A stretch of 64,000 nucleotides of DNA, from NCBI GenBank assembly GCA_963662275.1, contig OY759316.1, positions 2,144,001-2,208,000 on the forward strand. The letters run 5' to 3'. Shown piece by piece: positions 1 to 64,000 of this stretch (its first letter is position 1; each line of letters starts with the position of its first letter). This DNA is from Candidatus Cloacimonadales bacterium (GTDB lineage: Bacteria; Cloacimonadota; Cloacimonadia; Cloacimonadales; DAONDQ01). The position numbers and the translations under genes are program-made. Under the pieces are notes generated by a model. That model was not told the DNA's origin. It did no database searches and was given only the letters and a program-made list of their open reading frames with translations.

Positions 1-1092
1 ATAGAGAAATTTCTTTGGGAATCTAACTCAACTAGCAATGAAAAGACTCTCAAGGATTTGAAAGATAAACAACAACTTGAACCAGGAATTGTTACACTAG
101 ACGGGGTAATAATCGATGGAAACAGAAGAGCGTTTCTATTAAAGAAGTTAGGGGTTAAGTTTTTTAAAGCAATTATATTGCCTGATGAATTGAATAGCGA
201 ACCACAAGAAATAATGAAGCTTGAAACTACTTATCAGATGGGAGAAGATGCAAAAGTAGATTACAATGCGATTGAAAAATATCTGAAATGCAAAGATTTA
301 ATAAATTTCTTCAAACCAAAAGAAATTGCCGATATGATGGGTGAGTCGGAATCACAAATTAAAGAGTATCTCGGAATTATGTCTCTGATGGAAGATTATT
401 TAGAATCACTTGGGTGTGCTGGTATCTACACTGCTCTGGATAAAACTGAAGGTGCTTTTGTTGATATTTGCAAATATTTCAAAGCTTATAGTAAGAGTGT
501 AACAGCAAAATCAGATTGGGAGTATGATGATTCAGATGTTAATGACTTAAAACTGATATATTTTGATTATATCACTTTTATTTATAACAAGTCCAAATCA
601 AGAAATGATGATGAAGATACAATCCTGGGAGGTTCTAAAGATTATCGTTTTATTGGGCAACCAAATAAAAAGACAGGAATTTTCTGTAATGGAAAAGTAT
701 GGGACAAATTCAGTACAGACCATTTTAGAGAGATTGATCCCATTCGTCAGAAATATACTGATGGTGAATATTCAATTGATTCATTAAGAGAAGCAAACCC
801 AACTCAATCTCTAGAACAAATTATTAAGGGAAGGAATGAACAATGGGCAAAGGAAACGGGTAGTTTTCTTAAAAGGAACTTGGGTGAAGGTAAATATTCA
901 TTAGAAAATAAAAACTTACAGAATCAGCCAGAGGAGTTATTGCAACGTGCACTTACAATATTGGAAAATATAGATCCTGAAAAGGAAGGCTTTGCTGCAA
1001 GGAAAAATGTTCATGAGATAGTCTCACAAATCAATAAAATAATGTGGATATTCAAGAAAAAATGCGAAAAATGGAAAGGAGAGGTCGTATGA
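1..1092 (+). CDS. ParB/Srx-like N-terminal domain protein (5'-partial)
   Basis: Frame is open from base 1 (IEKFLWES...). The EPGIVTLDGVIIDGNRR motif matches the ParB/Srx GxxR signature, and an HTH-like segment follows (KEIADMMGESESQIKEYL). Confidence 0.75.
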   Translation: MEKFLWESNSTSNEKTLKDLKDKQQLEPGIVTLDGVIIDGNRRAFLLKKLGVKFFKAIILPDELNSEPQEIMKLETTYQMGEDAKVDYNAIEKYLKCKDLINFFKPKEIADMMGESESQIKEYLGIMSLMEDYLESLGCAGIYTALDKTEGAFVDICKYFKAYSKSVTAKSDWEYDDSDVNDLKLIYFDYITFIYNKSKSRNDDEDTILGGSKDYRFIGQPNKKTGIFCNGKVWDKFSTDHFREIDPIRQKYTDGEYSIDSLREANPTQSLEQIIKGRNEQWAKETGSFLKRNLGEGKYSLENKNLQNQPEELLQRALTILENIDPEKEGFAARKNVHEIVSQINKIMWIFKKKCEKWKGEVV

Positions 1093-3080
1093 CTTATCCT
1101 CAAATAGATGATCAAGTTACTTCAAACAGTTTCGTCATTCGAGATACTGACGGTTTCATCAACTCTAATTATCGAGCTTTTGATTATTTCATGAAAATTT
1201 TAAAAGCTAATTTTGTTGAAGATTTGATATATGTTAAATATACTGAAGAGAATAAGTATCAATTACTGGATCAGGTTACGAAAATTCTACGTAAGTACGG
1301 TATCGAGCTTTCAAGCTCAGATGAAATTCGAGAAATCAACCAGCAGTATTATGCTGAAAAAGAGAATTTCTTGCGTTTTAGTGAATCTGCTTTTAAAATT
1401 AGGAATAATATCGTTGATGCACAAGATTTGGATTACTTCACAAGTGCTTTAAAAAGAAAACTCACTTTCAGAACTTTATATGACCTACAATTGCTATCTT
1501 CTTATCATCTGGCTTTTTCTCAGAATTCATGTAATTTTTCAGTACCGGGGTCTGGTAAAACATCTATTGTTTTCGGTGCTTTTTCATATCTTTCAGGTCT
1601 ATCTGAAGAAAATTCAAAATATGTTAATAAGTTATTTGTTGTTGGTCCACTAAGCTCATTCGGACCATGGGAAGATGAATATGAGAATTGTTTTGGGAGA
1701 AAGCCATACTCAAGAAGATTATCAGGTGGTATATCAAAATCTGAAAGAGATGCCACACTGCTTTCGGTGGATAATTCGCAAAATACACCAGAAATGTTGT
1801 TAATATCTTATCCTGGGCTATGCTCTGATTACGATAACATAATTACCTATTTATCTAAACCTTCAAACAAAGTAATGATGGTCCTAGATGAAGCTCATCG
1901 AATAAAAAATACTGAAGAAGGTTTATGGGCGCAAACTGTTCTAAGTTTAGCAAAATATTGTAAATCTAGGGTTGTACTTACAGGAACTCCAGCACCAAAT
2001 GGATACGAAGATTTATATAATTTATACAAGTTTATTTGGCCACAAAGTAAAATTATCAATTATAGTCCAAGACAACTAAAAGATATGACCCAAAATCGGT
2101 TTGATTATCGAGTCAATGATCTAATTTCAAGCATTTCTCCCTTTTTTATTAGGATTAGGAAATCTGATTTGCATCTCCCCTCATTTATAAATCACAAACC
2201 AGATTTTATTGAAATGAATCCTGCCCAAAAAGAAATATATAACTTGATTGAAAATCGATATTTATTTGGTTATGTTGATGATCATCCAGATATTGATGTT
2301 TCAAAATCATTTTTCAAAGCTCGACTAGTTAGGTTAATGCAAGCCGCATCTAACCCAGTTTTATTGAAGTATTCTATAACAGATTATTATCTTGATGGAG
2401 AAAAAATAACTTCAGATGAATCTCTTGATAATGATATACTTAGAAAGATAGATGACTATTTAAAAACAAATGAATATCCTACAAAATACTGGATTATATT
2501 AAGTATGGTCCAAGATATTATTAAACAAAATCAAAAAGTAGTTATTTGGGGTCTGTATATCCAAAGCATAAAGGAACTACAGAAATTCCTTAATAACAAC
2601 GGTATCAATTCAGAATTACTTATCGGTGAAACCCCAGTTGAGGTAGATACTTCCCAAGATGAGATAAGAACACGTGAATGTATAATAAGAGACTTTAATA
2701 ATACAAAGATTGATTTGAAAGTCATTATTGCTAACCCAATGGCAGTTGCAGAATCTATATCAATCCATAAAGCTTGTCACAATGCTATTTATTTTGAAAG
2801 AAATTTTAACGCAGCTTATTTTATACAATCTAAGGACAGGATTCACAGAGTTGGGTTACCGGAAGGAGTTTCAACGAACTATTATTATTTAATTTCTCAG
2901 GATACAGTAGAAGAGACTATTCATAAAAGTCTATTGGTAAAAGAAGAAAGAATGTTGCAAATACTTGAATCCCAAGAAATACCCCTATTTACTGAAAATA
3001 TGAATTATGATATTGACATTAACTCTGATTTTAAACTTGTAATAAAAGACTATGTTAACAGAGTATCTGAAAACCACTGA
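1089..3080 (+). CDS. SNF2-family (SF2) ATPase/helicase
   Basis: Motifs: I SVPGSGKT, Ia VVGPLSSFGPW, II LDEAHRIKN, III LTGTPAPN, VI QSKDRIHRVG. The ATG at 1089 follows GAGG and overlaps the upstream stop (ATGA). Confidence 0.9.
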   Translation: MTYPQIDDQVTSNSFVIRDTDGFINSNYRAFDYFMKILKANFVEDLIYVKYTEENKYQLLDQVTKILRKYGIELSSSDEIREINQQYYAEKENFLRFSESAFKIRNNIVDAQDLDYFTSALKRKLTFRTLYDLQLLSSYHLAFSQNSCNFSVPGSGKTSIVFGAFSYLSGLSEENSKYVNKLFVVGPLSSFGPWEDEYENCFGRKPYSRRLSGGISKSERDATLLSVDNSQNTPEMLLISYPGLCSDYDNIITYLSKPSNKVMMVLDEAHRIKNTEEGLWAQTVLSLAKYCKSRVVLTGTPAPNGYEDLYNLYKFIWPQSKIINYSPRQLKDMTQNRFDYRVNDLISSISPFFIRIRKSDLHLPSFINHKPDFIEMNPAQKEIYNLIENRYLFGYVDDHPDIDVSKSFFKARLVRLMQAASNPVLLKYSITDYYLDGEKITSDESLDNDILRKIDDYLKTNEYPTKYWIILSMVQDIIKQNQKVVIWGLYIQSIKELQKFLNNNGINSELLIGETPVEVDTSQDEIRTRECIIRDFNNTKIDLKVIIANPMAVAESISIHKACHNAIYFERNFNAAYFIQSKDRIHRVGLPEGVSTNYYYLISQDTVEETIHKSLLVKEERMLQILESQEIPLFTENMNYDIDINSDFKLVIKDYVNRVSENH

Positions 3081-4044
3081 TTTGATTCAGCTTGAGGATT
3101 TAGATTTTTTTCTTTTCAATGCTATATCAAGCAAAGTACAGAAGTTAGAGTCAATTAGGAAATATTGTTTAAATAGTAGATATACGATGGTTAGTACATT
3201 TAACTCAATAATTGTGTTTTTAATTTGGTTAAATCTTATTGATCTGATTGATGGAAAATATGTAAGAAGAAATTCCAATTTTGATAAGAAATACTCTAAA
3301 TTTGAATCCCTAGCGTATTTCAAAGATATTGATTTTTGTAATTTGATTATGAAGTATTTGAAAAAGGATCATGAATTGGAGTCCATTTTTAATGTAAGGA
3401 CTTTAAAACTGGATATTGTTAGCAATAGCTATTTTTTACATGATAATTTGATTCCTAATAGATTTAGGAGCTTACTAAATATCCTTATTCAAGTTGGTTT
3501 CTTTAGTAGAAAGCAGAGCCAATTGTATATTTCTGATAAATACAGGAAGTTAATCGAAAAAGATTTAATACCCTTTTTGATTAACAAACACCAGCATAAA
3601 CTCAAACTATCGCTAGATGATTTGAAAAAGAAGATTGATCTGAATAATTTGCATGGAGAAGCAGCTGAACATTTAGTATTGAATTATGAGCTACAACGAC
3701 TTGCCAATCATCCCAATATTCAGTTAGTAAAAATAATCTCAGAAGTTGATGTATGCGCTGGTTATGATATTGTTTCCTTTAATAACCTTAACTCATGCAT
3801 TCCAGACAGATACATAGAAGTTAAATCTTATAGTGATGAATGCACGTTTTACATTTCAAGAAATGAAATAGAAACAGCAAAAAAATACTTAACTAATTAT
3901 TACTTATACTTAGTTGATAGAAATCGAATTGATGAATTTGATTATCAACCTTTTATTATTCAAAACCCCTATTTAAACGTATTTTGCAATAAAAAATGGG
4001 ATAAATTTGTTGATAACTGGTTCATTAGACGTAATATAGATTAG
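3052..4044 (+). CDS. DUF3883 (NO VEIN C-terminal-like) PD-(D/E)xK nuclease domain protein
   Basis: C-terminal GEAAE..V...E, GYDIVSF, YIEVKS, FYISRNE and YYLYLV motifs. Start overlaps the end of the SNF2 gene. Confidence 0.85.
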   Translation: MLTEYLKTTDLIQLEDLDFFLFNAISSKVQKLESIRKYCLNSRYTMVSTFNSIIVFLIWLNLIDLIDGKYVRRNSNFDKKYSKFESLAYFKDIDFCNLIMKYLKKDHELESIFNVRTLKLDIVSNSYFLHDNLIPNRFRSLLNILIQVGFFSRKQSQLYISDKYRKLIEKDLIPFLINKHQHKLKLSLDDLKKKIDLNNLHGEAAEHLVLNYELQRLANHPNIQLVKIISEVDVCAGYDIVSFNNLNSCIPDRYIEVKSYSDECTFYISRNEIETAKKYLTNYYLYLVDRNRIDEFDYQPFIIQNPYLNVFCNKKWDKFVDNWFIRRNID

Positions 4045-4534
4045 ACTCATTATTGAAATTAATTCTTATCTAATTATGAATGAAAACTTTTATCCCATCA
4101 CATCTTCCACCAATCCATTCGGATAGAGATAGCTCATAGACTCTTTTCGGAATATGGGATTGATCTTATGGATAATCCTGTGATGATTTGGACAAATGAC
4201 AAGCAGGTTATCTGAATCATTATTCAAAGAACGGGTATAATAATCGATATGATGAATTTCGGAAAGGGGTGTCCAGTATCTGTCAGTAAAATCATGACCG
4301 CAGATCTGGCATTTGTTATTATAGATTTCCTTGAGCGTATCTCCGATGGAGCGATTGTATTTCCTGATTTTGATATTGCTGGATATTTCGGAGTGAGAGA
4401 GCATAGTGTACGCTCCAACAGAGCCACGTCTTCGGAAAAATAGAGCCACCTAATTCGGAGATGAGAGCCACTCTTCTATTTTCAATAATTAATACAGGTA
4501 ATATACAAAAAAATAAGCTATAACTAATCTTTTT

Positions 4535-4587
4535 GCGACGGCTGCCGTGAAGTGAGGCCGTAGGCCGAGCGAAGCGGCAGCCGTCGC
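4535..4587. other. GC-rich nested hairpin inside IS21, downstream of istB
   Basis: Perfect 13-bp stem GCGACGGCTGCCG/CGGCAGCCGTCGC enclosing GGCC-GTA-GGCC. Confidence 0.6.
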
Positions 4588-4625
4588 CGGGAAAGTTGTA
4601 GTACCATCCCAAGTATTAACTATCG

Positions 4626-5372
4626 TTATTCTTTCTTAATGCCATTGCGTTCTCTCATTGACACTTTACCATCGATAAAAATAGGATAGGAATCGTGTAT
4701 AATCCGGTCAAGGATGGCATCGGCAAGGGTTTCCTGACCAATCTTCTCATGCCATCCTCCGGTTCTGAACTGAGAACAGAAGATCGTTGATGAGTGCTGA
4801 TGCCTCGCTTCGATAATCTCCAAAAGATCTCTTGCCTCTTGTTCTCTGAGTGGTGTCAGCAGCCATTCATCAAGTATCAGCAGTTTGATCTGCTTGTATT
4901 GTTTTATGACTTTCTTAAAAATACCTTCACCTCTGGCAACTGCCAGGTCATCCAGCAATTCGGGAAGTCGTATATATCTGACAGGATAATAGTTCCGGCA
5001 GGCTGCTATCCCGAAAGCACAACCCAGCCAGGATTTCCCGTTTCCTGATGCTCCCATAATGATTATATTCCGATTTTCGCTGATGTAACTGCAGGTTGAT
5101 AAACGGATAATCTCAGATCGATCCAGCTTTCTGTCATCATGATATTCTACGTCTTCAATACTTGCCTGGCTGAACTTCAAGTTTGCCTTCTTAATTAGCC
5201 TCTGCAGTCTGTTATTTTTGCGTCTGGCCCATTCAGCATCTACGAGCAGACTGAAGCGTTCTTCGAAAAGCAAATCCTTAAATGCACCATCATGTAATTG
5301 CTGGCAGAAAGTATCAGCCATAGCACTCAAATGCATCTCGTGAAGCTTATTGACTGTTGATTGGCTGATCAT
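4626..5372 (-). CDS. istB: IS21 helper AAA+ ATPase
   Basis: Walker A GASGNGKS, Walker B LLILDEW, and ADAILDRI. Start overlaps the istA stop. Confidence 0.95.
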   Translation of the reverse strand: MISQSTVNKLHEMHLSAMADTFCQQLHDGAFKDLLFEERFSLLVDAEWARRKNNRLQRLIKKANLKFSQASIEDVEYHDDRKLDRSEIIRLSTCSYISENRNIIIMGASGNGKSWLGCAFGIAACRNYYPVRYIRLPELLDDLAVARGEGIFKKVIKQYKQIKLLILDEWLLTPLREQEARDLLEIIEARHQHSSTIFCSQFRTGGWHEKIGQETLADAILDRIIHDSYPIFIDGKVSMRERNGIKKE

Positions 5373-6913
5373 TTATTTTTCCTCCCGTAGTAGTCTGCAC
5401 CTCTGGTAATACCAAAATCAGAAGCAGGATCATTCTTTGCAGTCTCTGCCGCATTATTGATCTTATCAAAACCCGTCTTGAGTATGGTTTGGATATTTTT
5501 ATAACCGGGATTGGGTGTATAAGATAATGCCCTTTGACATGCACTTTCGAGCCTCTGCACAGAATACCTGTCAGCTGATTTCAGAAGTGCCATACAGGAA
5601 CGGTATCCCTGCTGTTCAACACGATAGGATGCCAGAATAGACTTAATTACGATCATCGTATGTTCCCCTATTTCCTTTGCCCAGGAGATAAACCTCTCTG
5701 CATTCCATTCCTGATATTTCTGATGCTGTTCAGGCATATGTTCAGGGAGTGTCTGATACTGACCGGGATGACCAAATTTCCTGACATGGGAAGCGATTCT
5801 GTTGGAGTTATAGAAAACCTCGACAACTCTGCTTGTGATGCGTACATCCACATAGTATTTTATGTATTCATAAGGAACCGAATAGTACATCTTATCCACG
5901 CTTATATGATAATTGAACTGTACTGTTGCCTTTGACCAGGCAGCAAGCTCATATGGCGACAATGACAATGGAATAAGCATGGGCTGTTCTTCTGCCTGAA
6001 AGACACTTTCTCTGCTTCCTTCTTTCTTTTGAAAGGGCTTGGTATTGAACTCTCCCAGTTTTTCCCTGATTGACATATTGAGTTCATGAAGCGAAAAGAA
6101 TGTCTGGTTTCGCAAGGCAGCAATGATCCAGGTTGAGATGACTCCAACTGTGCCTTCTGCACTGGGCTTATCCTTTGGTCTTCTAACTCTGGCAGGTATT
6201 ACCGCAGTATCGTAATAAGCAGACATTTCTCCATAGGTTCTGTTGATAACGGGAGTATACCACGACACATGGTCAACTCCCGTCTTAAGATTATCAGGAA
6301 CAAGTATTTTAGTAACTCCATTAAAGTACTTGAAGCTATTTATATGAGCCTGAATCCAGCTTTCCATATTCATGGAAAGAAAGGCTTCCACATAGGAATA
6401 ACCACTGTACGGGAGGGTTGCTACAAAAACATAGGCTTTGATCGGTTCACCGGTAATGTTGTTTTTGATGGCGGCAGTCTGTCCAGCCCAGTCCACTTCC
6501 AGCTTTTCTCCTGGTTTGTGTTTTATTCGCATGGTTGCTTTTGTCTTTTGTGAGTAATCATGGTAATGTTTGCAAAATTGCGTATACTTGTAGGGAATAG
6601 CCTGATTATTCCTGCATCCCTCAGAGTATTCATGCCAGAGTAGCGACAGTGTTACACCACTCTTGGCAAGTTCCTTGTGTATGTGTTCATAATCAGGCAT
6701 CTTCTGCGGGTTTGACGATAAGTAAGCCGGAAAGAGCTGCTCTTCGATCATCTCATTTGTTAATGTATCAGGAAGCGGCCATTCAAGGCTCTGGTCTGTT
6801 GCCCTTTGAATGATCATCGACACGTTATTGCGGGAACAGGATAAACTCGCCGCTATGCCTCGTCTGCTTATTCCCTGGCTGTGTAAGCGAAGGATCTCTC
6901 GGTAATTGGTCAT
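5369..6913 (-). CDS. istA: IS21 DDE transposase
   Basis: N-terminal HTH, VDWAG, VPDNLKTGV and PKDKPSAE. GGAGG precedes MTNYREIL. Confidence 0.95.
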   Translation of the reverse strand: MTNYREILRLHSQGISRRGIAASLSCSRNNVSMIIQRATDQSLEWPLPDTLTNEMIEEQLFPAYLSSNPQKMPDYEHIHKELAKSGVTLSLLWHEYSEGCRNNQAIPYKYTQFCKHYHDYSQKTKATMRIKHKPGEKLEVDWAGQTAAIKNNITGEPIKAYVFVATLPYSGYSYVEAFLSMNMESWIQAHINSFKYFNGVTKILVPDNLKTGVDHVSWYTPVINRTYGEMSAYYDTAVIPARVRRPKDKPSAEGTVGVISTWIIAALRNQTFFSLHELNMSIREKLGEFNTKPFQKKEGSRESVFQAEEQPMLIPLSLSPYELAAWSKATVQFNYHISVDKMYYSVPYEYIKYYVDVRITSRVVEVFYNSNRIASHVRKFGHPGQYQTLPEHMPEQHQKYQEWNAERFISWAKEIGEHTMIVIKSILASYRVEQQGYRSCMALLKSADRYSVQRLESACQRALSYTPNPGYKNIQTILKTGFDKINNAAETAKNDPASDFGITRGADYYGRKNK

Positions 6914-7612
6914 TGCATTGACCTCCATGAATTGATTTACACTGATACAGTGCATTAATTCATGTTGGTTTTTTCTTTCAAAATAGCAAGGTGGCTCTAT
7001 TTTAGCGAAGACGTGGCTCTAAAACTCCGTACAAGTGGCTCTCATTTAGAATATTATTCAATTGCCCAGTTTATTGATAATTCCACTGTTTTGATCCGCC
7101 ATATAGTAGTTCAGGTATTCTTCGACTTGCGTTTCATTATACTGTTGGATGCTGTTTTGTTCTTCCGCAATATCAGAAGCGAAAATGCATTCTGCAATGA
7201 AGGTATCGGGTTGGCTGGTGAAATAGAAGACTACATATTCTTTCAAGTTTTCGGGGAGTACCAGGTATTTACCTTTTGTTCTATTTTGCAGGATATAAGC
7301 GTAAGAACTTTTGAATACATTCTGGAATTCGAAAGCCATCTTGCTTTTCCTTGAATAACGGAATTGCAGGATGTCCTTATGATCAGGATAATCTGTCTCA
7401 CTGAACCCGACATTGTTGAGGTTAACTTCATATTTTGTATGATCAAGAACAATATGAACTTTTTGACTAGAACCTTTCTCCCTGGTGCTTGGCAGTAACT
7501 CATAGATCATTTCACGAAAAGCGTTAGTTAATGTGATACCGTCAGTCAGTAAAGACCAATCCACTACTTTTTTGAAAGCATAGAGATTATTGCTGCTCAT
7601 ATACGTTCCTTT

Positions 7613-7975
7613 CTATTTTATCGATTTGGACGTATTTGCTTTTTTCAATTTCTTTTGAATAGATTTAACTTCTTCTTCCGTAAAATCAGAATTAACATCT
7701 TCAATGTCCAAATAGTTATATAACTGATAAAGTACAGCAACCACATGCTCGCATACATCTCCCCTATTATCCGGACAAGAGCATTTCCAGGATTTGATCT
7801 TTTCACCGGATAGGGTTATGCTGACGTTATACTTAGTTTTTCCACTGATAACGGCAGTCCACTTCCCTGGTCCTGTGATTGTGAGCTTCTGAACACGATT
7901 CGCATTACAGTAATACATGCCTTTATCCAAGATATCTACTGGTAACTCGGCTTCAAAGTTTTTGAGTGTTAGCAT
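7613..7975 (-). CDS. Short SWIM zinc-finger protein (about 120 aa)
   Basis: CSC-x7-CEH SWIM motif. GGAG RBS before MLTLKNFE. Paralogous to the N-terminus of 8161-9966. Confidence 0.8.
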   Translation of the reverse strand: MLTLKNFEAELPVDILDKGMYYCNANRVQKLTITGPGKWTAVISGKTKYNVSITLSGEKIKSWKCSCPDNRGDVCEHVVAVLYQLYNYLDIEDVNSDFTEEEVKSIQKKLKKANTSKSIK

Positions 7976-8010
7976 AAGAACTCCTTTTAGTAAGCGTACA
8001 GGGTACAAGG

Positions 8011-8170
8011 TCAGTAGGATCGGCATCCTACTCCACATAAGTTCAGTAGGATCGGCATCCTACTCCACATAAGTTCAGTAGGATCGGCATCCTACTCCAC
8101 ATAAGTTCAGCAGGATCGGCGTCCTACTCTACGAAGGTTCAGCAAGAACGGTGTCTTGCTTTACAGAAGA
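8011..8170 (+). repeat. Tandem 32-bp REP-like repeats (3 identical, 2 degenerate)
   Basis: Unit TCAGTAGGATCGGCATCCTACTCCACATAAGT at 8011, 8043 and 8075, with variants at 8107 and 8139. Internal hairpin GTAGGAT-CGGC-ATCCTAC. Confidence 0.9.
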
Positions 8171-9966
8171 TCAGGGAAAGAGCGTTTGAATATCTCTTTC
8201 ATTGCAGGTCGGTTGGAATGGGTGGTTAACAAGTATTTTAATGTGGATTGAACAACCTCTTTTCCGCCTTGTATTTTCAGCATTTTCTTTAAATAACGGG
8301 CAATCATTTCATAGGAATAACGGTCGGTAATTTTGCCCTGCTCAACCATTTTGTCTGCATAGATCGTAAGCATTTCAGCCGGGTATCTCTTCGTAAGATG
8401 TTTGGCATATTCATCAATAAATTGCAAAGATAATTTACTATGTTGAATCATACTTAATAAACGGTCGATGTAGCCTTCTGTAATGAAAATATCTGCAAGA
8501 AATGAAGCTCTGTATATCACATCATCTTTTGATTTGTTGAGGTGATAATCGATGAACTCTTCTGCCTTATCTTTCCAAAGATCAGCTGGATAGAGAGCTT
8601 TCATTTTGATATAGTAATCATGCTTACAAGCCTTATCCCAATATAATTCTTCGGCATATTTCTGTTGATCCGGTATGTTGTTTTCCAATTCAGCAATATT
8701 ATGAAGATGCCCCAGATAGGTTGAACCGATATGCCTGAATTCCTTGTTCTTGCCATTCATTATAGCTTCTCTGCACAGAATCTTTGCTTTCTCGAAGTTA
8801 CCTTCCGTTATACATTTTTCGATAAGCATCTGTCTGAAAGATTCGAATTGGAGATTGGACATGATAATGGCATTCGCTTCTTCAATACGTTTACTATTTT
8901 GAAAGTAATAATACTTCTTTAGCATCAGATTCTCAACCATATGCTGCCTGTTCTTAGAACTGCTGTTTTCCTTTATCTGATTATCCAAAAGAGAAAGAAA
9001 CAGCTTTTCCTGCTCTTGAGAGTGAATCATATCAGCCATGATATCAAGATAATAATCGGCATTATCGGTATTGTATAAATACGGTTTATGATATTCTTTC
9101 ATAATATAATCGAACATTTCGTTTTGAAATTTCGAATCAGCATTACTATGGATAAAGGCAACTGTGTTTACTATTTCATTCATTAATCCGGCAAGATAAT
9201 CTTCAGAATTTTCTGTGATTCTCTTAGCCTTTAGTATCTGTTCCGTTATGTTCTGACAAATAGCCCAAGCCTGCATTGTGTCCTCTTTTTCTGTTAATGC
9301 AATGGCTTTTTTGATGAGATCAGATAATTCATCATAGCATTCAGAGTTATTTTCGAAGGAATCGAAGTCGTCGTAGTCTTCGTAATCATATTCTTCGTAA
9401 TCTGAATAATCAGCAAATTTATTGATAATTTCAGAAACTATCTTCTTGTATTTTTTAAAAGGATCACCAGGTATTTTGTCTGAAAAGTAATGTGTAAAGT
9501 AAGTATGAGCTTCATCAACATCCTTAAAGATATCTTCACAAAACTTAATTAATTCAGGCATTGTGAGACTCGCTAGAATCAGTGCGGTTTGCTTATCCTT
9601 GGCATCTTTTTTAGGCTTTAGAGCTTTGGCTTTGCTAATTTCCTTAACAAGAAATTCAGTCTCTTCTTCAGTAAAGTCATCATCCTGATCAATAATTTCC
9701 AGATGATCATACAATTTGTATATTACAGCCACCACATGCTTGCAAATATCTCCCATATCATATGGGCAATTACAGTGCCAATCCGTGATGTTTTCTCCGT
9801 TCAGGGAGACTTGTACTTTGTATTTATTTGTACCATGTACAACAGCTTTCCATAAGCCGGGTTTTGATTCAGTCAGCATGTTGACACGCTTTTCACGATA
9901 GTAATCATTTCCACGATCTAAAATCGAATCTGCAATTTCTACTTCAAAGTTTTGAAAAGTTAGCAT
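8161..9966 (-). CDS. SWIM zinc-finger protein with helical C-terminal region
   Basis: ILDRGNDYY...CNC-x7-CKH SWIM motif followed by an acidic linker and a long helical region. Confidence 0.85.
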   Translation of the reverse strand: MLTFQNFEVEIADSILDRGNDYYREKRVNMLTESKPGLWKAVVHGTNKYKVQVSLNGENITDWHCNCPYDMGDICKHVVAVIYKLYDHLEIIDQDDDFTEEETEFLVKEISKAKALKPKKDAKDKQTALILASLTMPELIKFCEDIFKDVDEAHTYFTHYFSDKIPGDPFKKYKKIVSEIINKFADYSDYEEYDYEDYDDFDSFENNSECYDELSDLIKKAIALTEKEDTMQAWAICQNITEQILKAKRITENSEDYLAGLMNEIVNTVAFIHSNADSKFQNEMFDYIMKEYHKPYLYNTDNADYYLDIMADMIHSQEQEKLFLSLLDNQIKENSSSKNRQHMVENLMLKKYYYFQNSKRIEEANAIIMSNLQFESFRQMLIEKCITEGNFEKAKILCREAIMNGKNKEFRHIGSTYLGHLHNIAELENNIPDQQKYAEELYWDKACKHDYYIKMKALYPADLWKDKAEEFIDYHLNKSKDDVIYRASFLADIFITEGYIDRLLSMIQHSKLSLQFIDEYAKHLTKRYPAEMLTIYADKMVEQGKITDRYSYEMIARYLKKMLKIQGGKEVVQSTLKYLLTTHSNRPAMKEIFKRSFPDLL

Positions 9967-10040
9967 AAGAACTCCCTGTTGAATTAAAAATTAAAAATTA
10001 AGAATTGGGAGTCAAGGGAATTACAGAAAATGATCGGAAC

Positions 10041-10180
10041 GCCTCACCCCGTGAGGTGGCACAACGCACCCCGTGCGTTTCGAACTCGGTAAGGAATATT
10101 GGTGTTCGCGGAAATATGTTACCACGGCGGGGTTTAATATAATCGGGGATTCGCTCACCCATAGCTCACGCTATGGGCTA
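10041..10180. repeat. Cluster of REP-like palindromes
   Basis: Hairpins CCTCAC-CCC-GTGAGG, AACGCAC-CCC-GTGCGTT and CCCATAGC-TCAC-GCTATGGG. Confidence 0.6.
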
Positions 10181-10194
10181 TCATCTGCAATTCT

Positions 10195-12681
10195 TCAATA
10201 GAGAATTAGCTTCTTATTGGAGATGTTTTTGCTGGATTCCAAACGCAGGAAATAGATGCCGGGACTACAGATATTACCGCTGGAGTCTTTGCTATTCCAG
10301 GTTAAAGTCTGCTGCCCAGAAGTTTTGGTTCCGCTAAAGAGAGTAGTTACGCATTGTCCTTTGATGTTATAGACACTTACTGTGATGTTTTCAGTCTTTG
10401 CCAGGTTTAATTCAAAGGTAGCAATCCCATGGAAAGGATTGGGATAGATATGATTGATCGTTGCCTGGATGGACGGAAGATAGTTATCATGAATACCCGT
10501 AAAACTACTGACAGATGTAACATTGGAAGACATGCTATAGCCAACGGTGAAAAAAGAACGCAGTCTATAGTAATATTTTTGCTGCGCAGGCAGATTGCCC
10601 ACAACATAACTTGTTACATTATTGACGTTTAGATTCTGGTAACCGGTCACATAATGAGTGAATAGACTATCTGTTGCCACATCTAAAACATAAGAACCGG
10701 CATTCACCGCAGAAGTCCAGTTAGCAGTAAAACCGGCGGGATTAATATTCGTGGCATTCGTTGTAGTCGGAGCCCAAATCATATTCACAAATTCGGGGTG
10801 GTCAATGAAAGGATTACGGTTTCCCTGCCGTTCCTGGATACGGTTATTCCTGCGCAGCTCCCAGGAGTCGGGAGGGTCTTGGACATGCCATTGCAGAAGA
10901 GTGGACAGCTTGCCGTAATAGGGTGAACTATTGGTGGATGCAGGAGTAGTATCAGCCATTTCCAAATTATAAGATGTATCTGTTCCCTCATAACGTACAG
11001 CCATATAAAGAAGCATACGGGCAATATCTCCCTTTTCCACAGACCTGGGTTCATAGGAATCAGCATCGGTGTAGCAGCCCGTAACTCCGGAATATGTGCC
11101 ATAAGGAGCATCACTGATGACTGGAGTTCCACCATCATCAAAGTCTTTGTTACCTTTGGAACCATTCACAAAGGCATCGGCAGGACGTAGATGATGCAAA
11201 TCTGTTCCTGCTGGAGCAACATCACCGAAGTCACCATGGCTTTTAGACCATGTATGTTCACGAGTCCATACATTAGTTCCCACACCATAATAGCTTTTGG
11301 GAACAGACCAGCCTGTATATTGCTCAATGATGTTGTTTGTATTTGTACTGTCTTCATCTGTATATTGAATCTGTGTCCAAAGAGCATCATATGAAAAATG
11401 GGTTAGGTGAGTTGTTCGAATTAAATTACTGAGATTGGATTTCAAAGCTGCACCAGTGCCAGTAATATCATCGTAATAACCCGTAACCACTGCATTGAGA
11501 GTTGTACTATTTGCCGGATTCCCCTGTGCTGCTACAGTATTATATAATGAGGCAGCATTGTCTCCATTACATTCAAATATCCTGAACCAGTAGTTCGTAG
11601 CAGGAGTAAGATTGGTAGCTGTAACAGCGTTAATCTCCTGACTTTCAACGACCTGGGTGGCTCCATTATAAATGACCTGTTCCCCACTTCCCGAATAGGC
11701 TGTATTTGCAGGATAATCAGTTCCATTCACAGGAAGAGTGAAATTATTCACAGTATTGATCTTTACAATTCTTTTGGCTCCGTTACCAGGAATCCAGGTT
11801 GCCTGGATGGAATAACTGCCCGGATAAAAGACAAGATTCGTGGACTGAATTGTAGGTACAACAATATTTCCTGAATGAAACACAACATCTTCTCCATAAC
11901 TTGTTCCTGAGCTATTGGTTGCATAAGCCCGAACATAATAGTCCGTTTCTGGCTGCAAGCCTGTAATATTGCTTGTAAAAACACCAATGCCAGTACCGTC
12001 GCTGGTAAAATTGTTCGTTAAATTCGGAAACGGAGATGAATTCCAGCAAACCCCTTTTGTAATGATGGCAGAAGTACCGGAATAACCAATATCGCCTCCA
12101 CCTGTTGCAGCATTATATATGATACTAGTAACCGTAGAAGTTGTTACCATCGGCATTACGCTACTTTGGTAATCAGTGATTATGATATCATGTACATACA
12201 ATACATGACTGGCTCTTGCAAGCCTGATTGTCGTTGGAGTCTGAATATTTACATTATAGGAGTAAGTGGAACCTGCCGATGTTATACCAGTGAAAGTAGT
12301 GATATCATCCCAGTTTGCTCCATTAAGTTTTTGCAGTTTGATAGATCTTCCCGTTGAACCAGCTACAAGATGGAATTCAACCTGACCAATAGATGGCAGC
12401 TCAGGAAATTGGGCACAGCCATTTGTAGCTTGTACCTGGATTTTACCCATGGAGCAGGTGCCTGTTGCCATGGCATTCGGAGTGACGATACATGAAGTCA
12501 AGGTGACTGTTCCTGCCGGAATAGCCTGTGTATAATTGCCGTAGGCTGTTTGAGCTGTCCAGTTCTGAATGTTTTCATCGATTAGGGTAAGTGCTGAAAG
12601 AGTAACTATACTAATCATCATAATTAGGAGTAGTGAGATAACTTTCTTATATTTGATATTGCCTACATCAAGTTTAATCAT
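10195..12681 (-). CDS. Secreted endonuclease I-family nuclease with FN3-like domains and FlgD-Ig/T9SS-like C-terminal domain
   Basis: Signal peptide. Nuclease motifs TREHTWSKSHG, DLHHLRP, KGDIARMLLYMAVRY and QGNRNPFIDHPE. C-terminal YPNPF...VYNIKGQ...PGIYF. Confidence 0.9.
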   Translation of the reverse strand: MIKLDVGNIKYKKVISLLLIMMISIVTLSALTLIDENIQNWTAQTAYGNYTQAIPAGTVTLTSCIVTPNAMATGTCSMGKIQVQATNGCAQFPELPSIGQVEFHLVAGSTGRSIKLQKLNGANWDDITTFTGITSAGSTYSYNVNIQTPTTIRLARASHVLYVHDIIITDYQSSVMPMVTTSTVTSIIYNAATGGGDIGYSGTSAIITKGVCWNSSPFPNLTNNFTSDGTGIGVFTSNITGLQPETDYYVRAYATNSSGTSYGEDVVFHSGNIVVPTIQSTNLVFYPGSYSIQATWIPGNGAKRIVKINTVNNFTLPVNGTDYPANTAYSGSGEQVIYNGATQVVESQEINAVTATNLTPATNYWFRIFECNGDNAASLYNTVAAQGNPANSTTLNAVVTGYYDDITGTGAALKSNLSNLIRTTHLTHFSYDALWTQIQYTDEDSTNTNNIIEQYTGWSVPKSYYGVGTNVWTREHTWSKSHGDFGDVAPAGTDLHHLRPADAFVNGSKGNKDFDDGGTPVISDAPYGTYSGVTGCYTDADSYEPRSVEKGDIARMLLYMAVRYEGTDTSYNLEMADTTPASTNSSPYYGKLSTLLQWHVQDPPDSWELRRNNRIQERQGNRNPFIDHPEFVNMIWAPTTTNATNINPAGFTANWTSAVNAGSYVLDVATDSLFTHYVTGYQNLNVNNVTSYVVGNLPAQQKYYYRLRSFFTVGYSMSSNVTSVSSFTGIHDNYLPSIQATINHIYPNPFHGIATFELNLAKTENITVSVYNIKGQCVTTLFSGTKTSGQQTLTWNSKDSSGNICSPGIYFLRLESSKNISNKKLILY

Positions 12682-12790
12682 TTGTAACCTTCCTTTCATG
12701 TATTTATTGTATTTTTATAAGCAGTATTTTGTCAATTCAAAAACTATAGGTTATTGAAGAATATGAGACTGAAGTTTAGTAGCGAGTTAA

Positions 12791-12873
12791 GAACAGACAA
12801 GACTGTCTGTTGTTCGCAGAAGTTTCGATATCGGGACGATTTCTCACAGAACAGACAAGACTGTCTGTTATAC
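12791..12873. repeat. Two direct copies of a REP-like palindrome
   Basis: GAACAGACAAGACTGTCTGTT at 12791 and 12849, with stem AACAGACA/TGTCTGTT. Confidence 0.75.
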
Positions 12874-12967
12874 AGGTTTCGAGGTTACAAAATTAGTATG
12901 AGAATTAAAGGACAGCGGAATAATTATTGCATATAAGCAGAGAGTATAAAATATTCTGGAGGAATGA

Positions 12968-13984
12968 ATGCGTTTTCTGATCGTCATTCTTGGAGTTATG
13001 CTAATTATTCTTGCCGGGTGCGCAAAAGCGAACAATCCGGCTGATACATCTGTTATGGAATTAATGGGATCAATACCAACCGTGGGGAATCCACTTAACA
13101 TCGATGTTTCTCCTACAAAAATCTATGTTGCTGAGGATCTTGCAGGTGTTTCTATCATCAATCGCAGTAATTTTCAGCGAACCTGGTATACGCAAGTTAT
13201 CGGGAGAGATGGTACAATACGTGATCTCTATAGAATAAAAAATATATCTGCCGTGGACAATGAACATCTACTGTTTGTAAACGAAGTCGACCAGGCGGAT
13301 GAGATTCAGATTATCAATACTTTAGAACATCCAGATACTCTGACGATAATTGATACTGCAATTGGTGGTACAGGTGGTATTACGGATATGAAGTTCGCAG
13401 CAATCACCGATACAACTAGCCTTTACTCCATTGAAGGTACAATTGTAAATGGTAAAGAATTTCAGTGGGGTGGTTATTCTAGGGAATTAGATGCATGGTA
13501 CGGATTCACTCAGAATATAGCTCTTCCAACCTTTTTGGGAGGATTTGCGCTTACGAATCAATATATTTATTTGGCAGCCAAGCAGCGCGGTCTAATGATT
13601 TTAGATCGTACGAGCGGAGCAATTGTTAGTGAATTCGATTTACCAGGTGAAGCAAATAAGATTGCCATTCAAGGTAATTATGCATATGTTGCCTGCCGCC
13701 AGGAAGGTTTACAGGTTATTGATATTACTAACATTAACAATCCTATAAAGGTTTATTCTTTTGATACAACAGGATATGCCAGTTCCATTTCCGTAAATGA
13801 CCATTACGCTCTTGTCGGTTCCGGAGGTGGTGGGTATTATCTATTCGATATATTGAATCCTCATAAAATACGTTTACTTGAAAACAATGTTTCCATTGGT
13901 TATGTGAATGATGTTGTAATAGATGGTTCTGATGCCATTGTCGCAACACGTGACCAAGGAATTTTAGTTTATCGTTTACCCTAA
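12968..13984 (+). CDS. LVIVD-repeat beta-propeller lipoprotein
   Basis: Lipobox LAG-C. Repeats such as YAYVAC..GLQVIDITNINNP and YIYLAA..GLMILD. Confidence 0.85.
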   Translation: MRFLIVILGVMLIILAGCAKANNPADTSVMELMGSIPTVGNPLNIDVSPTKIYVAEDLAGVSIINRSNFQRTWYTQVIGRDGTIRDLYRIKNISAVDNEHLLFVNEVDQADEIQIINTLEHPDTLTIIDTAIGGTGGITDMKFAAITDTTSLYSIEGTIVNGKEFQWGGYSRELDAWYGFTQNIALPTFLGGFALTNQYIYLAAKQRGLMILDRTSGAIVSEFDLPGEANKIAIQGNYAYVACRQEGLQVIDITNINNPIKVYSFDTTGYASSISVNDHYALVGSGGGGYYLFDILNPHKIRLLENNVSIGYVNDVVIDGSDAIVATRDQGILVYRLP

Positions 13985-14003
13985 AATACAAAGAGGTGTT
14001 TTT

Positions 14004-17000
14004 ATGAAAAAAATCTGCTTAGCGTTTTTTACGCTATCCTTGTTTTCGTTAATTTTAGCTGTTACTACAACTCCAGCTCAAGTTACTGTCCATTCGTTTA
14101 AAGTTCTCAGTCAACATTCTGATTACGTAGATGTTGAGTTTACTCTTCCTCAATATAAAGTAGAGAATGAAGTAATTGAAAATATCACTTATCAACATTA
14201 TTCTATTGAATCCGGTACAACTTCTATTGAACCTGGGATGCCGGAATTTCCAATTTTCTCTACGATGATTGCTGTACCATACAAAGGAAATGTTAGATTA
14301 GAAGTGCTTTCCCAAAAAAGCACATTCATTTCCAACCAGGTACCTTATCCTTGTCAGTATCAATTAGAGACTCAGCAATCACCCAAAACGTTTCTGAAAG
14401 ATACTGAATATTATCAAACCGGTTCTCAGTATCCTACAAAAACTATCAATATAAGTAATCCACAGGTAATTAGAGATTTTCGAGTTGTCTCCTTAATGGT
14501 CAGTCCGTTTTCCTATAATGCCAAGAACCGTGACGTCCAGGTTCAGGAAACAATGACAATGCGAATTCATTTTTTACCCGGTCAAGGTGAAAATGAAATG
14601 ACACCTCCAATCCAATATTCAAGAAGTTTTGAAAATATATATCAATCGATGATCCTGAATTATGAAAATATGAGAGATACAACAACTCCCCTGCAACCTC
14701 GGACTGTTTTAATCATTTATCCAAATTCAAATGATACAAATTACATGACGGCATTGAACAACTTCGCTGCCTGGAAAGCTCAAAAAGGCTTTGAGATACA
14801 TCTTGCCAGTACAACTCAAACAGGAACGACGAATACTTCCATAAAAACATATATCCAAAATGCATATAATACTTGGGAAAATAAACCTGATTTTATCATA
14901 CTTATTGGTGATGTTAGCGGTACCTATTCTATTGCTACCTGGAATGAGAGTTTTTCCGGTAACAATGCCGAAGGAGACTATCCTTATACGCATCTTTCAG
15001 GCGGAACAGGAGATTATCTAGGTGACGCATTCATTGGTAGAATTTCGATTTCTAATATAGGTGATTTCCAGACAATCTTAGCAAAAATATATGCCTATGA
15101 GAAGACACCCACTTTAACGAATACTGCCTGGTATAATCATTTGCTGCTCGTGGGTGATACTACCCATTCCGGAATATCTACAATTTATACAAATAAATAT
15201 ATCAAGGAAATTTCTTTCGCTCATAATCCTAGTTATACATATTCGGAATTGTACGAAGGGAATTTTTCTTCGTTAATGACAAGTGCACTTAACCAAGGTT
15301 CAGCTCTCTTCAATTACCGTGGATATATCAATATGAGTACTTGGGATCCGAGTACGGCTAATTTAGTCAATGGCAATAAGCTTACACATGCTATCATAAT
15401 TACTTGTGCAACGGGTAACTTTGGCTCAAGTTATGATACAGCAACAACAGAAGATTTTATCCGCTTAGGTACAGCAAGTTCACTTAAAGGTGCTATTACC
15501 GCAACAGGAATGTGTACTTCCAGTACGCATACAATGCTGAATAATACTCTTGCGGGTGGTATTTTTGATGGTATTTATTCTTATGATATGCATACTATGG
15601 GTGAAGCTATCTTAAATGGTAAATTGTATTTAAGCAAGGTCTTTGGTGTATCGAATACGGTTTTATGTAATACTTTTGCTCATTGGTGTAATCTGATGGG
15701 AGATCCAACGGTTGAAGTTTATACAAAAATTCCTGATACTTTCAATGTCACATATCCAACCTCTATTCCGGTTGGGACCAATTACCTGGATGTTACGGTA
15801 TCAAATATTGATGGTATACCCGTACAGAATGCCTGTGTAACTTTATATCAAACAACGAATCTAGCTCTGGCAGGATATACTGATGCACAAGGTAAATTCT
15901 CATTTCAATTACCTCAAACCCTCACAGGAACTATAATTCTAACAACCAGCAAAGATAATTTTGCACCTGACATACATAATATAGCTTTAAATGCGACTGG
16001 TTCACTTGCTTTTGATAGCGCAGCAATAACCGATAACAATACAGGTTCTTCATCCGGAAATGGAAATGGTATAGCAGAAGCGGGAGAAACTATCGATCTG
16101 CTAGTTCATGTAAAGAACTCAATGGATGATTTAAACGTCACAGTTGCTGGAATATTGACTTCAAATGATCCTTATGTAACTATTAGCTCATCAACATCTC
16201 CTTTTGGGCAAATTCAAGCTGGTTCTTCAAATGTCAACGAGGTTCCATTTACTTTTCACATACTACAGACAATGCCCGATTTACATCAAGCCAGGTTTGA
16301 AATTGCCTTGCTGGATAGTCAGCAACACAATTATACAGTGGTTTTTCCAGTCGTGTTTCGAAATGGAAACTTGCAATCTCAAACTATCACGATAGCCGAT
16401 GAAGCCAATGGAATATTAGATCCAGGCGAAACAGTCAGTCTGCTTCCCATGCTGCATAATTCTGGTTCAGTATCTCTTACGGGAATCAGTGCAGTTCTAC
16501 ATTCATTAAATTCATTGGTGACGGTGAATGATTCTCTTGCATATTACGGTGATATTCCTGCAGGAGATAATGTGACCTGCAACCTCAATTCTTTCAATAT
16601 TTCTGCAAGACTCCAACTTGTCCCAGGAATGATCATACCCTTTGAATTAAGACTATCCAATGCTGAAGGATATACGCAGCGAGCTAATTTCAATGTACCG
16701 ATTGGACATGTAACTCTAAATGATCCACTGGGACCGGATGAGTATGGCTACTTGATCTATGATATGGGCGATACTTCATATCCTGATTGTCCGCAATATA
16801 ACTGGATCGGAATCGCTCCTTCAGAAGGTGGAAGTGGAACATTACTGGCATTAAATGATACAGGACAGGGATCAAGCGGTTCTGAAGGTGATGCAACGGG
16901 AGCAATTACAACGATTGGTGTAAATCTGCCCTTCTCATTCAGTTTTTATGGGCAATTGTATCCAAATATTACAGTTTGTTCCAATGGATTTATTGGTATG

Positions 17001-19484
17001 GGAACTTCTAGTGATGGTGAATTCAGAAATTACCGTTTACCAGGTGCTTTGGGACCAAACCCGATGATAGCAGCTTTTTGGGATGATCTTCAAATACCTT
17101 CTAGTGGTGGCGTTTATACATATTACGATGCATCCCAGCATTACTTCGTGATAGAATGGTACCACGCTGTAAATGGCTGCAATGAGCTTGGAGTAGAAGA
17201 GACGTTCCAGATCATACTTTATGATCAATCATTTTATCCAACATCACTTGGTGACGGACAAATCAAATTACAATACAAAGTAGTGAATAACATAGATGTC
17301 GGCTCATCAGATTATCCTCCAACATTTGGTAACTATGCCACAGTTGGTATCAAGGATTTTACCGGTAAACGCGGTTTGGAGTATACATTCAATAACCAAT
17401 ATCCTACAGCAGCAAAAACACTCAACAATTTAAGTGCGCTTCTCATTACCGGACCTCCAATTTTTCACCAGGAACCTCATTTATTATTAAATGAAATGGT
17501 GATTCATGATGTGGATCACAATCAGGTAGTGGAACCGGGAGAAACGATTGAGCTAGGATTGAGATTAACCAATATGGGTGAAAGTACCGCATCAAATATC
17601 AATGCCACGCTTTCAACAACAGACCCATATGTTACAATGATTAATGCTAATTCAAGTTATGATCCAATTGCAGGTGAAACGATGGGAATCAATAGAACAT
17701 ATTTTGAATTCCAGGTTGCCTCAACCTGTCCTAATGATCATATCATTACTTTTACAGTAGATATCACAGCGAATGGAAACAATTGGCAAAGATATACAAA
17801 TGTGAGAGTATCGAAACCGCAATTGGTTTTTCTTGAAACTTATATTAATGATCTCCTGAACGGCGGTAATGGAAATGGTAAAGCTGATCCAAATGAGAAT
17901 TTGAAACTGATTCTGAATATATCAAACCCAAGTTTGGTTGATGCAAATAATGTGAATGTTAGCTTAACATGTACCAACAGTCAAATCGTTATTGCGGACT
18001 CAACGTTCAATGATTTTACGATACCCGTTCAAAAAACTATTCAGAAAGCATTCGATGTATATCTGCCAGAAAATCTGGTTCCAAATACCTATCTTACTTT
18101 CAATTATGTTATTAATGCGCAAAATGCATTACCTGTGACCGGTAACTTTACAGTAGGAGTTAGTACAACCGGTTTATCCCTGGACTTTGAAGCAAATAAT
18201 GGCGGTTTTATTTCATCCGCTGGTTGGACTTGGGGTATACCAACTCCCCTCAATGCACATTCTGGAACTCATCTTTGGGCAACTGGTTTGAGTGGTAGTA
18301 ATTATCCTGATATGGCACATTATGAATTAACTTCAACACCTATTAATATCGGTGAAAATGCCTCATTAACTTTCTGGCATCATTTTGGATTTGAACTGAA
18401 TTATGATGGTGGCAACGTCAAGGTTTCGACGAATAACGGGCAATCATTCAGCTTGGTAACTCCAACAGGCGGATACACTATCACTTCTGTCAGTGCATTA
18501 AGTGAACCGGGATTTTCAGGTGAATTGAGTACATGGACTCAAGTGACTATCCCCCTTTCTTCATACTCAAACCAACAAATTATTGTCAAATGGACAATGG
18601 GTTCAGACATATCCCTCGAGAGTGTTGGCTGGTTCATTGATGATGTTCAGATCACTGGTTTTATTACAAGCACCAGTATGATTGCAGGTCAGATCGAATT
18701 TCCACCTTCCATTACATCAATAACCGATGCCATAGTAAGTGCCGGAGCTTTTGATGTGCATCCAAATCCAAATGGACAGTATGCAATGTACTTACGTAAT
18801 AATACCTATCCAGTATCCATTTACATGCCTTTCTGTCAGACAATTCCAACACAAAATGTGACGTTGTCCCCAACAAATCAGATGTATGATTTGAATTTCA
18901 ATCTGAATTACCTGGTGGGACCAACAATAACTGGAAATATCGTTAATAATTTGGTTCACTTAAACTGGAATACACCTGAAACAACTAATACAATACAGTA
19001 TTACAGCTTACATCGCCAACGTAATGCAGATATTTTCCATACCTTTGCCGAAACACCAGACAGCACATTTGCAGACTCTTTAACAATGAATGGTCAATAT
19101 TTGTATTATGTAACGGTGCATTATGCTGAAGGAGAAAGTGCTCCGAGTAATCTCATCCAGATCAATGCACAAGATGTCGGAACCAATGATCACATTGTAT
19201 CGGTTCCGGTGACGAAGTTATTCAATAATTATCCCAATCCATTTAACCCTGATACTCATATAGCTTTCTCCTTAAATAACGCAGCTAATGTTTCTCTGAA
19301 GATTTTCAATATTCGAGGACAATTGGTTAAAACTCTTGCGGATGGAAAATACAATACAGGTTATCATGATCTTATTTGGAATGGAAAGAATGATCAAAAC
19401 AAACCTGTTTCTTCTGGAGTATATTTCTACAGAATCGTAACGCCAGGTTATACGGATGTAAAAAAAGCTATTTTACTTAAATAA
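14004..19484 (+). CDS. C25 (gingipain-like) family protein with propeptide, Ig-like repeats and FlgD-Ig/T9SS-like CTD
   Basis: Signal peptide. GMPEFP propeptide, WKAQKG, FIILIGD, DYPY, IGRIS, IITCATG and NLMGDP. C-terminal NYPNPFNP...SSGVYFY. Confidence 0.85.
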   Translation: MKKICLAFFTLSLFSLILAVTTTPAQVTVHSFKVLSQHSDYVDVEFTLPQYKVENEVIENITYQHYSIESGTTSIEPGMPEFPIFSTMIAVPYKGNVRLEVLSQKSTFISNQVPYPCQYQLETQQSPKTFLKDTEYYQTGSQYPTKTINISNPQVIRDFRVVSLMVSPFSYNAKNRDVQVQETMTMRIHFLPGQGENEMTPPIQYSRSFENIYQSMILNYENMRDTTTPLQPRTVLIIYPNSNDTNYMTALNNFAAWKAQKGFEIHLASTTQTGTTNTSIKTYIQNAYNTWENKPDFIILIGDVSGTYSIATWNESFSGNNAEGDYPYTHLSGGTGDYLGDAFIGRISISNIGDFQTILAKIYAYEKTPTLTNTAWYNHLLLVGDTTHSGISTIYTNKYIKEISFAHNPSYTYSELYEGNFSSLMTSALNQGSALFNYRGYINMSTWDPSTANLVNGNKLTHAIIITCATGNFGSSYDTATTEDFIRLGTASSLKGAITATGMCTSSTHTMLNNTLAGGIFDGIYSYDMHTMGEAILNGKLYLSKVFGVSNTVLCNTFAHWCNLMGDPTVEVYTKIPDTFNVTYPTSIPVGTNYLDVTVSNIDGIPVQNACVTLYQTTNLALAGYTDAQGKFSFQLPQTLTGTIILTTSKDNFAPDIHNIALNATGSLAFDSAAITDNNTGSSSGNGNGIAEAGETIDLLVHVKNSMDDLNVTVAGILTSNDPYVTISSSTSPFGQIQAGSSNVNEVPFTFHILQTMPDLHQARFEIALLDSQQHNYTVVFPVVFRNGNLQSQTITIADEANGILDPGETVSLLPMLHNSGSVSLTGISAVLHSLNSLVTVNDSLAYYGDIPAGDNVTCNLNSFNISARLQLVPGMIIPFELRLSNAEGYTQRANFNVPIGHVTLNDPLGPDEYGYLIYDMGDTSYPDCPQYNWIGIAPSEGGSGTLLALNDTGQGSSGSEGDATGAITTIGVNLPFSFSFYGQLYPNITVCSNGFIGMGTSSDGEFRNYRLPGALGPNPMIAAFWDDLQIPSSGGVYTYYDASQHYFVIEWYHAVNGCNELGVEETFQIILYDQSFYPTSLGDGQIKLQYKVVNNIDVGSSDYPPTFGNYATVGIKDFTGKRGLEYTFNNQYPTAAKTLNNLSALLITGPPIFHQEPHLLLNEMVIHDVDHNQVVEPGETIELGLRLTNMGESTASNINATLSTTDPYVTMINANSSYDPIAGETMGINRTYFEFQVASTCPNDHIITFTVDITANGNNWQRYTNVRVSKPQLVFLETYINDLLNGGNGNGKADPNENLKLILNISNPSLVDANNVNVSLTCTNSQIVIADSTFNDFTIPVQKTIQKAFDVYLPENLVPNTYLTFNYVINAQNALPVTGNFTVGVSTTGLSLDFEANNGGFISSAGWTWGIPTPLNAHSGTHLWATGLSGSNYPDMAHYELTSTPINIGENASLTFWHHFGFELNYDGGNVKVSTNNGQSFSLVTPTGGYTITSVSALSEPGFSGELSTWTQVTIPLSSYSNQQIIVKWTMGSDISLESVGWFIDDVQITGFITSTSMIAGQIEFPPSITSITDAIVSAGAFDVHPNPNGQYAMYLRNNTYPVSIYMPFCQTIPTQNVTLSPTNQMYDLNFNLNYLVGPTITGNIVNNLVHLNWNTPETTNTIQYYSLHRQRNADIFHTFAETPDSTFADSLTMNGQYLYYVTVHYAEGESAPSNLIQINAQDVGTNDHIVSVPVTKLFNNYPNPFNPDTHIAFSLNNAANVSLKIFNIRGQLVKTLADGKYNTGYHDLIWNGKNDQNKPVSSGVYFYRIVTPGYTDVKKAILLK

Positions 19485-19511
19485 CCCCAACCCTCTCGAA
19501 AAACCCCATAT

Positions 19512-19540
19512 AAAATCCCTGCAATTGCAGGGATTTTTTT
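19512..19540 (+). terminator. Rho-independent terminator
   Basis: AAAATCCCTGC-AATT-GCAGGGATTTT followed by a T tract, just after the stop at 19484. Confidence 0.85.
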
Positions 19541-19697
19541 ATTCTTCATTTATTCAAGTTTCTAAATCCACAGATGGTATTTCTCTAATAAAAAAGAATC
19601 TATTTTATGATTTCAGCAAATTTATTATTTTTTAGAATACTAATTGCTTAATTAATTCAATAGATAAATCAACATCAAAACGTAAAAGGGGTTTCAG

Positions 19698-22600
19698 ATG
19701 AAAAGAATGAGTTTTATTGTGTTATTACTGATGATCGTAAGTTTACATGCCTTGAATGTACAAAATGTTAATTCACCTTTTCGTATTACTAATCAAACTT
19801 CAGATCATATGGATATCGAGTTTACACTACCAGCGTATAAGATCGTTACTGAAACAAGTTCAAACCAAAGTTTCCAGCGAATTCAGATAGAAAATGCTGA
19901 TTATCTGTCCAAGGAAGGAATGCCTGAATTACCAGTATTTAGCGGTATGCTCGCAATTCCATATCATGGAAGTGCAAAGTTGCAACTCATTTCCTCTCAT
20001 AAAAATACACTCACAGGTATAAATCCTTACCCCGTACAATCAAAAGTTGATGATCAATCCAATGTCCCTGAATTTCAAATTAACAGAAGTTATTACGAAA
20101 ATGGCGGTAAGTATCCTGAACAAATTACCACATCAGATGATCCTGCCATTTTACGTGATTTCAGGGTGATGAATTTTTCGGTTCATCCATTTGAATACAA
20201 TGCTGCAACCAAGCAAATGCTAGCGAATGATAAAATTGTCATTCGTGTCACTTTCAACAATACTCCCGGTATGAATGAAATGGATGCTCCTACAGCCTAT
20301 TCAACGAGTTTTGAGTCTATGTATAAAGCTCTTCTTCTCAATTATGATGATGTCAGAGATGTGAGTCTTTCCTATAAACCAGAACGTATTTTGATAATTT
20401 ATGCAAATTCAAATGATAATATCTTTTTGAATAAACTGACAGAATTTGTAAATTGGAAGCAGCAGAAAGGTTATGTTGTTCAACTTGCAAGTACACTTCA
20501 GACCGGATCTCAAAATACAACAATCAAAACATATATCCAAAATACATATAATAATGCTGAGACAAGACCTGATTATATCATTCTGATTGGTGATGCAAAT
20601 GGTACTTTTACAATTCCAGCTTGGGATTTTTCTTGGGGTTCAAGATATACCGGTGAAGGAGACTATCCATATACACATCTAGCAGGAAATGATTTACTCG
20701 GAGATGTTTTTATCGGGCGCATGTCAATTTCCACAACAACTGACTTCCTGAACCTTGTGGCAAAGGGATTTGCTTATGAAAGAGATATGAATATAGCAAC
20801 ATCAGCAGCATTTCTGAATAGAATGCTGCTTGTCGGTGATACTGGCAACTCTGGAATCTCCACAATTTATACGAACAAGTATATCAAGGATATCACCTTC
20901 GCTTACAATCATGATTATACTTATTCCGAAGTTTATGGTGGCAGTTTTGCAACTTCCATGAATTCAGCTCTTAATATGGGAGTCGGGTTCATGAATTACC
21001 GTGGTTGGCTGGGAATGAGTTCCTGGTCACCTGGAACATCTCTAGTTAATGGTGGTAAAACACCTCATGCTGTCATCATCACATGCGGAACAGGTTCATA
21101 TGCTGGTTCCTACGCGAGTACTACAGAAGCTTTCACCCTATTCGGAACTGTTTCCAGTCCCGGCGGAGCCTTAACGGCAATCGGTATGGCAACTTCCGGC
21201 ACACATACGATGCTCAATAATTGTCTTTCTGGCAGCATCTATGAAGGTTTATTCACCTACAATATGCATACGATGTCCCAAGCTATGCTTTATGGTAAAA
21301 TTTATTTAGATAAAATTTATCGTGCCGAAACCGTAGAATTAACACATGCATTTACCCATATATGTAATCTTATGGGTGATCCTACCGTTGAAGTTTTTAA
21401 AGGAATACCTGGTTTATTACAAATCAATACCCTTTCTTCTATTGCCGTTGGAACAAATCTGCTTGATATTACTGTTAACGGAAATGCTCCTGTACCTGTA
21501 GAAAATGCACATGTAACCGTTACACAAGGTGCAAGTGTGTTGTTTCGTGGTGTTTCAGATGCTTCTGGACACGTTTCAGCGACCTTACCCGCCGATTGGA
21601 CAGGTAATCTCACGGTGACAGCCAGTAAACAAGACTTCCTGCCAAAAATTATTACAGTTAATGCTACTACTTCAGGATCTTTCATTTTTCGGAATATCGT
21701 AATTGATGATGATAACAATGGAAACTCTATCGGAAATGGAGATTCTGTTCCTGAAGGTAATGAAACAGTTGAACTCAATGTTAATGTGAAAAATACTTTT
21801 AGTTCGAATCAAGACAATATGTTTGGCATTTTATCTTGTTCTGATCCCTATATTTCAATCATCCAGGATTCAACTTTCTATGGGATGATCATAAGTGATA
21901 CTGTCGGAACTGGCGCAACTCCATTTGTAGTTCATATCGCAAATAATTGTCCGAATTTTTACCAAGCCCGTATGAAAGCTGTCATCCAGAATAATGCTGG
22001 TGATACATATGATGTATTTTTCTTAATGACAATTCGTAATGCTGATTTAGATTTTGTTTCTATTCAAGTTGAGGATGAATCAAATCAAATCCTTGATCCT
22101 GGAGAAAATGCTCTTTTGAATATTACTCTCAATAATAATGGGCTTATTGCTGCAGATAATATTTACGCATCCTTAAGAAGCTTAAGCTCTTTGGTTGAAG
22201 TTACAGACACACTTGCATATTTTGGAACCGTAGCTGTCAACACAACTGTCAATTGCAGTTCAAATCCTTTTGGTATAACTGGTAAATTACAATTAGTTCC
22301 AGGCATGATGATACCTTTTGAATTAACGCTATACAATGAAAATGGATATCAAGAAATAGAATCCTTCCAATTAACTGTTGGAACAGTTGCATCACATGAT
22401 CCATTAGGACCTGATACTTATGGATATTACATTTATGATGTAACTGATGTTGGATATCCGGATGTTCCAACTTACCAATGGATCGGCATTTCACCTGAAG
22501 AAGGAGGAAGTGGAACTCTTCTGACTTTAAACGATACAGGTGCTTCGGGTGATGAAGGTGATACGACAACAGCAGTCTCACTTGCTTCAGTAACATTACC

Positions 22601-25151
22601 TTTTGCTTTTTCTTTCTATGGACAGCAATATACTCAAATCAGTGTATGTTCCAACGGATTTATTGCCTTTGGTAGTACCCAAAATGGTGATTTCCGTAAC
22701 TGGCATATCCCTGGAGCACTTGGACCAAATCCTATGATAGCAGCATTTTGGGATGACTTATGTTTAATTAGTGGTGGTGGTGTATATACTTATTACAATG
22801 CTGTAGAACACTGTTTCGTCATTGAATGGTATCATACAATGAATGGTTATAACCGTACTTCTGAAGAAACATTCCAAGCGATTCTCTACAACCAGGATTT
22901 TAACCCAACTTCTCTTGGAGATGGACAAATCAAATTACAGTATAAGACATTTAATAATGTTGATGCAGGCTCTTTCGGTGGCTATTCTCCAACACATGGT
23001 AATTATTGCACGATTGGAATTAAGGATCACACAGGAACACGTGGATTGGAATATACTTTCAATAACCAGTATCCGACTGCTGCTTCATCCTTAGGAAACA
23101 ATAAGGCGTTATTTATTACCGGCACACCTATTATCCACCAGGAACCTCATTTATTATTATCGGAAATCGTACTTCATAATACGAACAGCAGTCAGATTCT
23201 GGAACCAAACGAAATTGCCGACCTCAGTTTACGAATCAATAATTTAGGAGAAACAACAGCAACGAATGTAAGTGCGACAATTTCATCTGCTGACCCATAT
23301 GTTGAGATTCTTACCGCTACTGCTAATTATGACCCGATAGAAGGTGAACATACGGCACTAAATAAAACATATTATCGTATCCGGGTTTTACCTTCCTGCC
23401 CAGATGGACATGTAATCATCTTCAACGTCGATATCAATGCCTTAGGATTTAATTGGCAAAGACAGACTTCGATTTCTGTGGTGAAACCAAAACTTACAAT
23501 TATCAGCAATTTCATCAATGATCATGCGGGTAATGGTAATGGAGTTGCTGATCCAGGAGAACATATCAAAATAGCTGTGAATGTTCAGAATCCTGGGTCT
23601 GTTATTGCTCATGATGCAATTGTACATTTAACGACAACAAGTGATGTCATAATTCAAAGTGAAACTACCTATACCTATGGAGATATTCCCGTGAATGGAA
23701 CTCTCCAGAAGAATTTCTCTCTCCAAATCAGTTCAGATGCAACTGTAAACGATTATGTAGCTTTTGATTATTCTATTACTGCTCAAAATATGGATACGGT
23801 TACGGGGCAGATATCCTTGGCAATTGGTTTGTCTGGATTATCGAATAATTTCGAACTTAATAATGGAGATTTTGCTGCTGGTGGTTGGACTTGTGGAACG
23901 TCTACAATAACGTTAGGACATTCCGGTGCAAGGATGTGGGGTACGTCTCTAAATGCAAATTATCCCAATAATGCACATTATGAATTAGTTTCAACTCCTG
24001 TTACGGTTGGAGCAAATGCTTCTTTAGATTTCTGGCAAAGATATGGATTTGAATCAGGTTATGATGGCGGTAATGTCTGGATATCAATCAATAACGGACA
24101 GAATTATACGTTAATTACTCCCATAGGTGGATATCCAAACCAGAGTATTTCCATTTTGGGGAACCGACCTGGATATACTGGAACCTTATCGACATGGACG
24201 CAAGCCCATTTTAATCTGAGTCAGTTTGCTGGTCAATCGATACGCATAAAATGGAATTTTCAATCTGATAATATGCAGCAAAATACCGGATGGTTCGTTG
24301 ATGATGTTGAAATCAGCGGTTTTATGCAGTCTGCTGGGATTTTTGACGGTAACGTGATTCTTCCATCTGATGTTCATAATCCTGACCTGGCTTTAATATC
24401 TGCCGGTAATTATCTCACGCATCCAAATGCTGTTGGACATTTTGAATTATTGCTTCCAAATGGCACCTATCAAGTATCAGCTAAGATGGCATCTTGCCAA
24501 GATTCCTCTCCAGAATCAATTACATTCGCTGAGGATTCCGTTGAACATACAATTGATTTTACATTCAATTATCTAAGACCAATAACCTATATATTCTATT
24601 CGGTGAACTCACAGATAGCTTATTTCTCTTGGGTTCGTCCACCATTTAGTTCTAATCATCTTTTACGTTATGATGTATATCAGCAGATAGAAACTGATAT
24701 CTTCCGCAAAATAACCGAAACAGTAGATACTTCCTTTACGGATTCATTGCATGTGGCGGGAGATTATGCCTATTATGTGAAAGTTGTTTATGCTGAAGGA
24801 GAAAGTAATCCATCTGATACTCTTTCATTCAATGCCTTGATTACAGATAACGATGATTATTCTATCATTCCTTTGACGACGAAGTTGAACAGAAACTATC
24901 CAAATCCATTCAATCCTGATACCAACATCAGCTTCGATTTAGCAGAGAATGGACCCGTGAACTTGACAATATATAACATCAAAGGACAAAGAGTTAGAAC
25001 GCTGGTAAATGAACGTCTTTCTCCCGGTAATTACAACTTCAAGTGGAATGGGAAGAATGAGTATAACAAACCCGTAGCTTCAGGAGTATATTTCTTCAGA
25101 CTAAAGTCACCTCGTTTCACTGGAGTAACAAAAGCCATACTACTGAAATAA
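19698..25151 (+). CDS. Second C25 (gingipain-like) paralogue with the same architecture
   Basis: GMPELP, WKQQKG, YIILIGD, IGRMS, IITCGTG and NLMGDP, with CTD NYPNPFNP...ASGVYFF. Collinear with 14004-19484. Confidence 0.85.
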   Translation: MKRMSFIVLLLMIVSLHALNVQNVNSPFRITNQTSDHMDIEFTLPAYKIVTETSSNQSFQRIQIENADYLSKEGMPELPVFSGMLAIPYHGSAKLQLISSHKNTLTGINPYPVQSKVDDQSNVPEFQINRSYYENGGKYPEQITTSDDPAILRDFRVMNFSVHPFEYNAATKQMLANDKIVIRVTFNNTPGMNEMDAPTAYSTSFESMYKALLLNYDDVRDVSLSYKPERILIIYANSNDNIFLNKLTEFVNWKQQKGYVVQLASTLQTGSQNTTIKTYIQNTYNNAETRPDYIILIGDANGTFTIPAWDFSWGSRYTGEGDYPYTHLAGNDLLGDVFIGRMSISTTTDFLNLVAKGFAYERDMNIATSAAFLNRMLLVGDTGNSGISTIYTNKYIKDITFAYNHDYTYSEVYGGSFATSMNSALNMGVGFMNYRGWLGMSSWSPGTSLVNGGKTPHAVIITCGTGSYAGSYASTTEAFTLFGTVSSPGGALTAIGMATSGTHTMLNNCLSGSIYEGLFTYNMHTMSQAMLYGKIYLDKIYRAETVELTHAFTHICNLMGDPTVEVFKGIPGLLQINTLSSIAVGTNLLDITVNGNAPVPVENAHVTVTQGASVLFRGVSDASGHVSATLPADWTGNLTVTASKQDFLPKIITVNATTSGSFIFRNIVIDDDNNGNSIGNGDSVPEGNETVELNVNVKNTFSSNQDNMFGILSCSDPYISIIQDSTFYGMIISDTVGTGATPFVVHIANNCPNFYQARMKAVIQNNAGDTYDVFFLMTIRNADLDFVSIQVEDESNQILDPGENALLNITLNNNGLIAADNIYASLRSLSSLVEVTDTLAYFGTVAVNTTVNCSSNPFGITGKLQLVPGMMIPFELTLYNENGYQEIESFQLTVGTVASHDPLGPDTYGYYIYDVTDVGYPDVPTYQWIGISPEEGGSGTLLTLNDTGASGDEGDTTTAVSLASVTLPFAFSFYGQQYTQISVCSNGFIAFGSTQNGDFRNWHIPGALGPNPMIAAFWDDLCLISGGGVYTYYNAVEHCFVIEWYHTMNGYNRTSEETFQAILYNQDFNPTSLGDGQIKLQYKTFNNVDAGSFGGYSPTHGNYCTIGIKDHTGTRGLEYTFNNQYPTAASSLGNNKALFITGTPIIHQEPHLLLSEIVLHNTNSSQILEPNEIADLSLRINNLGETTATNVSATISSADPYVEILTATANYDPIEGEHTALNKTYYRIRVLPSCPDGHVIIFNVDINALGFNWQRQTSISVVKPKLTIISNFINDHAGNGNGVADPGEHIKIAVNVQNPGSVIAHDAIVHLTTTSDVIIQSETTYTYGDIPVNGTLQKNFSLQISSDATVNDYVAFDYSITAQNMDTVTGQISLAIGLSGLSNNFELNNGDFAAGGWTCGTSTITLGHSGARMWGTSLNANYPNNAHYELVSTPVTVGANASLDFWQRYGFESGYDGGNVWISINNGQNYTLITPIGGYPNQSISILGNRPGYTGTLSTWTQAHFNLSQFAGQSIRIKWNFQSDNMQQNTGWFVDDVEISGFMQSAGIFDGNVILPSDVHNPDLALISAGNYLTHPNAVGHFELLLPNGTYQVSAKMASCQDSSPESITFAEDSVEHTIDFTFNYLRPITYIFYSVNSQIAYFSWVRPPFSSNHLLRYDVYQQIETDIFRKITETVDTSFTDSLHVAGDYAYYVKVVYAEGESNPSDTLSFNALITDNDDYSIIPLTTKLNRNYPNPFNPDTNISFDLAENGPVNLTIYNIKGQRVRTLVNERLSPGNYNFKWNGKNEYNKPVASGVYFFRLKSPRFTGVTKAILLK

Positions 25152-25169
25152 CCATCTCCTCATAATAAT

Positions 25170-25200
25170 AAAAATCCCTGCTCGAAAGAGCAGGGATTTT
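25170..25200. terminator. Bidirectional terminator between convergent genes
   Basis: AAAATCCCTGCTC-GAAA-GAGCAGGGATTTT. Confidence 0.85.
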
Positions 25201-25217
25201 CTGTTTAGGGTAGGATT

Positions 25218-26507
25218 TTAGAAGGAAGTTTTATCTACAAAGTTGAAATCTTTGATCAATATCGTAGGAATCATTGTTTCAGTATCTTGAAGAATACTCT
25301 CTCCAAGAGCCATTATTCTACGTGTAGCCTCATGTGGAATTTCGTTAAAACGGAAATTATTAACTGCTTTTACGACCTTACCATTTTCGAAATAGAGAAC
25401 TCCATCTCTTGTCATTCCGGTTAGCTCCCCTCGTTTTCGATCAATATCACGAATATACCAAAATCGATTAATGATTAAACCCATGCCGGCTATTTTCATC
25501 ATTTCTTGTTCAGTTGCATTTCCGCCATGAATATGTACATTAATAAAGTCAGGTATGTGTTTCAGTTTTTTTAGTTTCGCATAATAACGTGATACAGGCA
25601 TATTTTCCAATACTCCATTTTTTATCCAAGAAGTATTTTTCGACGGTATACCTTCATTTGAAAATCCAGGAGTATTTAGACCTTTTATCTGTGTATCTGA
25701 AGTTAGAGAAAACATCTTTCCGAACATTTCCTTCCCTATCTTATCTGTGAATGGTGTGAGACCGTCATCTGCTTCACGACGATCAAAGCCATAGAGCATG
25801 AATAAGAAAAATTCAACGACTGCATTTGGTCTTAATATGACGTTGTATTTTCCTGGTTCTAAGGAAGCAGGAGCTGTTAAACTATCAAATTGTTCATTTA
25901 GTTGATCGATTTGAGACTTCAGATCAAAATCATGATAATCAAGTACAGAATGTGAGACTTTAGTTTCTCTGTCATCCTTCTTCATGGTCATGGAGTGTTC
26001 AAACTTAGACTCACTATCTTTTCCGTAGAATCCATTCTTAGTGACTAAGAATCTTTCACTCAAATGATGTTCTGTCATTCCTGAAACGACTGCATCTTTC
26101 CCTATGGCATTTTCAATACACATGCGAACAAGTTCCACATGATCCTGTACTTTCAAGTTTTCCGTGGTTGTAAAATAATTCTGGTGTTCCTCGTACTCTG
26201 CAGCAGGTACAGATGGCATAAACTCAGGATCTACTTCACTTACTGAGGCAACTGTTTTTGCTTTTTGAATAAGCTGAAGAATACTCTGCTGATCTGTCTG
26301 GTTCGTTCGAGCTGATCCCCATTGAGGACCATATGCCAATTGAAGTAGAATATCTGAGTTTTTACCAGAAATATGCTGTGTTATTCTGTTTTGGGCAAAT
26401 CTTGTTTCAAGGCTATCATAAAAGCTAATACGTATTATGTAATCATCAGCATCGCAATTCTTTTTGATGAATTTGATGATAGAATCAATTCTGCTCTTGC
26501 TTATCAT
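25218..26507 (-). CDS. TldE/PmbA-family protein
   Basis: TRFAQNRITQH, LEPGKYNVILRP, LTGMTRDG and NFRFNE. No HExxxH. ATGA overlap with the tldD stop. Confidence 0.85.
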   Translation of the reverse strand: MISKSRIDSIIKFIKKNCDADDYIIRISFYDSLETRFAQNRITQHISGKNSDILLQLAYGPQWGSARTNQTDQQSILQLIQKAKTVASVSEVDPEFMPSVPAAEYEEHQNYFTTTENLKVQDHVELVRMCIENAIGKDAVVSGMTEHHLSERFLVTKNGFYGKDSESKFEHSMTMKKDDRETKVSHSVLDYHDFDLKSQIDQLNEQFDSLTAPASLEPGKYNVILRPNAVVEFFLFMLYGFDRREADDGLTPFTDKIGKEMFGKMFSLTSDTQIKGLNTPGFSNEGIPSKNTSWIKNGVLENMPVSRYYAKLKKLKHIPDFINVHIHGGNATEQEMMKIAGMGLIINRFWYIRDIDRKRGELTGMTRDGVLYFENGKVVKAVNNFRFNEIPHEATRRIMALGESILQDTETMIPTILIKDFNFVDKTSF

Positions 26508-27946
26508 TGTGAACCTCCCACACGAATCTTCCTGAATCTTGCAGGCGAAGCTCCATGGGTCATACGACCTGTTTGAGAAGGTTGACCTTTCCCACAGTTG
26601 TTGACTCCCCATGCTTTCCAAAAACGCTGGTCACAAATTGCATCACAGCTATTCCAAAATTCAGGATTGTTGGATTTATATAGAACTTTCTTCAACATTC
26701 TGGTCTTCTTGCCATTTTTAATTTCCCAGAATAAATCTCCGCCAAATTGGAAATTAACACGATGTTGATCTATAGAAAAAGATCCCTGTCCTTCTATTAA
26801 AACACCATCCTCTGTATCCTCAATCAATTGGGCTGGAGTGAGTTCTTTCTTCCCTGCCTCTAAATACAGATTTGGAATACGATTGATTGGAAAATCATAA
26901 TAATAAGTAGCCCGACTGCATCCGCGGCTGAGTTTGCCTCCAATAAAGGGAATTGTATCACGAGTGCTGCCATATTCATTAAGAATACCGTCTTTAACTA
27001 TATACCATTTCTGGCTTGGTACTCCATCATCATCGTAACCGAGAGAAGCCAAACCATTCGGTAAAAGATTATCACCCAAAAAATTGACTATAGGAGAGCC
27101 ATATTGAAACTTCCCAAGCTTTTCAGGTGTTGCAAAGGATATACCTGCATAATCAGCTTCCCATCCTAGAACACGATCTAATTCAGTCGGATGACCAACA
27201 GACTCATGCATAGTAAGAGCTAGATTAGCAGGATCAAGGATAAGATCGCGCCTTTTCTCTTCCCCTAAATCACCCGCATGAACCTTCATTATTGCTTCTT
27301 CAGCAATCCGCGGTGCATTTTCCAGTAAACCTAATTCTTCCATATATTCCCAACCGGCATTCCTTCCACCTGGATTGAACGAACGAGTTTGGGAATCATC
27401 TTCAGCTACCGCAGTTGCAGCTATATATGGTGTGATATGTGTGTTCTTAATGATTAAATGAGTTCCTAGTGTAGAAGCAAAAATCTTATCGTTGGATTCC
27501 GTAACAACATAGCTTCTTACAACCTTGATCGGCTCATAGTTCAATAAAGTCCGATTCACTTCCAGCAGGTTATCGACTTTCTCTTTGATCGGAATCATGA
27601 AAGGATTGATTTTAACAGGAGACTCAAAAGAATCCTGGTAACTTCGTTCAGAAGCAAGAGTCAGCTTTAGATTCTTGTTGATTGAAGCTGAATTCTTGGC
27701 AATCAACACAGCTCTTTTCACTGTATCTTGAACTGCTTCAGGAGTAAAAACGTTGTTGTGGGCAAAACCCCAAGCTCCATTTTTGAAGACACGAATTCCA
27801 TACCCATATAATTCACCTTCATTAAGCGCTTTAACGCTTAGATTTCGAATGAAAATGACTTCAGTATGGCTTCGTTGAATACGGATATCTGCATATTCAG
27901 CACCAAGCTTGACCGCAGTATCCATGGCTAAGAGAGAATAATCCAT
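26504..27946 (-). CDS. tldD: TldD-family metalloprotease
   Basis: GAEYADIRI, GAWGFA, HESVGHPTELDR, YDDDGV and CGKGQP. GGAGG before MDYSLL. Confidence 0.9.
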   Translation of the reverse strand: MDYSLLAMDTAVKLGAEYADIRIQRSHTEVIFIRNLSVKALNEGELYGYGIRVFKNGAWGFAHNNVFTPEAVQDTVKRAVLIAKNSASINKNLKLTLASERSYQDSFESPVKINPFMIPIKEKVDNLLEVNRTLLNYEPIKVVRSYVVTESNDKIFASTLGTHLIIKNTHITPYIAATAVAEDDSQTRSFNPGGRNAGWEYMEELGLLENAPRIAEEAIMKVHAGDLGEEKRRDLILDPANLALTMHESVGHPTELDRVLGWEADYAGISFATPEKLGKFQYGSPIVNFLGDNLLPNGLASLGYDDDGVPSQKWYIVKDGILNEYGSTRDTIPFIGGKLSRGCSRATYYYDFPINRIPNLYLEAGKKELTPAQLIEDTEDGVLIEGQGSFSIDQHRVNFQFGGDLFWEIKNGKKTRMLKKVLYKSNNPEFWNSCDAICDQRFWKAWGVNNCGKGQPSQTGRMTHGASPARFRKIRVGGSQ

Positions 27947-28089
27947 ATCGGTTCCTCCATAATAAGTTAGCACGTTATATTACACACATGTGCAATATAT
28001 ACATGCTTATGTTTAGCAGTCAAGATTTTTTTTAGTAAATGTAGAATAACACAAAAAGAATCGGAATCTTCCCTCAAGTCCACATATAT

Positions 28090-28181
28090 GATACCAAGTT
28101 CATACCAGTTTCAATCCTGTTTCATACCAAGCTCATGAGCTTGGTTTGAAACAGGTTTGGCTTTGGTTTGGACTTGCTTTT
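28090..28181. repeat. Inverted array of degenerate 11-bp repeats
   Basis: GATACCAAGTT CATACCAGTTT CAATCCTGTTT CATACCAAGCT, centre CATG, then AGCTTGGTTTG AAACAGGTTTG GCTTTGGTTTG GACTTGCTTTT. Confidence 0.8.
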
Positions 28182-28363
28182 GTATAGCTATTATCTATGC
28201 GAAATTTATTAGTGATGTAAGTGGGTGTTAAATTAGTATAATTTAGTGGACATCAAACACAAAGAAGACGTATGCAGGAATCTTATCATTCACATAATCA
28301 TCTCTTCGCATACTAGTGTAGTAAAACATAATATCTATTTATATTTTACTGGCTATATTTCAC

Positions 28364-28393
28364 TTGACATTAACTGATATGATATTATTAAAT
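28364..28393 (+). promoter_or_regulatory. Putative sigma70 promoter
   Basis: TTGACA at 28364 and an AT-rich TTAAAT 18 bp later, upstream of the AGGAGG RBS of 28416. Confidence 0.45.
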
Positions 28394-28415
28394 TGGCTCT
28401 ATATAAGGAGGTCTT

Positions 28416-29726
28416 ATGAAGAAGACAATGTTCTTAATCGTTTTCATCATCACTTCAAGCTTGTTATTGGGTCATTCAGTATCGCAAATTCATCAATGGA
28501 ATCATCGACACAAGGGATTCCCAGTCGTTCAAAGTAGAGATTCAAACCGTTCCTGGTTGCCTTCACAATGGACATATGAGTCCTTTGATACTTCCTGGTA
28601 TTTCGAAGAAAAAATGATTCATTCTTATAATTCAATTTATCCAACCCAAGTCGATTCAACTATTGATTACCTTACTAATGAATGGGGCGAGTGGTATGCA
28701 CATGGTATTTTTCGAATCTCGTATGATCCAACATTTCAATATATGACGGAGTTTCTCATTGAATGGATCGGAGAAGCTGATACAGGAGCGAGAATCCTGT
28801 TCACTTATGATAATCAGCATCGTCTTGTTTCAGAAATCGGGCAAGATAATACATTCGCCGGATACGTAGATAGTTTCAGGAATTATTGGGAATATTCAAA
28901 TGGTACAGAATTCACATACTATTATTGGAGTTATGATTCCAATCCTGCTTTTAATAAAGATATATATACATTCGATTCCGATGGAAGAATCCTGGAGGAT
29001 ATTGGACAAACATCAGCCGATTCCCTAAATTGGATCAACGATACGAAGAAGGTATACTCTTACAACCCAAATGATACATCAACAGGAAGTACTTTAGTCG
29101 ACTATTTTGCTACTACCTACACAAAAGAATGGTATAATAATATGTACTTCATGCCTTCCATATATGATGAAGTACTCGATTCAATATGGAATGGAAGTGA
29201 CTGGGTCTTATCCGGGAAACAAGTCAATACATACAATAATCAGAATCAGATGATTCAAACCCATTGGCTGTCATGGAATTCCGTTCTCAATGTTTGGGAT
29301 TATAACGATCGAGATGAATATACGTATGATAACAATGGAAATCTATCTACTGACGTATATAGCTATTGTGATTCTGATACAACAAATTGGCAATTTTCAG
29401 ATCGATATACATATTCCTGGATGCAGGGAACACAGAATGAAGATGTAACTGTCCCTGCTTCAAAGGAGATTCAATTGCATATTTATCCTAATCCGTTCTC
29501 AAAGGAACTGAACATTTCGAACCAATCAAAATCAAACCAAATGGTTAAATATCAGATATTTAACCTGAAAGGACAATTAGTCAGCACTTTCGATACAACG
29601 CCTAATACATCGATGATTTGGAATGGAAAGGATAAGGATGGCAGTAATGTCAGTTCAGGTATTTATTTCCTGAAAATGGAACAAGGAAAGAACAATCTAA
29701 CTTCACGATTCCTGAAAATAAAGTAG
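28416..29726 (+). CDS. Secreted Tyr/Trp/Asn-rich repeat protein with FlgD-Ig/T9SS-like CTD
   Basis: Signal peptide. Repeats of the YTYDxxG / WNGSDW type. C-terminal IYPNPF...IFNLKGQ...SSGIYF. Confidence 0.8.
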   Translation: MKKTMFLIVFIITSSLLLGHSVSQIHQWNHRHKGFPVVQSRDSNRSWLPSQWTYESFDTSWYFEEKMIHSYNSIYPTQVDSTIDYLTNEWGEWYAHGIFRISYDPTFQYMTEFLIEWIGEADTGARILFTYDNQHRLVSEIGQDNTFAGYVDSFRNYWEYSNGTEFTYYYWSYDSNPAFNKDIYTFDSDGRILEDIGQTSADSLNWINDTKKVYSYNPNDTSTGSTLVDYFATTYTKEWYNNMYFMPSIYDEVLDSIWNGSDWVLSGKQVNTYNNQNQMIQTHWLSWNSVLNVWDYNDRDEYTYDNNGNLSTDVYSYCDSDTTNWQFSDRYTYSWMQGTQNEDVTVPASKEIQLHIYPNPFSKELNISNQSKSNQMVKYQIFNLKGQLVSTFDTTPNTSMIWNGKDKDGSNVSSGIYFLKMEQGKNNLTSRFLKIK

Positions 29727-29739
29727 TTCCTCAAAGTAC

Positions 29740-29770
29740 ATGGGGAGTCACTATTACAGTGACTCCCCAT
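29740..29770. terminator. Stem-loop between convergent genes
   Basis: ATGGGGAGTCACT-ATTAC-AGTGACTCCCCAT (13-bp stem). Confidence 0.7.
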
Positions 29771-29832
29771 CTTACATGAAAGCAATGAGTTCCCCGAGTT
29801 TGCTTTTTCCTGGTTAAGTTTTTTAAAGAAAG

Positions 29833-30147
29833 TTATCGATCACAACCTCTGCGGCATTTCCTGGCACTATGGCTTCCCCCAAAAATAATACCTGCCCCTA
29901 ACACAAATCCAAAGTTATACCAGCCACCATTATTATGAACTTCATAGAACTGAATATTCTTCATAAAAAGTGAGAGAAAAAAGGTTATTGGTGAGATTAT
30001 ACCATGCCACAGACCTAACAGAAAACCTGCAACCTGCCCATTGGAACCAGGAATATTAGTCATGTTATTAGGTCCGGCAGCACATCCTGCAATGAAACTC
30101 ATGACCAGAAACAGGAAAAACATAAGAGCGAACGTTTTTATAGACAT
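29833..30147 (-). CDS. Small membrane lipoprotein of unknown function
   Basis: Lipobox IAG-C and hydrophobic segments GFLLGLWHGII and WYNFGFVLG. GGAG RBS. Confidence 0.75.
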   Translation of the reverse strand: MSIKTFALMFFLFLVMSFIAGCAAGPNNMTNIPGSNGQVAGFLLGLWHGIISPITFFLSLFMKNIQFYEVHNNGGWYNFGFVLGAGIIFGGSHSARKCRRGCDR

Positions 30148-30193
30148 TATATCTCCTTCGGATAATAATTATATTCAATTATGATCGCAAACT

Positions 30194-31516
30194 TCAAAAA
30201 TCAGTTAATTCTTGGTTATCAGTTTTTATCGTACTAGTATTCAGTTTTGCCATTCCGGTAATACAAGTTGCATGAACTCCGGCAAAATAGATCCAGACTA
30301 AATAATAGAACCTGATAGAACTGGGAAGAGCAGAAGCAGGTATAAACATCAATAGAGAGAAGAAATGGGCACGATAAATCGGACGCATGTCCTCCTCCCC
30401 TTTCTTGATTAAATGCCATAAACAATATAACCAATAGAGATACAAAAAAAGAAACCCCAGGAATATCATAATTCCAAAATCACCCAGGATTTCAAGTGAG
30501 TAATTATGTGGATTGGTCATACCACCTGCTCGCTGCATTCTACCATGCCTCATGATATCTTCAAAGTTTCCACTACCAACACCAACTAACCCATATTGAA
30601 CAAACATATCAATGCCTTCTTTAATCAACTGAACTCTGATTTTAATCGAACTCATTGATGCAGATTGTGATTCAGTATGAATACTTGTTATCTGTTCTTC
30701 AGCATATTTTCCTAAGGCATTCCAAATCACGGGATAATTATGTGCAAAATATAGTGGAATTATGATCAGCAAAGCAATAAAACCTATCTTAAGTGCTCTG
30801 GATGCCCAACGTACCAGGTAGATAATTCCTCCCAGCGCTATTGCTATCATTGCTATCCTGGCACCTTGTAGTATAATAATGATATAGATTGCTAAAATTA
30901 TAAGAATCGTCAGAGTACTGAGAAACCAGCCTTTATTTATACAAGTAGGGACCGTCAGATATGGAAGTAAAAGCAACCAGAAGGCAGCAAGCATGTTTTC
31001 CCCATAAAATGGACCTGTCGGATAGGGAAAAAAAGTACCAAACCATTTGGACGAGGGTAGGTGTTGTCCGCTGCTCAGTTCCCATATGGCTATTCCTAAA
31101 TAGACCATAACGACGATTTGGTAAAAAATAATTAGTAATTTTTGGTATTTTCGAACAAAAAAGAATTGAGTAAAGATGATAAATATTGGTACATAGCGGA
31201 TGATCAGAAAAGAATAATCCAGGACATGCTTTGAGTTATCAGCCCAAAGAATACTCAAAAAGCTATATGCTAACCAAATACAAAGAAAGAGATAAGCTTC
31301 AGATGTGCGTATGTCTAAGATTAAATTTCGCTTCCAGACAAAGTGAATGATAATGCAACTGCCTGCAAGTAAAGTAAATGCATAGATATTCAGACTTGAA
31401 AATACTGGAATAAACTCTAACAAGGCATAGATGAAACATAAGATAGCCAGGTAAGATTGCCAGCTAATTCCTGCGAGTTGCTTCTGATTTTCAACGTTAG
31501 AAGAAGCAAACAACAT
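30194..31516 (-). CDS. O-antigen ligase / Wzy-like polymerase
   Basis: Many TM helices and the Wzy_C signature SIKIR...GVGSGNF...NPHNYSLEILGDFG. Confidence 0.85.
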   Translation of the reverse strand: MLFASSNVENQKQLAGISWQSYLAILCFIYALLEFIPVFSSLNIYAFTLLAGSCIIIHFVWKRNLILDIRTSEAYLFLCIWLAYSFLSILWADNSKHVLDYSFLIIRYVPIFIIFTQFFFVRKYQKLLIIFYQIVVMVYLGIAIWELSSGQHLPSSKWFGTFFPYPTGPFYGENMLAAFWLLLLPYLTVPTCINKGWFLSTLTILIILAIYIIIILQGARIAMIAIALGGIIYLVRWASRALKIGFIALLIIIPLYFAHNYPVIWNALGKYAEEQITSIHTESQSASMSSIKIRVQLIKEGIDMFVQYGLVGVGSGNFEDIMRHGRMQRAGGMTNPHNYSLEILGDFGIMIFLGFLFLYLYWLYCLWHLIKKGEEDMRPIYRAHFFSLLMFIPASALPSSIRFYYLVWIYFAGVHATCITGMAKLNTSTIKTDNQELTDF

Positions 31517-31521
31517 TATGG

Positions 31522-32730
31522 TTAATTTTTATGCTTGAAGGATAATTCAGTGATGATACTTCGAAACAACGACTTCTGACTTTCAGAGGAAAACACTAGG
31601 ATGATGGATAATACACATGCCAGGATAAATGCAGCCAGGGTAACTAAGATCACCGTCAAAGCACGTTTTGGTTTCGATTTTAATCCGGCTAGATTGGGTG
31701 AATCGATAATTTCCATTGAAGGCATATCTCTCAATTCTTCGATTTTAGCTGCTTCATATTGAGGATAAAGATACTCAAATATCTTTTTTTGGATCTCCAG
31801 ATTCATTTTTAATTGAGCAAAACGTAATGTTAAATCAGGAATAGCATCGATTTGAAGTAAATATTTAGGATTCAATTCCGAATGCTTACTTTCCAAATCC
31901 TTTACTCTTTCCGTGACTAATTCCTTCTTTTTTTGTAAAGCTACCATCTGGGGTGAGTCCATACTAAATGAAAGTTTAGCTATCTCGTATTCAAAATTTG
32001 TTTGCATGAGAGTAGTAACAGCTTCGGAATATAAACCGATAATAGACTGTGTTTGTTGGTCTGGATCAATAGCGTGGTACTTCGACTGAAAATCTCGTAT
32101 TGCCATCCCTAGAGAATCAATTTTAGTCCGAATATCCAGGGTATTTTTTTCGAGGAACTGACGTTTCATACGGCTTTTTGAAAGTTTATCGAATTTATTA
32201 TAATTGTCCAATTTTTGTATGTAGTATTGTGCCATTCGTTGAGATAACTGTTTATCTAATGTCTCTATCGAAATAGTAATAATACTAAGTTGAGGATCAA
32301 CACTAATTGAAACCATCTCTGTTTTTAACGAAATCAATGCTAATTCCATAGCGATTAGTGAATCCGGTTTGGTTATCTTCAAATAATGGATTAAATCAAA
32401 TTTCCGTATCACATCTTCTCTAAAAGTCCGACTCTCCATGATTGTGACAAACTGCATACTCAGGTCTTCTTTTGCATTAGGTAGTATCCCTCCCCCACCT
32501 AACATATCTAAAATACCTGAATTTATACTCATACTGCTCGAATTTTCAGTTATTGGTTGGATAGTCGCTGTGGAAATCCACTTTTTTGGTGTTACTAAAG
32601 TATATATGATAGCTCCAATAGCAAAAATCATTGTAAAGATTATGACAAATCTCTTTTTTTGCACTATCGCATATATCAAATCTAAGATTCCAATTTCCCT
32701 TTCGTTCTTGGGATTCACATTAGTATCCAT
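31522..32730 (-). CDS. Wzz/GumC-type polysaccharide chain-length regulator
   Basis: N-terminal EIGILDL plus TM, coiled-coil periplasmic region, and C-terminal IIDSP...KSKPKR plus TM. Confidence 0.85.
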   Translation of the reverse strand: MDTNVNPKNEREIGILDLIYAIVQKKRFVIIFTMIFAIGAIIYTLVTPKKWISTATIQPITENSSSMSINSGILDMLGGGGILPNAKEDLSMQFVTIMESRTFREDVIRKFDLIHYLKITKPDSLIAMELALISLKTEMVSISVDPQLSIITISIETLDKQLSQRMAQYYIQKLDNYNKFDKLSKSRMKRQFLEKNTLDIRTKIDSLGMAIRDFQSKYHAIDPDQQTQSIIGLYSEAVTTLMQTNFEYEIAKLSFSMDSPQMVALQKKKELVTERVKDLESKHSELNPKYLLQIDAIPDLTLRFAQLKMNLEIQKKIFEYLYPQYEAAKIEELRDMPSMEIIDSPNLAGLKSKPKRALTVILVTLAAFILACVLSIILVFSSESQKSLFRSIITELSFKHKN

Positions 32731-32827
32731 CAAATCATTTCCTTGTGTTTTTCTTTATTAATGAGAATTTTTATCGTTTATACGCAAGTAATTTACTAAG
32801 AAACTCACGTCAAGTCAAATATTAGGT

Positions 32828-34540
32828 TTAGTTACTTGTTGTATGATATTTTATCGCTTTTAACAATGTAATGACCTGTGCCTTTTCTACAAAACTCCCT
32901 TTCCTGAATTGTTCCGCCGTATCTCTAGCTAAATCAGTCATACTTTCCAATAATGAGATATTTTCATTATAGGTGGATTTGAACATCTTGCTCAATGAAC
33001 TATTGGTCTGATACCAATATTTAAAAGGATTCATGGAACGCTGATGAATTTCCGGTTTCAGTTTTGAACTTATTTTTATGATTGCCCGGTTTGAGTAATA
33101 CAACCATCGAGGTATGTTGATTTTGCAGTGCGTATGTTCCCATACATAATTCGTAGATGCAGGCAGGTACTTGATCATCCAATCCTGATACAGTTTTCCC
33201 TTAAATCTGTATTCAGGTGGAATAGTCAGTGTATAATCCAGAAAATCATTATCCATAAATGGAGACGCAAATTCTCCAAACTGGCTAATTGCATATAGAC
33301 CATTTATGATTCCATTAAAAGCACGTTCATGTATTGTGAACATCTCATCATTAGGATATCGATGATGTATTCGAGAAATTTGATCAGATATCCTGGTTAT
33401 ATTCCTATTCGAGAAAGCTCCTATCCCAGCATGAGTATATTTGTGATGATTCCCGGATAGATAAGCACCCTTCAATATCTCCCCCACTTGCCCTGTATGA
33501 GTAATTGCAAATTCATCCCAATTAATTATTTGACAGGCACGAAGCTGATGTGCAGCCCCTGCATAATAAATCAAACCATCATTACTAACCAGGTTGGAAT
33601 GAATGTCTTTCAGATAAAGACCATTATCAAGACTGTAGAATAAAAATTCGATTCCCTGGTCACTAGCTATCTTCTGGGCAATGAGATGATCCAAGTAGCC
33701 GGATTGGGAAAATGTTATACCTGTCATATCCTGGTAACCCAGGGATAAAGCTGAGAAAACATTTACACGGCAATCCAAGCCTCCGCTTAATGTTACAAGG
33801 TGTCGTTTATGGAGCTCCCGATCCTTTTCATATTCCAACGTAATTGCTTCCTGAAAGCGTTCATTTACTTCACCTAATATTGCTTCGTAACTTTGAGTAG
33901 TCATTTTTGTATTATCAAGGGAATATAAAGATTCATACTGCACTATTCCGTTCTTTATGATCAGTAAACCCCGTAATTTCTTGATTTCATTGAATAGCGT
34001 TACGTCTTCCAGCATGTAACCATATGTCATCAGACAATAAGCACCTAATTCAGATACTGACAGTGATTTTTTCATTTCCTGAATCTGTTCGGCAACAACT
34101 TTCATATGTGATGATATCAGAAGCCTGTGTTCCACTTGAGAATAATAGATAGGTTTGGAAGAGTATCGATCTGTAAAGACAAACCAAGTCAGTTCTTTTT
34201 TATCATATAAAATCCCGGAGAAGTAACCTTTTAATTGTCTGATGAAACCAATACCTAATTTCTGATACATAGACCATAACAAATCACATAGATCACTAAC
34301 ACCATACTCATTAGATAAATGTTTCAAATTTAGCAGGTTCCCATGAAATCCCAAAGTATAGGAAGGATTGGATATTAATACTTGTTCATTCTTGAACTTG
34401 CTATGAAATGAAAGACAAAATCTGCAATTCTCGGTTTGAAGATCAATTCTTTCAAGTTCCAATAGAGAAGGTAGTTCTGGTATAGGATTTGTCACTTTAG
34501 ATTGATTGTCCAAAACAAGATAACCTGCGAAACCCGGCAT
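32828..34540 (-). CDS. Asparagine-synthase-related amidotransferase
   Basis: Ntn-like N-terminal domain (LKGYFSG..YD, FTDRYSSKPIYY), LSGGLDCR PP-loop and SPFMD. Begins MPG rather than MCG. Confidence 0.8.
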   Translation of the reverse strand: MPGFAGYLVLDNQSKVTNPIPELPSLLELERIDLQTENCRFCLSFHSKFKNEQVLISNPSYTLGFHGNLLNLKHLSNEYGVSDLCDLLWSMYQKLGIGFIRQLKGYFSGILYDKKELTWFVFTDRYSSKPIYYSQVEHRLLISSHMKVVAEQIQEMKKSLSVSELGAYCLMTYGYMLEDVTLFNEIKKLRGLLIIKNGIVQYESLYSLDNTKMTTQSYEAILGEVNERFQEAITLEYEKDRELHKRHLVTLSGGLDCRVNVFSALSLGYQDMTGITFSQSGYLDHLIAQKIASDQGIEFLFYSLDNGLYLKDIHSNLVSNDGLIYYAGAAHQLRACQIINWDEFAITHTGQVGEILKGAYLSGNHHKYTHAGIGAFSNRNITRISDQISRIHHRYPNDEMFTIHERAFNGIINGLYAISQFGEFASPFMDNDFLDYTLTIPPEYRFKGKLYQDWMIKYLPASTNYVWEHTHCKINIPRWLYYSNRAIIKISSKLKPEIHQRSMNPFKYWYQTNSSLSKMFKSTYNENISLLESMTDLARDTAEQFRKGSFVEKAQVITLLKAIKYHTTSN

Positions 34541-34746
34541 CAAAACTCCTACTATTATTCGATAATTATTGTCAAATTCACAGTAAGTTCCTTGTCAAGG
34601 ATTATCCTCTTTCAACATAATTACACTCCAAATTTTGATAGACTTATTCTGAAAAAAAACGTATTTCAAAATTAGTTACTTGACATATGCTTGCACTTTC
34701 AATGTTTCTTATTTAACGAACGGATCAAGAACAATAGTGAGGTTAT

Positions 34747-36885
34747 ATGAAATTGAACATAAAGAATTCTGAACTTTTCGGGAATCATACATTCAACAGG
34801 GAAGTCATGAAGGAAAAACTGCCTGAAGAAGCTTACAATTCCTTGAAAAAAACAATTGAAAAAGGTGAGAGTTTAGATATCAGAATTGCCAACGTGGTTG
34901 CACATGCAATGAAAGAATGGGCATTGGAAAAAGGTGCTACCCACTACTGCCACTGGTTCCAGCCAATGACTGGGACAACTGCTGAAAAACATGATGCCTT
35001 CCTTTCCTTTATCAAAGATGGTATTACAATAGAGAGATTTTCGGGAGAGCAATTGATTCAAAGCGAACCGGATGCTTCCAGTTTTCCTTCAGGCGGTATG
35101 CGTACTACATTTGAAGCAAGAGGTTATACTGCCTGGGATCCAACAAGCCCGGCTTTCCTGATAGAAGGACCGCACAGCTATACATTATGTATTCCGACTA
35201 TTTTCTTAACTTATAATGGAGAAGCCCTTGATGAGAAAACACCTTTACTAAGATCATCTGAAGCACTTAATAAAGCTGCGGTAAAAATGCTCAATCTCTT
35301 AGGTAGGGAGAATATCTACAAAGTGATAACTCACGTTGGTGCTGAACAGGAATATTTTCTTGTTGATAAGAATTATTTGGATCAGCGTTTAGATTTACTG
35401 ATTACGGGTAGAAGTCTTGTGGGTGCTCAACCTCCCAAGGGACAACAATTGGAAGATCATTATTTTGGTTCAATTCCTTCCCGTGTCCTGGATTTTATGC
35501 AAGAAGTTGAGCATGAGTTATACTTACTAGGTATTCCAGCCAAAACCAGGCATAATGAAGTAGCCCCTCACCAGTATGAGATTGCTCCTATTCATGAAGA
35601 AGTGAATATTGCTGCAGATCATAATTTATTAATTATGGAGACTATGAGGAATGTTGCATTACGTAAGAACTTAGCATTATTGCTTCACGAGAAGCCTTTT
35701 GCCGGGATCAATGGCTCTGGAAAACATAATAATTGGTCTATGGTGGATTCAGAAGGCAAGAACTTGCTGGAACCGGGAGATAATCCTTCCAGCAATCTAC
35801 AGTTTTTAATTTTTTTAGTAGCAACTGTTAAAGCTGTATATCAATACGGTGATCTATTACGTGCGGCTATCAGCAACGCCGGTAATGATCATCGCCTGGG
35901 AGCCAATGAAGCACCTCCTGCCATTATCTCTGTCTTCCTGGGAGATCAATTAACTCGAGTCATGGACACAATTGAACAGGGAATTGCCTTTGACGAATTT
36001 GAAAAACAATTTCTGAATGTTGGTTTATCACGATTACCTGTTATTTCTAAGGACAATACTGATAGAAACAGGACTTCCCCATTTGCCTTCACAGGCAATA
36101 AGTTCGAGTTCAGAGCAGTACCATCTTCCATGCCAATATCTTTTCCCAATGCCGTACTGAATACTGCTGTTGCTGCTTCCCTGGATGAAATGGCTGACTT
36201 TCTTTCTCAAAGAGTAAAAGAAAGTATCAAACTCAACGATGCGATCATGATCATGCTCAAAAAAGAGATAACCGAAGCAAAGATGATCAGGTTTGAAGGC
36301 GATAATTACAGCCAGGATTGGGTAAATGAAGCTGAAAAGCGAGGACTGCCAAATTTATCACATACACCTATGGCTCTCAAATCTCTCATTAGCAAGAAGA
36401 ATATGAATTTAATGAATCAGTATAAGATTTTATCCAAAACTGAAGTAGAAGCAAGGTATTCCATCAGATTAGAGCAATACATCAAGCAGATCGAAATCGA
36501 AAGCAAAACTTTACTTCGCATGGTAAAGACTCAGATATTACCTTCAGCCATTAGTTACCAGGGAGAAATTGCTTATTCTCTGAACCAGGTTAGCGCACTG
36601 CAATCTTCTGATGATACTTTAGTTCAATCCTGTACGAAGCAGATGGATTATCTTAGCAGTCTATCCATCAATATCAAGCTGTTAATTTTAACTTCAGATG
36701 AGTTAGAATCAAAGATCAATCATATTCATACCCAGGAAAATGAGGAAAGAAGCGCTTTCTATTGTGCAGAAGAATTAATGCCTCACATGCTCAAAGTTAG
36801 AGATATCTGCGATTTATTAGAAAACACTCTCAGCTTGGATAAATGGCCCTTCCCTACTTACTTGGATCTGCTGTTCAGACTGTAA
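34747..36885 (+). CDS. glnA: Glutamine synthetase type III
   Basis: THYCHWFQP, EPDASSFPSGG, HNEVAP, HEKPFAGINGSGKHNNWS, RLGANEAPP and DRNRTSPFAFTGNKFEFRA. Confidence 0.97.
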   Translation: MKLNIKNSELFGNHTFNREVMKEKLPEEAYNSLKKTIEKGESLDIRIANVVAHAMKEWALEKGATHYCHWFQPMTGTTAEKHDAFLSFIKDGITIERFSGEQLIQSEPDASSFPSGGMRTTFEARGYTAWDPTSPAFLIEGPHSYTLCIPTIFLTYNGEALDEKTPLLRSSEALNKAAVKMLNLLGRENIYKVITHVGAEQEYFLVDKNYLDQRLDLLITGRSLVGAQPPKGQQLEDHYFGSIPSRVLDFMQEVEHELYLLGIPAKTRHNEVAPHQYEIAPIHEEVNIAADHNLLIMETMRNVALRKNLALLLHEKPFAGINGSGKHNNWSMVDSEGKNLLEPGDNPSSNLQFLIFLVATVKAVYQYGDLLRAAISNAGNDHRLGANEAPPAIISVFLGDQLTRVMDTIEQGIAFDEFEKQFLNVGLSRLPVISKDNTDRNRTSPFAFTGNKFEFRAVPSSMPISFPNAVLNTAVAASLDEMADFLSQRVKESIKLNDAIMIMLKKEITEAKMIRFEGDNYSQDWVNEAEKRGLPNLSHTPMALKSLISKKNMNLMNQYKILSKTEVEARYSIRLEQYIKQIEIESKTLLRMVKTQILPSAISYQGEIAYSLNQVSALQSSDDTLVQSCTKQMDYLSSLSINIKLLILTSDELESKINHIHTQENEERSAFYCAEELMPHMLKVRDICDLLENTLSLDKWPFPTYLDLLFRL

Positions 36886-36910
36886 GTGATGAATTAAAAA
36901 AAGAGGTTTT

Positions 36911-37222
36911 ATGCTCACCTTTAAAAATTTTGAAGAAGAAATTCCTGAGAACATTTTAGAAAAAGGAATGGATTACTGTGATGCAAATCGTGTTCAGAAG
37001 TTAACCGAATCAAGTCCCGGTAACTGGAATACTGTTGTTAATGGTTCAAGCAAATTTCAAGTTAGTATTATTTTAGCAGGAGAGAATATCTCCTCCTGGA
37101 ACTGCTCTTGTCACAAGCTTCACGGAGATATTTGCGAACATGTCGCTGCTGTTATCTACGATCTTTATGATTATCTGGACTTTGATGATGATTTTGATGA
37201 AGATGATGACGATGATGAATAA
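36911..37222 (+). CDS. Short SWIM zinc-finger protein with acidic tail
   Basis: MLTFKNFEEEI...CSC-x7-CEH with a D-rich C-terminus. GAGG RBS, 25 bp after glnA. Confidence 0.8.
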   Translation: MLTFKNFEEEIPENILEKGMDYCDANRVQKLTESSPGNWNTVVNGSSKFQVSIILAGENISSWNCSCHKLHGDICEHVAAVIYDLYDYLDFDDDFDEDDDDDE

Positions 37223-37376
37223 GTTTATCACTCCTTAAAAAAATAAATTCAATAAGAAGGAAAAACCGGTTTATAGAAGCCCGAAGTTCAGACTTCCCTA
37301 TAACCAGTTTTCGTTACCAGGGAATGAAATGTCTAGAATTTTAAAAAATACAGCGTAATTTTGGTTATTTCTCACT

Positions 37377-39710
37377 TTATTTTATAAATATAACCTTCTT
37401 TGTCATTTCCATCCCGGAAGAGTGAATACGACACAAATAAACACCAGCAGCTATTTTACATTCTGTTTCATCAGTTCCGTTCCACTGATATGAATTCAAA
37501 CCAGATTTTACTTTTCCTGAGAAGAGAGTTTTTACATGTTGCCCACGAATGTTATAGATGCATATTTCAACGTTCTCTGCTTTCGAAATTGCATAATCAA
37601 TCTGTACTACAGCATTAAACGGATTAGGATAAATAGCAACTGCAGGTCTTTCAATTGGTGGAACGATCGGATCATTTCTTGCAGTTCCATCCCATTCATA
37701 GCAGCCCATATCAATGCGACCACCAAATATTCTTGGTGCACCATTTAAATCATAGGACGGAAGAAAAAGTCCGGTTGTATCCGGTGTTCCTGCATTGATA
37801 CATGGTGAATTGAAATTTAACCGATAATTCAGAGGGTTGCTCATATCACCCCCAATAATATAAGGATTGACATCGATATTACTTTCATGCCAGGTAACAT
37901 GTCCGGTACCGTAGTATTCATGAGTTGCCGATAGCCCACCGACTATGTCATTGTGATCAAGACCATATAGATAATTCTCGCCATTCCCATGATTATCAAC
38001 AAATGAGATTTCATGATAAGTTGTATTATCAAAGATAGAGTTTTTAATCGTTGTATTATTTTCTAAAACAATGGTCGGCATTAAATTATTAGCTACATTG
38101 TTCACAAATGTACAATTATCAATTTGCATATCCATATCCGCATAAGTCATGGAAGAAATAGTCGGATTATAATCGGAAAGGTTATTTGCAAATAGGCAAT
38201 TCTTGATTTTTACTTGTGGATGAAAATTAGATAAATTGTCATTAAAGCCAACCACATTAAAAATACTAGAACCTTGATTATGAGATTCACAATTAGTGAA
38301 CATTGTATTTTCGATAATTACAGAATCAATAACAGAAAAAACAAATACACCTTGAGCACCTGAATCGTCATAATTACTTATGATGTGATCAAAGGAGCTA
38401 TTCCTAATCGTTAAATTTGCTTCTCCGATATACATACAATTGATTCCAAATCCATATGCACTTTTAACTTGCACATTTTCAAATTTCAAATCATTTAAAG
38501 ACTCACCATAAAAAAATGAGTGGCTATTTGTGCTACATGAATCAGCTACAAGATTATTAATTGTAATATTGTTTGATAATAACAAACTAATATATCCTGG
38601 TATGAGTTGCATGTTTGTTTTTAATGTAACATTAGAAATATTAGATTTTTTTACAAAAGAACCTGCAAATGTATGACTATAAATTCCATTTTTAATGATC
38701 GTATTCTCTTCACTCTCCCCAATAAGTGAAACATTACTTTTTATGGGAATTGGATAGATTTGCTGATTTAAATTATCAGAATAGATACCTGGCGCTAAAA
38801 CAACTTTTTTAGGATTTAAACTGTCCGAAGCTACTACCTGCATTGCCCAGGAGATAGTTCTAAATGGCTCAGCAGAGGTTAATCCTGAATTCTGATCGTT
38901 ACCATCAGGGGAAACATATATGTCATGATTGACTTCTTGCCTTATTCCATATGAGGCGGTAATAGTTGCAGTTGTATTTTCAAAAATCTGATTTTGACAA
39001 CCAATATAAAATCTGTTTGGTGGATTTACCGTAACAGTATCCAATACAATATCCGTATGATTGTTCAAGTCAGACAGCCAAATATCCATTCCAGTTCCAG
39101 ATGAATTATTATAGACAGAGCATAGGTTGGTGGAATCAAAAACTATCCGTGACCTGTAACAAAAGATACCTCCACCGACTTCACTTCTGTTGTCTCTAAT
39201 TGAGACGTTTGACAAATTCAAGAATGCATTATCATCTTCTATTCCTCCACCTGCCGTTGCTGTATTATTAAAAATGGCACAATTTACTACGCTAACTCGA
39301 CTTTGATTTTGTATCAATACCCCACCTCCAAAACTGCATGTTGGAATTGAGAGCATTTGGGCGGCTCCATTTGTGATTGAAAATCCCTGGATTAAAATAT
39401 TCTGTTCACCATATTCTATCTTTATACAACTCTCAACCTCATGTCCGTCAATAATTGTCTGACCAATATATGCTGCATTTCCGGTCGTAAATTCCAGGCT
39501 AGCCAAAGTAATTTGCTGCTTATGGTTCAGATTCAGGTTTTCCAGATATCTGCCTGGATAGACAATAATCGTATCCCCGTTGCTGCAACAATCAATAGCG
39601 GACTGGATTGCTGAATAATCTCCTGTTCCATCCAGTTTTACGGTACGAGTAGTACTAGTCAGGATAGAAAACCAAAGAACCAGGATAATGATCGCTGCAA
39701 CAGATTTCAT
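37377..39710 (-). CDS. Secreted right-handed beta-helix (pectin-lyase-like/DUF1565) protein with FlgD-Ig/T9SS-like CTD
   Basis: DYSAIQSAID, PGRYLEN, GGGI repeats, YVSPDGND.NSG, SPCINAG and RIDMGCYE. C-terminal YPNPFN. Confidence 0.85.
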   Translation of the reverse strand: MKSVAAIIILVLWFSILTSTTRTVKLDGTGDYSAIQSAIDCCSNGDTIIVYPGRYLENLNLNHKQQITLASLEFTTGNAAYIGQTIIDGHEVESCIKIEYGEQNILIQGFSITNGAAQMLSIPTCSFGGGVLIQNQSRVSVVNCAIFNNTATAGGGIEDDNAFLNLSNVSIRDNRSEVGGGIFCYRSRIVFDSTNLCSVYNNSSGTGMDIWLSDLNNHTDIVLDTVTVNPPNRFYIGCQNQIFENTTATITASYGIRQEVNHDIYVSPDGNDQNSGLTSAEPFRTISWAMQVVASDSLNPKKVVLAPGIYSDNLNQQIYPIPIKSNVSLIGESEENTIIKNGIYSHTFAGSFVKKSNISNVTLKTNMQLIPGYISLLLSNNITINNLVADSCSTNSHSFFYGESLNDLKFENVQVKSAYGFGINCMYIGEANLTIRNSSFDHIISNYDDSGAQGVFVFSVIDSVIIENTMFTNCESHNQGSSIFNVVGFNDNLSNFHPQVKIKNCLFANNLSDYNPTISSMTYADMDMQIDNCTFVNNVANNLMPTIVLENNTTIKNSIFDNTTYHEISFVDNHGNGENYLYGLDHNDIVGGLSATHEYYGTGHVTWHESNIDVNPYIIGGDMSNPLNYRLNFNSPCINAGTPDTTGLFLPSYDLNGAPRIFGGRIDMGCYEWDGTARNDPIVPPIERPAVAIYPNPFNAVVQIDYAISKAENVEICIYNIRGQHVKTLFSGKVKSGLNSYQWNGTDETECKIAAGVYLCRIHSSGMEMTKKVIFIK

Positions 39711-39734
39711 GACATCTCCATTTTATGCTAATGC

Positions 39735-39758
39735 AGGGCAGGTCTTTTGACCTGCCCT
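39735..39758. terminator. Stem-loop between the CTD-only gene and the beta-helix gene
   Basis: AGGGCAGGTC-TTTT-GACCTGCCCT. Confidence 0.55.
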
Positions 39759-39765
39759 TTACCAC

Positions 39766-40130
39766 TTATTTGAGCAATACCATCTTGTTAGTAACTGAAC
39801 CTTTTTTTGTATCGAGACGGGAGAAATAAATTCCTGAAGAACATTTATTTCCAGTATTGTCAGTACCATTCCAGGAATAGCTGTGAAGTCCCGCATCGAG
39901 AACATTATTTTCCAGACACTTTACACACTGCCCTTTGATGTTGTAGATGTCAAGCTTTGCATGCATCTTTGAGGGTAAGCTAAATTGAATTTGGGTAGAA
40001 GGATTAAAAGGATTCGGATAATTTTGTTTCAGAACTACTCGGGAAGCTACAGGTTGTGATGGGGCTTGGTTGCCAAAAGCTATTTTATACAAAAAAAGAG
40101 CAGCATGAAGAATAACGTGTGTTTGTTCAT
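39766..40130 (-). pseudogene. Signal peptide + CTD-only gene, frameshifted at a T7 tract
   Basis: GGAGG-N5-ATG at 40130 gives MNKHTLFFMLLFF. One extra T in the T7 run (40091-40097) continues it into LYKIAFG-NQAPSQ...NYPNPFNP...KMVLLK. Confidence 0.7.
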
Positions 40131-40676
40131 CTTTTCCTCCGAAAAGCAGTTTGTTGATGATTTATGTTGTTCATATACAAGAACAACGTCCCTATTATTA
40201 AAGTGCTTAATAAATGAAGCTTGGTGGACAGGATTATTATAAATGCTTGGCTTACTACTAGTTAATAATATCAGCATTGGCGATCTGACTTGGAAGGTTT
40301 TTGTTTAAAACTTATAATGTGTAATAGTTGATAACACGTTAAAATACATGATTACCATCGGTACTTACACAGAACTCCCAGAAATGGCAATCCTCGAGTT
40401 TTATCATGTATTGCAAGAATATCTGCATCAGACTAAAACCTAAAACCTATACACTTTTGCAATGGAAGATATTCAGAACCAATAAACCTAAGATTGCTAA
40501 ATAAACTAATAGAATACCTGTAGAAACTGCTTACAGGGAAACGAATAATCGTTCAAATGCAGAACCAAAATCTTGAGTTCCTAAATTATCCATTCAACAC
40601 TCTAAATATGTTCTTTATTCAGTTTTGCAAACAATAAATGTGTATATTTAAAGTCATGCAAGAGATATCTGGAATT

Positions 40677-40814
40677 GTATCACGGTTTGTTAAGCCGTTA
40701 TAAGGAAGTGTTGTTAACCCTGGCTCTTCTGCTCTTTTCTCTTACTTGGATCTTTCTTCCAGTTTCATTCGGGGATAACATCCCCTTGTTTAACGGCTTA
40801 ACAAGCCGTGATAC
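40677..40814. repeat. Inverted REP doublet (REPIN-like)
   Basis: GTATCACGGTTTGTTAAGCCGTTA ... TAACGGCTTAACAAGCCGTGATAC, a 24-bp IR with 1 mismatch. Each arm is itself a hairpin. Confidence 0.8.
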
Positions 40815-40890
40815 TTTCTTGAGATGCAATATCCAGTAATATACTCCATCCACCCCGAGGATTTGGAATTACATGTACTCCATCTTTCAT
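40798..40890 (-). pseudogene. Truncated DUF2188-like gene fragment
   Basis: GGAG RBS and MKDGVHVIPNPRGGWSI, resembling the DUF2188 N-terminus HVVP..GGW. Runs into the REP doublet and stops after 30 codons. Confidence 0.45.
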
Positions 40891-40908
40891 GATATCTCCA
40901 TGCCCAGT

Positions 40909-42300
40909 TTATAAGTACATTTGAATAACGTCTTCTTTCCTTTTCGCTATGCCATCAATAATTTCTTGTGCTTTATTGATTTTATTCTCAATTTCCAGAA
41001 ACTGAACGACATACTTCTCCTGTTCTTCAAAACTATCGGGAATAGGAATCGGAATGCTTTTCATGATCGTGGCATTGATATTTGCCTGATGGATTGCTTT
41101 GGAAGCCCTTGATTTTGCGTATGATTGGAATTGCTCTGAATTCATAAGGAGATTAACATACTCAGGTAAAGCCTTTGTTCTGTCATTTTTGATTCTAATC
41201 AGATAAGAGGCAAAACAATAATCACCATCTAAGTTGAATATCCCTGTTTTACCTACATGTTCAATGGAATTTGTTCTATTGAAAAGCACATCGCCTTTCT
41301 CTAATTTATACTTCGAAAACTCTTCATGCAGCATATCTACATGCTTCATATCCCCATTGTCATACATGTATCCTTGTTTGATTTCATTCATCCTGAAAAT
41401 CTTGAAGCCTGTGCTCTTTGTATTCATTCCTTCATTTATGCCATATTGAACATCAAGCTCCAATTGTTCTATTGTTTTCTGTGGTAAACTGAAAACAAGT
41501 CCCGAAACGTTGTGCTGTCTAAGGATAGTCGCAAACTGATGATACTTGCCCTGTATATCTTTGCTGCTAACTGAATTTAAATCTGTCAATGAATACTTGG
41601 TATTACCAATTTCATAAGCTGGAATATCATTTTCAAATATTCCTTTTGTTGCATAATCCAGGGCATAAGTCTCTTTCCAAGCTTTGTAAATATCTTCTTT
41701 GTCGAGTTGTTTCGCTTTTTCATAGGACAGTGGTTCTTTATCAGAAAGCTCTTCCAAGAGCTTTTCATTGTCTTTGAGAGAGATTATATAATAGTCTGTT
41801 TTTACTTCATCATCCACAAAGTCAGAAGTATAAAGCGCAATGAATTGTGTACTTTCCGCCTGTTTAGCATAAGAGAGGATTTGACCACCATTGATCAATG
41901 TCTGTTTCCACTCGTAATCGAATTCTCTTCCGGCTGTCTTACATTCGATTAGCAAAAGAGATTTATCGTAATAGTCTTTGACCATAATATCGGCACGACC
42001 GCCACTTGCGCCATGACCGACTGTCCATTTAGGTTCTAATTCTATATGCTGAGGTTTGTATCCCTTTTCAAGGAGACGGTGCACACATTCAAAAACAACG
42101 AAATTTTCATTTTGGGTAAAACCAGAAGTAAATTCACCACTAATTGTAAATCCTTGGTTAGTCGGATAAATGAGCCTTTCTTTCGTGAAGTCAACACACA
42201 ACAATGCATCAATTTCCGGGTAATATCTGGATACAACATCACCGTTTTCTTCAAAACCAAGCTTAGTTAGTAATCTCTTGAAATTGTGTTTATCTATCAT
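40909..42300 (-). CDS. HsdR-N-type PD-(D/E)xK nuclease fused to a single Methylase_S target-recognition domain, without a methyltransferase domain
   Basis: N-terminal RLLEKGY...GRADIMV...LLIECKT. C-terminal GDVLFNRTNS..VGK..FASYLIRI..QANIN..IPIPIP. No FxGxG or NPPY/F motif. Confidence 0.8.
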   Translation of the reverse strand: MIDKHNFKRLLTKLGFEENGDVVSRYYPEIDALLCVDFTKERLIYPTNQGFTISGEFTSGFTQNENFVVFECVHRLLEKGYKPQHIELEPKWTVGHGASGGRADIMVKDYYDKSLLLIECKTAGREFDYEWKQTLINGGQILSYAKQAESTQFIALYTSDFVDDEVKTDYYIISLKDNEKLLEELSDKEPLSYEKAKQLDKEDIYKAWKETYALDYATKGIFENDIPAYEIGNTKYSLTDLNSVSSKDIQGKYHQFATILRQHNVSGLVFSLPQKTIEQLELDVQYGINEGMNTKSTGFKIFRMNEIKQGYMYDNGDMKHVDMLHEEFSKYKLEKGDVLFNRTNSIEHVGKTGIFNLDGDYCFASYLIRIKNDRTKALPEYVNLLMNSEQFQSYAKSRASKAIHQANINATIMKSIPIPIPDSFEEQEKYVVQFLEIENKINKAQEIIDGIAKRKEDVIQMYL

Positions 42301-42451
42301 ATGTTAATTACCCTCTTTAATCATAACGAATTATTATAAATTATTGAATGCATAATTCTATTCGGTATTCAGGCGAATTATCTGTCAACTTCAAATTCTG
42401 AGTATATACCTAATCAATTCTTAATCTATAACCGTACTGGTCAATTAATCT

Positions 42452-42535
42452 GTCGTCCCGATGGGACTTTCATCTCTTGTGGTCGCTCGTCACCGGATTG
42501 AAATCCGGTGTTAATATGTTTCTTCCCGATGGGAA
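42452..42535. repeat. Three-hairpin REP-like element
   Basis: GTCCC-GAT-GGGAC, CACCGGAT-TGAA-ATCCGGTG and TTCCC-GAT-GGGAA. Confidence 0.7.
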
Positions 42536-42643
42536 TGAAAAGTTTCAACATGGTTTGTAACGCGTTATTCATAACGTGCACCGCTGAATTCATTCAGTTC
42601 TTTCAGATCAGATGCTATATAAAAAAAGGCAAATCCCTAAAAG

Positions 42644-42712
42644 GCATTACGGTACCAATACGGTAGCAATACGGTAGCATTACGGTAAAAAACCGTATTT
42701 GTACCGTAATGA
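42644..42712. repeat. Inverted array of 11-bp repeats
   Basis: GCATTACGGTA CCAATACGGTA GCAATACGGTA GCATTACGGTA, an A tract, then inverted AACCGTATTTG TACCGTAATGA. Confidence 0.8.
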
Positions 42713-42740
42713 TATAGCAGTGGAACGGTAGTTCAATTGG

Positions 42741-42917
42741 AGAAGGTGTTAGGTGTTAGGTGCTAGGTGCTAGGTGCTAGCTCTCCCGGCTATACTTCGA
42801 CTCCGCCTAACCTAACCTTTGCAAAAGGGAGGGAGATCAGATCAGTCTTCATCTGCCTGTCACCTGTTACCTGTTACCTGTTACCTAGCACCTAGCACCT
42901 AACACCTAACACCTTCT
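42741..42917. repeat. Perfect 35-bp inverted repeat built from heptamer repeats
   Basis: AGAAGGTGTTAGGTGTTAGGTGCTAGGTGCTAGGT (42741-42775) and its reverse complement (42883-42917). Additional ACCTGTT heptamers lie inside. Confidence 0.85.
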
Positions 42918-42921
42918 GCCC

Positions 42922-44151
42922 CTAGTATATCTTCGATACTCCCATATTCATCACATGATAATGTTCCAGCCCCAGAGGATAGCATTTATCCTTGCTGACA
43001 CCAATGAAATCTTTACCGAACATATCAAAAAGATTGGATTTTATGTTCAGTTCAGGTAATTTACCCAGCAAATTTACTCCATCACTAAGAAAAGCAAGTT
43101 GAACAGGTGTTCCAAAGTCGCCTTTGAAAGTAAAATCCCCACCACTAGCAATGTAAACCACAATGCCGAGTTTACCATTCAGCAATTCGACGAGTGTTTT
43201 GTTCGACGGTTGAATCATCAGTTCAGCACTGCCTACTTTTGGAATAGAGTCATATGATCCAGATGCAGCACCAGTAAGAGGCATGTTGTATTTCCTTGCG
43301 GTTTCCTTATCCGTATAACCATGCAGGAGTTTACCGTTTTCGATCAGTTTTAAACGATAACCATCGTTTACAATTCCTTCCATATCAAAGAATGCGGTTA
43401 TTGTATCATCCGAGTGGTTTGTTTGCCAAAGTGTAAAATCCTTACTGAATACATCCTGTCCGATTTTAGGTGCTAATAGAGAACTTCCAGTGCCGATGAT
43501 CATACCATTCAGATCGCTGTTGAGCTTGGAAGTACAACTATCCTGCCCCAGGAATATTATTGGATAGTCCTCTTGTTCCGGCAAATCAACCTCAGTGAGG
43601 AAGGCTTTTAGTACGTTCTTATAATTACTGATAAATAACTCACGGTCATATTCACGTCCGTAATAAGCAAAATAGCCATCCATAATATTTGCTGATGATT
43701 TATGCTTGAACATAAAGGCGAATAAAATATACTCATCGTGATATGACAAATCCAGTCCAAGTTCATTTTGAAGTGAGATTGAAGTCGAATTCACCGATGC
43801 TTTGTTAGATAAGGAAAATTCCGGGTATGCTGAGGTTAATTCAGCTAATATTGCTGCTACTTCTTTTTGAAGATCAAATCCTCCTGGTAAAGTAAGTTTA
43901 CTGCTGACACTCTCTTTCCGGTTTGAAGAAAGCGCATACGGATAGGGGATCTTCATAGAAAGCATATCTTTTGCTTTGCGAATCAGTTCTTGCTCATCAT
44001 AAGAACCCTGTGCCCCAGCAATACCGATACATTCATTCTCAAATATACGAATCCCTGTAGAAGTTTTTGTTTTTTTCCTAAGCGCATGTACTTCACTATT
44101 GACAACTACTATTGAAGATTCTTTATCTAACTGTGTGTAGATTTCTTTCAT
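42922..44151 (-). CDS. PmbA/TldE-related protein
   Basis: FFDMEG, LIENGKL, TGAASG and ASGGDFT..GDFGTPV. Directly downstream of the second tldD. Confidence 0.8.
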   Translation of the reverse strand: MKEIYTQLDKESSIVVVNSEVHALRKKTKTSTGIRIFENECIGIAGAQGSYDEQELIRKAKDMLSMKIPYPYALSSNRKESVSSKLTLPGGFDLQKEVAAILAELTSAYPEFSLSNKASVNSTSISLQNELGLDLSYHDEYILFAFMFKHKSSANIMDGYFAYYGREYDRELFISNYKNVLKAFLTEVDLPEQEDYPIIFLGQDSCTSKLNSDLNGMIIGTGSSLLAPKIGQDVFSKDFTLWQTNHSDDTITAFFDMEGIVNDGYRLKLIENGKLLHGYTDKETARKYNMPLTGAASGSYDSIPKVGSAELMIQPSNKTLVELLNGKLGIVVYIASGGDFTFKGDFGTPVQLAFLSDGVNLLGKLPELNIKSNLFDMFGKDFIGVSKDKCYPLGLEHYHVMNMGVSKIY

Positions 44152-44160
44152 CTTCTCCTC

Positions 44161-45498
44161 CTATTGGACGTTTAGTTCCGAAATAAGTACATAAGGTCCG
44201 CCAAAACTAACAGGTAGCGGATGCTGTTCCTCTTTTCCACAGCCACCCAAGACATTCGAAAAGATCACTTGCTTATCTGAAAGGGCTTCTATTCTTCCCA
44301 AAGTCTCAAAGACACTGCCTGTTACTACTGAGATATCAATAGGATAGGCGATTTTACCGTCTTTGATGAAATAGGCTACAGATGGTGCAAGAGTGAAAGT
44401 GGACATACCAGAGCCATGCTTGATTTTTTCGATGAAGATGCCTTCCCTGACTTGAGCAAATAGTTCGTCTTTAGTCAGTTTACCTGGTTCAATGAAGGTA
44501 GAAGTCATCCTGACAATAGGTTCAAATTCAAAATTAAGAGCCCTTGCATTTCCTGTAGGTTCTTCATCAAGGGACACTGCTGTTTCTATACTGTGTAATC
44601 TACCAGCCAGGATACCATTTTTTACCAGGTATGTCCTTTGAGGAGGAAATCCTTCATCATCAAAACCAATATAGCCACTACCTGGGATATTACCATCATC
44701 AACAATAGTGAGAATATCAGTCCCAACCTTCTTTCCAATCTCCCATTCCTTCTTCATGTTCTCATCACCCAGCATAAAATCAGCTTCACTCTTATGACCA
44801 AAACTTTCGTGTGCAAAAACACCAGCTACCATTGGTGAGAGAATGGTCATATACTTTCCGGGTTTGATTGGTTTGGAATTCGATAGGAATTCATCACTTT
44901 GTTTGAGCATATCTATAAGTTCGCTATCTCTCATTTGAAGATCAGAGAACCTGTCGACGGCAGTTTCATGACTATTATGAAAGATTTTATCTCCATCCAG
45001 CATAGTGATAGAGTATTGCATACCACAAAGTTGCCAATCGGTTGTAATATCAGCACCATTTGAATTGAAGATATTTTTCACAAGATACTTTTCCGAATAG
45101 ATTGCCTGCCACATACTTAACTTGGTATTAGCAGCAAAGATTGGAAAGAATGACCTGATTAATGCTAGTTTATCTTCCATAGGGACATCAGTTGCTTTAC
45201 AGTCTTTAAATCGAAGGCACGTTGAATGATCATTAGGCATTCTTTTAACGATAGGATGTTCATTGATCATCGGGTTAGGGGTACCGTTTGAATAAAGAAT
45301 CTCTAATTCATCCTGGATCTTATCGATTTCCGTGGTTGAGCTATAGTACCATTTGTTCCCATCAAACACACGCAGGAAGGCTCCTTTTTTCTTTCTATTG
45401 ATCACATTTTCGATTTCACCCTGCAGGAACGAATAAAAAGTTATTGTTGTTTCTTCAATGCGAATGTCGGTAAAGAAGTTCGGATTGAATTTGTACAT
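44161..45498 (-). CDS. tldD: Second TldD-family metalloprotease
   Basis: GVFAHESFGHKSEAD, FDDEG, PTGNARA, PIVRMTST and GCGK. Confidence 0.9.
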   Translation of the reverse strand: MYKFNPNFFTDIRIEETTITFYSFLQGEIENVINRKKKGAFLRVFDGNKWYYSSTTEIDKIQDELEILYSNGTPNPMINEHPIVKRMPNDHSTCLRFKDCKATDVPMEDKLALIRSFFPIFAANTKLSMWQAIYSEKYLVKNIFNSNGADITTDWQLCGMQYSITMLDGDKIFHNSHETAVDRFSDLQMRDSELIDMLKQSDEFLSNSKPIKPGKYMTILSPMVAGVFAHESFGHKSEADFMLGDENMKKEWEIGKKVGTDILTIVDDGNIPGSGYIGFDDEGFPPQRTYLVKNGILAGRLHSIETAVSLDEEPTGNARALNFEFEPIVRMTSTFIEPGKLTKDELFAQVREGIFIEKIKHGSGMSTFTLAPSVAYFIKDGKIAYPIDISVVTGSVFETLGRIEALSDKQVIFSNVLGGCGKEEQHPLPVSFGGPYVLISELNVQ

Positions 45499-45830
45499 AA
45501 AAACCTCCTATATTATTGAATTCAATGACTCCAAATAATCGATACTCATATCAACTGTCAAGTTATATGTTTATTTATTATAGTTAGTTAGATATAAGCA
45601 AATGCATAGGTGTGCAGAATGCTTACCTTTGTTTATATCGAAATACATTATATCACTCTTTCAACTCAGTTCTTTCACAATGAATAGAAAACAGAAAACC
45701 TATATCCAATCTTCCCTTTCTGTAATCTGTAAGCTGTTAGATGTGAATTGTATGCATCTCCCCCATCTTAATTCTTGACATTACCTTTTCACTTATTAAG
45801 AAGGTTAATCACATAAGTGGAGGAATTCCA

Positions 45831-48800
45831 ATGATAATAGATTCTCGATACCAGGTACTTGAGAGTTTAGGTACCGGATTATGGGCAACTGTTTATAAAG
45901 TTCAGGATATCCGCACGGGTAATATATATGCTTTAAAATTCTTTCAGCAATTGGACGCCAATGAACTGTATGAGAAATTTACTCCCGAGGATATGCATCA
46001 TATTACCCAAATAGAACACCCTAATCTAATTCGTGTAAATGATTTTGGTAATGTGGGAAAGAATATTTATTATATCAGTGATTTCTATAAAGGTCAATCT
46101 CTTAGTGCCTATAAATTCAAGACATCAAATATTGAACTACTATATGATATCATAGTCCAAATCTGCTATGCGCTGCATGCATTGCACACCCAGGATATCA
46201 TCCATAAAGATCTGAAACCTGATAATGTTTTGTACCAGATTGTTGATTCACAACCTGAAGTGAAAGTTCTGGATTATGGCTTTTATAAGATTGATATGCA
46301 GAAGGATCATCAGAAGGTAACAGGATCTCTCCCCTATATCGCACCGGAAGTTTTCCTCGGACATGGAGCTGTACCGGCAAGTGATTTCTATTCTTTAGGA
46401 GTGACGTTATATCGATTAACAACCGGTTCATTTCCTTTTTCACTGGAGCAGATATCAGCCCTGATAGCAGGAAATCAGCAGCATTTTTTCCCTAAATTTC
46501 CTCGTGAGATCAATCCGAATGTACCACAAACGCTGGAAAAGTTTATTTTAAAACTGCTGGAAAAGAACGCTGAAGATCGATTCAATAATGTTGGAGAAAT
46601 CATCACTTACATCAACAGAACTCAATTGAAACAATATCCTTTTTCTATCCAGTGGTCTGTTGTCAATTATCTAAAATTCAATAGCTATATTGTCCGTGAA
46701 GATTATTCCCACCAACTTCTTGAGTATCTTCCCAATATCAATGAGCGTAATGGTTTGATGCTGTCATTAATCGGAGGAGACGGACAAGGAAAAGATAACA
46801 TTCTCTCCCTGATGCATTACCATTTGCTGAATGGCGATCATTTTGTCTTTGATTATACTTGTACACGACAGCATCATGATCCATTCTATGCCTTGATCAA
46901 GGAATTCCATCAATCGATGTTTGCCGATGATTCACGATTCAGTTATGATCTTTCGCGTATTTCCCAGAAATTCCAAAAGTATATCTTTGATTCAGAAGAT
47001 ACGGCAAAGATACTTGATGTATCATCCGCTGAAGCTTTACTTGATTTTGAATCAGTGAAGAATTATATGATCCATCTTTCAGATGAAAGACCACTTGTAT
47101 TTATTATTCGATCTGCAAATATTCTGACGAAACAGACAATGGATTTCCTGAATTATTGCGCGAATGATATCAGTAAAAAAAGAATATTCATCGTTCTCAG
47201 CTTCAATGATTTCTCAAAAGTGAACCTACTAAAACATACGGTAATACTAAAAATTCAGCCCATAACTTTTGAAGAGCTAAAACAATATACAACTCGACTC
47301 CTCAAACAGCAACCACCAGATTTATTCCTTCATAAACTGGAAGAAAGATCTGCCGGTAATCCCGATTTTATCAAGGATATATTAATCGATATGACTCAGA
47401 AAAAGCTGATTTGGAGTGATAACAGCTTTCATTTTGAGTATGACTTTGCTGATTATAAATTACCGCAACGCTTGTTACAATCTATCTATTCCCGTATGTC
47501 ACACTTAACGGAAGCAACATATAAATATTTGATGAAACTGGCTATTGTATGTCCACCCCTCACGAAGGATCTTATTCGCTTTGTTCTCGGTATTTCTGAC
47601 CAGGATCTCTTCTCTTTATTAGCAGATGGAATCAATAATGAAATTCTTATCAAGAAGGGAGATCATATTTTCTTCAGTTACCTGGATACTCGTGAAAGAT
47701 TGATATCTGAAGGATTAGAAGAAGATAAGATACATGTTTCCAGACAGGTTTTGAGATTTTTCCATGGAAAGCAAATCAATAATGTTATTGTTTGCAAAGG
47801 GGTAATTGAAAATGCATATTGGGCTGAAGATTATGATTCTATTCGCCATCTTTCGTTAAGATTAATCGAGTTATTAGATCGTGATTCTCTTCAGGACAAA
47901 GCATTTGATGAAATTTGCAAAATCATTGAACTTGATTTCTCTAAGAAAATTAAATTACCATTATCAGAAATCATCAGAGACTTGGTGATTCTCCAGGAAA
48001 AAGCTGAACTTACTGGCAATGTCACACAAGCAATTAAATTATTGCGTTCAATACATAAATTACCTGATATCTATGAGAAGTACTTTACCATGGGAACACT
48101 GTTATTGCAAACTGAAAATCATAAAAGTGCCCTGGACAATTTCCAGAAAGCTTTAAAGCTCAGTATAACAGGTATACAGAAAGTGAAAGTTCTATTATAT
48201 CTCACTCTCTTATATGGTCGAATTGGTGATGATGAAAATTATGGACTTACTCTAGATGCTCTGAAAGATAAAAAAATGACAGAGGATTTGAACATTTTCT
48301 ATATCGAACGACTTGCATTATTTCAATATAAAAAAGGTTTCAAGGAAAATGCAATCCAGTTACTTGAGAATTTCTTATCCACTACTTCTTCCATCCAGAA
48401 TGTCAGGTCATTATTTCGATTGGGTTCATTGCACAATAGTTTGGGATTTTATTATTCCAATTCTAAGGCAATATCAGAAGCGTGTGAGCATTATCAGGCT
48501 GCTTTGAAAATCTGGGAGAAAATCAACTGTCAGAGTCGAATGGGACTTATCCTGAATAATATTGGTGATTTAGCATTGATCCAGGGTGATACTCAATCTT
48601 GCCTGAAGAATTTCCATACTGCACAGGAAATTGCTGATCGCCTCGGTATGAAACGTATTGAAGCTCAGTCTTTGGTCAATTTGGGTGAAACCTATATCAA
48701 ACTTGGTGATTTTCATCTAGCAGAGAGCTATCTTCAACAGTCAATGCAGATCAGTAAGACATTGGAAGACAAGCCATTTTGGGATCCCATCCATAGCAAT

Positions 48801-51335
48801 CTGGCATTGGCAAAAAGCAAGATCAATGATTTTGATAATTACTGGAGTTTTATCATGAAGCAGGAACCTGATCTTGCTCAAGGTAAAATCAGGATATTGA
48901 ATCCACTTGTTAAAACGTATTTCTATTATCTTTTTGAAGTGGGTCAGGTTAGGAAGATTCAAGTATTGATCAATAAAAATGCCCATATTAAGTTCGGCAG
49001 TAATCATGAGGAAGAATTCTTTTATAATATCCAGAGTTTAGTCTCTGTGCTTCAAAATGATCATGATGGAGCAATTCAGAATATCAATCTTGCCATGGAA
49101 TATGCGTTGAAAGTAAAAAATGATTATGCCCGTTGTATCTTGCTTAACCGTTTGATAGAATCATTGATTGCCACCAACGATACTGAGAAAGCTCGAGATA
49201 CTTGGCTGAAAGCCCAAAAGATAGCCAAACGCTATAAATATCAATATTGGCAATCCAACCTGGCTATCCTGGATGTAAAGATCAATCTTCTTTTGGAAGA
49301 TATTCCGTTACGTAAGATTTTACGTGATCTTCTCCATATTTGGACTATCATCAAAGAAAAGAGATATTTCCTCCTTGAAGTTGAAACACTTGGCTTGCTC
49401 ACGCAAATCTATCATGAAATGAAAGATGATACTATATCCTCCAATTATTTCAATCAGCTTCAAGCTCAAATGCAAACAGCTACAAATGGAATTCCTACGG
49501 AAGATCGTGATAGCTATCTTAATCTTCATTATGGAAATATCACAAAGGTTGATCAGTATAAGAAATACACGATTGTTTCAAGAACAAAGCAAGCTAAGGA
49601 AAAATGGGATGACCTGCTATATAGTCTCTTAAGATTGCAAAACACGGATAGAATCAAGTTCTTTATTGATAAAAGTATCCAAAAGATGATTTCTCCTTAT
49701 CAGTACAAGATATTACTGAAACAGGAGAAGTTTTCAGATTTCTCAGTTTTCCTGGAATTCAACTGTGAAAAAGACAATTTGCTTTCTGTAGAACACCGCA
49801 ATTATATTAGCCGTGCCCTTGATTCTGATGTTATGATACATCGGATAATTAATGATAAACACCTGATATTTGTTCCTTTGCGCATTAAAACAGCAAAAGT
49901 AGGATGCATGATACTGGCTGATAATGGTGAATTAGACTTCAATCGCTATGAACTGAATATGATTCGAACCATAAGAATGCACTTAAATACTATACTTATC
50001 CGTATCCAGGAATATGCAGATATGAGTCAGCGAATGAACCTGATGAATAAAATGATGGAAATATCGAGACACTTACTTGGTATTCTCGATATTCAGAAAT
50101 TGGAACATGAAATTGTATCTGACTGTATGGATTTTGTAGGCAGTACACGAGGTTTTCTAATCAAGCGGGACATTGTCGGGAACTATTTGTATGTGATTGG
50201 TTTAGATGAAGATAAGAAATTTGTGACAAATTATGCAATGGTTAGTAAAACAGTTCTTAGCGAAGTACAAAAAAGCCTCCACCCTGTTCTCTCGATGAAT
50301 GCCCAGGAAGATAGCCGTTTCCGTGAAGCAATCAGCGTCCAGGATTATATTCTTCATTCTCTATACTGTACTCCAATCCTGGTGAACGAAGAAATTTACG
50401 GTTTCCTGTATTTTGATAATTATCTTGATAATCGCAAGCAAATGGTCATCCGTGCCGATCTGATGAGTCTGATGATGGTGCAAGTTTCAATCGCAATCAC
50501 CAACGCCTTACAGTATGATAGCCTGATTAGAAAGAATAAGGAATTGCATACACTCGATGTTCTGAAAAATGATTTCATCGCTATTGTATCACATGAATTG
50601 AATACGCCATTATCTACTCTCCAAGGTTATGTTTCCCGCCTGAAACGCAATCTGTTTTCAGATGAAAATGATCGTCTTGACCTGCTCAGCAAGGTTGAAG
50701 GTAGTGTTCGCAAGCTGATAGTGACAACAAGTGATATTATCACAATGAATAAGTACAACATCATAACGCAACTGCCAAAGGTTCCCACACAGATCAGTGA
50801 AGTCATTGATATGTTGAGCCATGAAATAGACATACTTTCCAAAAATCGCAGGATGCAGTTAAAAATAGAAATTGAGGATAAGCTACCCCTCGTTGATATC
50901 AACTGGGAAGCTGTACATCTCATGATCTATAACATTGTACTGAATGCCATCCGATTTACACCTGATTTCGGTAATGTAGTCATTGGTGCCAGGCGTTCAG
51001 CTTTTCCACAGGAAAAACTGAATGAAAAGGAATCCCTTGTGATCTATGTCCAGGATAATGGTATTGGTATTCCGGAAAAGGAAATTAACAATGTATTCAA
51101 GAAATTCTACGAGTTAAATGAAGTATTGTCACATCGTTCAGGCGTTGTTGAATACAGAAGTAGCGGACTGGGACTGGGATTGTCAACATCAGCCAGGATT
51201 GTAGAATTACACCAGGGAAAGATCTGGATAAAAAGCAAAGAAAATGAAGGTACAACGGTATATATAGTCTTACCCTTTAAAAGTACTGAAATACCCATTA
51301 CAACAACTAAAAAACCTGAATGGGAATTAATTTAA
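45831..51335 (+). CDS. Hybrid Ser/Thr kinase - degenerate P-loop NTPase - TPR - GAF - histidine kinase
   Basis: Kinase LGTG, ALK, HKDLKPDN, DYG and YIAPE. P-loop-like GGDGQGKD. TPR-like helices. GAF (SLYCTPI...GFLYFDN). H-box SHELNTPL, N-box NIVLNAIRF, DNGIG and GLGLGL. Confidence 0.9.
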   Translation: MIIDSRYQVLESLGTGLWATVYKVQDIRTGNIYALKFFQQLDANELYEKFTPEDMHHITQIEHPNLIRVNDFGNVGKNIYYISDFYKGQSLSAYKFKTSNIELLYDIIVQICYALHALHTQDIIHKDLKPDNVLYQIVDSQPEVKVLDYGFYKIDMQKDHQKVTGSLPYIAPEVFLGHGAVPASDFYSLGVTLYRLTTGSFPFSLEQISALIAGNQQHFFPKFPREINPNVPQTLEKFILKLLEKNAEDRFNNVGEIITYINRTQLKQYPFSIQWSVVNYLKFNSYIVREDYSHQLLEYLPNINERNGLMLSLIGGDGQGKDNILSLMHYHLLNGDHFVFDYTCTRQHHDPFYALIKEFHQSMFADDSRFSYDLSRISQKFQKYIFDSEDTAKILDVSSAEALLDFESVKNYMIHLSDERPLVFIIRSANILTKQTMDFLNYCANDISKKRIFIVLSFNDFSKVNLLKHTVILKIQPITFEELKQYTTRLLKQQPPDLFLHKLEERSAGNPDFIKDILIDMTQKKLIWSDNSFHFEYDFADYKLPQRLLQSIYSRMSHLTEATYKYLMKLAIVCPPLTKDLIRFVLGISDQDLFSLLADGINNEILIKKGDHIFFSYLDTRERLISEGLEEDKIHVSRQVLRFFHGKQINNVIVCKGVIENAYWAEDYDSIRHLSLRLIELLDRDSLQDKAFDEICKIIELDFSKKIKLPLSEIIRDLVILQEKAELTGNVTQAIKLLRSIHKLPDIYEKYFTMGTLLLQTENHKSALDNFQKALKLSITGIQKVKVLLYLTLLYGRIGDDENYGLTLDALKDKKMTEDLNIFYIERLALFQYKKGFKENAIQLLENFLSTTSSIQNVRSLFRLGSLHNSLGFYYSNSKAISEACEHYQAALKIWEKINCQSRMGLILNNIGDLALIQGDTQSCLKNFHTAQEIADRLGMKRIEAQSLVNLGETYIKLGDFHLAESYLQQSMQISKTLEDKPFWDPIHSNLALAKSKINDFDNYWSFIMKQEPDLAQGKIRILNPLVKTYFYYLFEVGQVRKIQVLINKNAHIKFGSNHEEEFFYNIQSLVSVLQNDHDGAIQNINLAMEYALKVKNDYARCILLNRLIESLIATNDTEKARDTWLKAQKIAKRYKYQYWQSNLAILDVKINLLLEDIPLRKILRDLLHIWTIIKEKRYFLLEVETLGLLTQIYHEMKDDTISSNYFNQLQAQMQTATNGIPTEDRDSYLNLHYGNITKVDQYKKYTIVSRTKQAKEKWDDLLYSLLRLQNTDRIKFFIDKSIQKMISPYQYKILLKQEKFSDFSVFLEFNCEKDNLLSVEHRNYISRALDSDVMIHRIINDKHLIFVPLRIKTAKVGCMILADNGELDFNRYELNMIRTIRMHLNTILIRIQEYADMSQRMNLMNKMMEISRHLLGILDIQKLEHEIVSDCMDFVGSTRGFLIKRDIVGNYLYVIGLDEDKKFVTNYAMVSKTVLSEVQKSLHPVLSMNAQEDSRFREAISVQDYILHSLYCTPILVNEEIYGFLYFDNYLDNRKQMVIRADLMSLMMVQVSIAITNALQYDSLIRKNKELHTLDVLKNDFIAIVSHELNTPLSTLQGYVSRLKRNLFSDENDRLDLLSKVEGSVRKLIVTTSDIITMNKYNIITQLPKVPTQISEVIDMLSHEIDILSKNRRMQLKIEIEDKLPLVDINWEAVHLMIYNIVLNAIRFTPDFGNVVIGARRSAFPQEKLNEKESLVIYVQDNGIGIPEKEINNVFKKFYELNEVLSHRSGVVEYRSSGLGLGLSTSARIVELHQGKIWIKSKENEGTTVYIVLPFKSTEIPITTTKKPEWELI

Positions 51336-51353
51336 AGAAAAAAAGAGGAATTG

Positions 51354-54248
51354 ATGAAACAGGGAAATTGGAATACTTTGCTCCTGCTGCTTTTATTCAG
51401 CTTTGCAGCAATCTCATTAGTCGCAGATACAAACGACGACATCAGTGTAATTAAAGGTCTTTACCAGGATAATAACTATAACCTGGCATTGCAGGAAATA
51501 CAACGATTCAGGCAAACATATCCGAATGATGAGCTTCTTCCCGCATTACAGATAATTGAAGGTAATATTGCCCTCCATAAACAGGAATACAATTTTGCTG
51601 ACAGCCTCTTTGAATCCATTGATACAACGAAAATAGATGAAGACATGCAAGCTGATCTCTTATTAGGTAAAATCCAGGTGAAATACTACCTGGGTGATTA
51701 TTCATTGAGCAGTAATCTGGTATTGCAATATAAACAACGTTATCTAAAATCAGATGAATCCTGGCAGGCAATTTACTGGTCAGCCAGGCTGAGTATCAAA
51801 TCCCAGAAGTATGATGATGCTATTCAATCACTTCGTTCCATTGAAAACAGACCTGAGCATAATATAATCTACACAGGGCTTGTCCAAGCCTATGCCTTAA
51901 AACTTCAGATAAACGATTCTGAGAAGTATTTAAGGCTTCTGAAGGATGAATACCCGCAGGATGAGTTTACAAACCAGGCATATATCAATCAACTCCAGGC
52001 ACTTTATTCTCTTGGACAATATGATTCCATTCGAACTTATCTTCAATATTCAATACCGGAAAAATCAATCTACTTCATGGAATATCAGCTTGTGTTAGGT
52101 AAATCTTTCTATATGCTTCATAATTACCCGAAATCCCTGGAATACTTAAACCTTATCCAGCCTGAAAGCGAAGAAGCAAGATTCTATAAAGCGATGAACT
52201 ACTACCAGCAGAAAGATGATAACAAAGCAAAAAAGATATTTGTTGATCTTTCCGATCATGCCAGGAATACTCTCATTCGTTCCAGTAGTTTCCTTCAAAA
52301 CCAGATCATTGTTTTTGAGACAGATCCTGAAGATTCGGATTTTAACCTGAAATTGTATATAAAGGATCATCCTAATGATCCTCTGATTGGAGCATACAAC
52401 TTTCAATTAGGCTATAACTTCTATCGGCAAAAAAAATACACTCTTGCTTCCACACACTTAACACAAGCAATTTCAAATCATATAGATTCGACTACGGAAG
52501 ATAAAGCTTATTATCTCATTGGGGATATCTATTACCTGACTGATGACAAAATTGCTGCTGAGTTATCTTTCCTGGATTACCTGAAACTAATACCCGAAGG
52601 TCAATTCACCGATGAAGTCTTATGTAAGCTGGGCTTTATCTACTATGACAAAAAAGATAACGAAACGGCAAAGGCATATTTCCAGAGAATTCTTGATAAA
52701 TACCGTAATTCAGACAAGTGGGCAATCAGTAACTTCTACATGGGTGAGATTAACTATTATAAATCTAATTATATCATTGCCAAACAATTCTATACTCAAT
52801 CACTAAAAGGGAAACTGGATAATTCCTATCTTTGGCTGAGGATCAGTCAATGTGATTATTTTGTTGAAGACTATACAAATACCCTTACTGATTTACAAAA
52901 ACTACCAGAAAAGAAGGAGTTTTTGTTTGATAAATACCTAATCCAAGGGAATGTATATTTTAATACGAAAGAATATAAAAGTGCCCTGGATTCCTATAAG
53001 ATAGCAGAAAAGAATTATCGAAACAAGGCGGAATGGGAACAAGTCATTAGCCAGGAAGCTTTAGTCTATTATTTGCTGAAGCAATATCCTGAAGCAACTG
53101 CCATCTATAAGCAATTGAGCCAGGAAGCATCTACTCCGGATAAGTTTCTGCTATTAGCTGCAAGTTCTGCCTACAGCGCACAGGATTATATGCAGGCAAT
53201 CCACTTATACAATCTCTATATCACTGATTATCCGAATTCAGTGAACCGTGATAAAGCTCAACTCGGGATTGCTGATTCACATTACAACCTGGGAAATTTC
53301 ACACAGGCAACGGTAGATTATCTGGATATTATCCAACGTTTTGAGAAGGGTCGTTTTTATGAGAATGTCCTGAAGTCCCTGGCTTGGAGTTTACAATTAG
53401 CCAAAGACCAGGATTATACAGATGCACTGAAGAATTTAGAAATAAATCTTAAAGATGCTGATCTGAAACTTAAAATTCAAAGAATCCACTTAGATTATGT
53501 CAAACACATGCAGGAATGGAATAAAACTGTTAAAATGGCAGATGAACTGATTCAATCCGGTACAACGGATATACAAATCAAAATGGTCAAAGCTGAAGCC
53601 CTGGCTAAACTGAAGAGATTCAGTGCTGCGGATAGCGTATACCAGGATATGGATCGGGAAACATTGGGAGCGGAAGCATATCTTGCTTGGGCAAATGTTG
53701 ATCTGATGCGTGGTGATAGTTTAGCTGCTCTAACTAAAATGAAGATTTCATCTGAAAAAACCAGGGATTCTATGATATGGATTCCTCTATTAACTCTCCA
53801 AGTCCAAATGAACGATCCGGATTTCCGTAAAACTTATACTTCCTTCATGAAAACAAATCCGGTTACTGGGTCTGAAGAAGCGGATCTGCTCTGGTGCGAT
53901 TGGGCTATCAAGCATAAACAATATGACGAAGTAAATACAAAGCTGAAGCAACTGGTAAAGACTAAGGACAGGCAAATTCGCGGAAAAGCTGATTTCCTGG
54001 AAGCGAAGTTTACTTTCTTAAATGATAGATTCCAAGATGCCATTCCAGAACTTGCAAGAATAAAATATCTATATCCTGAAATGAGTGACCTTGTCTTAGA
54101 ATCTCAATATATGCTATGCATCTCCTACATCCGAACCAAAGATCTTGATTCTGCCAAATTGATCTATTATTCAATCAAAGCCGATCTTAATGCTTCCCAA
54201 GTGTCTCTTATTGAAGAAACTCTTTCTCCTGAGGGAGGTGAAAGATGA
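51354..54248 (+). CDS. Exported tetratricopeptide-repeat protein
   Basis: Signal peptide followed by many TPR-like units (AYYLIGDIYY, AQLGIADSHYNLG). Confidence 0.85.
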   Translation: MKQGNWNTLLLLLLFSFAAISLVADTNDDISVIKGLYQDNNYNLALQEIQRFRQTYPNDELLPALQIIEGNIALHKQEYNFADSLFESIDTTKIDEDMQADLLLGKIQVKYYLGDYSLSSNLVLQYKQRYLKSDESWQAIYWSARLSIKSQKYDDAIQSLRSIENRPEHNIIYTGLVQAYALKLQINDSEKYLRLLKDEYPQDEFTNQAYINQLQALYSLGQYDSIRTYLQYSIPEKSIYFMEYQLVLGKSFYMLHNYPKSLEYLNLIQPESEEARFYKAMNYYQQKDDNKAKKIFVDLSDHARNTLIRSSSFLQNQIIVFETDPEDSDFNLKLYIKDHPNDPLIGAYNFQLGYNFYRQKKYTLASTHLTQAISNHIDSTTEDKAYYLIGDIYYLTDDKIAAELSFLDYLKLIPEGQFTDEVLCKLGFIYYDKKDNETAKAYFQRILDKYRNSDKWAISNFYMGEINYYKSNYIIAKQFYTQSLKGKLDNSYLWLRISQCDYFVEDYTNTLTDLQKLPEKKEFLFDKYLIQGNVYFNTKEYKSALDSYKIAEKNYRNKAEWEQVISQEALVYYLLKQYPEATAIYKQLSQEASTPDKFLLLAASSAYSAQDYMQAIHLYNLYITDYPNSVNRDKAQLGIADSHYNLGNFTQATVDYLDIIQRFEKGRFYENVLKSLAWSLQLAKDQDYTDALKNLEINLKDADLKLKIQRIHLDYVKHMQEWNKTVKMADELIQSGTTDIQIKMVKAEALAKLKRFSAADSVYQDMDRETLGAEAYLAWANVDLMRGDSLAALTKMKISSEKTRDSMIWIPLLTLQVQMNDPDFRKTYTSFMKTNPVTGSEEADLLWCDWAIKHKQYDEVNTKLKQLVKTKDRQIRGKADFLEAKFTFLNDRFQDAIPELARIKYLYPEMSDLVLESQYMLCISYIRTKDLDSAKLIYYSIKADLNASQVSLIEETLSPEGGER

Positions 54249-55720
54249 GATCGCTCTTGATTATAAGTGCTTTGGGAATGATGATCTCCAGCCTTATTTG
54301 TGTTGAACCTCAAATCAATTTGCCGGATGTTATCATCACTGGCGAACATACGTTGAAAGCTGATTTACCTGTATATGATGTTAATCTCTCCCATTACACA
54401 CAAACTGATACAACCAAATCTTTTCAATATGCACCGGAATTATTGCCTTTTGAATTACGCGATCCAAAACAGCATAAACATGAACAATGCGGTTACTTGA
54501 ACGGTATGGGGGGAAACAAAAAACAGATATATTTTGATGGAATGTATCATTCATTATCCAATCCGCTGCTTAATTTTGCTGCTGATGGATTTCAATATCA
54601 TTTGACTGCTTTTTGGAATCAGACTTATGCCCGGTTTCAATGGTTACCGGAATTTAATTCTGTAAATTCACAAGTCGCTGTACAATCCATTTTTATAGAC
54701 ACACCTCTTTCAGACAGTCAAACAGAAATAACAGGAGCTTCTCTTGGTTTTAAACAAAGACTGGATGCTATGTTTCCCAAATTTATGAAAGAAACAGATG
54801 TGTCCATTACCTACGTCAATGGACAGGAAGATGCTCACAAATTAACTCGCATCCAAGATTATAACCTGTTTATGAAGACGCTTATTCCTGTTACTACGAA
54901 TGACTTGCTTAATATTCGTTATGAGAATTTGAATCAGCATCCCCAAGGCGTTTTAGGTGCTTATTCTGATAGAATAGTGCAATTTCAACGTCTTGGTCTT
55001 TGGTTGGGAGTTGATAAATTGCATCTATACCCAAGCTTGGATCTGCTTTATATGTACCCAATTAAGAGCCTATTTGATGTATACATCAGCAACGATCCAT
55101 ATCTCAGGAATGAGGATATCATTAGTGCTTTTCGGATCAATCCCTGGCAGCATATTAATTCACTGAGAAGAAGTTATATCCAGGAAAAAGCTATGCTCAA
55201 TACAACCGTTGGCTTTGAAATGCATTCAATATTCCATGTAGCTCTTTCCCAAAAGGTTCAATACCGCCAGGATCTGCCAATTTATGTAAATATTCCATAT
55301 ACTCTTTACGATCGGAAATTAGATGATTGCTTTCAACAAAGTACAAATTTCATTATCGGATATGGAATTGATAAATTTATCTTACAAAATTCATTGACAT
55401 ACAATCAGTATAAATGTAATAGTCTCGATATTAACTGGCTCCCCTATGCAGGTATTTGGAAAAATAAAGCCATCTTCACATATCAGTCTTTATGGGGTAC
55501 TACAGAATGTGATGTCAATTATGAAACGATAAGAAAAGATCATTTTGGTAAAATGCTGCCTGATTCTTTTCTTATCAATCTAAAACAAGATTTTCAAATT
55601 CGTAGGAATGTGAGTATCAATGTGAAAATATTTAATCTACTGGATAAGCATTATATCCAATTCGCCGAGATACCTTATCAACAGTTCAATTTTTGTATCG
55701 GGGGAACAGGTACTTTCTAA
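54245..55720 (+). CDS. Putative outer-membrane beta-barrel (TonB-receptor-like) protein
   Basis: Signal peptide, DVIITG box-like motif, C-terminal FNLLDKHY...GTGTF ending in Phe. ATGA overlap with the TPR gene. Confidence 0.6.
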   Translation: MRSLLIISALGMMISSLICVEPQINLPDVIITGEHTLKADLPVYDVNLSHYTQTDTTKSFQYAPELLPFELRDPKQHKHEQCGYLNGMGGNKKQIYFDGMYHSLSNPLLNFAADGFQYHLTAFWNQTYARFQWLPEFNSVNSQVAVQSIFIDTPLSDSQTEITGASLGFKQRLDAMFPKFMKETDVSITYVNGQEDAHKLTRIQDYNLFMKTLIPVTTNDLLNIRYENLNQHPQGVLGAYSDRIVQFQRLGLWLGVDKLHLYPSLDLLYMYPIKSLFDVYISNDPYLRNEDIISAFRINPWQHINSLRRSYIQEKAMLNTTVGFEMHSIFHVALSQKVQYRQDLPIYVNIPYTLYDRKLDDCFQQSTNFIIGYGIDKFILQNSLTYNQYKCNSLDINWLPYAGIWKNKAIFTYQSLWGTTECDVNYETIRKDHFGKMLPDSFLINLKQDFQIRRNVSINVKIFNLLDKHYIQFAEIPYQQFNFCIGGTGTF

Positions 55721-56913
55721 TGAAAAAAATGATCCCATCTTTTGATTACTGGTTACTAGACCCGAATCTACAGGACATACTTCTAACTGCTGAACAAACC
55801 GCAGAATGGAATAAAGTAAACTTTAAACATGATCCTGTTTTCTGTGATTTGGTTTCTTTAAGTCCGGCAAAGGACAGGAGTGATATCAGGACTGCAATAG
55901 AAGAATGCGATACAAGTAAAATACTGAATTATTATGATACTGGGGGAAAGCTCTTTACGGAGCAGTTTGTCAGTAATATGCAAAAGCTCATCAATATCCC
56001 TCAGCCTGGTACTTCAGGTGCTAGGAAGTATGGGCTTGCCATTGAAAGATGTAATCTTCGCTCTTTCCCTACAAACGTCATCGCAATGAATGATGATTTA
56101 GACCCTGAAGTGGATCGTTTCCAGGAAAGTGCGATTTATCCCCTTGAACCAGTTGTAATTTTACATACAAGTTCAGATTCCAAATGGTATTTCATACAAA
56201 CCTATAACTATCGTGGATGGGTGCAGGTTTCTTCTGTGGATTCACTGGGGTATAATGATTTTGTTCAGTGCATTAAGGACTTTGGATTTTGGTATGTGAC
56301 GCAGGATTTTGTTACCTTACAGCTTAAAACTGCTGTCTCAACCTACCGCGAGATTCAAATGCCTATGGGGTCAAGAATTCCACGTTTTTTACTCGAGAAC
56401 AAATTAAGCTGGATGGTTATCAGATGTGATTTGAACCAGAAATGGCTGCGAACGAAACCATTGGAATGCTCCCTGGCAAATATCACTTATCTGGCAATGA
56501 TGTGTGTGGGACAACAGTATGATTGGGGTGGAAAAAAGGGATATCGTGACTGTTCTTCATTTATCACGGATATCTTTCGATGCCATGGTATTCAATTAGC
56601 CCGCAATGCCAATCAACAAGCAAACAGCCTCAGTAGCGTCGAATTCCACGTAAAAACAAATGAAGATCTTAATAATCTGAAGCCTGGATGTCTTATCTTT
56701 ATTACCGGACATGTGATGTTATACCTCGGGAAACATGATGATGAACATTACGTGGTTCATGCTGTCAAAGAGTTTTATACAATGGAAAATGGTGTTCTAG
56801 AGAAATCTCGCTTGACCGGAGTGCAGATTACGCCTTTGGATATTTTCATGAAGAATGGAGATAGCTATATTTCGAACATTTATGCCGTTTGCGAAATAAA
56901 ACCAATTGCTTAA
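55720..56913 (+). CDS. SH3 + NlpC/P60 peptidoglycan peptidase
   Basis: SH3-like RSFPT...DRFQES...KWYF...GWV. Catalytic YDWGG...DCSSF, GHVMLY and VHA. TAATG overlap with the upstream stop. Confidence 0.85.
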   Translation: MKKMIPSFDYWLLDPNLQDILLTAEQTAEWNKVNFKHDPVFCDLVSLSPAKDRSDIRTAIEECDTSKILNYYDTGGKLFTEQFVSNMQKLINIPQPGTSGARKYGLAIERCNLRSFPTNVIAMNDDLDPEVDRFQESAIYPLEPVVILHTSSDSKWYFIQTYNYRGWVQVSSVDSLGYNDFVQCIKDFGFWYVTQDFVTLQLKTAVSTYREIQMPMGSRIPRFLLENKLSWMVIRCDLNQKWLRTKPLECSLANITYLAMMCVGQQYDWGGKKGYRDCSSFITDIFRCHGIQLARNANQQANSLSSVEFHVKTNEDLNNLKPGCLIFITGHVMLYLGKHDDEHYVVHAVKEFYTMENGVLEKSRLTGVQITPLDIFMKNGDSYISNIYAVCEIKPIA

Positions 56914-56915
56914 CC

Positions 56916-57148
56916 GTAGAGACGACCAACCTGGGCGTCTTATTATGTTCAACCAATCATAAATAAGTAGAGACGACCGACCTGGGCGTCTAATTCTGTT
57001 CAACCAATCACAAATAAGTAGAGACGACCAACCTGGGCGTCTAATTCTGTTCAACCAATCACAAATAAGTAGAGACGCCCAACCTGGGCGTCTAATTCTG
57101 TTCAACCAATCATATATATCATGAGACGCCCAGGTTGGGCGTCTCTAC
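56916..57148. repeat. GTAG-type REP cluster: four 51-bp direct units plus one inverted REP
   Basis: GTAGAGACG(A/C)CC(A/G)ACCTGGGCGTCT plus a conserved linker at 56916, 56967, 57018 and 57069. Inverted copy ends ...GGGCGTCTCTAC at 57148. Confidence 0.9.
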
Positions 57149-57149
57149 T

Positions 57150-59010
57150 GAGACTGTTCATGAAGTTATTCATAATATTCAATAAGTTAGAAAGTAGCAA
57201 GTTGAAAAAAGTGGTCGAAACGGTCATAATTTAACATACCTTCCAGAATTGACAGATAAGCTCTGCTAAGGACACCAAATCACAAGTTAAGCTTTTTGAC
57301 TAAAATTGAAAAACACGCGATTATAAGTAATGTTTCGAAGCCGTTTCTGACTAAATGTGTAGTTAAAATCATATAAAATAGTTCTTTACAAGTTTTTTGC
57401 TATAGCTTCAATGGCATTTGTTACCTGGTAACAAAAGGGAGGATATTATGACAAAAAAACACTCCAATTCAAGAAGCGGTAAGTGTTAGTCATGAAAGTA
57501 ACCAATACCATGTAAGTATTAACGTACCATTTTCATTCACTTTGCCTGAGACAACATCAAACCACAAGTTCTTAATAGCGTTTCTACGCTTATTAGTAGG
57601 AATAGGCGGAGACAACCTCCTTACACTTCAGCAAATAGCTGATCTGTTTAACTACGCAGACCGCAGGAATGTACATAATTTCTGGCAAGAGTTTGAGCAG
57701 CATGGTCATGATATCCTGGCATATTTAAGCCGGAAAGTTGACCTGCTGGAGTGTATTCCTCAGATCGAGAATTTTGTTATCAATAACCTGCTTTTACCTT
57801 TAAATGTCATGTATCAGGAGTTCATCAGCCATCATGATTTTAAAATGTCCTATACCACTTTCTGCAAATATGCTTCTCAGGTCAATTCTCTGTCTGTAGT
57901 TAAGCAAGCTCAGAAGCTTCTTCTGAAAAAGACAGTAGGCGGTGATGCTGTACATCTGCTGAAACTGCTTGCCGGTCAGCAGAATACACCTGTTATCTGT
58001 GACAGACTCCTGGAACAAATGAAGACTGCTAAAGGCAATACATCCCATAGAACCGCCGATGCAAAGCCGTTCCATAGTCTGGAACGCAAGAACCTGTGTC
58101 TGCTGGTACATTACCTGGTTGGAAGCGGTATGAACTTCGAGACGATAGCTTTGCTGCTCAACACCTGTAAAGCTACAGTCTCAAATCTCTGGCATGAAAT
58201 CGCTGACCTGCAGAGCCTGATTCTGAACTCAATCGGTAAGTGGAGCGGAAAGATCAGCATTGATGAGAAATATGTGAAGATCAAAGGTATTCCGTACTAT
58301 GTCATCAGTATTGTTGATTTTGTGACTCACATCCCTCTGTTTTGTGAGTTGTATCCTGACACAAAGAAAGAATCATTCGAAGCATGTTTCAGAACCTTCA
58401 GACAGCTCTACAGGAAAGATCCAACCCTGATTGTCAGTGATGGCAGTAAATCGTTAGCAGTTGCAAGAAAAACAGTGTTTCCAAAAGTCCATTACCAACT
58501 CTGTAAGTTCCATAAGATACGAAATCTCTTCAAAAGAATCAGTCAATGTCATCTCCCTGAAGACAGGGACAAGTTCTTTAAGAAGAGGATTATGAAAGCT
58601 TTCCGAAGAGAAACGGCGGGCGGAAGGAAAAAGGGTATCGCAAGCCTGACAGCTATTACTCCCCCAACCGCCGCCGAATACATCAAAAGCAATATCATTA
58701 GTGATTGGAGACACCTCAGCAAAGGTTTGACTTCCAATGTCTCTGAACGCTGGAACCGCAAAATCAAGAAGGTGACATCCGGTAGATTTGGACTAAAATC
58801 TGAAGAAACCACCCGCAACCTTGTGTTTTCGCTTTGGTTCAAAGAACTGGTCGATAAAGGTCAACCAATCATGCGTCAGGAATCACTTTTAGCAAGTTTA
58901 AATATCTCCCGCATATGTCAAGAAAATGTGGATTGGTCGCACTTAGACCACTTTTTCTCTGTCACTACCAATAAGGCTGCGTAAAATGGAGGTTAATTTT
59001 GAACAGTCTC
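57150..59010 (+). mobile_element. 1861-bp DDE insertion sequence, copy 1 (IS6/IS256-like, family uncertain)
   Basis: 11-bp terminal IR GAGACTGTTCA. 8-bp target duplication TCTCTACT at 57142-57149 and 59011-59018. Confidence 0.92.
57448..58984 (+). CDS. DDE transposase (the RBS-supported start is out of frame with the main ORF)
   Basis: SIDEKYVKIKG, IVSDG, QLCKFH and SNVSERWN. GGGAGG-ATG at 57448, with the main ORF in the +1 frame after an A7 run. Confidence 0.85.
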
Positions 59011-60883
59011 TCTCTACTTATTCATAATTTCTGCAACTCTTTCCTTGACTTAAGAAACTTTAATCTTATTAGTGAAAATGTTAATATTGAAATGGACTCA
59101 GTAAGGGGAGCAGATGAAACCATATGTATTGATTATCATTTTATTACTTACAATCAGCCAACTGATGGGATTAGGTGCCTTCAACAGTTTTAACCAAAGA
59201 AACCACCCTGAGTTAAACTGGAAGAGCATTAAAACTCTGAATTGCCAGATTATCTATCATGATCCGCTAGAACCACAGGCGCACCAGGCTGCTGAGATTG
59301 CTCAGAATACCTTTAATACTTTAGTGAAGACCTATCAAATGACCCCTTCCAGAACCTGTATCATCTACATATCTGACCAGGATAATATCGCCAACGGAGC
59401 CGCAGCTTTATCTCAATACATCTTTATCTGGGTCAATCAGAATGACTACACTACGATGTTTACCGGTAATGATAAATGGCTGAGAAAGGTCATTTCCCAT
59501 GAGTTATCACACTGGTTTGTAGCGAATTCCATCGAAAAGTGGCTCACAAAGCTGGTGCTCATATATCCTAGCTTCCCTCATCCCATGAATGAAGGCTATG
59601 CCCAGTATTTCAGTGGTGAACCATGGGGATACAACCGCGGGGATAAAACATTGAAAGCATCTATCCTTTCTGCGAAAAACGGTATTCCTTCTCCTCAATT
59701 TGAGGGTAATTTGTTTTACGCCGAAGGCTTTTCCAAAGTCCGCTACCTGGCAGCGATGTATGGAGAAGATTCTCTCATTAAACTGCTGCAATATCGTAAT
59801 AAATCCCCGTTCTATAGTTTTAAATCAGCCTTCTCGAAAGTTTATAAGAAGGATTTTAGTACGTTTGAAGAAGAATGGCGACGTTACATCTACACTTATT
59901 ATTATGGACAAGTCTATGAACAAAAGTCCATCATTGCCGATACATCTTCAGCGGGTAATATCAACGATTTTACTCCTCTAAAAACAGACTATTACCAATT
60001 TACCGGAATGGATTGGAAACGCAATGCATTGCTTTATACTGCTAAAAAAACCGTTAATCAGAACTACCTGGATTTGATGCTTGCAGATGTTGTATCCGAT
60101 AGTCTTAAGCATGGTAAACTCAAACTGAAGAATACACGAAATATCTTGAAAAATGGCAACTTCACGAAGATATCTCTCAGTGATAATGGCAGATGGGCAG
60201 CTTGGGCATCCTACACGAGGCATAAGAATGGACGGCTGGCTCCCCGGCTATATCGCTATGATGTTCAAAAGCATAAATTAAAACACTTTGGAGAAGGGAA
60301 CTACCCGGAAATAGACAGTACAGGTGGAATCTATTATCAGAAATTGGGAAAAGACGGCAACAATATCTGGTACATCACACCAGGTAACACTTCGACGAAA
60401 GTACATTCCATCAGCTTTGATGAGCAAATTGGGAACATGTCCCTCTCCCCCGATGGCAGCAAACTGGCATACACAGTTTTTGATGGTTCAAAACAGTTTA
60501 ATATCACGATCCTGGATGTGAGAACTCTGACTGTACAGGAAACGTTATCCTTAACAGGTATGGCTCAGTCCATGAAATGGAATAATAATGATGAATTGCT
60601 TTACACTGTTGAAAACCCTGTGAACTTCTGCCTGGAAATTGTAAAATACAACATTCCCGAGCATTCCACTGTGACTTATATTGATCAGGCTTACAATTCT
60701 ATTCCCATCAAAATGATCGGTGATACCCTGTATGTCATGGCAGAATACAATAAAGGGGCAAAGATACCCGGCTCATTCGTACCACAGAGTAGTAAGCTTC
60801 CTGCCAGGTCTTTCACAGAAAACTACTATAATAAATGGGTAAAAGTCAAGCCATTGTTTAGTATTCCTGATTCCACCGGTAAT

Positions 60884-62744
60884 GAGACTGTTCAAAATTA
60901 ACCTCCATTTTACGCAGCCTTATTGGTAGTGACAGAGAAAAAGTGGTCTAAGTGCGACCAATCCACATTTTCTTGACATATGCGGGAGATATTTAAACTT
61001 GCTAAAAGTGATTCCTGACGCATGATTGGTTGACCTTTATCGACCAGTTCTTTGAACCAAAGCGAAAACACAAGGTTGCGGGTGGTTTCTTCAGATTTTA
61101 GTCCAAATCTACCGGATGTCACCTTCTTGATTTTGCGGTTCCAGCGTTCAGAGACATTGGAAGTCAAACCTTTGCTGAGGTGTCTCCAATCACTAATGAT
61201 ATTGCTTTTGATGTATTCGGCGGCGGTTGGGGGAGTAATAGCTGTCAGGCTTGCGATACCCTTTTTCCTTCCGCCCGCCGTTTCTCTTCGGAAAGCTTTC
61301 ATAATCCTCTTCTTAAAGAACTTGTCCCTGTCTTCAGGGAGATGACATTGACTGATTCTTTTGAAGAGATTTCGTATCTTATGGAACTTACAGAGTTGGT
61401 AATGGACTTTTGGAAACACTGTTTTTCTTGCAACTGCTAACGATTTACTGCCATCACTGACAATCAGGGTTGGATCTTTCCTGTAGAGCTGTCTGAAGGT
61501 TCTGAAACATGCTTCGAATGATTCTTTCTTTGTGTCAGGATACAACTCACAAAACAGAGGGATGTGAGTCACAAAATCAACAATACTGATGACATAGTAC
61601 GGAATACCTTTGATCTTCACATATTTCTCATCAATGCTGATCTTTCCGCTCCACTTACCGATTGAGTTCAGAATCAGGCTCTGCAGGTCAGCGATTTCAT
61701 GCCAGAGATTTGAGACTGTAGCTTTACAGGTGTTGAGCAGCAAAGCTATCGTCTCGAAGTTCATACCGCTTCCAACCAGGTAATGTACCAGCAGACACAG
61801 GTTCTTGCGTTCCAGACTATGGAACGGCTTTGCATCGGCGGTTCTATGGGATGTATTGCCTTTAGCAGTCTTCATTTGTTCCAGGAGTCTGTCACAGATA
61901 ACAGGTGTATTCTGCTGACCGGCAAGCAGTTTCAGCAGATGTACAGCATCACCGCCTACTGTCTTTTTCAGAAGAAGCTTCTGAGCTTGCTTAACTACAG
62001 ACAGAGAATTGACCTGAGAAGCATATTTGCAGAAAGTGGTATAGGACATTTTAAAATCATGATGGCTGATGAACTCCTGATACATGACATTTAAAGGTAA
62101 AAGCAGGTTATTGATAACAAAATTCTCGATCTGAGGAATACACTCCAGCAGGTCAACTTTCCGGCTTAAATATGCCAGGATATCATGACCATGCTGCTCA
62201 AACTCTTGCCAGAAATTATGTACATTCCTGCGGTCTGCGTAGTTAAACAGATCAGCTATTTGCTGAAGTGTAAGGAGGTTGTCTCCGCCTATTCCTACTA
62301 ATAAGCGTAGAAACGCTATTAAGAACTTGTGGTTTGATGTTGTCTCAGGCAAAGTGAATGAAAATGGTACGTTAATACTTACATGGTATTGGTTACTTTC
62401 ATGACTAACACTTACCGCTTCTTGAATTGGAGTGTTTTTTTGTCATAATATCCTCCCTTTTGTTACCAGGTAACAAATGCCATTGAAGCTATAGCAAAAA
62501 ACTTGTAAAGAACTATTTTATATGATTTTAACTACACATTTAGTCAGAAACGGCTTCGAAACATTACTTATAATCGCGTGTTTTTCAATTTTAGTCAAAA
62601 AGCTTAACTTGTGATTTGGTGTCCTTAGCAGAGCTTATCTGTCAATTCTGGAAGGTATGTTAAATTATGACCGTTTCGACCACTTTTTTCAACTTGCTAC
62701 TTTCTAACTTATTGAATATTATGAATAACTTCATGAACAGTCTC
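60884..62744 (-). mobile_element. 1861-bp insertion sequence, copy 2 (inverted)
   Basis: Same IRs, same length and identical transposase translation as copy 1. 8-bp target duplication CCGGTAAT at 60876-60883 and 62745-62752. Confidence 0.93.
60910..62446 (-). CDS. DDE transposase, same protein as copy 1
   Basis: Same 480-aa ORF (60910-62352) and the same upstream RBS/ATG/A7 arrangement. Confidence 0.85.
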
Positions 62745-64000
62745 CCGGTAATATTTCGATTTCAAAGGCTGAGAGGTATGTCTCATGGCGAAACATAAAA
62801 TGGAGAATGGGCTTTGCTTTGCCAACATACAGTTTTGCTACGGGTGGCTTCATATTATCTGAGGCATTGGGCAAACACATTTTAGGTGGATTTGCGGTAG
62901 TACCATACGATAGGAATGACCGTGCCTGGGGATTTGTCATGTATGAAAACAAGACACTTTCACCGACTTTGGATTTGACATATATGCGAGACCAGTGGTT
63001 CTCTGGCTTAGGCAAAGATAAGGTTTATTACCAGAATGTAGACCAGGTAACCGGTAAGATCAGCTTCCCCTTCAACTTCACACGTCCTTTCTATACTTTC
63101 AAGCTTAACATGGATATAAGTTATTCCGATGTAAAGAACGCTAATGATAATCCTATTTTCGACAACAAAGGCTATGCTTCGTTTGGAGCTATGACAGGAT
63201 ATGGCTATAACCTGCCCTGGAAAAACGCAGCTTTGCATCCGGTGCGAGCTTGGAATGCCGACTATGTCCTGCAAATGGCATCCAAAGCAATAGGTATGAA
63301 TACTGACTTTAATCAGCATGCTTTCTCAGCCGGATTTGCCTATGCGCCTTGGCTATTCTCTATGAATAGTGAAATCATCCGCAGCATGACTCTTAAGAAT
63401 CAGACAAATTACGAGCTAGTCAATGGAGACCAGTTACAACAATTCCTCCCGGGTGTAAACAAGTATGATATTGTGCAAAGCAACAATAAACCTGCGTTCA
63501 AGAGATACTTCATGCGAGGGTATGAAGAGAATTATTTGTGCAAGAAAATACTAAATGTTCAAAATGAAGTTAATCTCAAACTCATGGATGATATGAAGCT
63601 AAATGCTGTTAATGATATGCTGTCAGTTCACTTTGTTGAATTTTCGTTATGGTTTGACCATACAGAACTGCATAATGTGCTCTATTCAAATACAACAAAA
63701 AGAACCTATAATGCGAATGGTTTTGAGTTCCGTACGGAAACGAATTTTCTGTTCGTACCTGCGATATTGAAATACGGCATCGCCTATGATATGAGCTTCG
63801 ATAAGCTGTCCGACTATTTCTTGATCGAGATACCCTTCCTGCAGATGATGCAGACTGTGCAGTAACATAGAATGGTATTCTGTTGTATGAGGGGATTGGT
63901 AATCCCCGATCCAGGTAGTCTTCTTTCTATTCCGTAGGAATATTCTGACCATAACACTTGGGCGTAAGCCCGGTCTGAGAGCTAAGATAAACACACCCTC

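Follow-up and report, generated by a model that had tools for sequence, protein, structure and literature searches.

The window analysed here, 64,000 nucleotides in its full length, opens inside a five-gene cassette that encodes, in this order, a Vsr endonuclease, a C5 methyltransferase, a ParB-like protein, an SNF2-family ATPase and a nuclease, and 2.4 kb of which precedes the window. The cassette occurs in many phyla, has a probable role in defence against unmethylated foreign DNA, and seems to be an as yet unnamed kin of AbiR, a poorly understood anti-phage system of lactococci. The order of the genes, the integrity of the catalytic motifs, the fold of the ParB-like protein, the constant presence of a linked methylase and the swapping of effectors are all in evidence; in the literature, we did not find the five-gene layout described. 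The features of the locus are as follows:

Contig 2141619-2142065 (L001:13619-14065), upstream of the window, + strand: vsr, very-short-patch repair endonuclease, 148 aa (NCBIfam, Pfam)
Contig 2142043-2143758 (L001:14043-15758), upstream of the window, + strand: C5 DNA cytosine methyltransferase, 571 aa (Pfam)
Contig 2143767-2145092, window 1-1092 (start 234 bases before the window), + strand: ParB/Srx-fold protein, 441 aa (fold match)
Window 1089-3080, + strand: SNF2-family ATPase, 663 aa, without a fused nuclease (Pfam)
Window 3052-4044, + strand: effector, 330 aa, consisting of an N-terminal domain (1-185) and a NOV_C/DUF3883 PD-(D/E)xK nuclease (Pfam)
Window 4090-4379 (ORF 4090-4449), - strand: 3' stub of an HNH gene (Pfam HNH, E 8e-6)
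Window 4380-7060, - strand: IS21-family element with istA (5369-6955) and istB (4626-5372) (Pfam IstB_IS21, Mu-transpos_C_2)

The original prediction described three overlapping AT-rich genes, and the open reading frames at 1-1092, 1089-3080 and 3052-4044, all on the + strand, are indeed present together with both overlaps, which can be read directly in the sequence (ATGA at 1089-1092 and 29 nt at 3052-3080). The five-gene stretch has a GC content of 31.2%, compared with the genome mean of 39.1%, and these 6.4 kb are the lowest in GC in the genome, none of 681 equal-sized windows being as low. The guess that a methyltransferase lay hidden upstream also proved correct: the contig carries vsr and an intact C5 methyltransferase gene before the window. 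By contrast, the HNH nuclease gene described as part of the neighbourhood does adjoin an insertion sequence but is not intact. The IS21 insertion splits its reading frame with a 5-bp duplication (ATTGC), and the likely 5' part lies at 7061-7600; six full-length copies of the element, 99-100% identical, are present in the genome. We therefore rejected the HNH gene as a component of the operon: it is a broken stub on the opposite strand and has no match in 81 other loci.

The ParB-like protein has no match above the cut-off among the Pfam, NCBIfam and PADLOC profiles, and its assignment comes from structure. Its AlphaFold model (pLDDT 95) is matched by Foldseek to Noc, ParB, KorB and 5K5D, the last being the best fold match (VIA-align Z 10.5, rmsd 3.6, 211 aligned). 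The model suggests a ParB N-domain followed by a helix-turn-helix (about 168-215), a helical middle and C-terminal domains, and N47, N50, R52, Q103, N119-R120-R121, E153 and Q157 are invariant in all 127 homologues. Because this protein is without a match in either collection, PADLOC 2.0 and NCBIfam 20.0 under-annotate loci of the cassette type. The SNF2 protein matches Pfam SNF2-rel_dom (E 4e-20) and Helicase_C, and all 76 aligned sequences keep GKT 156-158, DEAH 267-270 and TP 300-301 as well as the motif VI pairs D583-R584 and H586-R587. The third protein matches NOV_C (E 6e-14), formerly DUF3883; its catalytic residues E206, D239 and E256-x-K258 are intact and invariant in 37/37 sequences. 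The earlier domain calls hold for all three proteins.

The N-terminal domain of the effector (residues 1-185) diverges fast and may adopt a winged-helix-like fold. An atlas search placed it at 0.83 to an unnamed cluster and at 0.78 to BpuJI_N, both leads only at values below 0.9, and the effector profile gave no meaningful match against the PDB.

To collect relatives, we scanned genome contigs with a pattern from a 70-sequence alignment; a scan with the single protein found nothing, and a 127-sequence alignment was too diverged for such a pattern. Analysis covered the best 80 of 216 confirmed loci, to which the following counts refer. SNF2 stands beside the ParB-like gene in 78 loci, and a C5 methylase is found in 76 (75 by the catalytic core and 1 by the tail only); all loci missing SNF2 or the methylase are at contig ends. 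The third gene ends in a nuclease at 61 loci and in a TIR domain at 6, where it is fused to the same N-terminal domain; in a quick tree, from which all clade counts were taken, the TIR-bearing loci form one clade (support 91). One ParB-SNF2 fusion was found (P0270), whereas two apparent methylase-ParB fusions (L035 and P0128) were discarded as probable frameshift artefacts, since they start inside the methylase and the SNF2 gene of L035 is split too.

Several features indicate that the cassette is mobile. Its GC content is the lowest of the 681 windows, and the ParB-like gene was found in none of 40 relatives and in only 2 of the 232 genomes of the phylum; 26 loci are on viral contigs and others on plasmids. 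These data support a conserved, horizontally moved and defence-like unit of a ParB-fold protein, an SNF2 ATPase and a PD-(D/E)xK nuclease. Among the 72 nearest flanking genes scanned (of 138 listed), about 16 belong to Pfam families that we read as defence or toxin-antitoxin types, a count without a matched control, and roughly one third to families that we read as housekeeping. This last fraction, together with a ParB-like model covering the N-domain and DNA-binding domain as in Spo0J/Noc, would suit a non-immune role in housekeeping or element maintenance (partition, repair or chromatin-like regulation). We regard such a role as very improbable, given that the gene was not found in 230 of the 232 phylum genomes, that no ParA-like family occurred among the recurring neighbours run through Pfam, and that nuclease and TIR effectors stand in a constant restriction-modification (R-M) context.

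The upstream pair is a classical one. C5 methylases and Vsr form an established pairing, in which Vsr repairs the T:G mismatches arising from deamination of 5-methylcytosine. The vsr product scores 119 bits against NCBIfam TIGR00632 (cut-off 97.85) and matches Pfam Vsr (E 5e-23). The methyltransferase, separated by 8 bases from the ParB-like gene that follows it, matches DNA_methylase (PF00145, E 1.8e-37) over residues 11-371, and its PC85, E130NV and G355N are invariant in 38/38 aligned relatives. Its C-terminal tail of about 215 residues is predicted to be folded (model pLDDT 90.7) and matches no assigned family; the Foldseek matches listed for the model are methyltransferases only, none informative for the tail, and an atlas search gave 0.76 to DNA_methylase clusters, again a lead only (below 0.9).

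Presence of the tail follows the content of the neighbouring slot, which in 33 of the best 80 of the 216 confirmed loci holds a BanI-like or Sau3AI-like gene. All 29 short methylases have such a gene in the locus and none of the 38 long-tailed ones does, and this pattern fits 67/68 scored loci, although in the quick tree it represents only about 3 independent swaps (BanI-like in one clade, Sau3AI-like at two places). One long-tailed methylase, in L019, lies next to a BglII-like gene. In an alignment of the 27 BanI-like partners alone, with no active enzyme among them, two presumably catalytic positions carry no conserved acid or lysine, so that the partners resemble a reader more than an enzyme under guard. 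When 32 long-tail loci are compared, the distances between methylases poorly follow those of ParB, SNF2 and effector (rho 0.12-0.28), the ParB middle tracks the SNF2 core (rho 0.73), and SNF2 is the best-tracked partner of the effector N-domain (rho 0.52-0.59). In the tailed subtype, the methylase with its tail is the likeliest reader of the site, in which case a single gene would swap writer and reader together; the effector N-terminal domain is the second candidate. A predicted complex of the ParB-like protein with the methylase scored 0.00, gave no answer and counts neither for nor against.

We consider it moderately probable that the cassette provides a defence gated by methylation, with an exchangeable effector brought to its target by a switch of ParB fold together with an SNF2 motor. 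The C5 methylase would modify one short site and thereby mark host DNA, with Vsr repairing the mismatches left by deamination, and unmethylated sites on incoming DNA, read by the tailed methylase, would license the switch and the motor. The ParB-like protein may bind an NTP and load or gate the complex; SNF2 would then travel on double-stranded DNA, hauling the effector by its N-terminal domain, and the NOV_C nuclease would cut the incoming DNA. In favour of this reading are the methylase in 76 of the 80 loci, the methylases of other classes beside distant ParB-SNF2 pairs, the reported need of AbiR, which has the same pair by layout, for its methylase, and the restriction of T4 by the SNF2-NOV_C fusion HmaA (PMC11232893). 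Against it stand the TIR swap, the plasmid locus L002, and the results for L117, L019 and HmaB given in this text.

AbiR of the Lactococcus lactis plasmid pKR223 consists of AbiRa, AbiRb, AbiRc and the LlaKR2I methylase. In a 2026 review, AbiR is described as requiring its methylase, being toxic without it, lowering phage DNA replication and belonging to the abortive-like class, and its mechanism is still called unclear (PMC13064643). Conceivably, though we think it unlikely, the trio is a guard that watches the methylase or an R-M system and kills or stalls the cell when a phage inhibits the methylase or methylation is lost, without selective cutting of the invader. Both the abortive-like character of AbiR and its toxicity speak for this back-up role, as do the exchange of methylases nearly independently of the trio, the ParB-SNF2 pairs joined to complete-looking type III and Sau3AI-type R-M systems, and the TIR effectors of 6 of the 80 loci, for which suicide of the cell is a better fit than a cut made in cis. 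However, the present locus and 36 other long-tail loci (L019 excepted) have no BanI-like or Sau3AI-like restriction enzyme to be guarded, and where BanI-like partners exist they look reader-like. The same toxicity and the patchy, mobile distribution on viral contigs and plasmids would also be expected of a selfish addiction module, with the methylase as antidote and the trio as poison, which would spread by post-segregational killing and have little anti-phage value; this we hold to be improbable in view of the reduced phage DNA replication reported for AbiR in the same source and of the defence-type neighbours described above.

More distant ParB-SNF2 pairs lie beside type III Mod-Res genes (L083, L086), Sau3AI-type dcm genes (L084, L085, L087) and, in L117, an N4/N6 methylase of 288 aa, and some stand in loci of AbiR layout; in the plasmid locus L002, none of the genes annotated within 7 kb is a methylase. 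L117 is without a separate reader, and the reader may therefore lie in the ParB-SNF2-effector trio. A broader version of methylation-gated defence is possible but doubtful: the ParB-fold/SNF2 pair would be a general plug-in engine, an NTP-gated DNA clamp with a translocase, accepting almost any methylation writer-reader and any effector, with the C5 methylase sensing through its novel tail. The writer-readers considered here comprise tailed C5 methylases, a disabled BanI-like fold, Sau3AI-like, type III and N4/N6 enzymes, and the effectors NOV_C, PLD and TIR. If true, AbiR would be a single lineage within a large class that has gone unrecognised, and the pair would provide restriction with its first clamp switch of the ParB type.

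Several known systems share parts with the cassette. Type II C5 R-M systems with Vsr have the same vsr-dcm pair with intact motifs, but in the cassette a stand-alone cognate restriction enzyme appears to be missing (no REase_II match, the sole cutting nuclease being the predicted NOV_C effector), and it adds three genes with two NTPase folds. An SNF2 motor is common to the cassette, DISARM classes 1 and 2, Zorya ZorD, DpdE and BREX BrxHII, and DISARM class 2 also has a C5 methylase (the cassette has a PADLOC DrmMII match). Nonetheless, DISARM, Zorya and Dpd were rejected. The SNF2 protein gives only partial motor-domain matches (32.6 bits for DrmD, where the cut-off is 610, and 49.4 for ZorD, where it is 1500; for DISARM, weak DrmA/DrmD matches only), and the other core genes of these systems and of BREX were not found, DrmB and DrmC being absent from the matches listed for the 8 proteins scanned. 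Azaca, composed of a DUF6361 protein, a PLD nuclease and an SF2 helicase (10.1101/2025.07.10.664194), was rejected, the operon proteins having no DUF6361 or PLD match. The Hma / Gao restriction-like systems share the SNF2 motor, the NOV_C PD-(D/E)xK nuclease and a nearby methylase. In the Hma source, which uses DUF3883 as a synonym of NOV_C, HmaA is an SNF2-NOV_C fusion that restricts T4 and requires its nuclease, HmaB is a DUF1156 and HmaC a DUF499 protein, and overexpression of HmaB leaves T4 sensitivity to HmaA unchanged (PMC11232893); a neighbouring methylase therefore need not gate an SNF2-NOV_C effector. Unlike Hma, the cassette encodes its nuclease as a separate gene, has a classical C5 methylase (PF00145) and a constant ParB-fold protein, and lacks the DUF499 ATPase; with no Hma model among the PADLOC matches listed, Hma was rejected.

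The closest likeness is to AbiR, and here the initial idea of a three-gene system without known relatives did not survive, since the unit includes a DNA methylase and its ParB-SNF2 pair is homologous to pairs of AbiR layout. Both systems have neighbouring ParB-fold and SNF2 genes and a linked DNA methylase, and 5K5D is the best fold match of the window protein and, as reported, of AbiRb (PMC13064643). Our link to AbiR consists of layout and of homology to AbiR-like plasmid loci, which stand in for pKR223; to the proteins of these loci, the window ParB and SNF2 proteins are 29-33% and 27-32% identical, respectively (BLASTP E 1e-29 to 1e-20 for ParB in four loci, 1e-77 to 5e-68 for SNF2); DGNRR and ExxxQ motifs are common to the ParB proteins. 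AbiR proper was ruled out, as there is neither AbiRa nor a PLD nuclease. The 864-aa stand-in from L002 for the large, sigma70-like AbiRa matches none of the best 80 (of 216) genome loci or 24 viral loci, nor did profile comparison relate it to the alignments of methylases and effectors, and the window SNF2 lacks the PLDc_2 match of L085 and L087, in which a PLD nuclease is N-terminal on SNF2 (857 and 883 aa). Instead, the cassette has a separate effector, N-domain with NOV_C or TIR, and a tailed C5 methylase with Vsr in place of the Sau3AI-type R-M pair of AbiR. The cassette offers a compact, intact and widespread relative of AbiR, in which the catalytic residues are open to testing and effectors have been swapped by nature. 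It would allow study of how the state of methylation is translated, through a nucleotide switch of ParB fold and an SNF2 motor, into cleavage or the death of the cell.

Reading the genome upstream of the window revealed that the ParB-like, SNF2 and NOV_C (DUF3883) genes are preceded by vsr and a C5 methyltransferase gene, a methyltransferase being what the original prediction had suspected to be hidden there. The cassette and its downstream neighbor are arranged as follows.

Upstream of the window: vsr, 148 aa, overlapping the methylase gene
Upstream of the window, between vsr and the ParB-like gene: C5 methyltransferase, 571 aa, ending 8 bases before the ParB-like start
Window 1-4044 (+): ParB-like, SNF2 and NOV_C effector genes
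Window 4380-7060: IS21 copy with duplication ATTGC, one of six in the genome (99-100% identical)

The three predicted reading frames and both overlaps are present in the sequence, Pfam upheld the SNF2 and NOV_C assignments, and the AT-richness was borne out, with the GC content of the 6.4-kb cassette (31.2% vs a genome mean of 39.1%) falling below that of all 681 equal-sized genome windows. The methylase retains its catalytic motifs and carries a folded tail of ~215 residues beyond motif X; the catalytic motifs of SNF2 and of the nuclease are both intact. The first protein of the trio has no match in Pfam, NCBIfam or PADLOC; its predicted model (pLDDT 95, built from a 127-sequence alignment) has the proposed ParB N-domain fold and, after it, an HTH. 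Foldseek matched this model to Noc, ParB, KorB and 5K5D, the last being the top VIA-align match (Z 10.5, rmsd 3.6, 211 aligned), and its NxxNxR, NRR and ExxxQ residues are invariant across the 127 homologs.

Runs X1 and X3, one of which may be the source sample, each contain a single contig that spans positions 12753-20000 of L001, the genomic stretch around the operon, with zero letter differences; this interval contains the operon as far as window position 4000. A variable region of multi-copy repeats lies some 0.7 kb upstream of vsr (L001:12200-12870); its summed contig depth is up to 20x that of the flanks, and it may represent the left border of the cassette. The HNH nuclease gene reported beside the operon proved to be a broken neighbor, since it lies on the opposite strand and is interrupted by the IS21 copy. 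Three AGAGCCAC units are located near the left end of this copy, and two tandem SWIM zinc-finger genes with similar N-termini (window 7613-8038 and 8161-9966; 141 and 601 aa) adjoin the broken gene.

The genome holds one copy of the ParB-like gene; a search of 40 relatives did not find it, and this genome is one of two carriers among the 232 genomes of the phylum. The family of this gene is large, with 1705 matches when clustered at 90% and 1251 when clustered at 50%. The second carrier found in the phylum (L117:8262-13269, G160:C107) has an N4/N6 methylase of small size together with SNF2, NOV_C and a ParB-like protein of 25% identity; it is likely a subtype that was acquired separately. When species genomes were scanned, 216 loci were confirmed, and the best 80 of them, from 16 phylum labels (one archaeal), were analyzed. 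The co-occurrence is conserved: among these best 80, a choice that biases the counts toward close relatives, the ParB-like gene was accompanied by SNF2 in 78, C5 methylase in 76, NOV_C in 61, Vsr in 32, a BanI-like fold in 29 and a Sau3AI-like gene in 4, with TIR replacing NOV_C in 6 and an AbiRa-like gene in none. Every locus in this set without SNF2 or methylase stops at a contig edge, and the 13 without an effector match include 9 cut at edges, 1 truncated and 3 with a Sau3AI-like gene in the effector slot. By our own classification, made with no control set, ~16 of 72 nearest flanking proteins belong to defense- or TA-type families and 3 are mobile-element genes.

The ParB-SNF2 pair stays constant, and three slots around it are variable: effector, writer and, as we infer, reader. 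One N-terminal effector domain is fused to either NOV_C or TIR; TIR_2 was detected by Pfam in all 6 candidate TIR effectors scanned, which form one clade in a quick tree (support 91). In two AbiR-layout plasmid loci (L085, L087), a PLD domain on SNF2 takes the place of a separate effector. Writers are tailed C5, short C5, type III Mod or N4/N6 methylases. Among 67 scorable methylases (68 found by motif), the 38 with a 212-249-residue tail never adjoin a BanI-like or Sau3AI-like gene, and all 29 with a 20-34-residue end do; this pattern amounts to about three independent swaps in a quick tree, and neither L019, with a BglII-like neighbor, nor L117, where the small methylase has no separate reader, fits it neatly.

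Across 27 full-length BanI-like proteins one aspartate is invariant and no acid or lysine is conserved at the other positions expected from the motif alone, a pattern suggestive of a reader that does not cut. On viral contigs, 24 of the 26 loci were scored, two weak 35-residue matches being left out; 20 carry a BanI-like gene, 2 a Sau3AI-like gene and none a tailed methylase. The BanI-like subtype often has an HTH gene, an IrrE/M78 peptidase gene or both as neighbors, and sometimes phage-like genes (DUF2800) (L037, L039-L042, L045, L046, L049, L051, L054-L056, L062, L065, L066, L068, L076, L078). These neighbors and its dominance among viral-contig matches suggest carriage on temperate elements of Bacillota.

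Among 32 long-tail loci, pairwise distances correlate at 0.84-0.87 among methylase parts, 0.12-0.28 between methylase and trio, and 0.73 between the ParB middle and the SNF2 core, and effector N-domain distances follow SNF2 best (0.52-0.59); the pairs are not independent, so these values are descriptive only. They suggest that the methylase is exchanged as a unit of its own and that SNF2 is where the effector docks. In three genomes the full cassette adjoins a pair made up of a divergent second ParB-like paralog, which forms its own clade, and an alpha/beta hydrolase (L024:12343-14443, L036:6384-8477, L047:7995-10091); the pair is possibly a separate two-gene defense module with the same ParB fold.

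We favor, as the probable mechanism, methylation-gated delivery, whereby the methylase would mark host DNA as self, an unmethylated site would allow the SNF2 motor and the ParB-fold switch to bring in the nuclease, and Vsr would repair deamination mismatches. According to a survey (10.1101/2025.10.10.680097), ParB folds bind CTP, ATP or GTP, and no sequence rule reliably tells which, so the NTP of this protein is not predictable. The main rival, a guard or abortive back-up, is rather unlikely, although the TIR swap and the attachment of the pair to complete-looking R-M systems speak for it. In Lacticaseibacillus and Enterococcus plasmids (L083:157-8297, L086:1846-9836), ParB-like and SNF2 genes directly adjoin the Mod-Res operon of a type III system, and the annotation shows no separate effector gene. 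An addiction module is improbable, and a housekeeping role still more so.

The cassette does not match DISARM, Zorya, Dpd or, as far as the available parts of the sources go, Hma (PMC11232893) and Azaca (10.1101/2025.07.10.664194). No description of the vsr-methylase-ParB-SNF2-NOV_C/TIR layout was found in the main texts of the largely open-access literature searched, and candidate tables of large defense screens could list it; the available portions of PMC12839542, PMC3710099 and PMC10853773 do not describe it. The original prediction of no match to a named system stands for these five systems, but the ParB-SNF2 pair is homologous to that of AbiR-layout loci, a layout present in an Enterococcus plasmid. 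As described in part of a review (PMC13064643), AbiRa is sigma70-like, AbiRb is ParB-like with structural match 5K5D, AbiRc joins an endonuclease-like domain to SNF2, and the system depends on the LlaKR2I methylase, whose absence makes it toxic, while its mechanism is called unclear. DefenseFinder tracks AbiR (10.1101/2024.02.29.582594, as excerpted), and PADLOC 2.0 gave no AbiR-named match even on four AbiR-layout plasmid loci. In the accessible part of a SAR11 study, AbiRb/c-like pairs without AbiRa were left unassigned (PMC13712998). A MutH/Sau3AI-like protein at L084:9862-11421 is similar, in its C-terminal half, to the C-terminal part of an AbiRa-like protein from plasmid locus L002 (E 3e-9), which hints that AbiRa could be a fragment split off from the reader of a restriction enzyme. 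The window proteins are 29-33% (ParB) and 27-32% (SNF2) identical to those of the four AbiR-layout loci, AbiR itself being known here through the review, and 5K5D is the fold match of both the window ParB-like protein and, per the part of the review available, AbiRb. The cassette is real, widespread and unnamed, a variant of the AbiR kind that would work like AbiR, yet is not filed as AbiR because it lacks two defining features, AbiRa and PLD.
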